A DNA stretch of 64,000 nt from Acidobacteriota bacterium. Its GTDB lineage: Bacteria; Acidobacteriota; Polarisedimenticolia; Polarisedimenticolales; JBBIHH01. Below the pieces are notes generated by a model. It did not search any database and had not been told where the DNA came from. It was given only the letters and a program-made list of their open reading frames with translations. This document shows, piece after piece, positions 1 to 64,000 of this stretch. Position 1 is the first letter of the stretch. Each line of letters opens with the position of its first letter. The stretch is taken from assembly GCA_037447115.1 (NCBI GenBank), contig JBBIHH010000008.1, forward strand, positions 34,225-98,224. The letters are read 5' to 3'. Position numbers and translations under genes: made by a program.

Positions 1-626
1 TCGATCATCTGGTGGGAGATGTCCATCAGCCACTGCACGTGGGCTTCGCGGAAGATCGCGGAGGGAACGGAACGCTCGTGCGCCTGCGGGGTTTCGAGCG
101 CCTCGTGGGCGACGGCCCGGTCTCGCTCCACGACCTGTGGGACACGGGGTTGCTCGAAATCGGAGGGATGGGGCGGGGCCGCTGGCGAAGCGCGGCGCTG
201 CGCCTGCACGCCGCGCTGGGCCGGGAAGAGCGGGCGGCCGGGGCGACTTTCGACCCGCTCGTGTGGGCCGAGGAGTCCCATCGGCTCGTCCGCGAACAGG
301 TCTACGCCGGCACCGAGCTCCAGGCGACCTACGTGGAGGCGAGTCTGGCGGTCGTGCGCCGCCGCTTGCAAGAGGGCGGGGTACGGCTCGCCCGCCTGCT
401 CGATGCGATCATGCGCGGCGAGGCCCCGTTCTTCGTCGAGGACCGCCGCTCGGGCACGGTCCACCATCCCGCGTGCCTCGCCCTGGACGCCGTGCCGCCG
501 GGCGCGATGCGCGTGGTGAGCGCGCGGCCTGCCGCGCCGCCCCTGCACGAGGGCTGCCCGCGGTCGGCCGGACGGGCTAGCGTCCCTGCAGCAGTCCCCA
601 GGCCAGCGCCCCCCACCCGGCGATGA
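1..626 (+). CDS. S1/P1 nuclease family protein (5' end outside window) with short His/Cys C-terminal extension
   Basis: Frame open from window edge; HLVGDVHQPLH, DRGGN and LHDLWD zinc-binding motifs of S1/P1 nucleases; C-terminal helix RLQEGGVRLARLLD. Confidence 0.9.
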   Translation, partial: DHLVGDVHQPLHVGFAEDRGGNGTLVRLRGFERLVGDGPVSLHDLWDTGLLEIGGMGRGRWRSAALRLHAALGREERAAGATFDPLVWAEESHRLVREQVYAGTELQATYVEASLAVVRRRLQEGGVRLARLLDAIMRGEAPFFVEDRRSGTVHHPACLALDAVPPGAMRVVSARPAAPPLHEGCPRSAGRASVPAAVPRPAPPTRR

Positions 627-978
627 AGGCCAGTCCACCGAGAGGCGTCACCGCTCCCAGCCAGCGCGCCCCGGTGAGGACCATCAGGTAGAGACTGCCC
701 GAGAAGACGAGGATCCCCGCGACGAACAGCCAGCCCGCCGCCGCGGCCCAGGCCCCCGGCCACCGCGCGGCGACGAGCCCTGTCAAGATCAAGGCCAGCG
801 CATGGTAGAGCTGATAGCGCACTGCGGTTTCGAACACGGCGAGCCATTCGGGCGAGAGGCGAGTCTTGAGTGCGTGGGCTGCAAAAGCGCCGAGGCCGAC
901 CCCCAGGCCCCCGGCCACCGCCCCTGCGGCCATCGCCAGGCGCGGGCTCACGATCTCGCGTCCCGCGGCCGTGCGCAC
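577..978 (-). CDS. DUF423 (YgdD/TMEM256-like) membrane protein
   Basis: GAFAAHAL, FETAVRYQLYHALAL, FSGSLY and GAVTPLGG motifs; start is GTG 978 (GGAGG upstream) or GTG 951. Confidence 0.9.
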   Translation of the reverse strand: MRTAAGREIVSPRLAMAAGAVAGGLGVGLGAFAAHALKTRLSPEWLAVFETAVRYQLYHALALILTGLVAARWPGAWAAAAGWLFVAGILVFSGSLYLMVLTGARWLGAVTPLGGLAFIAGWGALAWGLLQGR

Positions 979-1211
979 GTCACGGGTTTCCTCCCTCCAG
1001 CTTTCCGAGTCTACAACGGCTCGCCGATCCCCCGCCTGCAGGCCCGTCTCGAGCGTGTGCCGCCCGTCCCCTGGAGTTCCGTCGCGACCGTCGGCGGAAT
1101 CCGGTTTTTCCGTGCTAGACTGGCTCGGCCGGCACGGCGACCTATATTGGCGACGGAACCCTTCGCCCCGACCCGGCGGCATCCGGGCGGGCCGACCAAG
1201 GAGGTCTTGGT

Positions 1212-1709
1212 ATGTGGACTCGCAAGGACTCGGAGATCCCGACCGGCAGCCCGAACCCCCCGGAGCCTTCCTTCCGGAGCCCGGCCGCCGAGCCTGCTCC
1301 CCCAGCTCGCCCCGGGGAGCGCGCCAACATCGGACGCAGCATCTGCATCCGCGGAGAGCTCACGGGCAACGAAGACCTGACCATCGAGGGCAAGATCGAG
1401 GGCAAGGTCAACCTCCAGGAGCACCACCTCACGATCGGCAACGCCGGCCGCATCCAGGCGGAGGTCCGTGCCCGCTCGGTCACCGTCCGCGGCGAGGTCG
1501 TGGGCAACATCCACGCCACCGAGAAGATCGAGATCGCCAATTCCGGCCGAGTGACGGGCGATCTGTGCGCGCCCCGCGTCGTCATCGCCGAGGGAGCCTT
1601 CTTCAAGGGCACGGTGGACATGCCGGGCGAGAGCACCCGCGGCGCGGCGAAGGAAGCTCTGGCGAGCGCGCCTCCCGCCAAGGAAATCAAGAAAGCGGCG
1701 ACGGCTTAG
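1212..1709 (+). CDS. Bactofilin (polymer-forming cytoskeletal protein)
   Basis: IGRSICIRGEL..EDLTIEGKIEG..V.GEVVGNI..GAFFKG beta-helix repeats; AAGGAGG RBS upstream. Confidence 0.93.
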   Translation: MWTRKDSEIPTGSPNPPEPSFRSPAAEPAPPARPGERANIGRSICIRGELTGNEDLTIEGKIEGKVNLQEHHLTIGNAGRIQAEVRARSVTVRGEVVGNIHATEKIEIANSGRVTGDLCAPRVVIAEGAFFKGTVDMPGESTRGAAKEALASAPPAKEIKKAATA

Positions 1710-1800
1710 TCCGCCCGCTCGCCCAACGGCCCGGGCGGACAACCCACATCGAGTGCGGCGGCATCGCCCGCCGCCGCGCGCCGTTGTGGCCGGCATTCGC

Positions 1801-2427
1801 TCAGGGGCGCGCGCGGCTGCGCTCCCAGCGCGCGAGCCAAAGCTCCACGGCCTCGACGCCGAACGCTGCACCGTCGCCGAGGACGATCCCGAGCCACGTG
1901 TTCCGCCACAGCGACGCGACTCCACTGCCCGTCGATGCCGCGGCGAGCGACGCCAGCGGCGTCGCGGCGGCGTAGAGACCGCCCACGAGCGGACCGATCA
2001 CGAGGAACTTGCCGAAGACCAACCCCGCACGCGCCAGCCGGTCGTAGACCAGCCCGACGAGGTACAGGCCCAACCCGATGGCCACGCTCCAGGCCGCCAC
2101 GGCCAGCGCCCCGGCGGCACCGCGGCCCAGGTTGGCTCCGGTATGCAACGAGGCGAAGACGACCACGAGCCACACCGCGGGGGCGTGGCGCTCCAGGCGC
2201 ACGGCGGCCCAGATCGCCGACGCCAGAGCACCGACGAGCACGCACTGCGACGCCGGGTGGCTGAAGCGGAGCACGAGAAAACCGAAGGCCAGGTAACCCG
2301 CCACGCCGCCCCCGAGCGTGCCCACCACGACGCGTGCGGCACCGCCCAGGAGGAGCGGCATCCGGGCCGGCCGAGCCGCTCCGGGGGCGTGCTCCGTCAC
2401 CGGGCCGGGGGACGACGGCCCGCTCAT
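1801..2427 (-). CDS. Hypothetical multi-pass membrane protein, probably co-transcribed with the ClpX-like gene
   Basis: About six hydrophobic segments; ATG lies 5 nt after the stop of the upstream ATPase gene. Confidence 0.7.
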   Translation of the reverse strand: MSGPSSPGPVTEHAPGAARPARMPLLLGGAARVVVGTLGGGVAGYLAFGFLVLRFSHPASQCVLVGALASAIWAAVRLERHAPAVWLVVVFASLHTGANLGRGAAGALAVAAWSVAIGLGLYLVGLVYDRLARAGLVFGKFLVIGPLVGGLYAAATPLASLAAASTGSGVASLWRNTWLGIVLGDGAAFGVEAVELWLARWERSRARP

Positions 2428-2432
2428 GGGGG

Positions 2433-3575
2433 TCAGGGTGGCGCGGCCCGCAGGCCCTGACCGACGAGGTCCTCGTCCACCACGAGGCGGTGCCCCTCGC
2501 TCGTTTTCTGCAACCGCTGGTGGGCGAAGGGATCGAACTCGAAGGGCTTGATCACCCGCCCCCAGACGGCTTTGAGCGCTCGGGCGCCGATGCGGGTGTG
2601 CTTGGCCGCCTCGTCGGCGATCCTGCGCACCGCCACGGGCGTGACCTCGAGGGCGATGCCGTAACGGCGGAAAAAGCTCTGTGACGCGCGCAACAAGCTG
2701 TCCTCGGCTTCGGTGAAGATCCTCGCCAGCAGATCCGCATCCAGATCCTGCAGGATGATGGCGTGATCGAAGCGCGAGAGAAACTGCGGCTGCATGCCGT
2801 AGTCGAAAAGGTCTTCCATGCGGAAGTGGTCCCGCAGATGGAAGACTTCTCGGATGTGTACCTCGCCGTTGTCGTAGACGATGGTCTCGGTCGGGAGCTT
2901 GACCCGGCTCGTGGGAGAAGTGACGCGCCGAAAAACCTGGTCGTACAGCGTCTCGAACGCGCCGGCCGCGAGGAACAGCATCTTGCCCGTGTCGATGGTC
3001 ACGCCCTTGCGCACCGGCGTCTTGCCTTGTGTCGCCGTGATCTCCCAGACGACGCGCTCGCCCTCGATCAGCGTGAGCAGTGCTTGCTGGATGTTGAGCC
3101 CGGTCACGTAAGGCCTGCCCCCGACGATGCCCGAGACCTTGTCGATCTCGTCGAGACACACCGTCGCGTGTTCCATGTAGCGGCCGATCTCCTCCGGATC
3201 GGCATCGGGGCCCAGGATCTGGCGCGCCCGCTCCTCGAGCCGCCGGAAGAGCCGGCTCGTGTCCACCACGCCCTCTTCGGTGGCGAGCGTGTTGGCGTTC
3301 ATGATCACCACCACGCGATACTGCTGGAACTCTTCCTGCTGCTGGTAGAGACGCTCCACGGCCCGCATGATCGTGGTCTTGCCGGTTCCGGAGTTGCCGA
3401 TCATCAGCAGGTTGCCGTAGGGTTCGCCCTCGAGATGCTTGAACACCGCCACCGACACGAAACGCAGCGTCTCCTCCTGGCCGAGGACGTAGCGCCGGAG
3501 AAACTCGTAAATTTCCGGCGGGCGCATCGTCGCCCCGCCGGTGGCGGGGGCGCGGCGGACGCTGTCCTGGGGCAT
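2433..3575 (-). CDS. ClpX-like AAA+ ATPase (atypical, no zinc-binding domain)
   Basis: YVLGQEE, Walker A GNSGTGKT, Walker B CLDEIDK, IQQALL, IDTGKMLFLAAGAF, sensor II GARAL. Confidence 0.88.
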   Translation of the reverse strand: MPQDSVRRAPATGGATMRPPEIYEFLRRYVLGQEETLRFVSVAVFKHLEGEPYGNLLMIGNSGTGKTTIMRAVERLYQQQEEFQQYRVVVIMNANTLATEEGVVDTSRLFRRLEERARQILGPDADPEEIGRYMEHATVCLDEIDKVSGIVGGRPYVTGLNIQQALLTLIEGERVVWEITATQGKTPVRKGVTIDTGKMLFLAAGAFETLYDQVFRRVTSPTSRVKLPTETIVYDNGEVHIREVFHLRDHFRMEDLFDYGMQPQFLSRFDHAIILQDLDADLLARIFTEAEDSLLRASQSFFRRYGIALEVTPVAVRRIADEAAKHTRIGARALKAVWGRVIKPFEFDPFAHQRLQKTSEGHRLVVDEDLVGQGLRAAPP

Positions 3576-3581
3576 GGGACG

Positions 3582-3587
3582 ATTATA
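3582..3587 (-). promoter_or_regulatory. Perfect -10 hexamer (TATAAT) 6 nt upstream of the ClpX-like ATG
   Basis: Minus strand reads TATAAT-cgtccc-ATG; such an AT-rich hexamer is rare in this background. Confidence 0.55.
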
Positions 3588-3915
3588 GGTGCCTCGGGCT
3601 GCACCTTCCAGGGACGAGGCCGCGCGCCCCGGCACCCTGCCATCCGCGGACGCCGGCGCGACCCAGCAGTTCCACACTGCTCGGCGCATGCGGGAACCGC
3701 GCCCCGCCCCTGCGGTGGTGGCGCCTTTGCCTCGCGGTGGTCGCGTTCTCGGGGGATACTCGGGCAGGGCTTGCTGCGGGGAGCGTTTTCACGGCGGCGC
3801 TCCGCGCGGGCGGGGATGGGTTAGTCTGGGCCTGCATGCCCCCACGCGGGCCGAGGACGCAACCGCTCTGGCGCCGCGCGCCCGGCGGCTCGCGCGGGGC
3901 TTCTGGAGGGAAGCC

Positions 3916-4737
3916 ATGCAAGAGAAGGCGGCCTGGTTTGCACTGGCCTCGGGGATCGCGGTGCTCGCGCTCGCCTGCGGCGGTTCTCGCGAACTCGCGC
4001 CTGGGGGGAGCCCGCCTCCCGCAGGGCCGGGGGGACCCAATCCGGACTCGGAGACCCGAGCGATCGAAATCGCGCGGGCCACGATCGAGCGCATGGGAGG
4101 CTGGCGAGCCTGGGAGGAGACCCGCTACTTGAGCTGGAGCTTTTTCGGGCGGCGCGAGCACTACTGGGATCGCCACACCGGACGCGTGCGGATCGAGGGG
4201 CCCGTCGGCGACGAGCGCCGGCTGTGGCTGATGAACGTGGAGACGCTGGCAGGACGCGCCTGGCGAAACGGCGAAGAAATCACCGACCCCGAGGCCTTGC
4301 GCGAAGCGCTGCAACTCGGCCGCCAGGTGTGGGTCAACGACAGCTACTGGCTGATCATGCCCTTCAAGCTCCTCGACCCGGGCGTGACGCTGAAGTACGG
4401 GGGCGAGCGCGCGCTCCCCGACGGGCGCGCCGCGGACGTGCTGGATCTGAGGTTCTCCCCCGGCGTGGGCTACACCCCGGAGAACCGCTACGAGGTCTAC
4501 GTCGCGCGCGACACGGGTCTCGTGGAGCAGTGGTCGTTTTACCGGCAGGCCTCGGAGACCGAACCGGTCTTCACGTTGCCTTGGGCAGGTTGGCGCCCCT
4601 TCGGGCGCATCTGGATCGCTACGGATCACGGTCGGGGCGCCGAGTGGAACGTGCGGGTCTACGAGACGCTGCCGGAGGCGCCTTTCGAGGACCCCTCCTG
4701 GAAGCCCGAGGAGGCTCCCGGCGCTGCGCCCGCCTGA
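3916..4737 (+). CDS. Lipoprotein, DUF6503-like
   Basis: GGAGG RBS; lipobox [31 protein letters not shown] and [10 protein letters not shown] segments. Confidence 0.75.
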
Positions 4738-5207
4738 GCCGCCTCGAAATCCAGCAGCCAGCGCTTGATCCACAACCCCCCGCCGTAGCCGGTCAAGCTG
4801 CCGTCGCGGCCCACGACCCGGTGGCAGGGAACGATGATCGCGATCGGGTTCGCGTGATTGGCCGCGCCCACGGCCCGCGCCGCCCCCGGGCGGCCGATGC
4901 GGCGGGCGAGTTCGCCGTAGCTCCAGGTACAACCGTAGGGGATGGAGCGCAGCGCCGACCACACCCGACGCTGGAAGGCCGTCCCCTCAGGGGCAAGGGG
5001 CAAATCGAACGCACGCCCCGTCCCGGCGAAGTATTCCCGCAGCTGGCGCTCCGCTTCGGCCAGCGCGGGGTGTCGGCCGCCGTCCTCTCGCGCGCCCTCG
5101 GGAAGCGCCCCTGCCCGATGCTCGAAGGAGACTTCCTTGAGTCCCTCGGCGCCGGCGAGGAGTCGGAGGCCCCCGAGGGGGCTCGAGATCCAGCGGTAAT
5201 GCAGCAT
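4659..5207 (-). CDS. ogt: Methylated-DNA--protein-cysteine methyltransferase
   Basis: [17 protein letters not shown], active site PCHRV, LTGYGGG. Confidence 0.95.
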
Positions 5208-5394
5208 CGGCGTCCCTCCAGGGCCCATCGTACCAGAGCCCCCGTGGGGCGCGCGCCCAGGTGTCGGACAATCGCCCGTTGCGACGCAAGCCGCTGCTGG
5301 GACCTCCAGAAAAAAGCCGGTGCAGCCGCTCGCGAACCGTCCGCGCTTCGGGCGCCGGATGGGCCCGGGCGATTCGAGCTACACTGCGGCTTCG

Positions 5395-6510
5395 ATGATC
5401 GTTCGGGATCCACTGGCGGTGCTCGCGGTTCTGGTGGGGCTCGTCGTGGCCTGCCACGCCCTGGAGCGCCGCTTCCCCTGGGCGCGGCGGATCGGTGCGT
5501 CGCTGCTGGTCATCGCCTCTGGCGCGCTGCTGTCCAATCTGGGCCTGGTTCCGCAGCGCTCCGCCGCCTACGAGGCCGTCGCCGGCCCCGTGACGTCGCT
5601 CGCCATCGTCTGGTTGCTGCTCGCGGTCGATCTGCGGGACCTCGCACGAGCGGGCGGGCGCATGCTGTCTGCATTCGCCATCGCCACGACGGGGACCCTC
5701 GCCGGTGCCTTCGTCGCGGCCCTGCTGTTCCGCAGCACTTTCGCGCAGGAAACCTGGAAGCTCGCGGGCGTGCTGACGGCCACGTACTCGGGCGGCAGTC
5801 TGAACTTCGTCGCGGTGGGCCGAGAGGTGGGCTTGACGGGCGCGCTGTTCGCGGCCACGGCCGCGTCGGACAACGTCCTGACGACGCTCTGGATGGGCTG
5901 GTGCCTCGCGGCGCCCCTGCTGTTCGCTGCCGGGGCCAAAGCCGCCGCGGACGAGAAGACGCCGCATCCATTGCAAGCGGACTTGCCGATGAGGGTACAC
6001 GACCTCGCGGTCCTGGTGTTGCTCGGTCTCGCCGTCGTGCAGGCCGGGAGGTGGCTGGCCGCGCGTTTTCCGGCGGTGCCGGAAGTGCTGTGGCTGACGA
6101 CGCTCGCCCTGGCCCTAGCCCAGCTTCCGGCGATGCGCCGGCAGCGGGGCGCGCTGCCTCTCGGCGTGCTCGCGCTCGATCTTTTTCTGGGCGTCATCGG
6201 CGTGCACTCCCGGTTCGGAGAGATCGCCGAGGTAGGACCGCGGGTGTTCTACATGACGGCGACGGTCGTAGCCGTCCATGGCGTTTGGTCGCTGGGCTGG
6301 GGCCGCCTGGCGCGACTGGAGCTGCCCGCGATCCTCGTCGCCTCCCAGGCGGCCATCGGCGGACCTTCGACGGCACTGGCGTTGGCCGTCGCGCGGGGCT
6401 GGCGCGATCTCTTGCTTCCGGGCGTGCTCGTCGGGCTTCTGGGCTATGCCCTCGGCAACTACGCCGGCCTCGCCGTGGCGGCGCTCGTCCGCCACTGGCT
6501 CCTCGATTAG
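5395..6510 (+). CDS. DUF819 family membrane protein
   Basis: About ten TM segments; ATYSGGSLNFVAV and VASQAAIGGPSTA motifs. Confidence 0.85.
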   Translation: MIVRDPLAVLAVLVGLVVACHALERRFPWARRIGASLLVIASGALLSNLGLVPQRSAAYEAVAGPVTSLAIVWLLLAVDLRDLARAGGRMLSAFAIATTGTLAGAFVAALLFRSTFAQETWKLAGVLTATYSGGSLNFVAVGREVGLTGALFAATAASDNVLTTLWMGWCLAAPLLFAAGAKAAADEKTPHPLQADLPMRVHDLAVLVLLGLAVVQAGRWLAARFPAVPEVLWLTTLALALAQLPAMRRQRGALPLGVLALDLFLGVIGVHSRFGEIAEVGPRVFYMTATVVAVHGVWSLGWGRLARLELPAILVASQAAIGGPSTALALAVARGWRDLLLPGVLVGLLGYALGNYAGLAVAALVRHWLLD

Positions 6511-6638
6511 GGCGAACGAACTGCTCCGCGCGCCCTGCGGAAGGCAGGACGCGCGCTCGCTCGCCCCGCCCTGGGGGCGGAGGCCCACAGGGGGGAGGGG
6601 AGCGCACGGTCCCCGAAAACACGAGCGCCGAGCCGTCT

Positions 6639-6668
6639 TTGACAAGACACCCGGGCCTCATTTAGGCT
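6639..6668 (+). promoter_or_regulatory. Putative sigma70 promoter of the rhomboid/SDH protease genes
   Basis: TTGACA (6639-6644), 18-nt spacer, TAGGCT (6663-6668). Confidence 0.5.
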
Positions 6669-6717
6669 TGCAGATCTCCCGCGCGGGCGACGGAGACGAA
6701 CGCCAGGACGGAGCGGC

Positions 6718-7443
6718 ATGATTCCCCTGCAGGACACGATTCCCTCTCGCCGCACACCGGTCGTGACCTACGGCCTCATCGCCGCGAACGGCGCGGTCTT
6801 CCTCCTCGAGCTAGCGCTGGCTCCCGCTCAACTCCAACGCCTCTTCTATTGCTTCGGGATCGTGCCGGCGCGCTACACCCATCCCGAGTGGGCCGTCTGG
6901 ATGGGGCTTCCGGTCGACGACTACTGGCCCTTCCTCACGAGCATGTTTCTCCACGGCGGGTGGGCGCACCTGATCGGCAACATGTGGACCCTCTGGATCT
7001 TCGGCGACAACGTGGAGGACCGCATGGGTCCGGCGGGCTTTCTCGCCTTCTATCTCGGGTGCGGCGTCTTCGCCGGCGTCATCCACGGCCTCGCCCACCC
7101 GGCGTCCACCATCCCCACCGTGGGTGCGTCGGGGGCGATTGCCGGTGTCATGGGGGCGTACTACGTCCTCCACCCGCGCTCGCAGTTGGTGATGTTTCTA
7201 CCGATCTTCTGCTACCCGTTTTTCTTCACCATCCCCGCGGTGCTCTACCTGGCGTACTGGTTCATGCTCCAGCTCTTCTCGGGGACCCTCGCCTTGGCCG
7301 CCCCGGGAGGTGTGGGCGGCGTCGCATGGTGGGCCCATATCGGGGGCTTTCTCGCGGGACTGGCTGTGGGGCGGATCCTCGGCCCGCCGCGCCGCTGGCG
7401 CGCGCCTGCCCACTACTGGCGGGATCGAACGCGCTATGTTTGA
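6718..7443 (+). CDS. Rhomboid family intramembrane serine protease
   Basis: SMFLHGGWAHLIGNM, FGDNVEDRMG, GASG (catalytic Ser), WWAHIGGF (catalytic His). Confidence 0.95.
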   Translation: MIPLQDTIPSRRTPVVTYGLIAANGAVFLLELALAPAQLQRLFYCFGIVPARYTHPEWAVWMGLPVDDYWPFLTSMFLHGGWAHLIGNMWTLWIFGDNVEDRMGPAGFLAFYLGCGVFAGVIHGLAHPASTIPTVGASGAIAGVMGAYYVLHPRSQLVMFLPIFCYPFFFTIPAVLYLAYWFMLQLFSGTLALAAPGGVGGVAWWAHIGGFLAGLAVGRILGPPRRWRAPAHYWRDRTRYV

Positions 7444-7494
7444 GGCCGCGCGCGGCATCGCGGGAGCCATGACCGGCGCGGCTTAGGGTGGACG

Positions 7495-8331
7495 ATGGGA
7501 CCGCTCGATCTGTTCTGGCTGTTCTTCATGTTCTCGGCGATCCAGCCGGTGATCCGGCAGAAGATGCTGGAGGCGACGCGGCAGCGCCTGCTCGCACGGA
7601 TCGAGAAGGAACGCGGCTCCCGAGTCATCCTGCTCGCGCACCGCCAGGAGACGATGAGCCTGCTCGGATTCCCCGTCTTCCGCTACATCGACATCAACGA
7701 CTCCGAAGAAGTCCTGCGCGCGATCCACATGACCGACCCCAAGATGCCCCTCGATCTGATCCTGCACACGCCGGGCGGTCTTGTGCTGGCGTCGCTTCAG
7801 ATCGCCCGCGCCGTGCGCCGTCACGAGGGCAAGGTCACCGTCTTCGTACCGCACTATGCCATGTCGGGCGGGACGCTCATCGCGCTGGCGGCGGACGAAA
7901 TCGTCATGTCCCCCGACGCGGTCCTGGGGCCCGTGGACCCTCAGCTCGGGCGCTACCCGGCGGCGTCGGTCCTGCGCGTGGTGCGCGAAAAACCCATCCA
8001 GCACGTGGACGACGAGACGCTGATTCTGGCCGACCTCGCCTACAAGGCGATCCAACAAGTCCAGGCCAGCCTGGAGGGGTTGCTCTCCGGGACTTACCCG
8101 CCCGCCAAAGCCGCCGAACTGGCGGCGGCGCTGTCCCAGGGCCGCTGGACCCACGACCACCCCATCACCGTGGAGGAAGCGCGCGAGCTGGGGCTCAACG
8201 TGTCGACCGACATGCCCGAAAGCGTGCTGGTTCTCATGAGCTACTTCCCTCAACCCGTGCGCCGGCAGTCCTCCGTCGAGTACGTGCCGGAGCCGCGCCG
8301 GGCCGCCGGGTCTCGATCTCAGCGGACGTAG
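7495..8331 (+). CDS. SDH family ClpP-fold serine proteinase
   Basis: LILHTPGG, PHYAMSGGTLIALAAD, LGPVDPQ, WTHDHPIT. Confidence 0.9.
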   Translation: MGPLDLFWLFFMFSAIQPVIRQKMLEATRQRLLARIEKERGSRVILLAHRQETMSLLGFPVFRYIDINDSEEVLRAIHMTDPKMPLDLILHTPGGLVLASLQIARAVRRHEGKVTVFVPHYAMSGGTLIALAADEIVMSPDAVLGPVDPQLGRYPAASVLRVVREKPIQHVDDETLILADLAYKAIQQVQASLEGLLSGTYPPAKAAELAAALSQGRWTHDHPITVEEARELGLNVSTDMPESVLVLMSYFPQPVRRQSSVEYVPEPRRAAGSRSQRT

Positions 8332-8531
8332 CCCCCGACTTCGCACCGCGCCCGCGTGTCGCGGCGGGCACGTGTTCCCGCGCGGCCGAGGCGCGTCGCG
8401 CCGGATCAGCGTTGCCTTCTTCAGAGCCCTTGCGACGCCTCGAGAAGCCACGGACCTTCTTGCAGCCGGGCCCAGCGCGCCCCATCCCTGTCCGTCGAGC
8501 GCGGGAGTCGCCCGGCCCGAACAGCGGGGGA

Positions 8532-10076
8532 TCACAGGCCGAAGGTTCTCTCTCCCCGAGGCCGTTCGGCCTCGGCGGCCCGCAGACGGGCTTCGATCTC
8601 TCGCGCCACCCGCTCGCGTGGCCCCCACCAGCGGCGCGCCCAAGCCACGGCCCACGCCGCGTCCCGATCGGCGTGGCAGTCGGCGCAAGCGTTGGGCTGG
8701 CGCGAGGGCCCGCCGAAGCGCACCGTCGCCTCCGGATAGGGAATGTGGTCCAGCTCGTGGGTGCGGATTCGGTTGTAGTCGAACTGCCCCACGAGCTCGA
8801 TACCCTCGAGCAAGCGCGGCATGTGGCACGCGTAGCACCGCGATCCTTCGCTCTCCTGCGGATGGCGCGTGTGCGCGCTCGGATCCCGGCCGATTTGCTC
8901 GTGGCAGCGCAGGCAATAGGCGTCGCTCGCCGGGCCCGCCGCGAGCAACTCCCGGTATTCGCGCGGTGCGTGGGGGTCGTGACAGTCGTGGCAGGTCACG
9001 CCCCCCTCCCGAAAACAGCGGCTTTCGACGAACGAGCGGAACAGCATGCCGGGCCCGCGCGGGCTCGCATCCGGCCAGGTCTTGTTGCTCGGCGGCAACT
9101 CCACCTCGGGCTCGAGGGGCACCTCGCGAAAATGCTCCGAGAGATCCTCGCCGGGCTCGAAGGCCACGAACTTGGGGACGTGCTTGAGCCAGATGTCCGG
9201 GTGGTGGCACTGGGCACAGATCGAAACCGCGCGGGCGGGGTCGAGGCGGTCGGGCCTCACGATGGCGGTGGCGCGCGGAAGGCCGAGCCCGTGGCGCAAG
9301 CTCGCGCGCAGCCGCTCCAGCTTCGAGGGCCGGAAAAGCGCGGCGTGTCGCCCGCCTGCGCCGTGGCAGGCCTCGCAAGCGATCGCCAGCTCGGACCACT
9401 GCCCCCCGCCCTCGAGCCGGTAACCCGTGGTGTGGCAGCGCGCGCAGACCTCGTTCCACCGCGCGTGATCGTTGAGGAAGAACTCCATCGGGCCCTCGAC
9501 GGTCTCGTCCTGCCGCGCCTGGCGCCGCCACAGGTTGACCCACCGGCGCTGCTGGATCGCCCACTGCACCGGCACTCTGAAGAAGGTGTCGCCGCTCTGG
9601 ACGAGAAACGTCTGGCGGTAGGCTTCGCCGAGGACGTGGGTGATGCGGTACGGCTCGAGGCGATCGTCCTCGGGATCGTAAACGTAAGCGTAGTACGCGT
9701 CGCCGTCGCGCACCATCCGCACCAGCACCCGATCTTCCTCGGGAGGAACCGGGCGCGAGTGTACGCCATCGTGCAACCAGTATTCGTTGCGGACATCGAA
9801 GTCCGCGCGGACGGTCTGGGGCGTGGCTGGACGCGCCATCTTCGCGTGCAGGGTTTCCTGCCAGCCCGCATGGTTGAGCCGATGGCACTCGCCGCAGGCG
9901 CGCGACCCCATGTAACCGCCTCCGGGCGCAGCCACACCCGCCCACTCCGGGCGCAGCACCCACAGCGCCCCTCCCGCTCCCACGACGCCCAGAACGGCCC
10001 CGATCCAGCCGAGGACCCGGTTCCACCGCGGGATGCGCTCTCTGCGTTTCGAGGAGCCTCTGCTTCGCGCGCGCAT
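8532..10076 (-). CDS. Membrane-anchored octaheme c-type cytochrome
   Basis: Eight CxxCH motifs (CGECH, CARCH, CEACH, CAQCH, CHDCH, CLRCH, CYACH, CADCH); N-terminal TM segment; start approximate. Confidence 0.88.
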   Translation of the reverse strand: MRARSRGSSKRRERIPRWNRVLGWIGAVLGVVGAGGALWVLRPEWAGVAAPGGGYMGSRACGECHRLNHAGWQETLHAKMARPATPQTVRADFDVRNEYWLHDGVHSRPVPPEEDRVLVRMVRDGDAYYAYVYDPEDDRLEPYRITHVLGEAYRQTFLVQSGDTFFRVPVQWAIQQRRWVNLWRRQARQDETVEGPMEFFLNDHARWNEVCARCHTTGYRLEGGGQWSELAIACEACHGAGGRHAALFRPSKLERLRASLRHGLGLPRATAIVRPDRLDPARAVSICAQCHHPDIWLKHVPKFVAFEPGEDLSEHFREVPLEPEVELPPSNKTWPDASPRGPGMLFRSFVESRCFREGGVTCHDCHDPHAPREYRELLAAGPASDAYCLRCHEQIGRDPSAHTRHPQESEGSRCYACHMPRLLEGIELVGQFDYNRIRTHELDHIPYPEATVRFGGPSRQPNACADCHADRDAAWAVAWARRWWGPRERVAREIEARLRAAEAERPRGERTFGL

Positions 10077-10263
10077 CTGGATCGCCTGAGGATACGCCGG
10101 AAGGCCGTTGTCGGCGATAACCCTTGACAGCCTCCCGGTACCGGTGAGAAAAACTACCCCAGGCCGGGTCGGCCCGCAGGTCGAGCGTTTGGCGACGCGA
10201 GCGCGGCCCGGGCGGAGGCCCGGAGCCGCTCGTCGCCGTGTGGAGCCGGGGAGGGGCAGCCCG

Positions 10264-11703
10264 ATGCAAGCGCGCCGCGTGGACAAGTACATCTGGGAGA
10301 TCCCGCCGACGGCGAAGGAAGGGATGCTCGTTCCGGCGCGGATCTACGCGACCGAGAAGCTCTTCCACGAAATGGACCGCGCCGTCTACGACCAGATCAC
10401 GAACGTCGCCACGCTTCCCGGAATCGTGAACTACGCCCTCTGCATGCCTGACGGCCATTCGGGTTACGGTTTCCCCATCGGCGGGGTCGCCGCCATGGAC
10501 GTGGAGCGGGGCGGGGTGATTTCGCCGGGCGGCATCGGTTTCGACATCAACTGCGGGATGCGTCTCGTGCTCACCAATCTCACGGCGGACGAGGTCCGAC
10601 CTCACCTGCGCCAGCTCGTGGACCGTCTCTTCGAGCGCGTGCCCGCCGGTGTGGGCTGCAAGGGGTTCGTGCGCATCTCCCAGGACGAGTTCCGGCGGGT
10701 CGTGGAGGAAGGGGCGCGCTGGTGCCTGCGCAAGGGTTTTGGCTGGGAGGAGGATCTGGAGCTCACGGAGGAGGGAGGCTGCATCGAGGGCGCCGACGCC
10801 TCGAAGATCAGCGAGCGCGCCGTGGAACGCGGCTACAACCAGATCGGCACCCTCGGTTCGGGCAACCACTACCTGGAGATCCAGCGCGCCCAGATCGTGG
10901 ACGAGGCGCTGGCGAAGAAGTTGGGCATCACCGTTCCCGATCAGGTCGTGGTGATGTTCCACTGCGGCAGCCGTGGCTTCGGCCACCAGGTGGCGACGGA
11001 CTACCTCCAGGTATTCCTGCGAGTGATGGAAAGCAAGTACGGGATCAAGATCCGCGACCGCGAGCTGGCGTGCGCGCCCTTCGACTCTCCGGAAGGCCGG
11101 GACTACTTCGCCGCCATGAAGTGCGGCATCAACATGTCCTTCGCCAACCGCCAGGTGATCCTGCACCGGATCCGCGAGGTGTTCTCGGCGGTCTTCGGCC
11201 GCCCAGCCGAGGATCTCGGCATGCACATGGTGTACGATGTGGCCCACAACACGGCCAAGCTCGAAACGCACGAGATCCACGGCGAGCGGCGCCGGCTGCT
11301 CGTCCACCGCAAGGGCGCGACGCGCGCCTTCGGACCGGGCATGGAAGGGCTCCCCGCGCGCTACAAGGAAACGGGGCAGCCCGTGATCCTCGGGGGCAGC
11401 ATGGAGACCGGCTCCTACCTGCTCGTCGGGGTGCCCACGGGCAGCCAGACTTTCTACACCACCGCCCACGGCAGCGGCCGCACCATGAGCCGCACCCGCG
11501 CGCGCAAGCAGTGGCGCGGGCAAAAGCTCCAGCGCGAGATGGAGGCCCGGGGCATTTACGTGCGCTCGGTTTCTTGGTCCGGCCTCGCCGAGGAGGCCGG
11601 GGGCGCGTACAAGAGCATCGACGACGTCGTGGAGGCCACGGAGCTCGCCGGGATCAGCCGCCCGGTCGTGCGCTTCGTGCCGATGGGCAACATCAAGGGC
11701 TGA
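10264..11703 (+). CDS. rtcB: RtcB RNA ligase (archaeal/eukaryotic type)
   Basis: MPDGHSGYGFPIGG, GFDINCG, GSGNHYLE, HCGSRG, HRKGAT, TAHGSGR, EEAGGAYK. Confidence 0.97.
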   Translation: MQARRVDKYIWEIPPTAKEGMLVPARIYATEKLFHEMDRAVYDQITNVATLPGIVNYALCMPDGHSGYGFPIGGVAAMDVERGGVISPGGIGFDINCGMRLVLTNLTADEVRPHLRQLVDRLFERVPAGVGCKGFVRISQDEFRRVVEEGARWCLRKGFGWEEDLELTEEGGCIEGADASKISERAVERGYNQIGTLGSGNHYLEIQRAQIVDEALAKKLGITVPDQVVVMFHCGSRGFGHQVATDYLQVFLRVMESKYGIKIRDRELACAPFDSPEGRDYFAAMKCGINMSFANRQVILHRIREVFSAVFGRPAEDLGMHMVYDVAHNTAKLETHEIHGERRRLLVHRKGATRAFGPGMEGLPARYKETGQPVILGGSMETGSYLLVGVPTGSQTFYTTAHGSGRTMSRTRARKQWRGQKLQREMEARGIYVRSVSWSGLAEEAGGAYKSIDDVVEATELAGISRPVVRFVPMGNIKG

Positions 11704-11707
11704 ATCG

Positions 11708-12610
11708 ATGGCGCGCACGCCCCTGACCCTGATCACGGGACCGCTCGGCAGCGGCAAGACGACGATGCTGCGCGCCCTCGTGGAGCGCGCCCCCGACCGG
11801 ATGGCGATCCTGATGAACGAATTCGGCGAGATCGCCATCGATAGCAAAGTCGTCCAGGGCAAGAACATCCAGATGGTCGAGCTGGGCGGCGGCTGCGTGT
11901 GCTGCTCCCTCGTGGGCGAGTTCGACGCCGCCGTCGACGAGATGCTGCGAACGGTGGATCCGGACCGCATCGTCGTGGAGACCACGGGGCTCGCCGAGCC
12001 CGAAGCCCTGATGTTCAACGTCCAGGAAAGCCTGCCCCAGGTGCGGCTCGACGCCGTCGTGACCCTGGCCGACGCGGACGCCTTCCTGCGCTTTCCCGCC
12101 CTCGGCCACACGACGCGGATGCAGCTCGAGGCGGCCGACCTGATCCTGCTGAACAAGACCGATCTCGTGGAACCCGAACAGCTCGCGGAGGTCGAGGGGC
12201 GGTTGCGCACGGTGAACGACGTGGCGCCCATCATCCGCACGAGCTTCGGGCGCGTGGATCCGGAGATCGTCTTCGGGATCGGCCGCACACGACCCGCGGC
12301 TCGTCCCAGCCACGAGCACGGCACGCCGTTCCGCTCGATGGCGTACGTCAGCCAACGTCCGCTGGACCGGGCCGCTTTCGAAGCTTTCCTGGAGGGACTC
12401 GACCCGGCGGCGGTCTTGCGCGCCAAGGGCTTCGTCCGCTTCGCCGACCGGACGCACCTCTTCAACTACGTGACCGGTCGCTGGGACTTCGAGCCCTTCG
12501 ACGCCGAGCGCACGGAACTCGTCTTCATCGGCCCGCGGGAGCGGCTGCCGGAAGCCGAGATCCGCGAAAGGCTGGAGCAGTGCGAGCGGGCATGCCGTAC
12601 GAGTACCTAG
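11708..12610 (+). CDS. COG0523/CobW family G3E GTPase (putative metallochaperone)
   Basis: GPLGSGKT, MNEFGEI, GGGCVCC (CxCC), VVETTG, LNKTD; CobW_C-like LRAKGFV..LVFIG. Confidence 0.93.
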   Translation: MARTPLTLITGPLGSGKTTMLRALVERAPDRMAILMNEFGEIAIDSKVVQGKNIQMVELGGGCVCCSLVGEFDAAVDEMLRTVDPDRIVVETTGLAEPEALMFNVQESLPQVRLDAVVTLADADAFLRFPALGHTTRMQLEAADLILLNKTDLVEPEQLAEVEGRLRTVNDVAPIIRTSFGRVDPEIVFGIGRTRPAARPSHEHGTPFRSMAYVSQRPLDRAAFEAFLEGLDPAAVLRAKGFVRFADRTHLFNYVTGRWDFEPFDAERTELVFIGPRERLPEAEIRERLEQCERACRTST

Positions 12611-13023
12611 AAGACGTCGCCATCGCCGACATCGCCTTCCGCGCCCGAGGGCGGACGCTCGAGGAAGCATTCACGGCCGCCGCCGACGCGGTGACGAACG
12701 CGATGGTGGAAAAGCTGGACTCCCTCGAGCCCCGGGAGACCCGCGCGATCGAGGTGGAAGCGGAGGCTTTGGATCTGCTGCTGTTCCAGTTCCTGCAGGA
12801 GTTGATCTTCTACAAGGACGCGGAGCAGCTCCTGCTGCGCGTGCCGCAGGTCCAAATCGAGGAACGCCCAGGGGGCTATCGGTTGCGCGCGCAGGCCCAG
12901 GGCGAGCGGCTCGACCCGGCCAAGCACCACCTGCGGGTGGACGTCAAGGCCGTGACGCTCCACCGATTCTCGCTCGAGTCCACCCCGGGAGGCTGGGACG
13001 CTTTCGTCATCCTCGATATCTGA
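12592..13023 (+). CDS. Archease
   Basis: MPYEYLEDVAIAD, DLLLFQFLQELIF, DVKAVTLH, C-terminal ILDI; overlaps the upstream gene. Confidence 0.93.
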   Translation: MPYEYLEDVAIADIAFRARGRTLEEAFTAAADAVTNAMVEKLDSLEPRETRAIEVEAEALDLLLFQFLQELIFYKDAEQLLLRVPQVQIEERPGGYRLRAQAQGERLDPAKHHLRVDVKAVTLHRFSLESTPGGWDAFVILDI

Positions 13024-13271
13024 AAACGGAGAGACAGCGGTTTTCCGCATCGGGGCACCGGACCGGCGCGAGCGGTGGGGCCCGAAAAGCGCGGATGTCC
13101 CGGGGGCGCGGCCCCCGAGGCGAAAGTTCGCGCCGCGCACCCCCATCCCCTCGGCCGGCGAGGTGCCGGCTTCCGCGGGCAGCGGCAGCGAAGGAGTGCC
13201 GGCGGCGGCGATCGGCGGCCCGCTCGAGCCATGGCGGGGCCCGGTCCGTCGGCGACGCGGACGCGGAGCCC

Positions 13272-13838
13272 TCAATCGCGGTCCGCCGTCCCGGCGAGCA
13301 CGCCCAACTCGCGAAAAAGCGCCTCCGCTGCGTCGAGGATCTCGGGAACCGAACGCGCCATGACCGCGTGGTCCTCGAGACCGACGGCAACTTCCGCGGC
13401 ACCGTAAAGGGTTCGCAGGAGCGTCTCGGCTTCCGTGAGCGACACGCCCTCGAGGTAGAACGTGCGCGCCGCTGTCGGCGCCAGGATGCGGGGCCGCAGC
13501 TCGATGGACCCGTGCGGTTCGCTGGCGCCGCGCAGGACGCCACGCTCCTGCAGCAAGGCCTCGGCGCGCTGCGCCCGTGCGGGCTCCTCCATGACGATCA
13601 GGGCCTGCCGCGCTGCAACCGCCGCCAGCCGACGCACCTGGAGCTCCGCCCGCAGCAGTGCCGCGGCCTGCGGGATCTCCATCCCGTCGAGGTAAAGCAC
13701 GCGCGGGACGACCGCCTCCCCCTCGGCGGCCGCAGGCGTGCCCGCGCTCCATCCCGCGCCCAGGAGCGCGGCGAGAAGGACCAGAGCGCTCAGAGACGAT
13801 CCCCCCTCGGCCGAGCGGCGAACCTGCATCCACGACAT
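13272..13838 (-). CDS. Exported protein with two tandem NolW/secretin-N-like repeats
   Basis: Signal-like LVLLAALLGAGWSAG; repeats RVLYLDG..AAALLR..AEALLQERG and RTFYLEG..AETLLR..AEALFRELG; GGAGG RBS. Confidence 0.6.
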   Translation of the reverse strand: MSWMQVRRSAEGGSSLSALVLLAALLGAGWSAGTPAAAEGEAVVPRVLYLDGMEIPQAAALLRAELQVRRLAAVAARQALIVMEEPARAQRAEALLQERGVLRGASEPHGSIELRPRILAPTAARTFYLEGVSLTEAETLLRTLYGAAEVAVGLEDHAVMARSVPEILDAAEALFRELGVLAGTADRD

Positions 13839-14001
13839 CTCGGATCCTCCACCCTCGCTCGATTGTAGCGCGGCGCACGAGTGGGGCCCAAAGCGCCGGC
13901 CGCGACTCCGGCAGCTCCGGGACGACGTGCCACAGGAACCCCGCCGGCGGTCCCTGCGTATACACGCTGCGGCCTTCGTCGCCGGAAGGGGGGAGGCGGG
14001 C

Positions 14002-17000
14002 ATGTCTCGAACACTGGGCGTGTGGCGGCTGGCATGTCTCGCGGCGGTTCCGCTAGCGAGCGCCCTGGCGGTGCCGGCGGCGTCGGCGGCACCGGCGTAC
14101 GCCCGCTATCCGGACATCCTTGGAGAGCGGATCGTCTTTTGCGCCGAGGGCGATCTGTGGCTGACGGACACGGCGGGGCGCGCGCCGCGCCGGCTCACCG
14201 TCCATCCCGGCACGGAGTACTTCCCGCACTTCTCGCCCGACGGGGCCTGGATCGCTTTCACGGGCGAGTACGACGGCAACCGCGACGTCTACATCATCCC
14301 TGCCGAGGGCGGGGAACCGCGCCGGCTGACGTGGCATCCGGCGACGGACGAGGTCCTGGGGTGGACGCCCGACGGCGCCCGCATCCTCTTCCGCAGCCCC
14401 CGCGAGCACCCCCACGGGAGCTGGGAAATCTTTTCCATCCCCGCCGCAGGCGGCGATCCGCAAAAGCTTCCCCTCGGCTGGGCCGCGCGCCTGGCGATCG
14501 ACCCCGAAAGCGGGCTCTGGGCTTTCAACCGCAAGTCCCGCGAGACGCGCACCTGGAAGCGGTACCGCGGCGGCCTCGCCCCGAAGATCTGGGTCGGCGA
14601 CCCCCGGAGCGCCGACTTCCACCAGATCACGCACGTGACGGCCAACGACATGTTCCCCATGTGGCACGGCGGCCGAATCTACTTTCTAAGCGATCTAGGC
14701 GGCACGACGAACATCTGGTCCGTGTTGCCGGACGGCTCGGACCGGCGCCGGCACACGGACTTCGGCAGTTGGGACGCGCGGTGGCCGAACATGGGCTCTG
14801 ACGGACGCATCGCCTTCACGCTGGCTGCGGACATCCATGTTTTCGATCCACGCGACGAGAGCGTTCGCAAGATCGAGGTCGATCTGCCGAGCGACCGCCG
14901 GTTGACGCGCCTGCGCTATCCGCAGCCCTCGCGCTGGATCAGCTGGTTCGATCTCGCGCCCGACGGCGAGCGGCTGGCGGTGGTCACCCGCGGCGAGATC
15001 TACTCCGTGCCGGTCAAGGAAGGCGTCACGCTGGCGATCACGCGCGGCAGCGGGGCCCGGGAGCAATGGGCCGCTTTCGACGCCCAGGGCCAGCGGATCC
15101 TTTACGTGACCGACGAAGCGCAGGAAGAAGAAATCCGAACGGCCGATGCCTGGGGCCGGGGGGAGACGAAGACGGTCGTACCTGCGGGCAAGAGCGGCTA
15201 CATCTACCCGCCGCGGTTCTCGCCCGACGGAAAGTGGATCGCCTACGCCGATCAAACCCAGACGCTCTACACCGTGGCGGTCGAAGGCGGCGAGCCGATC
15301 GTGGTGGACCGCAGCACGCAGCGGGAGATCGCGGACTACAGCTGGAGTCCCGACGGGCGCTGGCTGGCCTACGCCAAGGCCGAACCGGTCACCGACTACG
15401 GATCCATCTTCGTTTACGACACCCGCGAGCGCCGCACGCACCGCGTGACGGGGGCATCGACGAACGACTTTTCTCCCGCCTGGGACCCCGAGGGCCGCTA
15501 CCTCTATTTCTTGAGCGAGCGCGCCACCAATCCCGTCCTCGGATCGCGGGACTGGCAGAACATCGAGCTGCGCTCCACGCTCCCCTACCTCGTGTTGCTG
15601 CGCCCCGACGTGGAACACCCCTTCCAGCCGCGCGCCGGCCTTCCCGAAAAGGAGAAAGAAGCCGAGAAACAGGACGGCAAGAAGTCCAAGAGGGACCAAG
15701 CGGCAAAAAGACAGAAAGCGCAGGCGGAAGAGGCAAAGGCCGAACCCGTGGAAATCGTCTTCGAGGGGCTCGCGGACCGCGCCGTCGAGTTCCCCGTACC
15801 CCGCGGTCGCTACTTCGCCCTCACCGCCACGGCCGAGAGGGTCTTCTACATCGAGGCGCCGGTGCGGGGTATGGCCGAGCTTCCGCAGCTCTTCGGCGAG
15901 GCGCCACCCGAGAACGACCTGATCGCCTTCGACCTGGAAAAGAAGGAAGCGCAGACCTTTCTCGAGGGGATCGCGGGCTACACCCTCTCGCCCGAGGCGG
16001 GGAAGATGGCCGTGCTCAAGGGGCCCGGGGAGATCTACGTCGTCGACGCCTCGGGGCCTGCGGAGGAGGCGGCGCTCGCCGAATCCCGCGTTGCCCTCGA
16101 CGGCATCGTGCTCGAACTCGACCCGCGCGAGGAGTGGCGGCAGATCTTCCACGAGAGCTGGCGCATGATGCGGGATTTTTACTGGGATCCCGGGATGGGC
16201 GGCGTGGACTGGGCCGCGATCCGCGAGCAGTACGCCCGACTGCTGCCGCGCCTCGCCACGCGCGACGACCTCGGGGATCTGCTGGGCGAGATGATCGGCG
16301 AACTGGCGACCTCCCACACCTACGTGTTCGGCGGCGACCCGGGCGTCGAGATGGACCGTGCCTCCACGGGACTGCTGGGCGCGGATCTCGTGCGCGAAGG
16401 CGAAGCCTACCGTGTCGTCCGCATCTACCGGGGAGATCCGGCCGACCGCGAGCGCTCCCCGCTCGAGGAGCCGGGCGCGGGCGTGCGCGAGGGGGACTAC
16501 ATCCTGGCGGTGAACCACACGCCGCTGCCGAAGGACAGGCCGTTTCTCGCGGCCCTCGAGAACCGCGCGGGCAAGCAGGTCGTCCTGACCGTCAACTCGC
16601 GCCCCGCGCGCGAGGGCGCCCGGGACGTGGTGGTCACGCCGCTAGAGAGCGAGGCGCACCTTCGTTATGCGGACTGGGTGCGCCGCAACCGAGACTACGT
16701 GGCGCAGAAAACCGGGGGCAAGGTGGGCTACCTGCACCTGCCGGACATGTGGAGCGACGGTTTGATCGCCTTCAACACGTGGTTCTATCCCCAACTGGAC
16801 AAGGAAGGCCTGATCGTGGACGTGCGCTGGAACGGCGGCGGCGCCGTCTCGCAGATGATCGTGGAGCGCCTGCGCCGCCGTGTCCTCGGCTTCGACCGCG
16901 CGCGGGGCGGAGGCGTGGGGACCTATCCCGCGCGCGTGCTCAACGGCCCGTTCGTCGTGCTCGTCAACGAGTTCGCGGGCTCGGACGGGGACATCTTTCC

Positions 17001-17358
17001 CATGGCGATCAAGCTGGAGAAGCTCGCACCCATCATCGGCATGCGCACCTGGGGCGGCGTGATCGGCATCCGCCTCGACCGCCAGCTCGTCGACGGGGGC
17101 ATCCTGACGCAGCCCGAGTTCGCCTGGTGGAGCCCGCCGCTCGGCTGGGAGCTCGAGAACCGGGGCGTGGAGCCGGACCTCGTGGTCCAGAACATGCCGC
17201 AGGAGCTGGCCCGGGGCGTGGACGCCCAGCTCGATCGGGCCATCGAGGAGGTCCTGCGCCTGCGCGAAGCGCGCCCGCCCGTGAAACCCGAGTTCGGGCC
17301 CCCTCGCGACCGCAGCCGCGAGGCGTACCTGGACGAGCTGCGATCGCGGGAGCCCTGA
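14002..17358 (+). CDS. Tricorn protease (peptidase S41B)
   Basis: Signal peptide; PD40 repeats (FSPDG, WSPDG); SHTY His; PDZ domain; DVRWNGGG; AGSDGD catalytic Ser; IGMRTWGG; ENRGVEPD. Confidence 0.95.
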   Translation: MSRTLGVWRLACLAAVPLASALAVPAASAAPAYARYPDILGERIVFCAEGDLWLTDTAGRAPRRLTVHPGTEYFPHFSPDGAWIAFTGEYDGNRDVYIIPAEGGEPRRLTWHPATDEVLGWTPDGARILFRSPREHPHGSWEIFSIPAAGGDPQKLPLGWAARLAIDPESGLWAFNRKSRETRTWKRYRGGLAPKIWVGDPRSADFHQITHVTANDMFPMWHGGRIYFLSDLGGTTNIWSVLPDGSDRRRHTDFGSWDARWPNMGSDGRIAFTLAADIHVFDPRDESVRKIEVDLPSDRRLTRLRYPQPSRWISWFDLAPDGERLAVVTRGEIYSVPVKEGVTLAITRGSGAREQWAAFDAQGQRILYVTDEAQEEEIRTADAWGRGETKTVVPAGKSGYIYPPRFSPDGKWIAYADQTQTLYTVAVEGGEPIVVDRSTQREIADYSWSPDGRWLAYAKAEPVTDYGSIFVYDTRERRTHRVTGASTNDFSPAWDPEGRYLYFLSERATNPVLGSRDWQNIELRSTLPYLVLLRPDVEHPFQPRAGLPEKEKEAEKQDGKKSKRDQAAKRQKAQAEEAKAEPVEIVFEGLADRAVEFPVPRGRYFALTATAERVFYIEAPVRGMAELPQLFGEAPPENDLIAFDLEKKEAQTFLEGIAGYTLSPEAGKMAVLKGPGEIYVVDASGPAEEAALAESRVALDGIVLELDPREEWRQIFHESWRMMRDFYWDPGMGGVDWAAIREQYARLLPRLATRDDLGDLLGEMIGELATSHTYVFGGDPGVEMDRASTGLLGADLVREGEAYRVVRIYRGDPADRERSPLEEPGAGVREGDYILAVNHTPLPKDRPFLAALENRAGKQVVLTVNSRPAREGARDVVVTPLESEAHLRYADWVRRNRDYVAQKTGGKVGYLHLPDMWSDGLIAFNTWFYPQLDKEGLIVDVRWNGGGAVSQMIVERLRRRVLGFDRARGGGVGTYPARVLNGPFVVLVNEFAGSDGDIFPMAIKLEKLAPIIGMRTWGGVIGIRLDRQLVDGGILTQPEFAWWSPPLGWELENRGVEPDLVVQNMPQELARGVDAQLDRAIEEVLRLREARPPVKPEFGPPRDRSREAYLDELRSREP

Positions 17359-17525
17359 GCGAGCGATCCTCGATCGGGGTTTCGCGAACCGGCTCGGGTC
17401 GGACTCGCCTCCGCTCGGGGAGCGCAGCTGGGCGCCCTCGGCCTGCAGGCGATCGCGAAACTCTCGCCGCAACCCGCATCCGACGGGGAGCCCTCGCCCT
17501 GCCCCTCGAGTCGCGCCGAGGCGGG

Positions 17526-19781
17526 CTACTCGGTACCCCCTAGCCGGAACCGCTTCACGGGCACTTCGCGCCACACGCCTCGTTCTTCGACGCGCAACAC
17601 CCGCTCCAGAGGCACGTCCTCGAGGCGCGTGCGCGCGAGCGAACCGGGCCAGAGAATCTCGATCTCGCGGATGCGCCGCGCCTCGCCGAGACCGATCTCG
17701 AGCTGCAGGCTCGAGGAGCCGAAGCTGCCGCCGGTGCCCACCACCCGGTGAATCTCGCGCAGGCTGCCGTCCGCCCGCTCCACGACCACGCGCACCCGCG
17801 CGCCGATGGCCGGGCGGTTCGCGCGGTGGCCGACGAGCCGCAGCGTGATCCAGCGGGCGCCTTGCGCGGGATTCTCGAAGAGGGCGTTGGGGTAGAAGTC
17901 CCCGCTGTACGCGCCCCCGAGCACGACGTAGAGATCTTCATCGCCATCTTGGTCGACATCGCCGAACGCCACCCCGTGCCCTTTCTGGACGTGGCCCAAG
18001 CCGCCCGCCGTCGTCACATCCAGAAAGCGCTCGCCCCGATCGTTGCGCAACGCCACGTTGGGCACGAGCGTGTCCATGCTGGGCTCCCCCGTACCGAGGT
18101 AGATGTCGAGCCAGCCGTCGTTGTCCAGATCGCCGAAGTTCGAGCCCATGACGAGCCACACGCGCGACACGCCCACCCGTTCGCTTGTGTCCTCGAACCT
18201 GCCGTCGCCCCGGTTGCGGTAGAGTTTGGAGCGCGAGGCCAGAACAGGCAGACCGAGGATGTCCGCGACGACCGTGTCCAGGGCCTCGCCGTAGAAGTTG
18301 GCGAAGCTGCCGACGAACAGATCCAGCCAGCCATCGTTGTCGTAGTCGAAGAACCAGGCCGGGAAACTGCGCTGCGGCTCCGCCACCCCCGCCTCCTCGG
18401 TAACGTCGCGAAAAACCCAGCCGAAGCTCGCCCCCGGGCGCGGCACCTGCGGCCCGTCGTTGCGGAACAGGCGGTTCGGCCCGTGGTATTGGGAGAGGAA
18501 CAGATCGGGGTCGCCGTCGTTGTCGTAATCCCCCCAGACGGCGGCCTTGACGAAGCCGATCACGTCGAGCCCCGCGTCGGGGGCCACGTCGGTGAAGGTG
18601 CCATCGCCGTTGTTGCGGTAGAGTTCGCAGGGGTGAGGAGCGTCGGGCACCGATTCGTTGCCGATGAAAAGATCGAGCCAGCCATCTCCGTCGAAATCGG
18701 CCCACGCGGCGGTCTGCGTCGGGTGCAAGCTCAGCAGACCGGCCGCTTCCGTGACGTCCTCGAAGCGCCCGCCCCCGGTGTTGCGCAGGAGCGAGTTGGG
18801 CTGCTTGCCTTCGAGGCCCAGCCAGGCGCCGCGCAGGACGAGAACGTCGGCGTCGCCGTCGTTGTCGTAGTCGGCGTGAACCATGTTCAGGCCGCCGAGC
18901 TGTCCCTCGAGCCAGGCCTCGCGCGTGCGCTCGCTGAAGGTCCCGTCGCCGTTGTTGACGAAGAAGCGGAGCTGGTCCGCAGGCCCCCACGACGACGCCA
19001 TCAGATCGAGCAGGCCGTCCCCGTCGAAGTCTTCCATCGCGGCACCGCCGGCAAGGCCGATGGCGGCCACCCCAGCGCGCATGGCGGCATCGCGGAAGCG
19101 GGGAAAGGCCTCGTCCGATTCGAAGACCTCCGGCGGAATACGCCAGCGCGGCGGAACCTGGTCCGGGTACTCGCCGAGGGTCATGTGCGCCAGATTCAGC
19201 AGCCAGCGGTAGCGCAGGTCCCGCGGATGGCGCTCGAGCAGGCGCCCGTAGCGCTCGATGGCGCCTCGAGAGCCGCGGGGGATACGGTGGATCCCGCCTC
19301 CGCGGATCGGCACCAAGCAGGATTCGATCGTACGGTTGCGGATGCAGTTCTCCTGCTCCCCGAGGCGGAGGTAGGCCAGCGCGCGATACGACTCGAGCGC
19401 GTCCTCGTGTTCGGGGCCGAGGGCGCCACGTCCCTTGAGCAGGCGCTCGATCTCGTCGAGCCGAACCAGGGCTTCCTCGTAGCGCGCGGCGCGGATCAGC
19501 TCCACCGCCAAGCGCGGCAGGAGCTCGAGACGGCTCGCCTCGGAAACCCGCTCCAACTCGCGCTCGAGGATCCCGGCCTGCAGGTCGCTGCGGAAGCGCA
19601 GGGCCTCGGGATTGCGGCGCGAGGCGATCTCCTGCAGCCGCTCCGCCATCCGAAGGTTGGAGGCAGGCGGGCCCGCGCCCGCTTCCTCCGCCTGCCGCTG
19701 AGGTGTTCCCGGGGAACAGCCAAGCATCGCCGCCAGGCCGAAAGCGGCCGGCGCGCGCCAGCTGCGGTGCGCGCGAATCAT
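17526..19781 (-). CDS. CRTAC1/ASPIC-UnbV family FG-GAP lipoprotein with N-terminal TPR-like region
   Basis: Lipobox MLGC; YLRLGEQENC; repeated DFDGDG/DYDNDG; C-terminal NRPAIGARV..LEIGLG..IEILWP. Confidence 0.9.
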   Translation of the reverse strand: MIRAHRSWRAPAAFGLAAMLGCSPGTPQRQAEEAGAGPPASNLRMAERLQEIASRRNPEALRFRSDLQAGILERELERVSEASRLELLPRLAVELIRAARYEEALVRLDEIERLLKGRGALGPEHEDALESYRALAYLRLGEQENCIRNRTIESCLVPIRGGGIHRIPRGSRGAIERYGRLLERHPRDLRYRWLLNLAHMTLGEYPDQVPPRWRIPPEVFESDEAFPRFRDAAMRAGVAAIGLAGGAAMEDFDGDGLLDLMASSWGPADQLRFFVNNGDGTFSERTREAWLEGQLGGLNMVHADYDNDGDADVLVLRGAWLGLEGKQPNSLLRNTGGGRFEDVTEAAGLLSLHPTQTAAWADFDGDGWLDLFIGNESVPDAPHPCELYRNNGDGTFTDVAPDAGLDVIGFVKAAVWGDYDNDGDPDLFLSQYHGPNRLFRNDGPQVPRPGASFGWVFRDVTEEAGVAEPQRSFPAWFFDYDNDGWLDLFVGSFANFYGEALDTVVADILGLPVLASRSKLYRNRGDGRFEDTSERVGVSRVWLVMGSNFGDLDNDGWLDIYLGTGEPSMDTLVPNVALRNDRGERFLDVTTAGGLGHVQKGHGVAFGDVDQDGDEDLYVVLGGAYSGDFYPNALFENPAQGARWITLRLVGHRANRPAIGARVRVVVERADGSLREIHRVVGTGGSFGSSSLQLEIGLGEARRIREIEILWPGSLARTRLEDVPLERVLRVEERGVWREVPVKRFRLGGTE

Positions 19782-19844
19782 CGGTAACACCCGCTCTCGA
19801 AGAGCGTCCGGTCGCCCAGGGGCCGTGCGGGGTTGCACCGGCTT

Positions 19845-20525
19845 CTAGGGCCGGCGCCGCAAGATACGAGGCCCGCGGGCCGTACCCACGATGACCTCGT
19901 GCGCCATGCCGAGGAACAGCCCGTGGCCGAGCACGCCCGGGACCGCCTCGAGCGCCCGGGCGACGCTTGCCGGATCGTGGAGCGCGCCGAACGGGCAGTC
20001 GAGGACGAAGTTGCCCTGATCCGTCCGGAAGGGCTCCCCGTTTACCGTGCGCCGCCGGGGCTCCACGCCGAGCGCGCGCAGCCGCTCCAGCGTGGCGCGC
20101 CAGCCGAAAGCCAGCACCTCCACCGGCACCGGAGATCGCTCCCCGAGCCTCCGCACAAGCTTCCCCTCTTCCACGACGACGACGAACTCCCGGCTCGCGG
20201 CGGCGACGATCTTCTCCCGCAACAACGCCCCGCCCAGGCCCTTGATCAGGTCGAGCCTTTCGTCCACTTCGTCCGCACCGTCCACGGCCAGGTCGAGGGA
20301 CGGACAATCTTCCAGGCTCACGAGCGGGATGCCGAGCTGGCGGGCGAGCGCCTCGGTCGCCTCCGAAGTGGGCACTCCGGCCACGTCCCGCAGCTCGCCA
20401 CGGCGCAGCCGCTCCGCCAGTGCTTCCAGAAAACACTTCGCCGTCGAGCCCGTACCGAGCCCCAGCCGCTGCCCGTCCCTCACGCGGGCCGCTGCCGCCT
20501 CGCCGGCGATGCGCTTCGGATCCAT
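19845..20525 (-). CDS. rpiA: Ribose-5-phosphate isomerase A
   Basis: GLGTGST, DGADEVD, IKGLGGALLREK, TDQGN. Confidence 0.97.
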   Translation of the reverse strand: MDPKRIAGEAAAARVRDGQRLGLGTGSTAKCFLEALAERLRRGELRDVAGVPTSEATEALARQLGIPLVSLEDCPSLDLAVDGADEVDERLDLIKGLGGALLREKIVAAASREFVVVVEEGKLVRRLGERSPVPVEVLAFGWRATLERLRALGVEPRRRTVNGEPFRTDQGNFVLDCPFGALHDPASVARALEAVPGVLGHGLFLGMAHEVIVGTARGPRILRRRP

Positions 20526-20577
20526 CGCTGCCTTTCTACCACGAAACCGGCCTGCGCCCGCGCGCGGAGCGCGGCCC

Positions 20578-22374
20578 TCAGGCCCCCCTCGCCGCCTGCT
20601 GCAACGTGTAGAGCGTGCGGTAGATGCCGCTCTCGAGTCGCAGCAGCTCCCGGTGAGTGCCTTGCTCCCGCAGACGGCCGTGGTGGAGCACCAGGATCCG
20701 ATCCGCGTCGCGCACGGTCGCCAGCCGGTGCGCGATGACCAAGGACGTGCGCCCCGCGAGGAGCGCCCGCAGCGCCTGCTGCATGCGGGCTTCGGTCAGC
20801 GGGTCCACCGACGACGTCGCCTCGTCGAGCGCGAGCACCGGCGGATCGAAGGCCAGGGCGCGGGCGAAAACGAGAAGCTGCTTTTCGCCGGTGGAAAAGT
20901 TCCCCCCTCGCTCCCGGACCTCGCTCTGCAGCTGCCCGGGAAGGCGCCGTACGAACGCTTCGGCCCCCGTGACCTCGAGGGCCCGCTCGACCCGTTCGCG
21001 CGTCACGCGCTCGTCGCCGAGCGTCAGGTTGTAGTGCACCGTCCCGGCGAAAAGGAACGTGTCCTGGAAGACCACGCCCACGCTCCGGCGCAGCGCCGCC
21101 AGGTCGTACTCGCGCACGTCCACGCCGTCGAGCAAGATCCGCCCGTCCCACACGTCGTAGAGTCGTATCAGGAGCCGGATGAGCGTCGTCTTGCCCGAGC
21201 CGGTCCAACCTACCACGCCCACCCGCTCCCCGGGCCGGATGCGGAAGGAGACGTCCTGCAGCACCGGCACGCCCGGCTCGTAGCCGAAGGTGACGCCTTC
21301 GAAGACGATCTCGCCCCGCGGCGGGCGCGCCGGGCGGTAGGCACCGGGGCGCGCGACGATCTCGGGCTCCACATCGAGGAGCTGAAAGATGCGCTCCGCC
21401 GAGGCCATCGCCGCCTGCATCGTGGCGTAACGTTGGGAGAACTCCTGCAGCGGGCGGAAAAACTTCTCGGCATAGTCGAAGAAGGCCACGAGCGTGCCGA
21501 AGCTGATGCTCCCCCGCAGGATCCGCGCGCCGCCGGCCCAGACAATCGCGGCGACGCTCACGGATCCCAGCATCTCCACCACCGCGGAGAAAACCGAATC
21601 GTAGAAGACGCTCTGCAGCGAGGCGTCCCGGTGCTGGCGGTTGACCTCGCGGAACGCGTCGCGCGCCCAGGATTCGCGGGAGCACATCTGCACGAGCCGC
21701 ATGCCGGAAACCGTCTCCTGGAGGAAACCGTTCAAGCGCCCCACCATGGCGCGCACGCGGCGGTACGCCCGCCGAACCTGGCCGCCGAAATACCACGTCA
21801 CCCCGACCATCGGCGGCGCCACGGCGAGCGTCACCAGGGCCAGCCGCCAGTCCATCCACAGGAGGATGGCCACGATGCCGGCGAGCTTGAGCAGGTCTGC
21901 CAGGATCAGCACCAGCCCGGAGGTGAACGCCTCGTTGAGGGCGTCGATGTCGCTCGTGACGCGCGACATCAGCCGGCCCACGGGGTGGCGGTCGAAGTAG
22001 GACGCCGGAAGGCGCTGCAGATGCGCGAAGACCGCGGTCCGCAGGTCGTAGACGACGTTCTGGCCGGTTTTCTCGAGGACATAGAGCTGCGCGAACCGCA
22101 GCACGAACTCCGCCGCCAAAGCCGCGAGGAACAGCACTGCCAGCCGACCCAACCCCTCGAGACGGCGCGGGGTGATGTGGGCGTCGATCGCGACCTTCAC
22201 GAGATAGGGCTGGACGAGCTGGGCCGCGCTCACACCGAGCAAGAGCACCAGCGACCATGCCAAAAGCCCGCGGTAGGGTCGCACGTAGGCCCACAGCCGG
22301 CGCAGCAGGCGCGCGTCATACGCCCTGCCGCGGATTTCCTCGTCGGGCGCGAACGCCGTCTCGGGCCGCCTCAT
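20578..22374 (-). CDS. Heterodimeric ABC exporter subunit (TMD+NBD, degenerate signature)
   Basis: GWTGSGKT, signature FSTGEKQ, LDEAT, IAHR; ATGA overlap with partner gene. Confidence 0.93.
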   Translation of the reverse strand: MRRPETAFAPDEEIRGRAYDARLLRRLWAYVRPYRGLLAWSLVLLLGVSAAQLVQPYLVKVAIDAHITPRRLEGLGRLAVLFLAALAAEFVLRFAQLYVLEKTGQNVVYDLRTAVFAHLQRLPASYFDRHPVGRLMSRVTSDIDALNEAFTSGLVLILADLLKLAGIVAILLWMDWRLALVTLAVAPPMVGVTWYFGGQVRRAYRRVRAMVGRLNGFLQETVSGMRLVQMCSRESWARDAFREVNRQHRDASLQSVFYDSVFSAVVEMLGSVSVAAIVWAGGARILRGSISFGTLVAFFDYAEKFFRPLQEFSQRYATMQAAMASAERIFQLLDVEPEIVARPGAYRPARPPRGEIVFEGVTFGYEPGVPVLQDVSFRIRPGERVGVVGWTGSGKTTLIRLLIRLYDVWDGRILLDGVDVREYDLAALRRSVGVVFQDTFLFAGTVHYNLTLGDERVTRERVERALEVTGAEAFVRRLPGQLQSEVRERGGNFSTGEKQLLVFARALAFDPPVLALDEATSSVDPLTEARMQQALRALLAGRTSLVIAHRLATVRDADRILVLHHGRLREQGTHRELLRLESGIYRTLYTLQQAARGA

Positions 22375-24119
22375 CGCGCCTCGAGCCTCTCTTCGAGCCG
22401 CTGCCGCTCGAACAACCGGGCATAGACGCCGCCGCGCGCCAGCAGCTCCTCGTGCGTGCCCTGCTCGACGAGCCGGCCGCGGTCCAGGACAACGATGCGG
22501 TCCACGTGCCTGAGCGTCGAAAGTCGGTGCGAAACCACGATGCAGGTGCGGCCGCCGCGCTCGCGCTCCAGCGCCTCGAGGATGGCCCGCTCCGTGTCCG
22601 CGTCCACGGCCGACAGCGAGTCGTCGAGCACCAGGATCGGCGGGTCGCCCACCACGGCCCGGGCGAGGGTCGCCCGCTGGCGCTGGCCGCCGGAGAGCGT
22701 GATGCCCCGCTCGCCGATGACCGTCTCCAGCCCCCGGGGAAAACCCTCGAGGTCGGCTGCCAGGTGCGCTAGCCGGATTGCGCGGGCCACTTCGTCCTCG
22801 TTCGCGCCGGGGTCGCGGAACGTGACGTTTTCCCGGATCGTGCGGGAGAAGAGGAACGCCTCTTGCGGCACGTAACCGATGCTGCGGCGGACCCACGAAA
22901 CCGGAACGCGGGCGATGTCCTGGCCGCCGACGAAGATCGTCCCCGGTGGCACCGGGTAGACCCGGGCGAGGAGATTGACGAGGGTGGACTTGCCCGAGCC
23001 CACCGGACCCACGAGCGCCACGCGCTCGCCCCGGCGGATCCTGAGGTGCACGTCCTGTAGAACGGGTCGAGGCGGTTCGCCGTCGCGCACCGGGTAGCCG
23101 AAAGTCAGGCCCCGGATCTCGATGTCGCCGTCGAGGATGGCGTGCGTTTCGCCGGGAGCCGGCGGTGGCACGGCAGGTTCGGCCTCGAGGATCTCGAGCA
23201 CACGGCGCATCGCGCCGGCGCCGCGCTGGAAGACATTGACGATCCAGCCCAGGGCGATCGTGGGCCAGGCGAGCAGCGCAAGGTAAGCCTGGAACGCCAC
23301 GAAATCCCCGAGCGTCATGCGCCCCTCGATGACGTGACGACCCCCCACGAGGAGCACCACGAGCGTGGCGGCGCCCGTGGCGATGCCGATGGCGGCCAGC
23401 ATCGCCCCGCGGGTGCGGGCCAGCGCCAGGCTGCGGCGGCGGAACTCCGCGCACAGTCCCTGAAAGGCCTCGACCTCGTGCGTTTCCTGCACATAGGCCT
23501 TGACCTGCTGGTGCCCCGCCAGGTTTTCTTGCGCCCGGTTGGAAAGCACGCCCAGTTGCTCCTGCACGGCGAGCGAATGGGCGTACACGCGGCGGCTGAG
23601 GCGGTTCACGGCGAACCACAGGGGCGGGTAAACGGCGAGGGCCACGGCGGTGAGCACCGCATCGAGGTGCAGAAGCAAGGCCAGGGCGGCCGTGTAGGCG
23701 ATGCTCGTGTTGAGCAGGTTCATCACGCCCGGGCCATAGACCGATTGGAGCAACCCGAGGTCGTTCACGGCGCGCGACATGATGTCGCCCGTGCGCTGCC
23801 GGTCGTAGAAGGTGGCGTCCAGGCGCAACAGGTGATCGAAGAGGCCGTTGCGGATGTCGTACACGACCCGGCGGCTCGCGCCGAGGATGCGCAGCCGCGA
23901 ATGTGTCCGGACGAAGGCCTGCAGCACCGCCACCAGGACGATCCCGACGGCCACAAGGGCGACTTCCCGCAGCGGCGCGCGGCGCTCGAGGCGGTGCACC
24001 GCGTCGCGCAGGAGCCACGGGATCGCCAGCGCGAGGCCGTTGGTCAGCAGCAGGAAGGCGAACCCCACCGCGTACGCGGGCCAGTAGCGCTTGCCGTAAT
24101 CCCAGAATCGCCGCCCCAT
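22371..24119 (-). CDS. Heterodimeric ABC exporter subunit (TMD+NBD, degenerate Walker B)
   Basis: GPVGSGKS, LSGGQRQR, LDDS in place of DE, SHR; MdlA/YheI-like pattern. Confidence 0.93.
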   Translation of the reverse strand: MGRRFWDYGKRYWPAYAVGFAFLLLTNGLALAIPWLLRDAVHRLERRAPLREVALVAVGIVLVAVLQAFVRTHSRLRILGASRRVVYDIRNGLFDHLLRLDATFYDRQRTGDIMSRAVNDLGLLQSVYGPGVMNLLNTSIAYTAALALLLHLDAVLTAVALAVYPPLWFAVNRLSRRVYAHSLAVQEQLGVLSNRAQENLAGHQQVKAYVQETHEVEAFQGLCAEFRRRSLALARTRGAMLAAIGIATGAATLVVLLVGGRHVIEGRMTLGDFVAFQAYLALLAWPTIALGWIVNVFQRGAGAMRRVLEILEAEPAVPPPAPGETHAILDGDIEIRGLTFGYPVRDGEPPRPVLQDVHLRIRRGERVALVGPVGSGKSTLVNLLARVYPVPPGTIFVGGQDIARVPVSWVRRSIGYVPQEAFLFSRTIRENVTFRDPGANEDEVARAIRLAHLAADLEGFPRGLETVIGERGITLSGGQRQRATLARAVVGDPPILVLDDSLSAVDADTERAILEALERERGGRTCIVVSHRLSTLRHVDRIVVLDRGRLVEQGTHEELLARGGVYARLFERQRLEERLEAR

Positions 24120-24239
24120 CGCCTGCAAGTCCAGTGCACCGCGCCCGGTCGTCGCGCGCGGCCCGACGCTGCATCGTAGCCCGGCCCTTTCCACCCTGCC
24201 GGCAGCCCGCCTACCGCCGGGAGCCCGCATGGGAGTCCA

Positions 24240-24349
24240 CCGCAGGGGCGACCGCCAGGTCGTCCCTGCGGCGGCGGAGCCCAGCCACCCCGCGTCACGG
24301 ACCGATTCCCGTCCTGACACCTGTGCGGCGCCTTGCCGGTCGCCCCTAC
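24240..24349. repeat. REP-like palindromes (two copies)
   Basis: CCGCAGGGGCGACC-GCCA-GGTCGTCCCTGCGG (24240-24271) and TGCCGGTCGCCCCTAC (24334-24349). Confidence 0.55.
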
Positions 24350-24499
24350 CGACCGCGTCCCGCCGAAGCGCCCTCGCCGCGCTGCCCGCCGCCGCCCGCG
24401 CAACTCCGGCTGCGCGGGCGCGTATCTGATAGGGTGGAGTCTTGCGCACGGGTCGCCGCGTGACTCGGCCGCGCGAGCTGCAGAGGAGTGGAGGAATTC

Positions 24500-27307
24500 A
24501 TGAAACCGTCCGTCCGAACGACCCGATCGGCTGTGATGCTCCTGGCCGCCGCGAGTGCGCTCCTGGCGCCGCTGACCGTCCCGGCGGCCCTCGCCGCCAC
24601 CCCCAAGGCGTCCGCAGAGGCGGCCGCGAAAAACGACGCCTATCTCAGCAAGCTCCCGCCCCTGATCCCTCGCGAGCTTTTCTTCGGCGACCCGGAGATC
24701 GCCGGAGCGCAAATCTCGCCCGACGGCAAGTGGATCTCCTTCCTCAAACCCTACAAGGAGGTCATGAACATCTGGGTCAAGCCCTTCGACGCTCCGTTCG
24801 ACGCGGCACGGGCCATTACCGCCGACACGAAGCGCCCCGTCGGCGCCTACTTCTGGACCGAGGACAGCCGTTATGTCCTGTATGTCCAGGACAAGGGGGG
24901 CGACGAGAACTTCCACATCTACGCCGTGGACCCCGACGCCGAGGCCGACCCCACAACCGGCGTCCCGCCGGCGCGGGACCTGACGCCCTTCGACAACGTC
25001 CGCGCCGCGATCTACGCCGTCCCCGAAGCCACGCCGAACAAGATCATCGTCGGGTTGAACGACCGGGATCCGGCGCTGCACGACGTCTACCGGCTGGACA
25101 TCGACACCGGCGAGCGGGAGCTGCTGGTGCGGAACGAGGCCACGGTCGCGGCGTGGGTCACGGACCTCGCCGGCAACGTCCGCCTCGCCTACCGGCAGAA
25201 AGAGGACGGCGGCTTCGAGATGATCCTCGTCGCCAACGGCCAGCTGGGCCGAACCATCTACAGTTGCTCCTTCGAGGAAACCTGCGCACCCCTGCGCTTC
25301 CACAAGAACGGTCGCCAGCTCTACATCACGACCAACCAAGGCCAGGACGTGGATCTCGTGCGTCTGATGCTCCTCGACGTGGACACCGGCGAGACGGAGC
25401 TGGTGGAATCCGACCCCGAGAACCAGGTGGATTTCGGCGGGCCCATCTTCTCGGACAAGACGGAAGAGCTGATCGGCACGGTCTACGTGGGCGACCGTGT
25501 CCGGATCTATCCGCGCACCAAGGAGCTCGCGGCGGATCTCGAGTTTCTGCGCAAGAAGCTGCCCGACGGCGAGCTGAACCTGCGCGCAGGCACCGAGGAC
25601 GAGCGCTTCATGCTCGTCTCGGTGAGCCGGGACGTCAACCCCGGCCAGGTCTTCCTCTACGACAGAGAGCGCAAGAAGGTCACGAAGCTCTACGACTCGC
25701 GCCCCGAGCTGCCCGCGAAGCACCTGGCCCCGATGAAGCCGGTGCGTTACACGGCGCGCGACGGCGTCGAGATCCCCGCCTACTTGACCATCCCCAAGGG
25801 CGTGCCGCCGAGGAACCTGCCGGCGGTGGTTTTCCCGCACGGCGGGCCGTGGGCGCGGGATACCTGGGGTTACGATCCCACCGTGCAGTTTCTGGCCAAC
25901 CGCGGCTACGTGGTCCTGCAGCCGAATTTCCGCGGCTCCACCGGATACGGCAAGAAGTTCCTCAACGCGGGAAACAAGGAGTGGGGCACGGGTCTCATGC
26001 AGCACGACATCACGGACGGCGTGGCCTACCTCGTCCGCGAGGGCATCGCCGATCCCCGACGCATCGGCATCATGGGAGGCTCCTACGGCGGCTACGCGAC
26101 GCTGGCGGGCCTGACCTTCACGCCCGATCTCTACGCCGCGGGGGTGGACATCGTCGGTCCCTCGAACATCATCACGCTCCTCGATTCCATCCCGCCCTAC
26201 TGGGGCCCGGTCCGCAAAATCTTCCTCTTGCGCGTGGGCGATCCGGCCGACCCCGAGGACCGCAAGCGTCTCGAGGCGCAGTCTCCCTTTTTCCACGCCC
26301 AGCGCATCCGAGCCCCGCTCCTCGTGATCCAAGGGGCCAACGACCCGCGGGTGAAACAGGCGGAGTCGGACCAGATCGTCGTGGCACTGCGCGATCTCGG
26401 GCGCCCCGTGGAGTATCTCGTGGCCTCCGACGAGGGCCACGGTTTCCGCGGCGAGACCAACAGACTCGCCATGTTCGCCGTGATCGAGGAGTTTTTGGCG
26501 AAGCACCTCGGCGGGCGCTACCAGGACGAGGTCTCCCCGGCGATTCGCCAACAGATCGACGCGCTGCGGGTGGACGTGAAGACGGTCAAGCTTCCGGAAC
26601 CTCCTGCGGGCGCCGAAGCGGCGCGCACCGCCCCGCTGCCGCAACCGGAGGCCGGCGCGCTGGCGGCGGGGACGCTGCAGTACAAGACGCGGTTCGCCAT
26701 TCAAGGCCAGCAACTGCAGTTCGACAGCACGGTGACGATCGCCCCCGCGACCCTGGACGAACGCCCGGTGTGGAAGGTGGCGACGGCCGCCCGCACGCCT
26801 ATGGGCGACGCGAGCGACGTCTTCTACCTGAATCCACAGACGCTCGTTCCGCTACGCCGGGAAGCGAGCCAGGGGCCGGCCCGCATTCATCTCGATTTCA
26901 GCGAGGATACGGTCTCGGGTAGCGTGCGCGTGCCGCAGGGCGAAATGCCCGTTGCGCTCAAGCTCGAAGCCCCGGTCCTGGCCAGCGACTCCGCCCTCGA
27001 GGCGACGGTCGCGGCGCTGCCGCTGGCTCGTGGCTACCGAGTGACGTTCCGCAACTTCGACGTGCAACAGCAACGCGTGCGGCTGTGGTCGCTGCGCGTG
27101 GAGGGAACCGAAACCGTCGAGGTCCCGGCCGGGACCTTCGAAGCCTACCGGATCGTGGTCGAGGCCCTCGACGGGGAAGGAGGGGGCGGGACGCTGTGGG
27201 TCTCCACCGAGGTCCCCCGGCGCTTCGTGCGCGGAGAGTTCAAGCTCCCGCCGGCCATGGGCGGCGGCGCCGTGACGAAGGAGCTGGTGGGCCAAGGCGC
27301 GCCGTGA
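24500..27307 (+). CDS. Exported S9 (prolyl oligopeptidase family) peptidase with C-terminal beta-rich DUF3108-like domain
   Basis: Signal peptide; HGGPW, GGSYGG (Ser), GANDPRV (Asp), DEGHGF (His); extra ~220-aa C-terminal domain with VEVPAGTFEAY. Confidence 0.93.
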   Translation: MKPSVRTTRSAVMLLAAASALLAPLTVPAALAATPKASAEAAAKNDAYLSKLPPLIPRELFFGDPEIAGAQISPDGKWISFLKPYKEVMNIWVKPFDAPFDAARAITADTKRPVGAYFWTEDSRYVLYVQDKGGDENFHIYAVDPDAEADPTTGVPPARDLTPFDNVRAAIYAVPEATPNKIIVGLNDRDPALHDVYRLDIDTGERELLVRNEATVAAWVTDLAGNVRLAYRQKEDGGFEMILVANGQLGRTIYSCSFEETCAPLRFHKNGRQLYITTNQGQDVDLVRLMLLDVDTGETELVESDPENQVDFGGPIFSDKTEELIGTVYVGDRVRIYPRTKELAADLEFLRKKLPDGELNLRAGTEDERFMLVSVSRDVNPGQVFLYDRERKKVTKLYDSRPELPAKHLAPMKPVRYTARDGVEIPAYLTIPKGVPPRNLPAVVFPHGGPWARDTWGYDPTVQFLANRGYVVLQPNFRGSTGYGKKFLNAGNKEWGTGLMQHDITDGVAYLVREGIADPRRIGIMGGSYGGYATLAGLTFTPDLYAAGVDIVGPSNIITLLDSIPPYWGPVRKIFLLRVGDPADPEDRKRLEAQSPFFHAQRIRAPLLVIQGANDPRVKQAESDQIVVALRDLGRPVEYLVASDEGHGFRGETNRLAMFAVIEEFLAKHLGGRYQDEVSPAIRQQIDALRVDVKTVKLPEPPAGAEAARTAPLPQPEAGALAAGTLQYKTRFAIQGQQLQFDSTVTIAPATLDERPVWKVATAARTPMGDASDVFYLNPQTLVPLRREASQGPARIHLDFSEDTVSGSVRVPQGEMPVALKLEAPVLASDSALEATVAALPLARGYRVTFRNFDVQQQRVRLWSLRVEGTETVEVPAGTFEAYRIVVEALDGEGGGGTLWVSTEVPRRFVRGEFKLPPAMGGGAVTKELVGQGAP

Positions 27308-27333
27308 GCCGGTGAACGCCCCAGCGGACGGCC

Positions 27334-27714
27334 TCAGTCGGTGCTGGACGACAGTTCGAAACGGCGGATGCGGAACGCCGCGACCCACAGCGACGCTGCG
27401 GCGAACAGGAGCAGATAGACCCACGCCACCCACGACGCCGGCGGCTCGCCGAGGATGGCGAACGGTCCCTCGTCGAGCGGAATCGGCAGCAGCGCCCGCA
27501 GGTAGCGGATTACGCTGACCCGCTGCAACAGCGGAGGCAAGAAGGGCGTCGCGCTCTCCCATCCGAAGACGATCAGTCCCGGAATACCTGGATTGCGGAA
27601 GCACAGCCCCAGGGCCAGGAACAACCCGCCGTAGGCCACGCAGGCGAGGAACGTCACGACCGCGTACGCCCGCAGGTGCGCGAGTCCCGGCCCCGCGAAC
27701 AGGTACTTGATCAT
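27334..27714 (-). pseudogene. C-terminal fragment of an ABC-2 type permease
   Basis: ACVAYGGLFLALGL..NPGIPGLIVFGWE..SVIRYL resembles the last helices of ABC-2 permeases; N-terminal half absent and no ATPase partner nearby. Confidence 0.55.
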
Positions 27715-27920
27715 GGCGGTGCGTCCTCGAATGAGGCCGCCGGCTGCGCGCGCCGGGAGCGAAGGACATCGCGTGCCGCGTTGACCGCCGCCCGCTGCAG
27801 GTCGCTCGCGAGCTCGTCCGAGAGCGCGGTGCGGCCAGCCGCGCGAAGCTGGAGCAAGCGCGTGAAGACCGTCTGCGACACGTCCTCCGCGTCGCTCGGG
27901 TTGCCCGTGACGCGGTCAAC
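27711..27920 (-). pseudogene. ECF sigma factor region-2 remnant
   Basis: RVTGNPSDAEDVSQTVFTRL..LQRAAVNAARDVLRSRR; no region 4 and no credible start. Confidence 0.65.
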
Positions 27921-27930
27921 GGTAGACCTC

Positions 27931-28004
27931 TGCCGGTCGCTCCTGCGAATGGGGCGGCGAGAGGCGGTTCGCCGAAGACCGCGGGGACGACCTGCCGGCC
28001 GCCC
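27931..28004. repeat. Degenerate REP-like copies
   Basis: TGCCGGTCGCTCCTGC (27931-27946) and CCGCGGGGACGACCTGCCGGCCGCCC (27979-28004) resemble the 24240/24334 elements. Confidence 0.4.
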
Positions 28005-28043
28005 GAGCACCCCGGATGGCGACAGAAAGCGACCGTGCGGCGG

Positions 28044-28910
28044 TCACCCGGAAATCCCCCGCGCCGTCTCGGCCAGGGCGCGGGCCTCGTCGCGCAGGGT
28101 CCGCGCGGCCGCGAGCAACGCCTCCTCGAAGGCGAGACCCGGCATCGCCGCGGAGGGTTCCGGGGCTGCGGCGTCGTCCGGATCCCCGAGGCCAGCGTCG
28201 CGCAGGCGCTTCAGGTGACGCAGGATCTCGTCCCGGATCTCGTCCGCGTTGTCCACGCCGCGGAAGTAGGCTACGTGGACGGAGTCCCTCTTGTCCTCGA
28301 ACTCGCCGTACGGCCCCTTGGTCGCACCGCCACCGGCAGTGCGCACCTCAAGATCGGCCAAGCGCAGCAACCGCTGGATCGGACCTTGCCGCACGGTCAC
28401 GTGCTGGATATTGGCGAAGGTCATCGTCACCTCCCGCACCCGCTGCACCCCCTCGCGGATGCGCAGGCTGCGGTCCGTGAGAATGTACCAGCGCATGCGG
28501 TAATCGAGGCGGACCGCCAGGAAAGTCAGCGGGATCTGGAGGAGGTAAAGACCCAGGCCGAACCATTCGAGCTTCATGAAGAAAGCGACGATCGGGTGTT
28601 CGAACTCTTCTAAGCGACCGATGTGGAGGAGGACTTTCCGCAAATTCTCGGCTGCTTCCTCGGGTACGCGCAGCTTCTCCCACGGCACCGAGGCTAGCGT
28701 CTCGGCGAGCGGGGGATACGTGAAGAGGAGGAAAATCACGATGCCCGCGACCGCACCCAATTGTTTGAACCCCCACAGGGCCAAGCGGTAGCGATAGTAG
28801 TTGCGCGCCGCGCGAAACACGCGGGCAGAGCCCTGGCTGCCTGCCGGCGGATCCGGCTGGGGCGGAATCCGCAGCAGATCGGCGAGCCGTGCCTCGAGCC
28901 TCTCAAGCAC
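28044..28910 (-). CDS. Bacterial PH domain (bPH_2) membrane protein
   Basis: YILTDRSLRIREG..TFANIQHVTVRQGPIQRLLRLADLEVRTAGG. Confidence 0.85.
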   Translation of the reverse strand: MLERLEARLADLLRIPPQPDPPAGSQGSARVFRAARNYYRYRLALWGFKQLGAVAGIVIFLLFTYPPLAETLASVPWEKLRVPEEAAENLRKVLLHIGRLEEFEHPIVAFFMKLEWFGLGLYLLQIPLTFLAVRLDYRMRWYILTDRSLRIREGVQRVREVTMTFANIQHVTVRQGPIQRLLRLADLEVRTAGGGATKGPYGEFEDKRDSVHVAYFRGVDNADEIRDEILRHLKRLRDAGLGDPDDAAAPEPSAAMPGLAFEEALLAAARTLRDEARALAETARGISG

Positions 28911-29469
28911 CCGTAGGCCTCCCGCCGAGCGCCTGGCGCACGGCGCGCAACGCGTCCGCCGCCTCCCTCAGCGCAGAGATCAACTCCGCCGCAGCATCGG
29001 GCGCCTGGGACGCGCTAGGGAGAGCGGAACCACGCTCGGCACGACGCTCCCGCCAGCCACGCATCCGGGTGTAGATGAAGTCGCGGATCTCGGCCGCCTC
29101 GGGAAGCCCCTCGATGACCATCTCCGCCCGGGCGCTGCCGCTGGCGGTCTGGATCTCGATGCGCGCCAGTCCCAGCCAGCGTTCGACGACATTGCTGCGG
29201 AGGTGAATGTCCTGGATGCGCGAATACGTCAGATGGATCTCGCGCCGGAAAAGGATCCCCCAGCGCATGGAGATCCCCTCCTCGTCGAACTTGTAGCGCA
29301 GCGTGCGGTAGCGGAAGAAACGGGGAACGAGCGGGATCCAGAAAAACGGTCCCGCCAGAAGCGATGCGGCTGCGTAGTAGACCATCAACCGCGGCGAGGG
29401 CCGCTCGATGGCGAAGATCCGCTGGGCCATGGCTTGCGGCCCGTCGTGGGAACCTGTTGGGCCGACCAT
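28903..29469 (-). CDS. Bacterial PH domain (bPH_2, YdbS-like) membrane protein
   Basis: RYKFDEEGISMRWGILFRRE..YSRIQDI..ERWLGLARIEIQTASG. Confidence 0.87.
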   Translation of the reverse strand: MVGPTGSHDGPQAMAQRIFAIERPSPRLMVYYAAASLLAGPFFWIPLVPRFFRYRTLRYKFDEEGISMRWGILFRREIHLTYSRIQDIHLRSNVVERWLGLARIEIQTASGSARAEMVIEGLPEAAEIRDFIYTRMRGWRERRAERGSALPSASQAPDAAAELISALREAADALRAVRQALGGRPTGA

Positions 29470-29748
29470 CGCGACGCTCCGGCGAAGATTGACCGCCCGC
29501 CCTGCCTCCCCGTGGCCGAGGCGCCATCTTAGGCTAGCCGGAGTTCCGCGGGCAACCCGCGTGCGGGCTTCCGACGCCCTCTTCTTCGACGCGGGGCGCG
29601 TCCCTCCGCGCGGGCTCGCCCGAAAAAGTGGAATCCCCCCTCAGCGAGCACACCCTCGAGATCTCGCCGGTTGAACGCGGCGGCCTGCGCTTTCCCGATG
29701 GCCAGAATGTGACCCGCCCGTGCCGGCAGACCTGCTGCCGTTCACCGC

Positions 29749-29769
29749 CGACCTGCCGGTCGCCCCTAC
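29749..29769. repeat. REP-like element overlapping the RND stop codon
   Basis: CGACCTGCCGGTCGCCCCTAC; its last 16 nt are identical to 24334-24349. Confidence 0.5.
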
Positions 29770-32700
29770 GGTTGGGCAGGCGCGGGCCGGCGCCGGAGGC
29801 GAGCCAAGCCCGCGAGCAGCGTCTCCCGCAAATCATCGAAGAAGGTGTAGAACACCGGCACCACGAGCAGCGTCAGCAGCGTCGCCGTCGTCATGCCGCC
29901 GATCAGGGTCAGCGCGAAGCTCGTGTAGCTGATGCCGGAATCCGCCCTCCCCGCGATCGCCAGCGGCACCAGGCCGCCGATCGTCGTGATGGCGGTCATC
30001 ATGATCGGGCGGAAGCGCCGCTCCGCCGCGCGCTCCAGCGCCTCCCGCCGCTCCATCCCCCATCCGCGCAGGCGGTTCACGTAGTCGATGAGCACGATCC
30101 CGTTGTTGACGACGACACCGACCAACAGCACCAACCCCACCGCCCCCAGAAAGTCGATATCGCGTCCCGTGGCGAGATGGATCCAGATCACCCCGATAGA
30201 CGCGAGGGGAATCGTGAGGATGATCGAAAGGGGCAAGACGAAGCTTTCGAACAGGAAGGCCATCAAGAGATAGATGAACAGCACGGAGACGACGCCCGCG
30301 AACTTGAGGTTGGCGATGTCCTCTTCGAAGCCCTGCTGGGCTTCGTCGGCCCCGAAGCGCACGCCTTCAGGAAGATCGAGCGACGCCTGGAGCGCCGCGA
30401 TGCGGCGGCGCGTCTCTTGCTCGCGCCCCTCCTCGAGTTCCAGCGTGATCGAGCGTGCGAGCCTCTTGTTGCGGCGCACGATCGCCTCCGGGCTCGCGAG
30501 CATCCGCGCGTCCACGAGGGCCCCCAGCGGCAACAGCGCGCCGCTGGCGGTGGGCACGCGGAAGTCCGCCAGCTCCGCGAGACTGCGCCGGTCCGCCTCC
30601 TCGAAGCGCACGCGCACCGGAACCTCGCGCCCCTGGTCGAGATAGCGCGGCAAGCTCGCCCCGCGCAGAGCGTAGCCCACCACGCCGGCCACGATGCGAG
30701 GATCCACGCCGTACTGGCGCGCACGGGCGCGGTCCACCACGAGCCCCAGCTCGTTGGGCTGCCGCTCGAAGGAACGCCGCACGCCGAGCACGCCCTCCAC
30801 GCTAGCGAACAGCGGTTCGAGCTGTTCGACCACGCGCTCCAGAAGCTCCGGATCCTCGCCCTGCACGACAACGCTCTCCGTGGCCTCGTCCTTCTTCTGC
30901 TCCGCTTCTCGCTCGTCGCCGGTGTAGAGCTTCAGCCCTGCCTTCTTGGGCAGGAACTCCATCACCCGCTCCGTGACCTCTCGCGGCGAAAGGTCCGTCG
31001 TGCGGGGATGGGTGAACCAGCCCTGGATCTCGCCGGTCGTCCGCCGGTGAAAGTGAAACCACCCCTCGAGGCCGAGCTCCGCGGCGTGGCTTTCGATCGC
31101 CTTCTCCGCCGCGAGGAACCATCGCTCGGTTTCCTCGAAGCTCGTGTTTTCCGGAAGCTCCACGGTGAGTTGAAAACCTGGCCGCTCGTCCTCCTGCACC
31201 TCGACGAACTCGATGTACTTCGAGCTCAGCACGCCCGTGACGGCGAAGACGGCCGCGAGCGCCAGTACGAGATCGAGACGCCGGTCGAGGAAAAACGCCA
31301 GCGCCCGCCCGTAAGCCCGCGCCAGCCGGCCGAAGCTGCCCTCGTACAGCCGGCGCAGCCAAGCCCGCAGCCGCTCGTAGAGGCTCCTCAGCGCGCCGGC
31401 GGCGGCCTGCTTTTCGTCCAGCGTCAAGTACACCGCCAGGGGTACGACCACCAACGCCACGGCCAGCGACGCCAGCAGCGACACCGAGACCGGAAGCGCC
31501 AGCCTCATGAAAAAGAACTGCGCCTGGCCCTCGACGAGCGCCACGGGCAGGAAGACGACGATCGTCGTCAGTGTGGACATGGCGATCGCCAGCGCGATCT
31601 CCGCGGCACCCCGCACCGCCGCCTCCTCGCGCGAGGCTCCCTCGCGATACAGCCGGTGGATGTTCTCGGCCACCACCACCGAGTTGTCCACCAGCAGCCC
31701 TACGGACACCATCAATGCGAGCAGGGTGATGACGTTCAGCGTCTCGCCGGCGAAGTACATCACGGTGATCGCCACGAGCAGGCTCAAGGGGATCGAGAGC
31801 GTAATGACGAGCGTCATCCTCAGCCGGCGCAAGAAGACAAACAGCACCCCCAGAGCGATCAGCGCCCCGATCATGCCGCTCTCGAACAGGGTGGAAAGCG
31901 ATTCCTCGATAAAGTCGCCTTGGCTGAAGATCGTGATGATGTCCACGTCCTTCAGCCGCGGATCGCGCCGCATCCGCTCTACGACCTCGTCGATGCGCCG
32001 GCAGACCTCCTGTGCGTTCGCCTGCCCTTCTTTGAACACCACCAGGGCGTAGGCCGGCTTGCTCATGGCGCGCACCCGGTAGCGTTTGTCCGGCTCTTCG
32101 TAGCGGATGCGGGCCACGTCCCGCAGGCGCACGCCCGGGGCGACGAGGCGGCGTTCCAGCTCCTCCAGGCTGCCGTAACGGGCCACCGAGCGCAAGAGCA
32201 GCTTGCGGCCCCCCTCGCGCACGTGGCCCGCAGCCATGGTGAAGTTGTCGCCCCGGAGCTCTTGCGCGATGGCGTAGATGTTCAGCCCCGCCGCGGCCAC
32301 CCGCTCCCGGTCGAGCTCGATGATGATCTCTTTCTCTTCCAGCCCCTCGGCCTCGATCGAGGCCACGCCGTCCACGCGCTCCAGCCTGCGGACGATCTCG
32401 TTCTGGATCAGGTCGTAGCTTTCGGCCAGCTCCTCGTCCACCGCGACGCCGAGCACGTAGACCGGCACGCCCGAGGCGTCCTCCTTGAAGATGAAGACTT
32501 GCTCCACGTCTTCGGGGAAGCCTCGCCGGCTGCGCTCGATCCGGTCGCGCACTTCGCGGTAGGCGAGGTCCATGTCCGTGCCTTGTTTGAACCATAGAAA
32601 AAGCTGAGCCGCGCCCGTCCGCGAAACGGAGACGATGCGGTCCAGCCCCCGCACGGTGCTCATCTCGTCCTCCAGGGGCACCGTGATTTTGTCGTGCGCC

Positions 32701-32900
32701 TCTCGGGGCGGCGCATCGGGCCAGGGCGCATACACATGCAGAAACGGGTTGGTCAGACCCCGCGGCACGAGCTCCAACGGGATCGCCAGGGCCGCCACGG
32801 CACCGACGACCACGGCGCTCACGACGAGCACGAACACGCTGACGCGCCGGTGCAGAGAAAAGCGCGAGAGCGCGCTCCCGCTCAACTCCCAGGGACTCAT
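29766..32900 (-). CDS. RND efflux permease (AcrB family), subunit 2
   Basis: GLLVDNSVVVAEN, LFES, GVVVNNGIVLID, RFRPIMMT; ATGA overlap with subunit 1. Confidence 0.93.
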   Translation of the reverse strand: MSPWELSGSALSRFSLHRRVSVFVLVVSAVVVGAVAALAIPLELVPRGLTNPFLHVYAPWPDAPPREAHDKITVPLEDEMSTVRGLDRIVSVSRTGAAQLFLWFKQGTDMDLAYREVRDRIERSRRGFPEDVEQVFIFKEDASGVPVYVLGVAVDEELAESYDLIQNEIVRRLERVDGVASIEAEGLEEKEIIIELDRERVAAAGLNIYAIAQELRGDNFTMAAGHVREGGRKLLLRSVARYGSLEELERRLVAPGVRLRDVARIRYEEPDKRYRVRAMSKPAYALVVFKEGQANAQEVCRRIDEVVERMRRDPRLKDVDIITIFSQGDFIEESLSTLFESGMIGALIALGVLFVFLRRLRMTLVITLSIPLSLLVAITVMYFAGETLNVITLLALMVSVGLLVDNSVVVAENIHRLYREGASREEAAVRGAAEIALAIAMSTLTTIVVFLPVALVEGQAQFFFMRLALPVSVSLLASLAVALVVVPLAVYLTLDEKQAAAGALRSLYERLRAWLRRLYEGSFGRLARAYGRALAFFLDRRLDLVLALAAVFAVTGVLSSKYIEFVEVQEDERPGFQLTVELPENTSFEETERWFLAAEKAIESHAAELGLEGWFHFHRRTTGEIQGWFTHPRTTDLSPREVTERVMEFLPKKAGLKLYTGDEREAEQKKDEATESVVVQGEDPELLERVVEQLEPLFASVEGVLGVRRSFERQPNELGLVVDRARARQYGVDPRIVAGVVGYALRGASLPRYLDQGREVPVRVRFEEADRRSLAELADFRVPTASGALLPLGALVDARMLASPEAIVRRNKRLARSITLELEEGREQETRRRIAALQASLDLPEGVRFGADEAQQGFEEDIANLKFAGVVSVLFIYLLMAFLFESFVLPLSIILTIPLASIGVIWIHLATGRDIDFLGAVGLVLLVGVVVNNGIVLIDYVNRLRGWGMERREALERAAERRFRPIMMTAITTIGGLVPLAIAGRADSGISYTSFALTLIGGMTTATLLTLLVVPVFYTFFDDLRETLLAGLARLRRRPAPAQP

Positions 32901-35900
32901 GGGATCGCCCTCGGATCGGCCGCGCCGCCCGTCACAGGCGCCGGCGCAGCCGCCGCCCTCACGGCCCGGGGCCGCAGCACGCTGTCGCGGGCGCGCTCGG
33001 AAAGATCGTAGAGCACGGGAACGATCACCAGCGTCAGTAGCGTCGAACTCAGCAGGCCGCTGATCACCGTGATCGCCATCGGCGTGCGCAGCTCCGCCCC
33101 TTCGCCAAAGCCCAGGGCCATGGGCAGCAACCCGAGCACGGTCGTGAGCGTCGTCATCAGGATCGGGCGCAGCCGAACTCCTCCTGCCGTGACGATCGCC
33201 TCGCGGCGCTCGAGGCCGCGCGCGCGCAGCGTGTTGATGTAGTCCACGAGCACGATGGCGTTGTTGACGACGATGCCCGCCAGCAAGATCGTCCCCAGGA
33301 ACACGACCACCGAGAGACTCATCCCCGCGAGCCACAAGGCGAGAACGCTCCCCACGAACGCCAGCGGGATGGAGAACATGATGACGAAGGGGTGGAGCAG
33401 CGACTCGAACTGCATCGCCATGATCACGTAGACGAGGAAAACACCCAGGCCCAGGGCCAGCCACAAACTCGTGCGGCTGCGCTCCCATTCTTCCTGCTGG
33501 CCGTGGATCTCGTAGCCCATCCCGGCAGGCCATTCGATCCCGCTCTCGAGGGCCGCGCGGATCGCCGCCACCGCCGAGCCGAGCGAGCCTTCGCCGAGGT
33601 TGGCCCGGATGAGGGCCACGCGGCGGCCGTCCACGCGGCGCACCTCGCTCGGACCCTCGCCGAGCGTCACTCGCGCCACGGCGCCGAGCGGGACGGGCGC
33701 GGGCGCGCCCGGGTTGACGACGACGCGCGCCACGTCCTCGACCGTCTCCCGGCCACCGAGGGCCAGGCGCACGACGATGGGGATGCGCTGGTCCTTGCGA
33801 TTGAGGCGCGTGGCCTCGAAGCCTTGCACCGAGTCGCGGACGATGCGCGCCACCTGGCGGATGTCGAGGCCGTAGAGCGCGAGACGCTCGCGGTCGTAGA
33901 CGATCTGTACCTCGGGCGAGCCGCTGCGAAGCGCGAGCTCGACGTCCGCCAGGTTGGGAAGCCGCTCCAGCAGAGCCGCAGCGCGCGCCCCGTATCGGCG
34001 CAGCGCCTGCAGGTCGTCTCCCTGGATCTCCACCTCGATAGGCGTGCGCGAGCTGAAGAGCACGGGCCGCACGACGCGCGCCGTTACATCGGGAATCTCG
34101 GCGAACCGGCGCCGCAACCGTTCGATGACTTCTTCCTCGAGAGCGGCGGGATTCGCCGAGGGCTCCAGCAGCACCTTGAAGGCCGCCGTGTGCTCCCCCT
34201 CGTCGGCGCGGCGCGACTGGGAGGGGTCGTAGCCCACGGTGAGGATCAGCGAACGGATGTGAGCCCTCTCCTCGAGGATCGCGCGTTCCACCGGACGCAA
34301 CACGGCGTCGGTGCGCTCGAGGGGAGTCCCGACGGGAAGGGACACTTCCACAGTGAACTCGCTCTGGTGCACCTCCGGGAGCAGCTCGCTGTCGAGATCG
34401 CGCAACATGAAGCCCGTCGCGGCGACACAGGCCGCGAGGACCGCGACCACCAGGCCCGGGCGCGCGAGAGCCCCGCGCAGGAACGCCGGGTAGGCTTGCC
34501 GCAGGCCGGCCATCAGGAGGTCCGTCAGCCGCGCGGGAAGCCACAGCACAGCCCGCAGCCCGACCCCCGCCAGCGGCAGCACGCCGCGCCCCACGAGCGC
34601 TACCACCGCCAGAAACACGAGCAGCGCGATCTTGCCGATCGCCTCCAGCACGAGACCGATCAGCAGCCTGACGACTCGATAGGGAAACCCGAGGGCGACC
34701 GACACGCGCCGTCCCGAACGCAGGCTCTCTCGGAACGCTCCCCACGCCGCCCAACGCAGCAGGCTCACGCCGCCCTCGCCGGCGGCGGCCCTCAGCCCCG
34801 ACCCCTCGCGGCTGGCGAGCATCGGGATGAAGAACAGGGCCACGACCATCGAGGCCAGCAGCGAGACGACGACGGCGAGCCCCAGATCGCCGAACGCCTG
34901 TCCCGCCACGCCTTCGACGAAAACCATCGGCAAAAACACCGCGACGGAGGTCATCGTGGAGGCGACGACCGCCGCCTGCACCTCCGACGTCCCGCGCGCC
35001 GCTGCGGCCACGCGCCCGTCGCCCTCTTCCTGGCAGCGGTGAATGGACTCCAGCACCACGATCGAGGAATCCACCAGCATCCCGATGCCCAGAGCGAGCC
35101 CGCCGAGCGACATGATGTTCAGCGACACGCCCAGCAGGTTCAAGGGCGCGAACGTCACGAGCAGCGAGATCGGGATGCTGCAGGCGATGATGGCGGTCGT
35201 ACGAAAGCTGCCCAGGAAGAGAAACAGCACCAGCACCGCGAGCAGGCCGCCCAGGACGGCCGTGTTGCGCACCTCGCGGATGCTGCTTTCGATGAAGCGC
35301 GAGCGATCGGCCACGACCTGCAGCCGCACCCCTTCTTCCCGGTAGAGCCGTTCGGCGATGCCCGCGGGGGCGGCGGCACCGCGCGCCCCTTCTTTCTCCT
35401 GCGGGACCGCTGCGGCTGCGGCGCGCTGGCGCAGCACCTCGGGGTCCATCTCGCCCAGCGCCGCGCGCACCCGCTTGGCGAGGGCCACGATGTTGGCGTC
35501 GCCTTCGCGGTAGATCTCGAGCTGCACGCTTTCGCCCCCGTTGGTCCGGGTGAGGATCTGTCGGTCCTTGTGCGAGCGCACGACACGGCCGAGATCGCGG
35601 ACCCGCACCGGACGTCCGGCGAGCGTGGTGACGACGGTGTCGGCAATCTCCTCGAGCCCCGTGTACTCGTTGAGCGTGCGCACCAGATACTCCGTGCGCC
35701 CCTCTTCGATCGTACCGCCCGCGACGTTGATGTTCTCGGCGGCGAGCCTCTCGATGACCTGCTCGATGGAGAGGCCCGTGCGCTGGAGCTGCGATGGATC
35801 GAGCTCGACGTGGATCTCTTCCTCGAGACCGCCCTTGACGCGCACCGCGGCGACACCCTTGATCGGTTCGAGCTCGCGCTCGACCTGGAGCTCCGCCAGG

Positions 35901-36409
35901 CGTCTGAGCCGCCTCAGGCCTTCCTCGCCCTCGAAGGCGGGGCCCTCGCCCGAGAGGCTCAGCTCCATCACGGGATCGAGCGACGGATCGTAGTGGAGGA
36001 TCAGAGGCCGGCGGGCTTCCTCGGGGAGCACGACGAGGTCGAGCCGCTCCAGGACATCCTGGGTGGCCTCGGCCATGTCCATGTCCCAGGCGAACTCCAG
36101 TACGACATCGCTCACCTCGGCGCGGCTGACGCTGTAGATGCGGCGCAACCCTCCGATGACGCCCAGTTCCTCCTCGATGGGGCGGCTGATGTCGTTTTCC
36201 ACTTCTTCGGGGGCGGCGCCGGGATACTCGGTGCGGACGGTGAGCGTGGGGTAGGTCAACTCCGGCATCAGGTCGACCGGCAGGCGGCCGTAAGAAAAGT
36301 AGCCGAAGACGACCGCCGCGATGAAAATCACCAGGATCGCCACGGGGCGCGAGGTGGCGAAGCTCGTGCGCGGCGGCGCAGAGCGGCCCGGCGGAGCGAG
36401 ATCCATCAC
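32897..36409 (-). CDS. RND efflux permease (AcrB family), subunit 1
   Basis: LPVDLMP..YPGAAPEEVE, GMLVDSSIVVLE, QFES, RLRPILMT. Confidence 0.95.
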   Translation of the reverse strand: MMDLAPPGRSAPPRTSFATSRPVAILVIFIAAVVFGYFSYGRLPVDLMPELTYPTLTVRTEYPGAAPEEVENDISRPIEEELGVIGGLRRIYSVSRAEVSDVVLEFAWDMDMAEATQDVLERLDLVVLPEEARRPLILHYDPSLDPVMELSLSGEGPAFEGEEGLRRLRRLAELQVERELEPIKGVAAVRVKGGLEEEIHVELDPSQLQRTGLSIEQVIERLAAENINVAGGTIEEGRTEYLVRTLNEYTGLEEIADTVVTTLAGRPVRVRDLGRVVRSHKDRQILTRTNGGESVQLEIYREGDANIVALAKRVRAALGEMDPEVLRQRAAAAAVPQEKEGARGAAAPAGIAERLYREEGVRLQVVADRSRFIESSIREVRNTAVLGGLLAVLVLFLFLGSFRTTAIIACSIPISLLVTFAPLNLLGVSLNIMSLGGLALGIGMLVDSSIVVLESIHRCQEEGDGRVAAAARGTSEVQAAVVASTMTSVAVFLPMVFVEGVAGQAFGDLGLAVVVSLLASMVVALFFIPMLASREGSGLRAAAGEGGVSLLRWAAWGAFRESLRSGRRVSVALGFPYRVVRLLIGLVLEAIGKIALLVFLAVVALVGRGVLPLAGVGLRAVLWLPARLTDLLMAGLRQAYPAFLRGALARPGLVVAVLAACVAATGFMLRDLDSELLPEVHQSEFTVEVSLPVGTPLERTDAVLRPVERAILEERAHIRSLILTVGYDPSQSRRADEGEHTAAFKVLLEPSANPAALEEEVIERLRRRFAEIPDVTARVVRPVLFSSRTPIEVEIQGDDLQALRRYGARAAALLERLPNLADVELALRSGSPEVQIVYDRERLALYGLDIRQVARIVRDSVQGFEATRLNRKDQRIPIVVRLALGGRETVEDVARVVVNPGAPAPVPLGAVARVTLGEGPSEVRRVDGRRVALIRANLGEGSLGSAVAAIRAALESGIEWPAGMGYEIHGQQEEWERSRTSLWLALGLGVFLVYVIMAMQFESLLHPFVIMFSIPLAFVGSVLALWLAGMSLSVVVFLGTILLAGIVVNNAIVLVDYINTLRARGLERREAIVTAGGVRLRPILMTTLTTVLGLLPMALGFGEGAELRTPMAITVISGLLSSTLLTLVIVPVLYDLSERARDSVLRPRAVRAAAAPAPVTGGAADPRAIP

Positions 36410-37701
36410 GAAGCCTCGGCCGCGCGGCTGCCGGCGGCAGCCTGGGCCGGCTCCTCCCCGGTCGGGCCGGCTCCCTTGCCATCGAGGATCTCGACCTTCG
36501 CGCCCGGCTTGAGGCCCGTCTGGCCCGCGACGACGACACGGTCGCCTTCGCGCAGGCCCGCCAGGGGTTCGATGAATTCCTTGTCCGCCAGTCGCGGCTC
36601 GACGCCGATGCGCTCGACCGTGTCATCCTCCCGCACGCGGAAAACGAAGATCCGATCCTTGTCGTAGACGAGCGCCCGTTTCGGCACGAGCAGCGCGTCC
36701 GCCCGCACCTCCGTGACGAGATCCACGTCCACGTACAGGCCGGGCTTGAGCCCCCTCTGGCGGCCCACGGCCACCGTGACCTTCACCGTGCCGCTTTTGG
36801 GGTCCACCACCGGCGCGACACGGTCCACCCGCGCCTCGTACTCGCGCCCGCCGTAGGCGGGCACGAACAGGCGTGCCGCGAGACCCGGGCGCAACTGTGG
36901 CAGGTTCTTCTCGGGCACGTAGACCCGAGCCACGAGCGAGTCGAAGTCCACGAGATCGAAGCAGTGCTGGTTGGGGGTGATCTGGTCGCCTCGCTCGACG
37001 AGGCGGGCGGTGATCGTACCGGCGATGGGGGCGCGAAGCTCCGTGTAGGAAAGCTCGCGCTCCGCGTCGGCCAGCGAGATGCGCAGTTGCTCGACCTGGT
37101 AGAGGGTATCGTTGAAGGCTTGCTCGCTGATCAGGTCCTGCTCGAAGAGGCGCTTCTGCCGCTCGTACTCGCGTTCCGCCTTGGCCAGCTCGGCGCGTAC
37201 CTTGGCTAGGGCGTTGCGCTGCTCGTCGTCCTCGAGGCGCAACAAGAGCTGGCCTTCGCGCACCTCGTCTCCCTCCTCGACATACAGCTCTCGGATCAGC
37301 CCTCCCGCCTTGGAGTACACCTCGACGTGGCGCTCGGCTTCGAGGTTGGCGGAGCTGCGGATGCGGGCCTCGATCGCGCCGCGGCCGAGGATCGCGATTT
37401 CGACGGGGATCGCCTTGTGCTTCTCCTGGTCTTCGTCTTTCCCGGACTCCTCGCTCTTCCCCACGGTGTCCTCGCGCTCTTGGCGATCGGGGTCGCCCTT
37501 CGCTGCAGCCGACGTCGCCTCCGCGTCCTCGTCGCCCCTGGCCCCGACCCACGCGCAAGAGCCGAGGACAAGGAACCCCGTCAGCACCGCAGCCACCCCC
37601 CAGACGCGCCACGCGCGTCCCACCCCGGGCGACGCCATGGCCGCCGCGGCAGTCTCGCGTTTCGCTCGCTTCTTGCGCTTCCGATGCTGCTGTCGGTTCA
37701 T
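36406..37701 (-). CDS. RND periplasmic adaptor (membrane fusion protein)
   Basis: VEEGDEVREGQLL, coiled hairpin, LRAPIAG, LKPGLYV, GLREGDRVV; start uncertain. Confidence 0.92.
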   Translation of the reverse strand: MNRQQHRKRKKRAKRETAAAAMASPGVGRAWRVWGVAAVLTGFLVLGSCAWVGARGDEDAEATSAAAKGDPDRQEREDTVGKSEESGKDEDQEKHKAIPVEIAILGRGAIEARIRSSANLEAERHVEVYSKAGGLIRELYVEEGDEVREGQLLLRLEDDEQRNALAKVRAELAKAEREYERQKRLFEQDLISEQAFNDTLYQVEQLRISLADAERELSYTELRAPIAGTITARLVERGDQITPNQHCFDLVDFDSLVARVYVPEKNLPQLRPGLAARLFVPAYGGREYEARVDRVAPVVDPKSGTVKVTVAVGRQRGLKPGLYVDVDLVTEVRADALLVPKRALVYDKDRIFVFRVREDDTVERIGVEPRLADKEFIEPLAGLREGDRVVVAGQTGLKPGAKVEILDGKGAGPTGEEPAQAAAGSRAAEAS

Positions 37702-38178
37702 TTCACGTCCTGTGTGCGGGACACCTACGGGTCCGCCGTCCGACATCCTCCCCGGCGCTCGCTCTCGCATCTTCTACTTTCGCCACCGAGCACGGGCCGG
37801 CGGACACGAACCCGCAAATCCCCGCACCGATTCCAGAAAGAAGGTACGATTCGCGCCCTCTCCGGTTCCCGATTTCGGCCCGACCGGCAACACCGACCGC
37901 GGAGCGGTCGGATCCTCGGGCAGAACGGAAGCTTTTCCTGGGCTCGGACGACCTCCCGGGGCGGGTGCCGGACGACACTATAGCCCGCCGCGCCGCCGCC
38001 CGCACCCTCCCCGGGCTCCCCGAGCCACCTGCTTCCAGCAGACGAGGCGCCGGACTAGAATGGTCCGCGCCCACGACCGGGCCGGGGGGTGGCCCGCCGT
38101 CCGGCGGGGCGAGCAGGGCCGGAATTCGAGGGGGGCTCTCGTCCTGTGTCCGAGGGAAGAAGTTAAGGAGGAAAGGCC

Positions 38179-38691
38179 GTGACGGAGAAGGAGCGACCGG
38201 AGCGAAGTGTGCTTTCGTGGGTGCTCCTGTTGGCGCTCGCGATGGGGCTGTACGCCGGCTGCAGGTTCGGGGAACCGCCGGAAGCGTCACCCGCCGACGT
38301 GGAGGCGACACTGCAACGGTTCGTGGCGGCATGGGAGGCGGAAGATTTGAACGCCGCACTGGCGTTCTTCAGACCGGGAGCCATCGTCTTGGATCCGGCT
38401 CCACCGGGAAAGTTCCAGGGGACGGAGGCCATCCGCGGCTGGATCTCCGACTTTCTCGACCGCTTCGACGGGATCTCGATCGAGCTCTCGGAAACCCACA
38501 TGGTGGCGAGAGGTAGGGTCGTGTGGCAATCCTCGCGCTATCGGATCGACGCCGAAGAAGCCGGCGCACCTGCGCGCCTTGAGGGTTACGTCTCCATGGT
38601 GTGGTTGCTCATGGAGGACGGCAGCTACCAGATCGGCCTGTTCCACGCTTCGCCGCTGCCGGAGGCCCAGGCCCCGACCCTAGCGGGTTAG
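38179..38691 (+). CDS. NTF2/SnoaL-like (DUF4440) lipoprotein
   Basis: AAGGAGG RBS; lipobox YAGC; FVAAWEAEDL..GTEAIR..IGLFHAS. Confidence 0.8.
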   Translation: MTEKERPERSVLSWVLLLALAMGLYAGCRFGEPPEASPADVEATLQRFVAAWEAEDLNAALAFFRPGAIVLDPAPPGKFQGTEAIRGWISDFLDRFDGISIELSETHMVARGRVVWQSSRYRIDAEEAGAPARLEGYVSMVWLLMEDGSYQIGLFHASPLPEAQAPTLAG

Positions 38692-38992
38692 CTTGCGGCG
38701 TTCGGCGCCACAGTCGAATCGCGCCCGTGCACGGGCGACCGGTCGGACGAGCGCCGGGTTCGCCCTTGCGCAGCGGCGAGCCTCACCGACGCCGCGGCGC
38801 GGTGCGGTTCCTGCGCACGCCACCCGAGAAACAGGACCAGAAGCCGGATCGCGGGCGCGAAGCAGCGTCCGAGGTGGCCGAATCCTCGTGCCGCCAGGGG
38901 ATACCTGCCGTGTAGGCTACAATGCCCACCCTCGGAACGGGTGAGCACGGCCGACCGCGCATCCGAGGCCGCGCTGGATGGCAGGCAAGACG

Positions 38993-40684
38993 ATGAAGCT
39001 GATCGAATGCGTCCCCAATTTCAGCGAGGGCCGGGACCGCGAGATCATCGATGCCATCACGGCCGAAATCGTCCGTACCCCCGACGCGATGCTCCTCGAC
39101 GTGGACCCCGGCTCCGCCACGAACCGCACCGTCGTCACCTTCGTCGGCCCACCCGAGGCGGTGGAGGAGGCCGCCTTCCGCGCCATCCGCAAGGCGGCGC
39201 AGCTCATCGACATGTCGAAGCACACAGGCGAGCACCCGCGCATGGGGGCCACGGACGTCTGCCCCTTCGTCCCCGTGCAGGGCGCCACCATGGAGGATTG
39301 CGTCGAGATCGCCCGCCGCCTGGGCAAGCGCGTGGGCGAAGAGCTCGGCATCCCGGTCTACCTCTACGGCTACGCCGCCACCCGCCCCGAGCGCCGCCGG
39401 CTGCCCGACATCCGCGAGGGCGAGTACGAGGCCCTTTCGGAGAAGCTCCAGCGCCCCGAGTGGAAACCGGACTTCGGCCCGGCCGAGTTCAACCCCCGGG
39501 CCGGCGCCACCGTGATCGGAGCGCGCGACTTTCTCATTGCGTGGAACGTGAACCTCAACACGCGCGACCGCACGATCGCTAACCGCATCGCCGGCGAGCT
39601 GAGAGAGACCGGGAAGCCTCTGCGCGACGAACACGGCAAACACGTCCGCGACGCGGAAGGCAAGCTCGTGCGCGTTCCCGGGCGCTTCAAGGAGCTGCAG
39701 GGCGCCGGCTGGTACATCGAGGAATACGGGCGCGCGCAGATCTCCTTCAACATCATGAACTACAAGGTCGCACCGATTCACGAGGTCTTCGACGCCTGTT
39801 GCGAGGAGGCGCAGAAACACGGCGTGCGCGTCACGGGGAGCGAGCTCGTCGGCCTCATCCCTCTCGAAGCGATGCTGATGGCGGGCGATCACTACCTTGC
39901 CAAGCAGGGCGCCACCACGGGCGTGCCCGAGCGGGAGCGGGTGCGGATGGCGGTGTGGTCGCTCGGGCTCGCGGAACTCGGGCCCTTCGATCCCCAACAG
40001 AAGATCATCGAGTACAGGTATCGCGGGGCGCCGAAGGGCCTGAAGGCGATGCGCCTGTACGAGTTCGCCGACGAGCTTTCCAGCGACTCGCCTGCCCCCG
40101 GCGGCGGCAGCGTGGCCGCCCTCTGCGGGGTGCTTTCCGCCGCGCTGTCGAGCATGGTGGCCGCGCTCGCCTGGCCCAAGAAAAGCTCCGAGCACGACCG
40201 CAAACGCATGCAGGAGATCGGCACGCGGGCGCAGCGGCTCAAGGACGCCCTCCTCGAAGCTGTGGACCTCGACACCGAGGCGTTCCGCGCCGTCCTCGCC
40301 GCGCGCCGACTTCCGCAAGGGACCGGGCAGGAGCAGGCGGCGCGCGCGCGCGCGATCGAGCAGGCGGTCCAGAACGCCGCGCGCGTGCCCCTCGAGGTCC
40401 TCCAGCGCGCCGTCGAAGCCCTGGAACTCTCGCTCGAAGCCGCCCGCCACGGCAACCCTGCGTCCGTCTCCGACGCGGGTACCGCCGGCGCCGCCGCCCT
40501 CGCCGCCGCCGAGGGCGGCGCCCTCAACGTGCGCATCAACCTGCCCGGCTTCGCCGACAAGACGACCGCCACGGAGTTCGCGCGCAAACAGCAGGAACTG
40601 CTCCGCCGCGCCCGCACACTCGCCGAAGAGATCCGCCGCACCGTCGAAGAGGTGATGGCGCAAAGCGAGGGGTCGGAACGGTAG
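38993..40684 (+). CDS. ftcd: Glutamate formimidoyltransferase / formiminotetrahydrofolate cyclodeaminase
   Basis: ECVPNFSEGR, HPRMGATDVCPFVP, GSELVGLIP, SPAPGGGSVAAL, NVRINL. Confidence 0.95.
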   Translation: MKLIECVPNFSEGRDREIIDAITAEIVRTPDAMLLDVDPGSATNRTVVTFVGPPEAVEEAAFRAIRKAAQLIDMSKHTGEHPRMGATDVCPFVPVQGATMEDCVEIARRLGKRVGEELGIPVYLYGYAATRPERRRLPDIREGEYEALSEKLQRPEWKPDFGPAEFNPRAGATVIGARDFLIAWNVNLNTRDRTIANRIAGELRETGKPLRDEHGKHVRDAEGKLVRVPGRFKELQGAGWYIEEYGRAQISFNIMNYKVAPIHEVFDACCEEAQKHGVRVTGSELVGLIPLEAMLMAGDHYLAKQGATTGVPERERVRMAVWSLGLAELGPFDPQQKIIEYRYRGAPKGLKAMRLYEFADELSSDSPAPGGGSVAALCGVLSAALSSMVAALAWPKKSSEHDRKRMQEIGTRAQRLKDALLEAVDLDTEAFRAVLAARRLPQGTGQEQAARARAIEQAVQNAARVPLEVLQRAVEALELSLEAARHGNPASVSDAGTAGAAALAAAEGGALNVRINLPGFADKTTATEFARKQQELLRRARTLAEEIRRTVEEVMAQSEGSER

Positions 40685-40751
40685 GGACGAGGCGCATCTC
40701 GCCCGCTTCCCCGCATCGCTCGTCCCCCGGAACCAGGCTACCCTCCCAGGC

Positions 40752-41555
40752 GTGGGCCTCGAACCGCTCGCGGGAACGTCATGCCGCCGTCGCTCGTGCC
40801 TACCCGAGCCAAGCGCTTCTTCGACCTTCAACCGGCCGGCCGCAGGCGCGCGCATCGGCGGGGCGGACGGCTGCCGCGCGGGGTGGATCTGCCTGGTGCG
40901 TACGCCCGCTTCGGCGCAGCTGGAAGGAGTCCTCGCGCGCTCCGCCCGAGACCTACTGGCGCTGGCCAGCGAGCTCCATGTCCTAGCCGTGGACATCCCG
41001 ATCGGTCTTGCCGACCGGGGTCGCCGAGCGTGCGACCACGAGGCCCGAAAGCTCCTGGGCTGGCCCAGGTGCCAGAGCGTCTTTCCCGCACCCGTTCGGC
41101 CCGCACTGTCCGCACGCTCCCGCCGGCAAGCTTCGCGCATCACGAGCCGCGTGGACGGCCGCCGCGTCGGCGCCCAGGCGTGGGCGCTCTACCCGAAGAT
41201 CCGGGAAATGGACGCCGCGTTGCGCTCCGCCTCTCCCGGGCTACGCCGCAAGATTTTCGAGATCCACCCCGAGGTGTCCTTCTGGGCGTGGAACCGGGAG
41301 CGACCGATGGCGGAGAGCAAGAAAACGCCCGCGGGGCGAAGCGCCCGCCTTCGTTTGGTGCGCGCGCGCTTCGGCCATCGGGCCTACGATTTCGTGCGCG
41401 AAGCCTTCCTCCGAAAAGACGTCGCGGACGACGACATCCTGGACGCCTTCGCCGCCCTGTGGACGGCGGAGCGGATCTTCTGTCGCCAGGCGCGGACCCT
41501 GCCAGCGCGCCCTCCCCGCGACGCCATGGACCTGACGATGGCCATCACGTACTGA
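40752..41555 (+). CDS. DUF429 family protein (predicted RNase H-like nuclease)
   Basis: GADGCRAGW, VDIPIGL, FEIHPEVSF, DDILDAFAA; true start may lie further downstream. Confidence 0.85.
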   Translation: MGLEPLAGTSCRRRSCLPEPSASSTFNRPAAGARIGGADGCRAGWICLVRTPASAQLEGVLARSARDLLALASELHVLAVDIPIGLADRGRRACDHEARKLLGWPRCQSVFPAPVRPALSARSRRQASRITSRVDGRRVGAQAWALYPKIREMDAALRSASPGLRRKIFEIHPEVSFWAWNRERPMAESKKTPAGRSARLRLVRARFGHRAYDFVREAFLRKDVADDDILDAFAALWTAERIFCRQARTLPARPPRDAMDLTMAITY

Positions 41556-41750
41556 GACCGCCGAACGATCCTCGCGTGACAGGACCGATGACAGCGCTCG
41601 GGAGCATGGGACCGAAGGGTTCCCATTGGCCGGTGTCGGATCGGACCGCCTCACTGTCGCCGCCAACCCACTGAAATTCTTTGTACCTCGGCGCGCCCCT
41701 CCCCCTTCGCGCCGGCAGGCAGGCCCTGCCTCGACACGCAGTCTCTCGCT

Positions 41751-43652
41751 TCACGGAACGCAAGTGGCGGTCAGATCCTGAGGCAAATCGCAACCGAGCG
41801 ACCCCACGTCCTGCGGCCGTTCGACGCCCGAGCTGTTCTGGCCGTACGACCCCTCCACGATCCCCGTGTTCCCGACCACGACGAAGAAGGCGTTGTCCAG
41901 CGTGCCCGGCTTGAAGAGGGTCGTTCCCGAGTTCCCTCGCCAACACGCGGCACCGGAATAGGTGTAGCTCGAGACGTTGGCCAGGTCGCCGTAGTAGATC
42001 GTGTGGTTCGTCGCGTTGCAGGCGGGATGGTACGTCACCTCGATCTCGCCCGTGGCCTTGTGATAGCGCGCGCGCATCTGTTGCGACGCCACACTCGGCT
42101 CCGAGGTTTCGCCGGGCGCGCCGAACACGGTCGGGCTGACGGTGATGATCTGGTCCGCCGCGAAGTTCGTCAGCGTGGTGGTGCTGCCGTCCGTCCATTC
42201 CACCGTGAGGGTGTCTACCGTGGTCGCCGCGCCGAGCCCGAAGTGGGCCACGAGCTGGCTCTGGCCAAGGTAGGTCGCCCCGCGGCTCATGTAGAAGTAC
42301 TGCGTCACCCCGCCCGCGGTGACGATCACCCGCGAACCGATGCCGTCGGGCGCCAGAGGTGGTCCGACGCCGCTCGTGTCCAGCAGGACCTCCAGCCAGT
42401 GTTTGTCGGGCCCCGAAAGATCGTTGCGGAATACGGCGACCTGCGCGTTGTGAGGCACGATCACGAGATCCATGTCGCCGTCGCGGTCGTAGTCCAGAGT
42501 CATGATCGAACGGCCCTCGGCGGTGTACGGCAACTCGGAACGCGTGAAGGTCAGGTCCCCGTTGTTCCGGTAAAGATACGAAGGCTCGACCCTGAACTCG
42601 GCATCCGACCAGCCGTTCGTCTCCGCGAGGTCCGTCCAACCGTCGTGGTCGAAGTCGAGCGCCGTCGTTCCCCAACCCCAACCGCCGTCTTTGCATCCGC
42701 ACCCCGCGGGCAAATCATCGAAGGTGTGATTGCCGAGATTCAAGTACATGTAGTTGCCGTCTTTGCTCAGATCGTCGCGGTAGATGGATGTGGTGTACCA
42801 ATCCTGCAGCCCGTCGCGGTTGATGTCGAGAACGGCACTGCCCATCCCGTTGTCCTCGAGGCCCGTTCCCGACGGGCTCGTCCAGTTCGTGAACGTGCCG
42901 TCCTGGTTATTCTTGTAGTATTTGGTCGTCTTGAAGTCCGACACCAACAGCAGTTCCGGGTAGCGGTCATTGTCCATATCGGCGAAACGGGGCACGAATC
43001 CCCGCATGTCCTGCGCGATCCCTGCCGCCACCGTGACGTCCGTGAACATCCCGTCCCCGTTGTTCCGAAACAGGCGGTTGCCGTCGTTGAAGGCGTCCCA
43101 CGTCGCGACGAACAGATCGAGCCACCCATCGAGGTTGTAGTCACCGAAAGCGGCGCTCGCCGTGGACAGGAATTCCGAGGTGTACGCCACACCCGCCGCC
43201 TCGGCGACGTTGGTGAACGTCCCGTCGCCGTTGTTACGGTACAGGATATGCTGTCCGGGCCGGTCGCCACCCGTCATGTCGCCTGCGCTGGTGATGGAGA
43301 TATCGAGCCAGCCGTCGTTGTTGTAGTCGCCAGCCACGGCGCCGCGCCCGCGGTGTTCGAGGGCGATGCCCCACTGCGCGGCGCGGTCCGTGAACGTCCC
43401 GTCCCCGTTGTTGATGTAGAGGGCATCGGCGACGCCGCCACCGCCGAGGAGAAAAATATCGGGCCAGCCGTCCCTGTTGAAATCGCCCACCGTCCCACCC
43501 GGCCAGTGGGGCCGGCCGGCCGTCGTGGGCACGTTGGTCGTGAAGGCGATCCCGCACGCCACCGTCTGGTCGCTGAAAGACTGCCCGCTCGAGGGTAGCG
43601 CGGAAGCGAAGGACACGAGCAAGGCTAGGCCAAGAAGCCGACGATGATCCAT
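41751..43652 (-). CDS. CRTAC1/ASPIC-UnbV family exported protein with extra C-terminal domain
   Basis: Signal peptide; DFNRDG/DYNNDG/NNGDGTF repeats; GIGSRV..AHFGLG..VEWTDG; ~120-aa Cys-containing tail. Confidence 0.9.
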   Translation of the reverse strand: MDHRRLLGLALLVSFASALPSSGQSFSDQTVACGIAFTTNVPTTAGRPHWPGGTVGDFNRDGWPDIFLLGGGGVADALYINNGDGTFTDRAAQWGIALEHRGRGAVAGDYNNDGWLDISITSAGDMTGGDRPGQHILYRNNGDGTFTNVAEAAGVAYTSEFLSTASAAFGDYNLDGWLDLFVATWDAFNDGNRLFRNNGDGMFTDVTVAAGIAQDMRGFVPRFADMDNDRYPELLLVSDFKTTKYYKNNQDGTFTNWTSPSGTGLEDNGMGSAVLDINRDGLQDWYTTSIYRDDLSKDGNYMYLNLGNHTFDDLPAGCGCKDGGWGWGTTALDFDHDGWTDLAETNGWSDAEFRVEPSYLYRNNGDLTFTRSELPYTAEGRSIMTLDYDRDGDMDLVIVPHNAQVAVFRNDLSGPDKHWLEVLLDTSGVGPPLAPDGIGSRVIVTAGGVTQYFYMSRGATYLGQSQLVAHFGLGAATTVDTLTVEWTDGSTTTLTNFAADQIITVSPTVFGAPGETSEPSVASQQMRARYHKATGEIEVTYHPACNATNHTIYYGDLANVSSYTYSGAACWRGNSGTTLFKPGTLDNAFFVVVGNTGIVEGSYGQNSSGVERPQDVGSLGCDLPQDLTATCVP

Positions 43653-43917
43653 GGTCCACTCCCTCCGGCCGCCGCCCCTATGACGTTCTGCCCTACGGAC
43701 GCGCCCGGGGTTGTCCGCAATGGTTCGTCCTTGCCCCGACTCACGCATGCGGAGGTAGGAACGCTTATCTGATACCGACTGGCGCACGCGATGTCAATCG
43801 AATATCCGGGGGCCCGCGAAACCTGGGGGCGGATCCAGCTCGGCGGGCTTCGGCCTCGACCGTCGCTCTCATCGTGCGGGCGCGTTCGCTCGCCCGCACC
43901 GAAGCCAGTCGTTTTCG

Positions 43918-44436
43918 ATGGCCATCGCGGCCGAAACGCAGCACCCCCGACCGCTGCTCGTGCTGGAGCCACTGCGCGCCGACTACCCGTGGGCGAGCGC
44001 GCGGTTGCATCGGTTCGTGCTCGACGGCATGGCGGATCAGGCCCGCGCATTCGAGGACACGGGCGCCCTCTACTACCCGTACGTCGAGCCGCGAAAGGGC
44101 GCGGGCAAGGGTCTCCTCGAGGCCCTCGCCTCCCGCCCGTGCTCGGTGGCGACGGACGACTACCCGGCGTTCTTCTTGCCCCGCATGCTGCAGGCGGCAG
44201 CCCGCAAGCCCGCGGTCGGCAACCATCCCGACCGCGCGGCCACGAGCGGACTGTGGCCCTACCTGCACTTCGGGCATCTTTCGGCGCACGAGGTCCTCGA
44301 GGCCATCGCGGCGCAGGAGGGTTGGAGCCCAGAGCGGCTGGCCCCCACCCGCGACGACTACGACCGCTACGGCTCCCTGCCGGAGCGGGCGCGCCAGACC
44401 CTCGATGCGCACCGCCGCGACCGGCGCCCGCACTAT
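43918..44436 (+). pseudogene. Internally deleted class II CPD photolyase
   Basis: RPLLVLEPLRADYPWASARLHRFVLDGM, TDDYPAFFLPRM, NHPD..TSGLWPYLHFGHLS and YGSLPERARQTL..H..DRRP; intervening segments and C-terminal FAD domain missing. Confidence 0.75.
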
Positions 44437-44443
44437 CAGGCGA

Positions 44444-44887
44444 TCACGCCACTGCAAGCTCGCTCGTGCAGTGCGGGCAACGCTTGGCCGCGATGGGAAT
44501 GTCCGTGGCACAGAACGGACAAGTCTTGGCCGTCGGAGCCGGCGGCGGTGCCTGGTCTTTTTTCTTCAAGCGGTTGATGGGCTTGACCACGAGGAAAATC
44601 GCGAACGCCACGATCAAAAAGTCCAGGACGTAGTTGACGAACAACCCGACGTTGATCGTGGGCGCACCCGCTTGCTGCGCCGCGGCCACCGTCTCGTAGC
44701 GCTTGCCCGAGAGGTCGACGAAGATATTCGAGAAGTCGACGCCGCCGGTGATCAGGCCGATGGGCGGCATCAAGATATCGTTGACGAACGACGAGACGAT
44801 CTTTCCGAACGCGCTGCCCAAGACGATCCCGACCGCCATGTCGAGCACGTTGCCACGCATCGCGAACTCTTTGAACTCCTTGAGCAT
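44444..44887 (-). CDS. mscL: Large-conductance mechanosensitive channel with C-terminal zinc ribbon
   Basis: [24 protein letters not shown]; tail CPFC..CPHC; GGAGG RBS. Confidence 0.96.
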
Positions 44888-44932
44888 ACCGACTCCTCCT
44901 TCCCTCCGTGTTTGCTTCGCTTTCGCTGTCTT

Positions 44933-45490
44933 CTACGGCGAAGGGCGACGGGAATCTTCTTCTCGATCCCGCGCTTGGATCAGCTGTTGCAGCTGCTTCG
45001 GGCCGGGAGAGTTCGAGCCACAGCCCCCGCCCTCGTCGGGGTAGCCCAGCTCTCGCGGTCCGACGCCAGGTTGTGCCCAGGAAAAACAGACGGCTGAGCG
45101 GCCATGAACGAACGCGACCGCTCGCCGCTCCGAGTAACCCGGGTCGTATACGCGCAAATCCAACCTTCCCTCGCCGACGACCTCGAAATCGCCGGCGATT
45201 GTGGACCCGGCGTCGCAGCGGAAGCGAAAGGGCGAGCGCTCGCCTTCCACCAGCCGGGACTTGCCATCGACCACGATGATCCCGCGGAAAGTCGCGCTCT
45301 TCGGGTGCACCTCCAGGACGAATCGGTAAGGCCGTTGCGGCCGGTCCGGGGCGCGCGCCTTGCCCGCCCGTCCTAGCGAGACCGAACCCGCGACGGCAAC
45401 AAGCGCCGCCGCGACGACCCAGAGTCGGGCGCTCTTCCGGTAGCGCCGGCGAGCGAGCGAGCGAGCGAGCGAATCATCTCGCTCCCCCAA
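44933..45490 (-). CDS. Hypothetical exported protein, possibly phase-variable
   Basis: Signal-like LWVVAAALVAVAGSVSLG then a beta-rich domain; in-frame TTG at 45490, while the RBS-preceded ATG at 45477 is out of frame. Confidence 0.55.
   Translation of the reverse strand: MGERDDSLARSLARRRYRKSARLWVVAAALVAVAGSVSLGRAGKARAPDRPQRPYRFVLEVHPKSATFRGIIVVDGKSRLVEGERSPFRFRCDAGSTIAGDFEVVGEGRLDLRVYDPGYSERRAVAFVHGRSAVCFSWAQPGVGPRELGYPDEGGGCGSNSPGPKQLQQLIQARDREEDSRRPSP
45449..45472. repeat. Tetranucleotide simple sequence repeat (GCGA)6 / (TCGC)6
   Basis: Six perfect units read directly. Confidence 0.95.
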
Positions 45491-45665
45491 GCTACGGGCG
45501 CATCCCACGACGAGGGCCTCTAGGGGCACGATTCTACGTGGGGTGCGCCCGGAGGCGGATCTTCGATGTCCATCGCGCCTGCGCAAGCACCGGCATCGGG
45601 GGCGGCGAGCCAGCGGCCGAGCTTTTGCCCCGGGGCGCCACCGCTGGCCGGTCGCCGCCGGCCAC

Positions 45666-46211
45666 CTACGGGTCGGAAGGGACTGCGGGAGACCACGCTT
45701 CCACGGTCAGGCTCGGGGGTGAAGCGTCCGCGCCGGCATCGAAGAGCCCGATCACGCGCACCCGCTGGCCGAGCAGATCTTCCCACTTTCTCGGCTCCTG
45801 CGCGACCGGACCCCCGGCCAGGCTCCACCGGCGCTGGACGCCGGGGATCTCCAGCTTGGGCCCTTCTTTCTCGAGCGCAAGAACGCCCACGGCCGTGACG
45901 CGGATCTCCCGGGGCGTGAAGCCCGCATCGCGCACGGCGCGGGGGATTCGCGCGGGATCGAAACTCCTGTCCTTGCGCGGCAGCACGATCGCCTCGCCTT
46001 CCTTCAAGCTCACCCGCACTTCGCCGACGCCTTCCAGGCGCCGCAGGGCCTTCTCGGCCCCGTAGGCTCAAAGCGGTCAGGTCATGCCGTCGAGCCGCAC
46101 GGCCGCGCGCTCCACCTGCGCCCACGAGGGTGCGGCGAAGACGACGACGAAGAAGAGCAGCGCCACGAGAGGCACGGGCGTTCCTGCCCGCCTCGAGGGC
46201 CGTGGGGTCAT
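45666..46211 (-). CDS. Exported heavy-metal-associated (HMA/CopZ-like) selenoprotein with UxxU motif, 181 aa by double UGA readthrough
   Basis: GAC GGC ATG ACC TGA CCG CTT TGA GCC TAC GGG = DGMT-U-PL-U-AYGAEKALRRLEGVGEVRVSL..AVRDAGF; joins ORFs 46077-46382 and 45666-46019 in one frame; signal peptide ..FAAPSWA; ATGA-coupled to upstream gene. Confidence 0.85.
46025..46062 (-). promoter_or_regulatory. Two adjacent candidate bacterial SECIS hairpins
   Basis: CGGGGCC-GAGAA-GGCCCUG (46062-46044) and CGGCGCCU-GGA-AGGCGUCG (46043-46025); both loops start with G. Confidence 0.6.
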
Positions 46212-47176
46212 CTCGAACCTCCCTTCACGGGCTCCAGAATCCAGATCCGATTCCCCGCCGGATCCGTCGCGTACAGACGCCCCGCGGGATGCCACGCCAC
46301 GGCCGCCGGCGACTGGAAGCGCGGCCCCTCCGCCGCCGGCAGCGCCCACTCGGCGATGTAGCTCCCGTCCGCAGCGAGCCACTGCAAGCGAAAGTTGCCG
46401 CTATCCGCGACATGGAGCTCACCGTCTGGCGCGACCGCGACGTCCACCGGGTCCTGGAACCGACCGTGCCAGCTCCCGGCGCTGCCCCAAGCCGCGACGA
46501 ACACCCCCTCGGGCGTGAACTTCTGGATCCGGTAGTTGTGCGCGTCCGCGACGTAGATCGCCCCGTCGGGGCCGACGGTGAGCCGGCCGGGATAGTGCAA
46601 GCGGCCGGGCTCTTGGCCTTCGCCACCCCACTGCAAGAGCCACCTCCCTCCGGCATCGAAAACCTGCACCCGGTGGTCGTAGAACTCGGAAACGTAGACC
46701 CGCGACGAGCCGTCCACGGCCACACCCACGGGCGAGGAAAGCTCGCCGGGTTCCGAGCCCGAGCGGCCCCACGCGCGGAGGAACGCTCCCCCGGACTCGT
46801 AGACTTGCACGCGGTCGAGCATGAAATCCACGACGTAGACCTGGCCGTCCGGGCCCACCGCCACGTCCATCGGGCGCAGCAACTGCCCGGGAGCCTCGCC
46901 GCACTCGCCCCAGGCCCGCAGGAACTCGCCCGCCTCGGAGAAAACCTGAACGCGGCAGTTCTCGGCGTCCGCCGCGTAGACCAGACCGTCGCCATCCACC
47001 GCGATCCCCTGCGGCCCGTGGAAGCGACCCGGCTCGCGGCCCTCTCCGCCCCACTGGCCGACGACGCGGTATCGGGCGACGGCGGGCGGCGCCGGTTCGG
47101 GGGCGCAGGCGAGGCCGCTGGCGTATCCCGCGAACAGGAGCGACAGGCGAAGGGTGCGCGATCTCAGAACAGCCAT
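46208..47176 (-). CDS. NHL-repeat six-bladed beta-propeller lipoprotein
   Basis: Repeats of WG..G.EPG....P.G/D.AV..DG.VYV.D..N.RVQ.F; GLAC lipobox-like. Confidence 0.9.
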   Translation of the reverse strand: MAVLRSRTLRLSLLFAGYASGLACAPEPAPPAVARYRVVGQWGGEGREPGRFHGPQGIAVDGDGLVYAADAENCRVQVFSEAGEFLRAWGECGEAPGQLLRPMDVAVGPDGQVYVVDFMLDRVQVYESGGAFLRAWGRSGSEPGELSSPVGVAVDGSSRVYVSEFYDHRVQVFDAGGRWLLQWGGEGQEPGRLHYPGRLTVGPDGAIYVADAHNYRIQKFTPEGVFVAAWGSAGSWHGRFQDPVDVAVAPDGELHVADSGNFRLQWLAADGSYIAEWALPAAEGPRFQSPAAVAWHPAGRLYATDPAGNRIWILEPVKGGSR

Positions 47177-47988
47177 CGCACGCCTGCGATGAGCGAGACG
47201 CGGGGACGCGTTTGATCGCCGTTCAGCTCGCGCACCACCGCGACGGGGACGGAGAACTCGAGGACGAGCCTGTTGCCCGGGATGTACTCGATGCCCGGCG
47301 AGAGATAAACGAGATGGCCCCCGCTGTCCGGCTGCGCGACGCCGTCCACGCGCGAGCGGCCTTCCCGGCGGCCGTTGAGTTCGAGCACGGTGTAGAGGGC
47401 GGGAACCCCGAGGCCATCGCGCGGTAGGGTCCGGTAGACGTAGGCCACGTCGTAGAGCCACTCGTGGCCGAAGCGCAGATCCCCCTCGCCCGCGCGGGCG
47501 TAGGTGAACTGCGCGTCCGCCACGAGCCAGTGCGGGTCGCGCACCCGCGAGAAGACGATCCCCGCGATGGGATCCGTCGAATGGTTGCCGAAGGCACCCC
47601 CCGTGGGGAGCTTCAAGCCGAAAAGCGGCGACAGGCGCGTGAAGCCGCGCGGCACGTTGCGCCGGAGGAGATCGTGGCGGGCGAAGACGAACCCATCGGC
47701 CGATCCGGTGGTTCGCGTCTCGCCCTGAAGGCCGTCGCGTTCGACGGAGACGATCGGCGCGACGAAGGTCAGGTGCCAGTGCCGGTACGGCGACCAGACG
47801 ACGGCCATGGGCCAGGTCATCCGCTGCACGCGTTCGCCCGAGGCGGCAGGGGCGAACGTGTCCAGGCGCACGAACGTGCGCAGCATGACAGTCCTGTTGA
47901 ACAGCGTGCGCCCGCCCGGAGCCACGATCTGCGCCGCCGCGGGCCACGCGAGCGCGGCCACGAGCCAGGCCGCGCCGGCCCGTCGCAG
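47164..47988 (-). CDS. Outer-membrane beta-barrel (MetA-pathway/phenol-degradation 'transporter' family-like)
   Basis: Signal ..LAWPAAA|Q; GLKLPTG, LELNG, DSGG.LVYLSPG; C-terminal Phe (VRWLF); start codon uncertain. Confidence 0.75.
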   Translation of the reverse strand: MRRAGAAWLVAALAWPAAAQIVAPGGRTLFNRTVMLRTFVRLDTFAPAASGERVQRMTWPMAVVWSPYRHWHLTFVAPIVSVERDGLQGETRTTGSADGFVFARHDLLRRNVPRGFTRLSPLFGLKLPTGGAFGNHSTDPIAGIVFSRVRDPHWLVADAQFTYARAGEGDLRFGHEWLYDVAYVYRTLPRDGLGVPALYTVLELNGRREGRSRVDGVAQPDSGGHLVYLSPGIEYIPGNRLVLEFSVPVAVVRELNGDQTRPRVSLIAGVRWLF

Positions 47989-48191
47989 GATCCCCCCGAA
48001 GCGTGCGTCAGGCCTCGGGGCCTCGGGCTGCGATCGGTGTTCCCTCGACTCCGTGCGGGGGACTCCTGCCGCGGCGGGCCGCCCGTTCCCGAGCGGGCTC
48101 CCGAGCCGCTTCCCGGAGTCTATTCGAGCCTCGATCGCGCTGCAAGCTCCACCTGGCCGCCGAACGCAACGGCCGCCTCTGCCCGCGCGCG

Positions 48192-48824
48192 TTAGAGCCA
48201 CGAAGCGAACTTCTGGCGCCAGCTCTCGGGCAAGGCCTCGAGCTCCGAGGCGGCGCGAAGCAACGCCCGGTCGCGGCACGCGCCGGTTCTGAGCGCGAAG
48301 ATCGTCGCGACGCTGAGACGCGACGGATGGCGGCCGACGATCTCCACCGGATCCCCCGCTTCGATCCACCCTTCCCGGCTCACCGCGAGGTAGAACCCTG
48401 GGCGCCCGCTTTGCAGGAAACGCCGCTCCATGTCGTCGCGGGCGAAACGGATGCCCAGCTTGTAGCAGGGCATGCGCGGGTGCGTGACGACGAACTCGGC
48501 GGTGCCCAGGCGCAGGCGGTCCCCGATACACACCGAGGCCTCGTCGAGACCTTCCACGGTCAAGTTTTCGCCGAACGCCCCGGCAGAAAGCGCGCCCGTT
48601 CCGAGCTCCCGTTCCCAGTACCGGTAATGCTCCAGCGGGTAGGCGCAGGCGGCCCTGTGCCTGCCGCCGTGCACGCTCGGATCCCCCGGCGCATCGCCTT
48701 CGAGGCGAGTCCGGTGCACCCGAACTCGCCCGGGGACGGCTTGCTTGAAGATCGCCGTGCGCACGAGCCTGCCCCGCCAGTGAACCTCCCGGGGCAGACC
48801 CGCGTTGACGGAAACAAGCCGCAT
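48192..48824 (-). CDS. MOSC domain protein (YiiM-like, with 3-alpha domain)
   Basis: TAIFK, HGG, GAFGENLT, IGD, PRMPCYKL, GFYL.V..EG. Confidence 0.93.
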   Translation of the reverse strand: MRLVSVNAGLPREVHWRGRLVRTAIFKQAVPGRVRVHRTRLEGDAPGDPSVHGGRHRAACAYPLEHYRYWERELGTGALSAGAFGENLTVEGLDEASVCIGDRLRLGTAEFVVTHPRMPCYKLGIRFARDDMERRFLQSGRPGFYLAVSREGWIEAGDPVEIVGRHPSRLSVATIFALRTGACRDRALLRAASELEALPESWRQKFASWL

Positions 48825-48948
48825 CGGAGCCCGCGTACTCCCGCCCCTCGCCAGCGAGGCCCGCGCAACGGGGCCATGATGCACCAGGAAGCGCCGCAGC
48901 CGCCGCGACCGCGCCGGCCAGGACCCACGCGGGGCACAGCCCGGGCCG

Positions 48949-50148
48949 TCAGGGTCGGCTGGGCACGATTCGAGTCTCCGAAAAGAACGTAAAACGAGCG
49001 GGCTCGGCTGCTCCGGGGCCGAGCGGGTGCTCGTAGTCGAGCTTGAGCGTCACGGTGGCCGGGCGCGCTTTCGGCACGGGAAACAGGAAGACTTCGCGGC
49101 GCAGCTCGTCGGGCCGCAGGCGCGTGTCCTCGACCTGGCGGCTGCCCGGCCGGAAGTAATCGGCCACAGCCACGATCTCGTGGCCCTCGGCGTCCAGGAA
49201 CCGTTTCCCGTAGACCTTGCGCTCCGTGTATGCTGGGCCCTCGAACACGTGCAGGACCACCTCCAGGATGACCCGCCGGCCCGGCATGCCCGTAGGCACG
49301 GCATGGCCGGCGCCCTTGTTCTCGATCTCCACGGTCAGCCGCAACGTTTCCTCCTCGCGCTCCGGATGGATGCCCACGCGCAGCGCCTTGTGCAGCATCG
49401 CCAGCGAGTGCCCGCCGGTCATGGCGTGGGTGTTGACGAGCGCGCGCGGGTCCCGTTGGATGCGGGGATCGACGACGTTGCCTTCTACCTCGGGCATGTG
49501 GCACGCCTGGCAAGTCACGCCCGAGGCGGCGGCCTCGCTCTGTCGCCACTCGGTGTAGGTCGTGAGCACGGGTATGCCGGCGTCGTTGGCGTACTCGTGG
49601 CACGGCGCGCAGACCAGGGACTGCATGTGCAGCTCCGAGTACGCGACGTCGTGCGCCGTGGATTCGGCATCGCGAACGGGCCCGCGCTTGACCGTGCCCA
49701 TCGTCACCTCGTAGCGGAACCGTGAATCCTCCGCCGCGACCGACCGCATGGTGTGGCAGAAATCGCACGTGACCCCTTCCCAGGTCACCTTGCGGGAGAG
49801 GGTGGGATCGCCGCCGTGACGAGCCAAAGGCGCATGGCATTCGAGGCAGACCCGGGCCAGGGCCGGGTCCTGGACTTCCAGAGTGCGGAAGCTCTCGAGG
49901 AAGGCAGGCGCTTCCATGGAGCGCGCGTGGGCGGATTGTCTCCACGCCGCGTAGATGTCCCTGTGGCACTCCCCGCAGGTATCGCTGCGCACGAAGCTAT
50001 CCGCGGGAATCCGGCCGATCGGCGCCGACGAAGAAGACGCGGCGAGCGACAGCATGCTCGTGCAAGCGAGGGCCGCAGCCACGAGACCGGTCTGCCGGCG
50101 AAGCGTCTGCGACGCGAATGCCCGCCGGCGGATCGTGCGCGTGTCCAT
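48949..50148 (-). CDS. Exported pentaheme c-type cytochrome (c554/c-552-like N-terminus)
   Basis: Five CxxCH motifs (CGECH, CLECH, CDFCH, CAPCH, CQACH); AGHAVPTG; signal peptide. Confidence 0.9.
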   Translation of the reverse strand: MDTRTIRRRAFASQTLRRQTGLVAAALACTSMLSLAASSSSAPIGRIPADSFVRSDTCGECHRDIYAAWRQSAHARSMEAPAFLESFRTLEVQDPALARVCLECHAPLARHGGDPTLSRKVTWEGVTCDFCHTMRSVAAEDSRFRYEVTMGTVKRGPVRDAESTAHDVAYSELHMQSLVCAPCHEYANDAGIPVLTTYTEWRQSEAAASGVTCQACHMPEVEGNVVDPRIQRDPRALVNTHAMTGGHSLAMLHKALRVGIHPEREEETLRLTVEIENKGAGHAVPTGMPGRRVILEVVLHVFEGPAYTERKVYGKRFLDAEGHEIVAVADYFRPGSRQVEDTRLRPDELRREVFLFPVPKARPATVTLKLDYEHPLGPGAAEPARFTFFSETRIVPSRP

Positions 50149-50423
50149 CGTTGGCACCCTGGCCCGGAGCGCCGAGACGCATCGGAGCTTACCGCGGAAC
50201 TCGGCCGATTCGGCTCTGCCTTCGGGACAGACGGAGTCCCCTGACGCGCGGCGCCCGTACCCGGGGGCAACGCTTTTGGCGGGCCGATGCGGGCGGCGGG
50301 CACGATTCGGCAGCGGCGCCCTACCATCATCGGCGATCCTGCGCGAAGATACCGACGCAGCCCCGGAAGGCCGGCGGTTTCGCTGGAGATTCTGGAGCTC
50401 CCCGGGGCGCAGGAGGACCGATC

Positions 50424-51209
50424 ATGGCACGCACGCCGAAGAAGTTTTTCCCGTGGCTCAGCGCCGCCGCGGCCATGGCACTGGCCGCGCTGCCGGCCGC
50501 GGGAGAGCAAACGCGCCTGGCCGTTCGCGTCCTGAGCGAGGACGCGAAGTTCGTGGGGACCTCCATGGGGGGTGCCCAGGTGCTGATCCACGATGCGGAC
50601 ACCGGGGAGCTGCTGGCCGAGGGTACGACGAGCGGCGGCACCGGAGACACCCGGCGAATCGTGCTCGAGCCGCGGCGCCGGGGCGAGCCCCTGTCCACAC
50701 CGGAAGCCGCTGGCTTCTACGCCACGCTCGAGCTCGAGCGGCCGCGCCGCGTGCGCATCACGGCGCGCGGACCCCTCGCCCAGCCGCAGGCGATCCAGGA
50801 GGTGAGCCGCACGCAGTGGGTTTTCCCGGGCCGGCACCTCGATCAGGGGGACGCGATTCTGCTCGTCCTCGCCGGGTTCGTGGTGGACATCCTGGAGCCT
50901 CCGGCGCACGTGCGTCTCGGCCCGCCGCCGCAGGAGGTTCCGCTGCGGATCAACCTCACGATGATGTGAGGCTGCCCCGCGGAGCCCGGAGGGCTCTGGG
51001 ACTCGACGCGCTGGCAGATCGAAGCGGTGGTGTTCCTGAACGGCGAGCAGCTCGCCGCGATCCCGCTCGACTACGCCGGCTCTCCGTCGCAGTTCGCAGC
51101 GACGGTCCGGGTCGAGCGGCCGGGTGTGTACGAGGTGCAGGTGTGGGCGAGCGACGCCCGCACCGGCAACACGGGGATGGATCGCACGACGTTCATCGTC
51201 GGACCGTGA
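50424..51209 (+). CDS. Exported selenoprotein candidate with MM-U-GCP (UxC) motif, 261 aa by UGA readthrough
   Basis: AGGAGG RBS; signal peptide; ATG ATG TGA GGC TGC CCC at 50961-50978; frame continues GCPAEPGGLWD..TGNTGMDRTTFIVGP into ORF 51027-51209. Confidence 0.82.
50980..50998 (+). promoter_or_regulatory. Candidate bacterial SECIS hairpin
   Basis: CGGAGCCC-GGA-GGGCUCUG; G-starting loop 18 nt after the UGA. Confidence 0.65.
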
Positions 51210-51386
51210 TCCGACCGGTCTCGCGGCCTTCCCCCGGTCCGCTTCGCGGACGAGGCCCCCGCACCCGGCGCACTCCGGACCGTCCCCGCAGGGAGGCCGG
51301 GGCGGCTTTCGCCCGCGCAGCCCCCACAGGCCCCCGAGCGCCAGGAGCAGACCGAGCGCCGCCACGGCGAGCAGGTGGATGATCAT
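51210..51386 (-). other. Small Cys-rich membrane peptide gene after rnfA with no nearby stop codon
   Basis: ATGA-coupled to rnfA; MIIHLLAVAALGLLLALGGLWGL..CGDGPECAGC; frame stays open to 49785. Confidence 0.45.
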
Positions 51387-51970
51387 TCGACGACCCCGTG
51401 AAAAAGGCCGGCGAAGCCCATGAAGGCCAGCGACAGGATGCCCGCGACGAAAAAGCTCAGGGCCGTGCCCCGCACGAGCCGCGGCACGGGGGCGAGCGCC
51501 GCCTCCTCCCGCAGGCTCGCCATCAAAACGAGGGCGAGCAGCAGCCCGACCCCCGCGCCCAGCGCGTAGATCACGCTTGCCAAAAGGCCGTAGCCGCGGT
51601 TGGTGGCGAACAGGGCGAGCCCGAGGATGGCGCAGTTCGTCGTGATCAGCGGCAGGTAGATGCCCAGCGCGCGGAACAGTGCCGGGCTCGTCTTGCGGAT
51701 CAGCATCTCCACGAACTGCACCGTGCTGGCGATGACCAGGATGAAGCTGATCAGCCTCAGGTACGGTACCCAAGGCAGCACGAACCGCTCGAGCAACCAG
51801 GCGGCGCCCGCGGTGATCGTCATGACGAAGATGTTGGCCAGCCCGAGGCGCAACGCGGTCGCCAGTCGTCCGGTCACGCCGAAGAAGGGGCAGAGGCCGA
51901 GAAAGTAGGTGAGGGTGAAGTTGTTGATCAGGCAAGCGGAAGCGAAGATCCAGATCAGCTCGCCCCTCAC
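51383..51970 (-). CDS. rnfA: Rnf electron transport complex subunit A
   Basis: INNF.L..FLGLCPF, LVIASTVQFVEM, GIYLPLITTNCAILG. Confidence 0.95.
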   Translation of the reverse strand: MRGELIWIFASACLINNFTLTYFLGLCPFFGVTGRLATALRLGLANIFVMTITAGAAWLLERFVLPWVPYLRLISFILVIASTVQFVEMLIRKTSPALFRALGIYLPLITTNCAILGLALFATNRGYGLLASVIYALGAGVGLLLALVLMASLREEAALAPVPRLVRGTALSFFVAGILSLAFMGFAGLFHGVVE

Positions 51971-52641
51971 GGTGCGCCTCCCCCGGAGCGCGCGGCCGCA
52001 GCCACGCGTGCCTGCTCGGCGCGGCGGCGCTGCTCGGCGCGCTCGCGCAGCCAGGCGAAGACGGTCAAGAGAAGCCCGAGCGCGAAGAACCCGCCCGGGG
52101 GCAGGATCATCACCGCCCACGGCTCGTAAGCCGCAGGCAAGACGCGCAAGCCCAGCACACGGCCGTTTCCGAGCAGCTCCCGCACCGCGCCGATCATGCA
52201 AAGGCTCAGAGCGAAACCTCCCGCCATGCCCGCCGCATCCGCCAGCGCCAGGACCGGCCTGTTCTTGGAGGCGAACGCTTCCTGGCGTCCCAGGATCAGG
52301 CAGTTGACCACGATGAGCGCGATGAACGCCCCGAGCTCCCTGTGGGCCACAGGCATCCAGGCGGCGAGGGCGAAGTCCACGGCCGTCACCAGCGTGGCGA
52401 TCACGACGATGTAGACCGAGATCCGCACCTGCCGCGGCACCACGTGACGCAAGGCGGAGACCACGAGGCTCGCCCCGATGAGCACGAACGCTGTCGCCCC
52501 GCTCATCACGAGCGCGTTGCGCAGGGAGGCGGTCACGGCCAGCGCGGGGCAAAGACCCAGGACCGCGATGAAGACGGGGTTCTCTCGCCACCAACCCTTG
52601 GCGAACTCCCGCCACGCGCTCTCACGCACCGGTCCGCTCAC
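51967..52641 (-). CDS. rnfE: Rnf electron transport complex subunit E
   Basis: ENPVF..LGLCPALAVT, LIVVNCLILGR.EAFASKN, VRELLG.G, LPPGGF. Confidence 0.95.
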   Translation of the reverse strand: MSGPVRESAWREFAKGWWRENPVFIAVLGLCPALAVTASLRNALVMSGATAFVLIGASLVVSALRHVVPRQVRISVYIVVIATLVTAVDFALAAWMPVAHRELGAFIALIVVNCLILGRQEAFASKNRPVLALADAAGMAGGFALSLCMIGAVRELLGNGRVLGLRVLPAAYEPWAVMILPPGGFFALGLLLTVFAWLRERAEQRRRAEQARVAAAARSGGGAP

Positions 52642-53272
52642 GCATCCGCTCCGCCGCGCGCTCCAGGCGCGGAAGCCAGGCTTCGAGGCTCCGGTTCAGG
52701 ATCGCCACCACCGCTTCCGAAGAGATCGTCGCCCCCGTGATGCAGTCCACCTCGTGGGGGCGGCGTTTTTCGCCGCGGCGCACGGCAACGACCTCCGGCT
52801 CCACCTCGAGGGCCCCGAAGTTGGCGAGAAAGTCCGGATCGTAGGCGATCTTGTCGCCGAGGCCGGGAGTCTCGCGGCTCTCCAGGACCTCCAGGCCGAT
52901 GACGAGGCGGCGCTGGGGATCGAAGCCGTAGACCAGGCGGATGGTGTCCTGAAAACCCGGGCCCTCGGCGGGGATCGCCACCCCGACCAGGGTGCCGTCC
53001 GGCCCGTAGCCCGCGAAGAGCGCCCCAGGAGGCGGGGGCACGTCGCGCGGCCCTTCGTAGCGCACCGGCTCGCCTTCCTTGAACAGCCAGGCCTCGATGC
53101 GCTCGGCTCCGGGAAGGACGCGCTGGGCTGCGGCGAAAAGCGCCCGCGCCCGGTTGCGCTGGATGGAAGGATCCGTCGCGAGGTAGACCCCCACGAGCAG
53201 CGCCCCGGCGAGCCAACCCGCCCCGCCGAGCGTGAGGATCAAGCGCCAAGGTCCCGGCTCGCGCTCCCGCAC
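52622..53272 (-). CDS. rnfG: Rnf electron transport complex subunit G
   Basis: N-terminal TM; GPGFQD.I, ETPGLG, FMN-Thr motif DCITGATISS; GGAGG RBS before GTG. Confidence 0.93.
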   Translation of the reverse strand: MREREPGPWRLILTLGGAGWLAGALLVGVYLATDPSIQRNRARALFAAAQRVLPGAERIEAWLFKEGEPVRYEGPRDVPPPPGALFAGYGPDGTLVGVAIPAEGPGFQDTIRLVYGFDPQRRLVIGLEVLESRETPGLGDKIAYDPDFLANFGALEVEPEVVAVRRGEKRRPHEVDCITGATISSEAVVAILNRSLEAWLPRLERAAERMRERTGA

Positions 53273-53273
53273 G

Positions 53274-54269
53274 TCAGCCTCCGTAGGGGCGCGGTTGGCT
53301 GTAGCGGTTGATGAGCGGTGTCGCCGCATTCATCAACAGGATCGCGTACATCACGCCCTCGGGAAGGCCGCCCCAGACGCGGATGAGCACGACGAGCACC
53401 GCCACGCCGGAGCCGAAGATCCAGGCCCCGAGGGGCGTCAGCGGCGTGGTCACCGGATCGGTCACCATGTAGACAGCTCCGAAGAGCAACCCGCCCGAAA
53501 GCACCGTGAAGGCCGGCGGAGGGCACTGCTCGGGCAGGACCGCGTGGAGCACGCCGCTCAGCAGCGCCACGCCCAGGATCGTGGAAACGCAGAGCCGCCA
53601 GTCGAACACCCGGCGCAACGCGAGGACCAGCCCGCAGACTACGAGCACGACGGCCGAGGTTTCGCCGAGCGATCCGGCGGTGTTGCCGAACCAGAGCGCT
53701 TCGAGTTCCGTCGGCTGGCCGGCGAACTTGGCGAGCCCGAGGGGTGTGGCGCTCGTGGTCACGTCCACGTCCGCGCGCATGAAGGGCCAGGCGAACGTGC
53801 TCGCCGGCACGGACCAGAGGTCGCGCCCGGGAGGTGTCCATGTCGTCAGCGCTTCGGGAAAGGCCGCCTGCAGGAAGGCGCGCCCCACGAGTGCGGGGTT
53901 GAACAAATTCTGCCCCAACCCGCCCCAGATCGTCTTGCCCAGGCCGATGGCCACCACCCCACCGAGAAAAGCCATCCACAGCGGGAGCGCAGGGGGCAGG
54001 GTCAGGGCGAGCAACACGCCCGTGAGCAGCGCGCTCCCGTCGCGCAGCGTTCCCAGGCCCCGCCGCGAGGCGCCGAAAAACCATTCCGTGAGCACGGCCC
54101 CGGCGCTCGACGCGAGCACGACGAGCAGCGCCGCCACGCCGAAGAAGTAGACCGCCGCGCCGACGACCGGCACGAGGGATGCCAGCACCTCGTACATCAA
54201 GCGCCGGGTGCTCAGGCCACGGTGGAGAAACGGAGCCGCTCTCAGCTCGAGCCGCGGCGCCTCGCTCAT
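53274..54269 (-). CDS. rnfD: Rnf electron transport complex subunit D
   Basis: DGSALLTG, GGLGQNLFNPALVGR, FMN-Thr motif TSATPL, GSLGETS, MVTDPVTTP, PEGVMYAILLMN. Confidence 0.95.
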   Translation of the reverse strand: MSEAPRLELRAAPFLHRGLSTRRLMYEVLASLVPVVGAAVYFFGVAALLVVLASSAGAVLTEWFFGASRRGLGTLRDGSALLTGVLLALTLPPALPLWMAFLGGVVAIGLGKTIWGGLGQNLFNPALVGRAFLQAAFPEALTTWTPPGRDLWSVPASTFAWPFMRADVDVTTSATPLGLAKFAGQPTELEALWFGNTAGSLGETSAVVLVVCGLVLALRRVFDWRLCVSTILGVALLSGVLHAVLPEQCPPPAFTVLSGGLLFGAVYMVTDPVTTPLTPLGAWIFGSGVAVLVVLIRVWGGLPEGVMYAILLMNAATPLINRYSQPRPYGG

Positions 54270-55615
54270 GCGACCTGCCTCGTGCGGCGGGCCTGGCGCA
54301 CGAGTGCCTTGCCCACGCGGATGAGCTGCACGAGAGGGATGTGCGAGGGGCAGACATAGGCGCAGCTCCCGCACTCGAAACAGTCGAGCGCGTGCAGGCG
54401 CTCGAGGGCCTCCACGTCTTGCTGCCGCGCCAGCGCGGCGAGGCGCGAAGGGTTCAGGATCATGGGGCAGGCTTCCAGGCAGCGGCCGCAGCGGATGCAG
54501 GGATCCTCTTCGACGAAGCCCAGGGGGCGGCTGAAGGCGAGCACGCCCGAGGTGCCCTTGACGATGGGCGCCTCGAGCGTTTTCTGCGCCTGCCCCATCA
54601 TCGGTCCTCCGAGAATCACCTGACGCGCCTCCTCCCGCAGGCCGCCGCAGTGCTCGACCACGTCCGCCAGCGGGGTGCCGATAGGGACGAGCAGGTTCGC
54701 CGCGCGGCGCAGCCCATCGCCCGCCGCGGTGACCACCCGCTCGATGAGCGGCTGGCCGCGATCGAACAGATCCGCCAAGGCAGCCGCAGTCGCCACGTTC
54801 TGCACGAGGATTTCCAGGTCCAGGGGAAGCTTGCCGCTCGGGACTTCTCGATGGAAGATCGTCTCGATAAGCATGCGTTCCGCCCCCTGCGGGTACTTGA
54901 CGCGCAAGGAGACCACCTCCACCCGCGGGTCGTCCCGGGCCTCCGCTTGCAAAGCCTCGATCGCGTCCGGCTTGTCCGCCTCGATCCCGATATAACCGCG
55001 CTCGCAACCCGTCACTTGCATCAGGATCCTCAGGCCGCGCACGACGGCGTCGCGCCGTTCCACCATCAGGCGGTGATCGCAGGTGAGATAGGGTTCGCAC
55101 TCGCAGCCGTTGAGCACGACGAAGCGCACGCGCTTGCCCTCGGGCACGTCGAGTTTCACGTGGGTCGGAAAGGCCGCGCCGCCGAGCCCGACGAGCCCGC
55201 CGAGCTGGATGCGGCGCAGGATCTCCTCGCGCGGCAGCCACCGCGGGTCCGCAGGCCGGATGTGAGCGGCCCGCTGGGGATCGAAGGGATCGGCGCGGAT
55301 CACGACGGCGAGCTGGCGCGTACCGGTGGGATGCGGTCGCGGTTCGACGGCCTCCACCACCCCCGTCACGGGCGCATGCACGGCCACCGACAGGTAGCCA
55401 TGGGGGCGGCCCACGATCTGGCCGCGATGCACGCGCTCGCCGCGGCGCACGACGGGCACGGCCGGCGCACCCGTGTGCTGGGACATGGGTACGACATAAC
55501 GCTCCACGAACGGCATGCGCTCGATGGGCAGCCGGTTCGTGGCTTCCTTGGATGCTTCCGGGTGTACCCCGTGGCGGAAGCTGGGGCCGCCCCACAGGAC
55601 CCAGGGACCGATCAT
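54266..55615 (-). CDS. rnfC: Rnf electron transport complex subunit C
   Basis: QHTGAPA, GLGGAAFPTHVK, NGCECEPYLTCD, KYPQGAE, GGPMMG, CIRCGRCLEACP, CFECGSCAYVCP. Confidence 0.96.
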   Translation of the reverse strand: MIGPWVLWGGPSFRHGVHPEASKEATNRLPIERMPFVERYVVPMSQHTGAPAVPVVRRGERVHRGQIVGRPHGYLSVAVHAPVTGVVEAVEPRPHPTGTRQLAVVIRADPFDPQRAAHIRPADPRWLPREEILRRIQLGGLVGLGGAAFPTHVKLDVPEGKRVRFVVLNGCECEPYLTCDHRLMVERRDAVVRGLRILMQVTGCERGYIGIEADKPDAIEALQAEARDDPRVEVVSLRVKYPQGAERMLIETIFHREVPSGKLPLDLEILVQNVATAAALADLFDRGQPLIERVVTAAGDGLRRAANLLVPIGTPLADVVEHCGGLREEARQVILGGPMMGQAQKTLEAPIVKGTSGVLAFSRPLGFVEEDPCIRCGRCLEACPMILNPSRLAALARQQDVEALERLHALDCFECGSCAYVCPSHIPLVQLIRVGKALVRQARRTRQVA

Positions 55616-58600
55616 CGTTGCGTCCCCCGCGTCCCGGGCGGGATGGCACGGCGCGCCAGCTCCAGCAGCCGCTCCCGCAGGCGCTGCACGTGGCGCGTCT
55701 GCTCCTGCGCCAGCTGCGCCGCCAGCTTGGCCTCGTATTCCCGGCGCAAGGCCTCGAGTTCTCCCTCGTGGCGTGCCCGCAGCTCCTGCGCGACTTGGCG
55801 CCGCACCGCAGCGGTGAACGGCGTGACCGAACCCGCCCACTCCTGGAGCAGCTGCCAGCGAGCCAGGCGCTCGCGCACGGCTTGCGAGAGAAAACCCCCG
55901 AGCGCGAGGCGGTCCCCACTCGGGCCGGATGGGGGCACTGGGACCTCTCCTCGCGCACCGGGGGAGCTCGAGAGCCACTCGGCGAACGAAGGCGAGCCCT
56001 GCGCGGCCGGCGTCTGGAAGGCATCCGCGTAGCGCGCCTCGCCGGCCGCCCAGTGGACGGGCGTGACGGGTTCGCCGTCTTCGCGCAACGACCACAGCTG
56101 TTCGGGCGCCGGGTTGCCTTCCAGGGAAAGGCGCTTGCCGAAGACGCCTTCGCGGCGCGGATCGTAGGTGAACAGCGGATGCACGCGCGCCTCCACGGCA
56201 AGCCGCGCGCGTTCGACGGTGTCCGCCGGCGCGAAGCCGTGGGCCCGCGGCCGCGGCGCGTAGACCTGGACCAGGGCGGGCCCGTCGAAGCGCAGCGCCT
56301 CGCTCAGCGCCCGGAAGGCATGGTTCGGATGGGCGATCGAGGTGGCCGCCACGAAGGCTCGGCGCAGCGCCAGTGCCGTCAGGACAGGATCGGTGTCGCG
56401 CGCCAGATCGAGGCCGTCGAGAAGCAAAAGTTTCACGGGAAGATCCGATCGAAGCAGCCGCGCGAAGCTCGACAGCGCCTGCTCGCTCAGCTCCGCCGCG
56501 TCCGCCACGACGACGACGAGCGGGCAGGCGGCGCGCTCCTCGGCGTCGAGATCGGACCAAGCCAGTTGGCGCAGAGCCCGCTCGCGCGCGGCGAGATCCG
56601 CCGGAATCTCGCACCAGAGCGAAGCCCGGCGAAAGAGGCGCGCCTCGCGTAGGTAGGCCTCGGTCCAGGCATGCGCCAGACCGAGGGCAAGGTCGCATGC
56701 CTGCGCCGCATCGGCGGCCACGACGGGAACGCCGAAGGGATTCGCCGGAAAGCGCAAAGCCCAGCGCGCCACCTCGTCCCCGGCCACGACCAGCCCGAAG
56801 GGCGCGCGGCCGACCCCCGCGGCGCCTTGCCGGATCGCCCGGAGCTGCCGCTCCGCGGCGCGGGCGAGCCCGACCCACCGTCTCAGGCGTGTCGTGTCCA
56901 CCGCCGCCGCCACGCCCTCGGCCTCCACCCTCGCGATCAAGGACCCGAGGCTGGAGCCGGGACCTTCCGCGAGGGCCTCGTGCAGGCGCTCCAAGTCCTC
57001 CACCGGAAGGGCGTGTTCCAGCGTGTCGCGGATGGCGCGCCGCAGGCGCTCCACCAGCGCTTCCAGCCTGGCCGCGCGGGCGACCAGGGCGCGGCGGCGC
57101 TCGTATTCCGCCACCGCGACGAGATGGCGCAGGGCCAGGCGGTCGCCCGAGCCCGCTTCGGCGGCGCCGCCTCCCGGAAGGGCGAGCGCGCAGGTCCGCG
57201 AGAGCATGAGGGCGGAGAGACCGTCGAGCCGCTCTTGCTCCATCGCGGCGGAGATCGTCGCGTCCGATGTCTCCGGAAGCGACTGCCAGAGCCTCCAGGC
57301 CCTGCGCGCACGTCTCCGGCCCTCGGGCGTCGCGTCTTCCAGGGCGATCGCCTTCTCGGGACAGACGGCGGCGCAGATGCCGCATGCTTGGCAGTGGCCC
57401 TCGTCGAGGGCGAAGGCGATCCACTCGCCGCTGCCGCGGGCGGCTCTGCGAGGCTCGTGGAAAAACGCCTCGCTCGCCACGAGCGTCAGATCGCGAAGCT
57501 TTTCGATGGCCGCCTCGCCCAGCTCGCGCATGCGCGCGCGAGCCGCGTCGTCCGCACCGACTCGCTCCGCCACCCACGCCAGCGCTTGCCGCGCGGCCTC
57601 CGCGTTCCATGCCCTCTCGCCTGCCTTGCCGAGCGTGCCGTCGAGGCGTTGTGCCCAGGGCTGGAGCGCCCGCCCGAGTTGGCCCACGGCGGGGTCGTCC
57701 TGCAATCCTCCTGCGCTCACGACCTCGTCCAACGCCGCGCGCAGCAGGGCGTCGGTCTTGGCTGCCGAGGCCACGATCGCGCTATCGGGGCACGCAACCC
57801 AGCACGCACCGCACGCCGTACAGCGTTGGGCGTTCAGCGCGGGCAGCTGGTCCAACGGGGCCGGCCGCGCTGCGAGCGCGGCGCTGAGCGCAGGCACTGC
57901 AGGTAGCGCGAGGAACGGATCGGGCGCGCGTTCCACCCGTTCGCCTTCCTGCCGGGGCTCCTCCCGTTCGCCCCAGAAACGCGCGAGGCTGTCGTAGGTG
58001 CGGGCGGTAGAGGCGAGCCGGCGCACGGGAGCGGGTGGCGGGCTGGGCTCGAAAGAATCGGCCGGCGGCGGCTGCGCTGGGGCAGGGATGTCCGCGAACG
58101 CTTCCGGTCCCTGGCGAAGCCAGCGCGCGACCGCTGCGAGGGGCGTGTCTCCGGTGGTCTTCCACTTACCCAGCCCCGGAGCGTGCGCCACGAGGCGCCC
58201 GGGGCCTTCGGCACCGCACAGCACGACCGCGCCAGCCGCCGCGAGTTCCTCCAACCGCCGCCCGAGCAGCCGTGCCGTGCCGGGCTCGAGACAGACCGCT
58301 TCGGGCGGCACGTCCTCGCCGGGGTGCGCGAGGGGCTTTGCCGCCCCCACTTGGCACAGCCACCACAGGCCCGGCTCGATTTCCACCACCCGACCGTGCA
58401 GGAACGGACCCACAGCGTCTTCCACGAGGCGCGCAAGCTCGGCCGCCACCGACTCGGGCGGTCCCGGATGCCGAAGGGCAACGGCCACGGCGCGCGCACC
58501 CTCGGGCAGCTTCGGCACATCCCTTCCGGCGAGGACGGCACGCTCCCAATCCGGACGCAGGCGCGCCGTTTCCTGGAGCAGCACCTGGCGTTTGGGAAAG

Positions 58601-59844
58601 CGTGTCGAGGCGCGCTGCGGCGGTTCGAGACCGAGAATGGCCCCGTCTTCGAGCTCCGACCCGTGCTCGTAAAGCGCCGCGAGATCGGCGGCACAAGCGG
58701 AGAAGAAACGCACCGTCCGTATCCGCGTGGGCGCCGCGCCGCGGCGCCCTTCCGCCGGAACTTCCCCGAACGCACGGGCCAGAGCGCGCGCCCACGCGCC
58801 TGCAAGCCAGCCGCTCGGCTCGAGGACCGTGACGTCGTGCGCCTGCGCGAGGGCGCGGGCGATCTCTTGCGCCGGCACGGGATCCACGAGCAGCGGCGAG
58901 ACGATCGCCCAGCGCGGGCGCTTGTCCGAGCGCTGCAGCGCGTAGCGGGCGACTTCGGCGGCGGGCCCGAACGCCACGAGCCCATGACGAGATCTTGGCG
59001 ACGCTCGACCCGCGACGGCGGCAAGCGCGCGACCTGTCAGAGAAGCGAATTCGTCGAACCACGACTCCAAGCGTGGCAGGAATTTTTCCCCGGCGAACAG
59101 GCTGCGGGCCGCTTGATGGAGCGCCAGATCTCGCTCGTCCCTCCACGGCGAAAGCGCGACGGGACGTTCAGGGTCGAGCCAAGCGTGCACGACCGCCCGC
59201 TCGCCGCCGAAACCCAGCGCACTTGCGGGCTCGCTCGCGCGCCGTTGAGCCGCAGCCCGGCCGAGGAAGCGCTGGAGCAGCTCCCTTTCGCAGAGGCGCA
59301 CGGTGTGCCCGGGCAAAAGCAAGCAGGATTGCTCGAGGAGGAGCAGCACCGGCCGGAGTGCGTCTTCGGCCAGGCGCCAGCCCGCGACCGTGAGGTCGAG
59401 CGCCTCCTGGAGCTGGCGCGGCTGGAAGCACACCGGCCACGGCGCCCCGTCCACCGGCGCCGGTACGGGATCGGAGGCGGCCCAGGCTGCGTGAACCACG
59501 AGCGAAGCCCGCAGCTCCGCCGCCCGCCGTAGCAGATCCTCCGCGCGCGCCAGCGCGCCTCGCTCGAGGACGACGAGGGTGCGGCGGCCCGCGAGGGCTG
59601 CACCGAGCGCCTGTGCCAGGCGCGCTCTCGCGTCCGGCTGCACGATCGAGCGCACCTCGTCGCCGAAGGCATTGCGGGCCCCTTCCATGCGCTCGGGGGC
59701 CAGTCCGGGCGGCAGCGCCAGCGTGTCCGCGATCCGCACCCCGAGGGCGAGCAGAGCGCGCAAGCCCGTACCGCGCCACTCCTCGCCGGGAAACTCCGGC
59801 GGCGATTGGGACGGGCGCCGGCGCAGCCACGGCCCGAGACTCAT
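55612..59844 (-). CDS. Degenerate pyruvate:ferredoxin oxidoreductase-like protein (1410 aa) with two 4Fe-4S motifs
   Basis: PFOR domain order; CTACGACWVACP and CQACGICAAVCP; ARLAVEARVHPLFTYDP..LSLEGNP; catalytic and TPP motifs not recognisable. Confidence 0.8.
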   Translation of the reverse strand: MSLGPWLRRRPSQSPPEFPGEEWRGTGLRALLALGVRIADTLALPPGLAPERMEGARNAFGDEVRSIVQPDARARLAQALGAALAGRRTLVVLERGALARAEDLLRRAAELRASLVVHAAWAASDPVPAPVDGAPWPVCFQPRQLQEALDLTVAGWRLAEDALRPVLLLLEQSCLLLPGHTVRLCERELLQRFLGRAAAQRRASEPASALGFGGERAVVHAWLDPERPVALSPWRDERDLALHQAARSLFAGEKFLPRLESWFDEFASLTGRALAAVAGRASPRSRHGLVAFGPAAEVARYALQRSDKRPRWAIVSPLLVDPVPAQEIARALAQAHDVTVLEPSGWLAGAWARALARAFGEVPAEGRRGAAPTRIRTVRFFSACAADLAALYEHGSELEDGAILGLEPPQRASTRFPKRQVLLQETARLRPDWERAVLAGRDVPKLPEGARAVAVALRHPGPPESVAAELARLVEDAVGPFLHGRVVEIEPGLWWLCQVGAAKPLAHPGEDVPPEAVCLEPGTARLLGRRLEELAAAGAVVLCGAEGPGRLVAHAPGLGKWKTTGDTPLAAVARWLRQGPEAFADIPAPAQPPPADSFEPSPPPAPVRRLASTARTYDSLARFWGEREEPRQEGERVERAPDPFLALPAVPALSAALAARPAPLDQLPALNAQRCTACGACWVACPDSAIVASAAKTDALLRAALDEVVSAGGLQDDPAVGQLGRALQPWAQRLDGTLGKAGERAWNAEAARQALAWVAERVGADDAARARMRELGEAAIEKLRDLTLVASEAFFHEPRRAARGSGEWIAFALDEGHCQACGICAAVCPEKAIALEDATPEGRRRARRAWRLWQSLPETSDATISAAMEQERLDGLSALMLSRTCALALPGGGAAEAGSGDRLALRHLVAVAEYERRRALVARAARLEALVERLRRAIRDTLEHALPVEDLERLHEALAEGPGSSLGSLIARVEAEGVAAAVDTTRLRRWVGLARAAERQLRAIRQGAAGVGRAPFGLVVAGDEVARWALRFPANPFGVPVVAADAAQACDLALGLAHAWTEAYLREARLFRRASLWCEIPADLAARERALRQLAWSDLDAEERAACPLVVVVADAAELSEQALSSFARLLRSDLPVKLLLLDGLDLARDTDPVLTALALRRAFVAATSIAHPNHAFRALSEALRFDGPALVQVYAPRPRAHGFAPADTVERARLAVEARVHPLFTYDPRREGVFGKRLSLEGNPAPEQLWSLREDGEPVTPVHWAAGEARYADAFQTPAAQGSPSFAEWLSSSPGARGEVPVPPSGPSGDRLALGGFLSQAVRERLARWQLLQEWAGSVTPFTAAVRRQVAQELRARHEGELEALRREYEAKLAAQLAQEQTRHVQRLRERLLELARRAIPPGTRGTQR

Positions 59845-60677
59845 TCGACCAGCTCCTCCACGGGCCTGTCCTCGAACTGCCGGCCCTCGATCCACCGAAT
59901 CGCCCCCGTGGGGCAGCGATAGGTGCACGTCTCGTCCACGCGCTTCGGGTCGAGGATCACGGGCAGGTTGTCGCGCATCTCGATCGCTCCGGGGGGCGCG
60001 TCCAGGGCGCAGCGGCCGCAGGCATCGCAGGCGACACGGCACAGGGCGCGGATCGCCTCGCCCGCGAGCGGCGCGCGGCACTGCACGATGAGCTTGTGCG
60101 AGATCGGCTCCAGCGTGAACAGCTCCAGCGGGCAGGCTTCGACGCAATCGCCGCAGGCCGTGCATTTCTCTGGCTCCACCACGGGCAGCTCTTGCTCGTT
60201 CATCCAGATGGCGTCGAAGGTACAGGCACGCTCGCAATCTCCGAAGCCCAGACATCCCCAGGGGCACGCCCGCTCCCCCGCGTTGACCCAATAGGCGGCC
60301 CGGCAGGAGCGCGGCCCGCTGTAGTCGGCCAGGCGCCGCACCGCCGACTTGCCTCCCGCGCAGTGAAGCCGGGCGACCCGTTTTTCCTCGAGGCCCGCCT
60401 CGACCCCGAGAAACTTGGCGATCGCCTGGACCGCCGAGGCCGGACTGACGGTGCACTTGCCTGGAGCGGTGCGGCCTGCCACGAGCGCTTCGGCGAAGCT
60501 GCGGCAACCCGGCTCGCCGCAGGCCCCGCAGTTCGTGCCGGGAAGGAGGCGTTCCACCGCTTCGATGCGCGGGTCCTCCTCGACCCGCAGGTAGCGGTGC
60601 GCCACCGCCAGGACGGCACCGAAGAAAAAGGCGATACCGCCGAGGACGCCGCTCGCCAGAACCAATGCGTTCACCAT
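59841..60677 (-). CDS. rnfB: Rnf electron transport complex subunit B
   Basis: LPGTNCGACGEPGC, CPWGCLGFGDCERAC, CTACGDCVEACP, CDACGRC, CPTGAI. Confidence 0.95.
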   Translation of the reverse strand: MVNALVLASGVLGGIAFFFGAVLAVAHRYLRVEEDPRIEAVERLLPGTNCGACGEPGCRSFAEALVAGRTAPGKCTVSPASAVQAIAKFLGVEAGLEEKRVARLHCAGGKSAVRRLADYSGPRSCRAAYWVNAGERACPWGCLGFGDCERACTFDAIWMNEQELPVVEPEKCTACGDCVEACPLELFTLEPISHKLIVQCRAPLAGEAIRALCRVACDACGRCALDAPPGAIEMRDNLPVILDPKRVDETCTYRCPTGAIRWIEGRQFEDRPVEELVE

Positions 60678-60702
60678 GGCCGGCCGTCCCGCACCTTGCG
60701 TC

Positions 60703-63700
60703 TCAAGCGAACTTCTTGGCGCGCTCGATCAGTTCCGGCGTCACCGTGGGATCGTCGGGCCGCGGCGCGCCGGGATGGATGCAGCGGGCGGGGCACTTCT
60801 CCGCCGCCCGCACCAGTTCCTCGAAGGTCCCTGCCGTGGGATCGGCGATCGTGGCCTGCTTGTTTTCGTTGTAGCGGAACATGCGGGCGTTGATGTGGAT
60901 GCAATCGTCGCACGAGGTGCAGAGGGCCGAGTCGATGTAGGGCACCGCGAGCAGGATCTCTTCGATTGCCTCCGCTCCTGCCGCCGGTTCCGCGGGCGGC
61001 GCCTGTGCGGCGGCCGGAGGAACCTCGACGGGCGCGACGGGCGCAACGCCCGGCGCGGGCGTTGCGGATGCTGGGGGAAGCTCCGTGCTCCACAGAGCCT
61101 GCAGGAGCCGTTCCGCCGCTTCCTCCGCCGCCCTCTCGCGCACCTGCGCCAGCTCCCGGGCGTGTCGCTCCTCGAGGGCGCGGCGCTCCAGCTCGGCCTG
61201 GGCCAAGGTTTCCGCGCGGGCCCGCTCGGCTGCCCGCTTCGCGTAGGCGTTGTCGGTCCCGGCGAGCTCCTGGAACACCTTCCACGCGCGCCCGCGATCG
61301 AGCGTGGCCCAGGCGAGCGCGCGGCTGACGACAGCACGCGCGAGACGGCCCTCGCCATCGAGGACCCAGATGTAGGGCACCCGGTTGCGCCGGACCTCGC
61401 GCGGCGCGTCCAGGTACTCGGCGAGCGGCACTTGACGCTCCGACCAGGCCTCGACCGGGATCACCCGGAAGTGGGGACGGAACTCCGGGTCCAGCGCCAC
61501 CGCGTGGGCGAACGTGAACGCCTCCTCCAGCACTCGCTCGCTTCCGTCGGCCTCGCTGTACGGAATAGAACCTGTGGGCCAGGGGCGTTCGATCTCCGGA
61601 TTGCGCTCGAGCGCGAAGCGCTCGGCCCAACTTTCGCCCGCTTGGGGATCGTAGAGAAAGTAAACGGCGGCGCGGCCGCGATGCGCCGCGCTCAGCTCCC
61701 GCCACTGGGCGAGCGGCGTCGCCTGGCGCGGCTCGAACACCACCGCCACCGCCGGGCACGTCGCCGCCACGAGCCGCCCGAGGCCCTGCACGAGACCTTC
61801 CACATCGTCCAGCCCCGTGGACAACACGAACGCTTCGCGGTGTGCCACCGCGAGATAACCCAGACCCGGGTCGCAACTCGCGAGGGCTTCCCAGCTCGGG
61901 CGAGGGGCGCGACCGAGCACCGGCTCGAGCGCGAGAACCTGCACCGGCCGACCCGAACGCAGGAGCGCGGAAAGCGCATCGAGCCCTCCCTCGATCCATT
62001 CCTGCGCTTGGGCGACGACTGCGACCCGCGGCAGCAGGGCCATCTCGTCGCGGCTGAAGAACGGGCCGCCGAAGGGGGCCAGCACCGGACCGTGCACGGC
62101 CCCCTCGAAGCGTCCGGCGACTTCCAGTTCGGCGATCCGTGCCGCGCGCAAGACCCTACCCCACGCTTCCGCATGTCCGTCGAAAACCCCCGCGGCGGCG
62201 CGCACAGGATCGGCGTGCGTGAGCCACACGCACCCCGGGGGCAGGCCCTGGAGACCGCCGTCCCGGGCGACGAACAGCACGCAGGGCCACGCGCTGTGCG
62301 CTTCGAGAAAACTCCGGAGCGTCTCGCAGGCATCGAGCATGCGGGCCCGGCGCGCGGCAGGCATCGGCCGGACGCCCCGCTCGGGTAGCCGGCCGGACAG
62401 CACGCGCGGGTCGAGCCAGGCGGAACCCGGCGCACCCAACTGCCGCGCGATCGCTTCGGGAGAGCGAAGCTCCGCCGCGCGGGCCGCTGGCGTGCGCAGC
62501 AGATCTTCCACGCGGTGCAGCAGGCGGCTCACCCTGGCGGCGAACTCCCGCCGGCGCGCGGCCACCGTGTCGCGGGCCAAAGTCGCGTAGGCCGCGAGGG
62601 CCGCGTCGCGACCGAGGGGCAGCACCCTGGAGGAGGCTGGAAGAGAGGCCGCGAGACGGCGGAGCACGTCCCGCACCTTCCCCTCGGCGGCGGCGCTGAG
62701 GTCGAGCCCACCGAGAAAAACTTCGAATGCGCGAGGCAGAAGCCGGGAGAGCTGGGCGGAAGCGGAGGCCTCCTTCTCGCCCAGGACGAGGCTCTCGACG
62801 GCATGGCACAGACGCCACAGGTGCTCCCTCAGGATCGCGCCTCCCTCACCCGCGTCGCCGAAAGCGTCCAGCTCACGCGCCAACGCCGCGGCCAGGGGCT
62901 CGGGAGCGCGGCCCTCCTGGAAGAGCAAGGGGTAGTTCAACCAGCGCCCCCGGGGATCCTCGAGGGCGCTCATGAGGGCCGGGCGCAGCGCCGACGCCTG
63001 GCAAGGCTCGGCATCCCAAGCTGCCCCCTCGCCTGTCAGGTGCCAGAGGCGCAACGGCACTTCCCATTCGCCGGCCCGCTGGCCGGCGTCGCGAGAAAGT
63101 GCCGGTGGCGACGGCTGCGCTGCGGGGGCCGCGGCCGCTGCCTCCGGGGGCGCGAGCGGCTCGAGCGCCTCGGCGCCTTCGCGCAACGCGTCCGCGAGGG
63201 GGCTTTCAGCGATCAGCGCGGTGAATGGCTCCGAGCTGTCCGCGCCGAGAGCCCCAGCGAACGACGGATGGCTCGCCAGGAGCGCGCCGACGATGCGCGC
63301 GGCGCACCGGGCCTCTTCCTGCGGCCGCGCTCCATGGTCCGAGGGCCGCACCCAGTAGGCGACGCAACCCCGGGCTCGGACCGCATCGCTCAAGCGCGAA
63401 TGGAGGTTCGCCGCCAGATCGTCCCGCCCGACCCCCGCGTCGGCCAGCACCACCAGGCTTCCGCCCTCCCGCAACTCGGCTGCGGCGACCCGGAGGAGGG
63501 CAAGATCTCCGGCGACCAGGACGGCGTCGAGCGGTGCGGCGTGCGCGGCTTCCACCTCGGCGCTTCGCACCGCGAGCGTCGCGAGACGTCCCCCGGCAGC
63601 CGGGAAATAATCGAACTCGAACGCTTGCACGCGCGCCAACTCCCGTGCCAGAAGACGCAGCACGCGCTCGGCCCAGGAGGACACGGGGGCGGCCACGCCC

Positions 63701-64000
63701 ACGCGCAGCGCCTGCCCGGCCGCACGCGGCGTTTCTTCGAAGCGGATCTCGGGCGCGCCGAACCGCTGCGCCGCGGCGCGTGCGATGGACCGCGGGTCGC
63801 CGCAGGGAACGGACCCGCGCACCCCCGGCAACGCCAGCCAGCGGTGAAGGCCGTTCGCAGAAGCCGCCGGGGGTTCGACGAAGACGACCTCGCGCCGCTC
63901 GAGCCGCGCCGCCAACTCCCGCCGTGGCAGCGGTTCGACCAGGGCCACGCCGAGGGCGGCCGAGCGCAGGCCCGCCTCCCGCAGGAGAGCCGCGGCGCGC
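60703..64000 (-). CDS. Large PFOR-related protein with C-terminal ferredoxin (5' end outside window)
   Basis: Frame open to window edge; PFOR domain II/III-like N-terminal part; YFLYDPQAG..LERNP, FTFA; C-terminal CTSCDDC..AEKCPARCIHPG. Confidence 0.8.
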   Translation of the reverse strand, partial: RAAALLREAGLRSAALGVALVEPLPRRELAARLERREVVFVEPPAASANGLHRWLALPGVRGSVPCGDPRSIARAAAQRFGAPEIRFEETPRAAGQALRVGVAAPVSSWAERVLRLLARELARVQAFEFDYFPAAGGRLATLAVRSAEVEAAHAAPLDAVLVAGDLALLRVAAAELREGGSLVVLADAGVGRDDLAANLHSRLSDAVRARGCVAYWVRPSDHGARPQEEARCAARIVGALLASHPSFAGALGADSSEPFTALIAESPLADALREGAEALEPLAPPEAAAAAPAAQPSPPALSRDAGQRAGEWEVPLRLWHLTGEGAAWDAEPCQASALRPALMSALEDPRGRWLNYPLLFQEGRAPEPLAAALARELDAFGDAGEGGAILREHLWRLCHAVESLVLGEKEASASAQLSRLLPRAFEVFLGGLDLSAAAEGKVRDVLRRLAASLPASSRVLPLGRDAALAAYATLARDTVAARRREFAARVSRLLHRVEDLLRTPAARAAELRSPEAIARQLGAPGSAWLDPRVLSGRLPERGVRPMPAARRARMLDACETLRSFLEAHSAWPCVLFVARDGGLQGLPPGCVWLTHADPVRAAAGVFDGHAEAWGRVLRAARIAELEVAGRFEGAVHGPVLAPFGGPFFSRDEMALLPRVAVVAQAQEWIEGGLDALSALLRSGRPVQVLALEPVLGRAPRPSWEALASCDPGLGYLAVAHREAFVLSTGLDDVEGLVQGLGRLVAATCPAVAVVFEPRQATPLAQWRELSAAHRGRAAVYFLYDPQAGESWAERFALERNPEIERPWPTGSIPYSEADGSERVLEEAFTFAHAVALDPEFRPHFRVIPVEAWSERQVPLAEYLDAPREVRRNRVPYIWVLDGEGRLARAVVSRALAWATLDRGRAWKVFQELAGTDNAYAKRAAERARAETLAQAELERRALEERHARELAQVRERAAEEAAERLLQALWSTELPPASATPAPGVAPVAPVEVPPAAAQAPPAEPAAGAEAIEEILLAVPYIDSALCTSCDDCIHINARMFRYNENKQATIADPTAGTFEELVRAAEKCPARCIHPGAPRPDDPTVTPELIERAKKFA

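Follow-up and report, generated by a model that had tools for sequence, protein, structure and literature searches.

The locus lies on the minus strand of the window, by which we mean the whole 64,000-nt stretch of DNA analyzed here, and its local order is an outer-membrane barrel gene, a gene for an NHL propeller, and a gene for a predicted exported protein with an HMA domain, the stops and starts of which overlap (Table 1). The ATG of this last gene, hereafter the UxxU gene, shares ATGA with the TGA stop of the gene upstream, and a search for a sigma-70 promoter in window 44800-48400 found none. Its conceptual translation under table 11 (window 46211-45666, minus strand) reads MTPRPS...RLDGMT*PL*AYGAEKALRRLEGVGEVRVSL...AVRDAGF...PSDP*, a frame of 181 codons that is open apart from two TGAs and is terminated by TAG. 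Both TGAs occupy the Cys positions of the HMA signature (GMT-TGA-PL-TGA), as an initial annotation made from the letters of the window had noticed, and its remark that such a gene is invisible to gene callers also holds, since callers retain only a 117-aa tail, which is all of the UxxU protein that the public protein set contains (P0002). The readthrough protein found three matches only in protein databases, each beginning past the UGAs, as do the database proteins P0002, P0003, and P0004. Protein databases thus show post-UGA tails only, and the UxxU forms are seen only at the DNA level. P0003 bears an additional DUF5818 domain.

Table 1. Features of the locus, in window positions
Feature	Position	Strand	Basis or remark
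Gene for signal peptide, HMA (UxxU), and OB-like protein	45666..46211	-	181 residues
Ribosome-binding site AAGGGAGG	46218..46225	-	6 nt 5' of ATG
Predicted signal peptide, residues 1-31	46119..46211	-	Hydrophobic helix 15-25; putative cleavage between SWA and Q, from A-x-A
HMA (CopZ/MerP-type) domain, residues 33-104	45900..46115	-	Pfam and predicted structure
C-terminal beta domain, OB-fold-like, residues about 101-179	45675..45911	-	Structural matches of the whole model
UGA1, Sec45, first Cys of GMxCxxC	46077..46079	-	Translation and homolog register
UGA2, Sec48, second Cys of GMxCxxC	46068..46070	-	Translation and homolog register
Hairpin A, SECIS-like, loop GAGAA	46044..46062	-	-13.4 kcal/mol; 21 nt after UGA1, 12 after UGA2
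Hairpin B, SECIS-like, loop U-GGA-A	46025..46043	-	-11.7 kcal/mol; 32 nt after UGA2, 41 after UGA1
NHL-repeat beta-propeller gene, probable lipoprotein (GLAC read by eye)	46208..47176	-	Start overlaps barrel gene end
Outer-membrane barrel, PF13557 (Phenol_MetA_deg) type, ends WLF	47164..48000	-	Start uncertain

Assembly error is an unlikely origin of the TGAs. A contig of run X1 (depth 91), possibly the source run, shows no differences across the stretch, and a contig of run X2 from a second strain (45741-46435, 695 nt, depth 4.3) shows eight, none of them at either TGA; X1 and X2 are assembled contigs from one study rather than raw reads, and neither TGC nor TGT replaces the TGAs in the contigs of the two runs. 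Two in-frame stops under table 11 might suggest a pseudogene or an artefact of assembly, but this is hardly credible given that the second strain's contig holds both TGAs and that the pair recurs in 21 other distinct homologs, which also bears out the earlier argument that two chance nonsense mutations at exactly these codons are implausible. Moreover, a metagenome search for a pattern of two TGAs plus hairpin B, with hairpin A not required, returned 120 matches, 112 of which are in-frame family members. A separate contig of run X1 (record 4; depth 9.7, eight differences) matches window 46017-46085, the UGA and hairpin region, and is probably another family member within the same run.

The initial annotation had described a signal-peptide protein with an HMA fold and a small OB-like C-terminal domain, and the three parts agree with our models to different degrees. 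Export is predicted from the hydrophobic helix 15-25 and the A-x-A site, whose Ala31 is invariant in the family alignment (12 sequences). The readthrough protein matches the Pfam HMA model PF00403 with 37.2 bits against a cut-off of 24.8, and its predicted structure (mean pLDDT 85; E33-41, H46-57) is ferredoxin-like, with the CxxC loop before helix 1. In a structure search with the model, residues 33-104 matched 4a48_A (Z 8.6, rmsd 1.4 over 66 residues), and the structural matches of the HMA region include MerP (1osd), CopZ (6ff2), and PacS. For the C-terminal domain, the middling scores of the whole model against the OB-fold chains 3u4z_B, 4dam_A, 5gqo_B, and 1nnx_A (Z 5.5-6.2) are suggestive of an OB-like fold; folded alone, the domain reaches a pLDDT of 47, and it has no match in NCBIfam. 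The mature chain contains no Cys, no His, and one Met. Lacking Cys and His, it would have the two Sec as its obvious soft ligands.

NF041115, as the accessible text of PMC13188914 and PMC9312934 shows, already catalogues a selenoprotein of the HMA type that has UxxU and two Sec. The early claim that an exported UxxU form is unusual is therefore too strong, although the query still falls outside NF041115 by cut-off (42.3 versus 95 bits). NF041115 (UxxU_metal_bind, "metal-binding (seleno)protein," "putative mercuric reductase") shares the HMA-type domain with UxxU and is the query's second-best NCBIfam match (E 6e-11). Six homologs score 32-48 bits against this model, likewise below its cut-off, no match over the cut-off occurs in 301 phylum genomes, and plain single-domain MerP-like CxxC proteins, with scores of 75-83, rank above the query family. 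The NF041115 model spans 74 positions; what sets the query family apart from this model, besides the scores, is an additional OB-like domain of 80 residues and a barrel partner that is conserved. MerP (TIGR02052), the CopZ-type models (NF047957, NF033794, and NF033795), and PF00403 share the fold and the GMxCxxC register of the query, and MerP is likewise exported. Unlike MerP and CopZ, the query has Sec for both Cys and an extra C-terminal domain, and all its equivalog scores lie below the cut-off (e.g., 37.9 bits for MerP TIGR02052, cut-off 92.55). A literature search returned no description of a two-domain HMA and OB-like family and no account of tandem bacterial SECIS, either of which may stand in supplements, BSepDB, or subscription papers. 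We consider it very likely that the UxxU gene is a real, unannotated double-Sec gene with a motif that was itself already known.

A 12-sequence profile run against 401 phylum genomes matched 55 of them at E<=1e-15. From the fetched loci, a subset of all profile matches that lacks some of the weaker ones, we drew 52 distinct full-length members, leaving out L069 (no Cys or Sec motif), L071 (motif mis-assigned), single-domain HMA matches below 70 bits, and duplicates; a profile search of representatives was swamped by multi-HMA proteins and does not enter the counts. The CxxC, UxxC, and UxxU homologs that the initial annotation had proposed to look for all exist: the 52 members divide into 22 UxxU, 12 UxxC, and 18 CxxC, with no CxxU. 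All 18 CxxC and 12 UxxC homologs align their Cys in register with the UGAs of the query, and the 21 other UxxU members are 24-54% identical to it 3' of the motif. With the motif and hairpin region excluded from the tree, the UxxC genes group in a single supported clade (100/99) in which four CxxC genes are nested, and the UxxU genes spread over several lineages on an unresolved base. UxxU and hairpin B may therefore have a single origin, and a count of 22 in 22 does not amount to 22 independent events. When the 401 genomes were searched for a CxxU form accompanied by hairpin B, 2 gave a match, neither with an HMA frame, and a search of seven genomes for Cys revertants of the UNFU clade recovered the query alone.

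Several loci depart from this series. One family paralog (L069, in G367) has the motif GMHSPLA, with neither Cys nor Sec, and two longer UxxU members (L067/L095 and L202) have frames that extend 541 and 256 codons beyond the motif. Single-domain MerP-like proteins with GMT-U-GGC (UxxC) occur at L095 near 3098 (+) and at L253, the former locus also having a UxxU family gene, 2.6 kb downstream of the MerP-like one. A scan of genome contigs gave four distant loci at 28-33% identity. Within the source genome (G000), we looked for further UxxU frames followed by two hairpins and obtained the UxxU gene and two unconvincing frames, which we rejected. G000:C4:100053-100262 and C22:37436-37645 (L050 and L051) each encode a single-domain CxxC HMA protein of the ordinary kind, with a hydrophobic leader at the N terminus.

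The di-selenocysteine reading of the initial annotation came with the advice to confirm selA, selB, selC, and selD in the genome. Each is present above its cut-off in the source genome, which is 100% complete (selA 445 bits, selB 330, selD 367, and a tRNA-Sec of 67.9 bits with anticodon TCA), and selD carries one in-frame TGA of its own. Global recoding of TGA, which had been discounted because many genes end in this codon, is indeed excluded, since the two genes upstream of the UxxU gene terminate in TGA, the barrel ending in WLF just as its L089 homolog does, and the tRNA-Trp has the anticodon CCA. We surveyed the Sec machinery in 45 genomes with family members (21 UxxU, 11 UxxC, and 13 CxxC only). 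Among the UxxU genomes, selB was found in 19 of 21 and tRNA-Sec in 18 of 21, with at least one of the two in all 21; both were found in 10 of 11 UxxC genomes, and selB in 8 of 13 CxxC-only genomes. In G379, a UxxC genome that is 100% complete, selB, tRNA-Sec, and selD were sought and none was found. Its UxxC member (L075/L115) retains an intact hairpin; the gene may possibly have been transferred recently, the genome may have lost the machinery, or binning may have missed it.

One or both UGAs could in principle be read as Cys by SelC*/tRNA-ReC, giving a CxxC or mixed site. The accessible text of PMC13582414 raises tRNA-ReC for UGA as Cys and reports that, of the genomes with UXXU hydrogenases, about 56% have a tRNA-ReC. 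Such decoding is nevertheless very improbable here, as G000 has a single UCA-anticodon tRNA and one ordinary tRNA-Cys, and the sub-cut-off matches to RF01852 that we inspected were ordinary tRNAs, mostly Ser and Leu. With the Sec machinery present in G000 and with UxxU, UxxC, and CxxC homologs in register, we are highly confident, on the strength of the sequences, that both codons would specify Sec. The three observations that the initial annotation had set against its own reading, i.e., a genome without Sec genes, TGC or TGT in the reads, or homologs without Cys at these positions, were not encountered.

That account did not mention two features of the locus, the tandem SECIS-like hairpins and the conserved barrel partner. 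With numbering from UGA1, the stem of hairpin A is formed by nt 19-24 and 30-35 and that of hairpin B by nt 38-44 and 48-54. In the bacterial SECIS consensus (Zhang and Gladyshev model, as given in the accessible text of PMC13188914), the published spacing from the UGA is 16-37 nt. The UxxU gene has instead two elements back to back and UGAs 6 nt apart, each in range of one: hairpin A lies within 16-37 nt of UGA1 only, and hairpin B within the same distance of UGA2 only. We applied the loop, stem, and spacing rules of this source with an energy cut of -4 instead of -7.5 kcal/mol. A consensus hairpin was found in UxxU genes at site 1 in 18 of 22 (18-21 nt) and at site 2 in 22 of 22 (31-32 nt), in UxxC genes in 11/12 and 2/12, and in CxxC genes in 3/18 and 4/18, respectively. 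Four of the 22 UxxU genes fail the site-1 test, and some clades have no G in the first two loop positions of A. In GC-rich DNA, an energy cut of -4 kcal/mol lets too much through when used by itself: 4 of 8 non-family matches pass, and 4 of 5 Cys-type SelD genes pass distally. We therefore put weight on the constancy of register, on covariation, and on the comparison with synonymous nulls.

Across the 22 UxxU genes, 90.2% of cells are paired in the A+B structure versus 37-52% in slid controls, a comparison that leans in favor of the structure because it was derived from the same UxxU sequences. Two-sided changes affect five of the six pairs of helix A and two of the seven pairs of helix B, four of which are invariant; such compensatory changes in the alignment support both predicted stems. 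The Arg CGC, Gly GGC, and Val GTY codons of hairpin B are each fixed in 22/22 UxxU genes, and synonymous alternatives to them are common elsewhere in the same genes. Against synonymous-codon nulls (p<=0.05), hairpin A stands out in 15 and hairpin B in 18 of the 22 UxxU genes, compared with 3/12 and 0/12 for UxxC and 0/18 and 0/18 for CxxC. The near hairpin of the UxxC genes is 96.7% paired and their hairpin B positions 34.5%, and the CxxC subclade that lies within the UxxC clade no longer has the near hairpin. Among metagenome members, with a cut of -3, a site-1 hairpin at 20-21 nt occurs in 76 of 90 distinct members, 69 of which belong to one clade. Within 60 nt, the family varies naturally in its number of UGAs (two, one, or none) and of hairpins (likewise two, one, or none), and its value lies in this series together with the conserved channel partner.

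How one bacterial mRNA directs the insertion of two close Sec is a question left open in a 2026 paper on UXXU Group 4 [NiFeSe] hydrogenases (PMC13582414), which share with the query two UGAs at CxxC spacing in an otherwise unrelated protein and for which, in the accessible text, a single shared SECIS is proposed. Judging from the sequences, the UxxU gene is likely to use one hairpin per UGA. SelB-tRNA(Sec) would use hairpin A for UGA1. Since no more than about 6 nt separate UGA2 from the start of hairpin A, a ribosome reaching UGA2 would, from the geometry, unwind hairpin A, which would by then sit inside the ribosome, so that each UGA would need a hairpin of its own and hairpin B would then serve UGA2. 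The proposal made for the hydrogenases has its counterpart here in a model where SelB recruitment at both UGAs depends on hairpin B alone, hairpin A being only a pause element or a spacer bringing B closer. Hairpin B does fit the consensus loop exactly in 22/22 genes, whereas the loop of A varies. Furthermore, the single-UGA selD of G000 (L010, G000:C12) has a comparable pair, with loops near 16-19 and 33 nt past the UGA, which is common to G002; the presence of a far hairpin in single-UGA SelD means that a hairpin pair need not imply two UGAs. However, the loop of B lies 41 nt from UGA1, beyond the 16-37 nt range, UxxC genes carry the near hairpin only (11/12 versus 2/12), and in Sec-type SelD genes the near hairpin passes more commonly than the far one (17/24 versus 8/24). 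We therefore regard a single SECIS as unlikely.

The gene neighborhood of the family is dominated by the barrel, which was found in 85 of 96 loci (UxxU 68/77, UxxC 11/11, CxxC 6/8). About 44 of the 96 loci belong to one clade, which dominates the locus counts. The copy in the window has no match in Pfam; its nearest protein-atlas clusters are PF13557 (0.98), and 3 of 8 barrel homologs tested match PF13557. The NHL gene accompanies 12 of 77 UxxU loci, and a TlpA/ResA-like gene for a thioredoxin-like CxxC protein 52 of 77 UxxU and 0 of 11 UxxC loci; the clade of the window has NHL and no TlpA. Genes for MerR-family regulators occur in 12 of 96 loci (UxxU 4/77, UxxC 4/11, CxxC 4/8) and cation-efflux genes in 10 of 96, MerT and CopZ-like genes also lie near homologs, and a single MerA above the cut-off was found, at L092. 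A gene for a Cys-rich leader precedes the UxxU gene in 36 of 77 loci, mostly ending in HAPP or RAPP: the ends are xAPP in 30 of 33 UNFU cases and RAPP or RGPP in 9 of 10 UATU-type loci. The UNFU leaders (L152, L174, and 31 other loci) lie about 1.1-1.5 kb upstream and head the operon, as do the UATU leaders (L093, L094, L167, and other loci).

Such an arrangement recalls CruR, described in the accessible text of PMC9426467 as a copper-sensing arrest peptide that heads copper operons. Two clades of the query family share with these CruR/DUF2946 operons a Cys-rich HAPP/RAPP leader, an outer-membrane transporter, and a gene of the AhpC/TSA fold. They differ from them in that none of the five leaders scanned matched DUF2946 (PF11162) and the channel is PF13557-like rather than TonB-dependent; the locus in the window has no leader. 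Indeed, neither a metal-specific neighbor nor a CruR-like leader was found at the window locus, which is flanked by the barrel, the NHL protein, and a MOSC protein rather than lying in a mer operon. Window 48192-60507 encodes this MOSC protein and a multiheme cytochrome, both by Pfam, and beyond them genes that we take to be Rnf-type complex-like as well as a presumed pyruvate:ferredoxin oxidoreductase-like protein.

These associations make a metal chaperone role reasonably likely for the UxxU protein. If it is one, copper would be its probable cargo and mercury a distinctly less likely one. On the whole, we somewhat favor a double-Sec, hairpin-guided, predicted periplasmic chaperone for a soft metal, most likely copper(I), that serves the outer-membrane channel. 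The protein would be exported and then cleaved after Ala31, leaving the two Sec as the sole Cys-type ligands of the mature form. With least certainty, the metal would sit between two selenolates, as it does between two thiolates in CopZ and MerP, and would move between the PF13557 barrel and partners acting downstream, with the OB-like domain perhaps serving as a docking surface.

Two other functions have to be weighed against this one. Most prokaryotic selenoproteins are thought to be redox-active (accessible text of PMC9312934), and two Se at CxxC spacing in a protein predicted to be exported could form a periplasmic diselenide/selenol redox center recycled by the TlpA-like partner, with metal binding incidental. 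The distribution of the TlpA/ResA-like gene (52/77 UxxU versus 0/11 UxxC loci) fits this idea. We nonetheless hold it to be unlikely, since the fold is HMA rather than thioredoxin, the neighbors include MerR, MerT, MerA, CopZ-like, and cation-efflux genes together with CruR-like leaders, and the clade of the window has an NHL gene in place of TlpA. Selenolates bind Hg very tightly, and mer-type genes lie beside several homologs, one of them with the MerA over cut-off at L092, so that the protein might alternatively be a one-way, selenium-based Hg or Ag sink in the periplasm that does not hand on its metal. Such a sink is quite improbable, because mer-type neighbors are commonest with UxxC and CxxC (MerR 4/11 and 4/8 versus 4/77 for UxxU) and the constant pairing with a channel suggests transfer.

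If the chaperone role is true, it would tie selenium to periplasmic copper or mercury traffic via a channel family that bears a phenol-degradation name, and the bis-selenolate HMA site would suit as a clean model for comparing metal binding by Se and S. With considerable reservation, we put forward a wider picture, in which a relay of two tandem SECIS would decode UGAs three positions apart, the second taking over once the ribosome melts the first, in an uncatalogued, widespread family that would build a periplasmic bis-selenolate site and acquire copper through it together with a dedicated outer-membrane channel, some clades doing so under the control of an arrest peptide. The pattern of two TGAs plus hairpin B is estimated to occur in about 1,400 metagenome stretches, and this would make for a hidden class of exported selenoproteins of which callers keep the tails only.

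The window also contains a second candidate hidden selenoprotein on the plus strand (50424-51209, TGA at 50967-50969), a signal-peptide protein with TMM-U-GCP. It has no NCBIfam match over the cut-off, and its 50-nt fold is no better than that of shuffles (z -0.36). About 18 nt past the UGA lies a hairpin with the loop GGA, and the UGA position is U in one relative and C in four.
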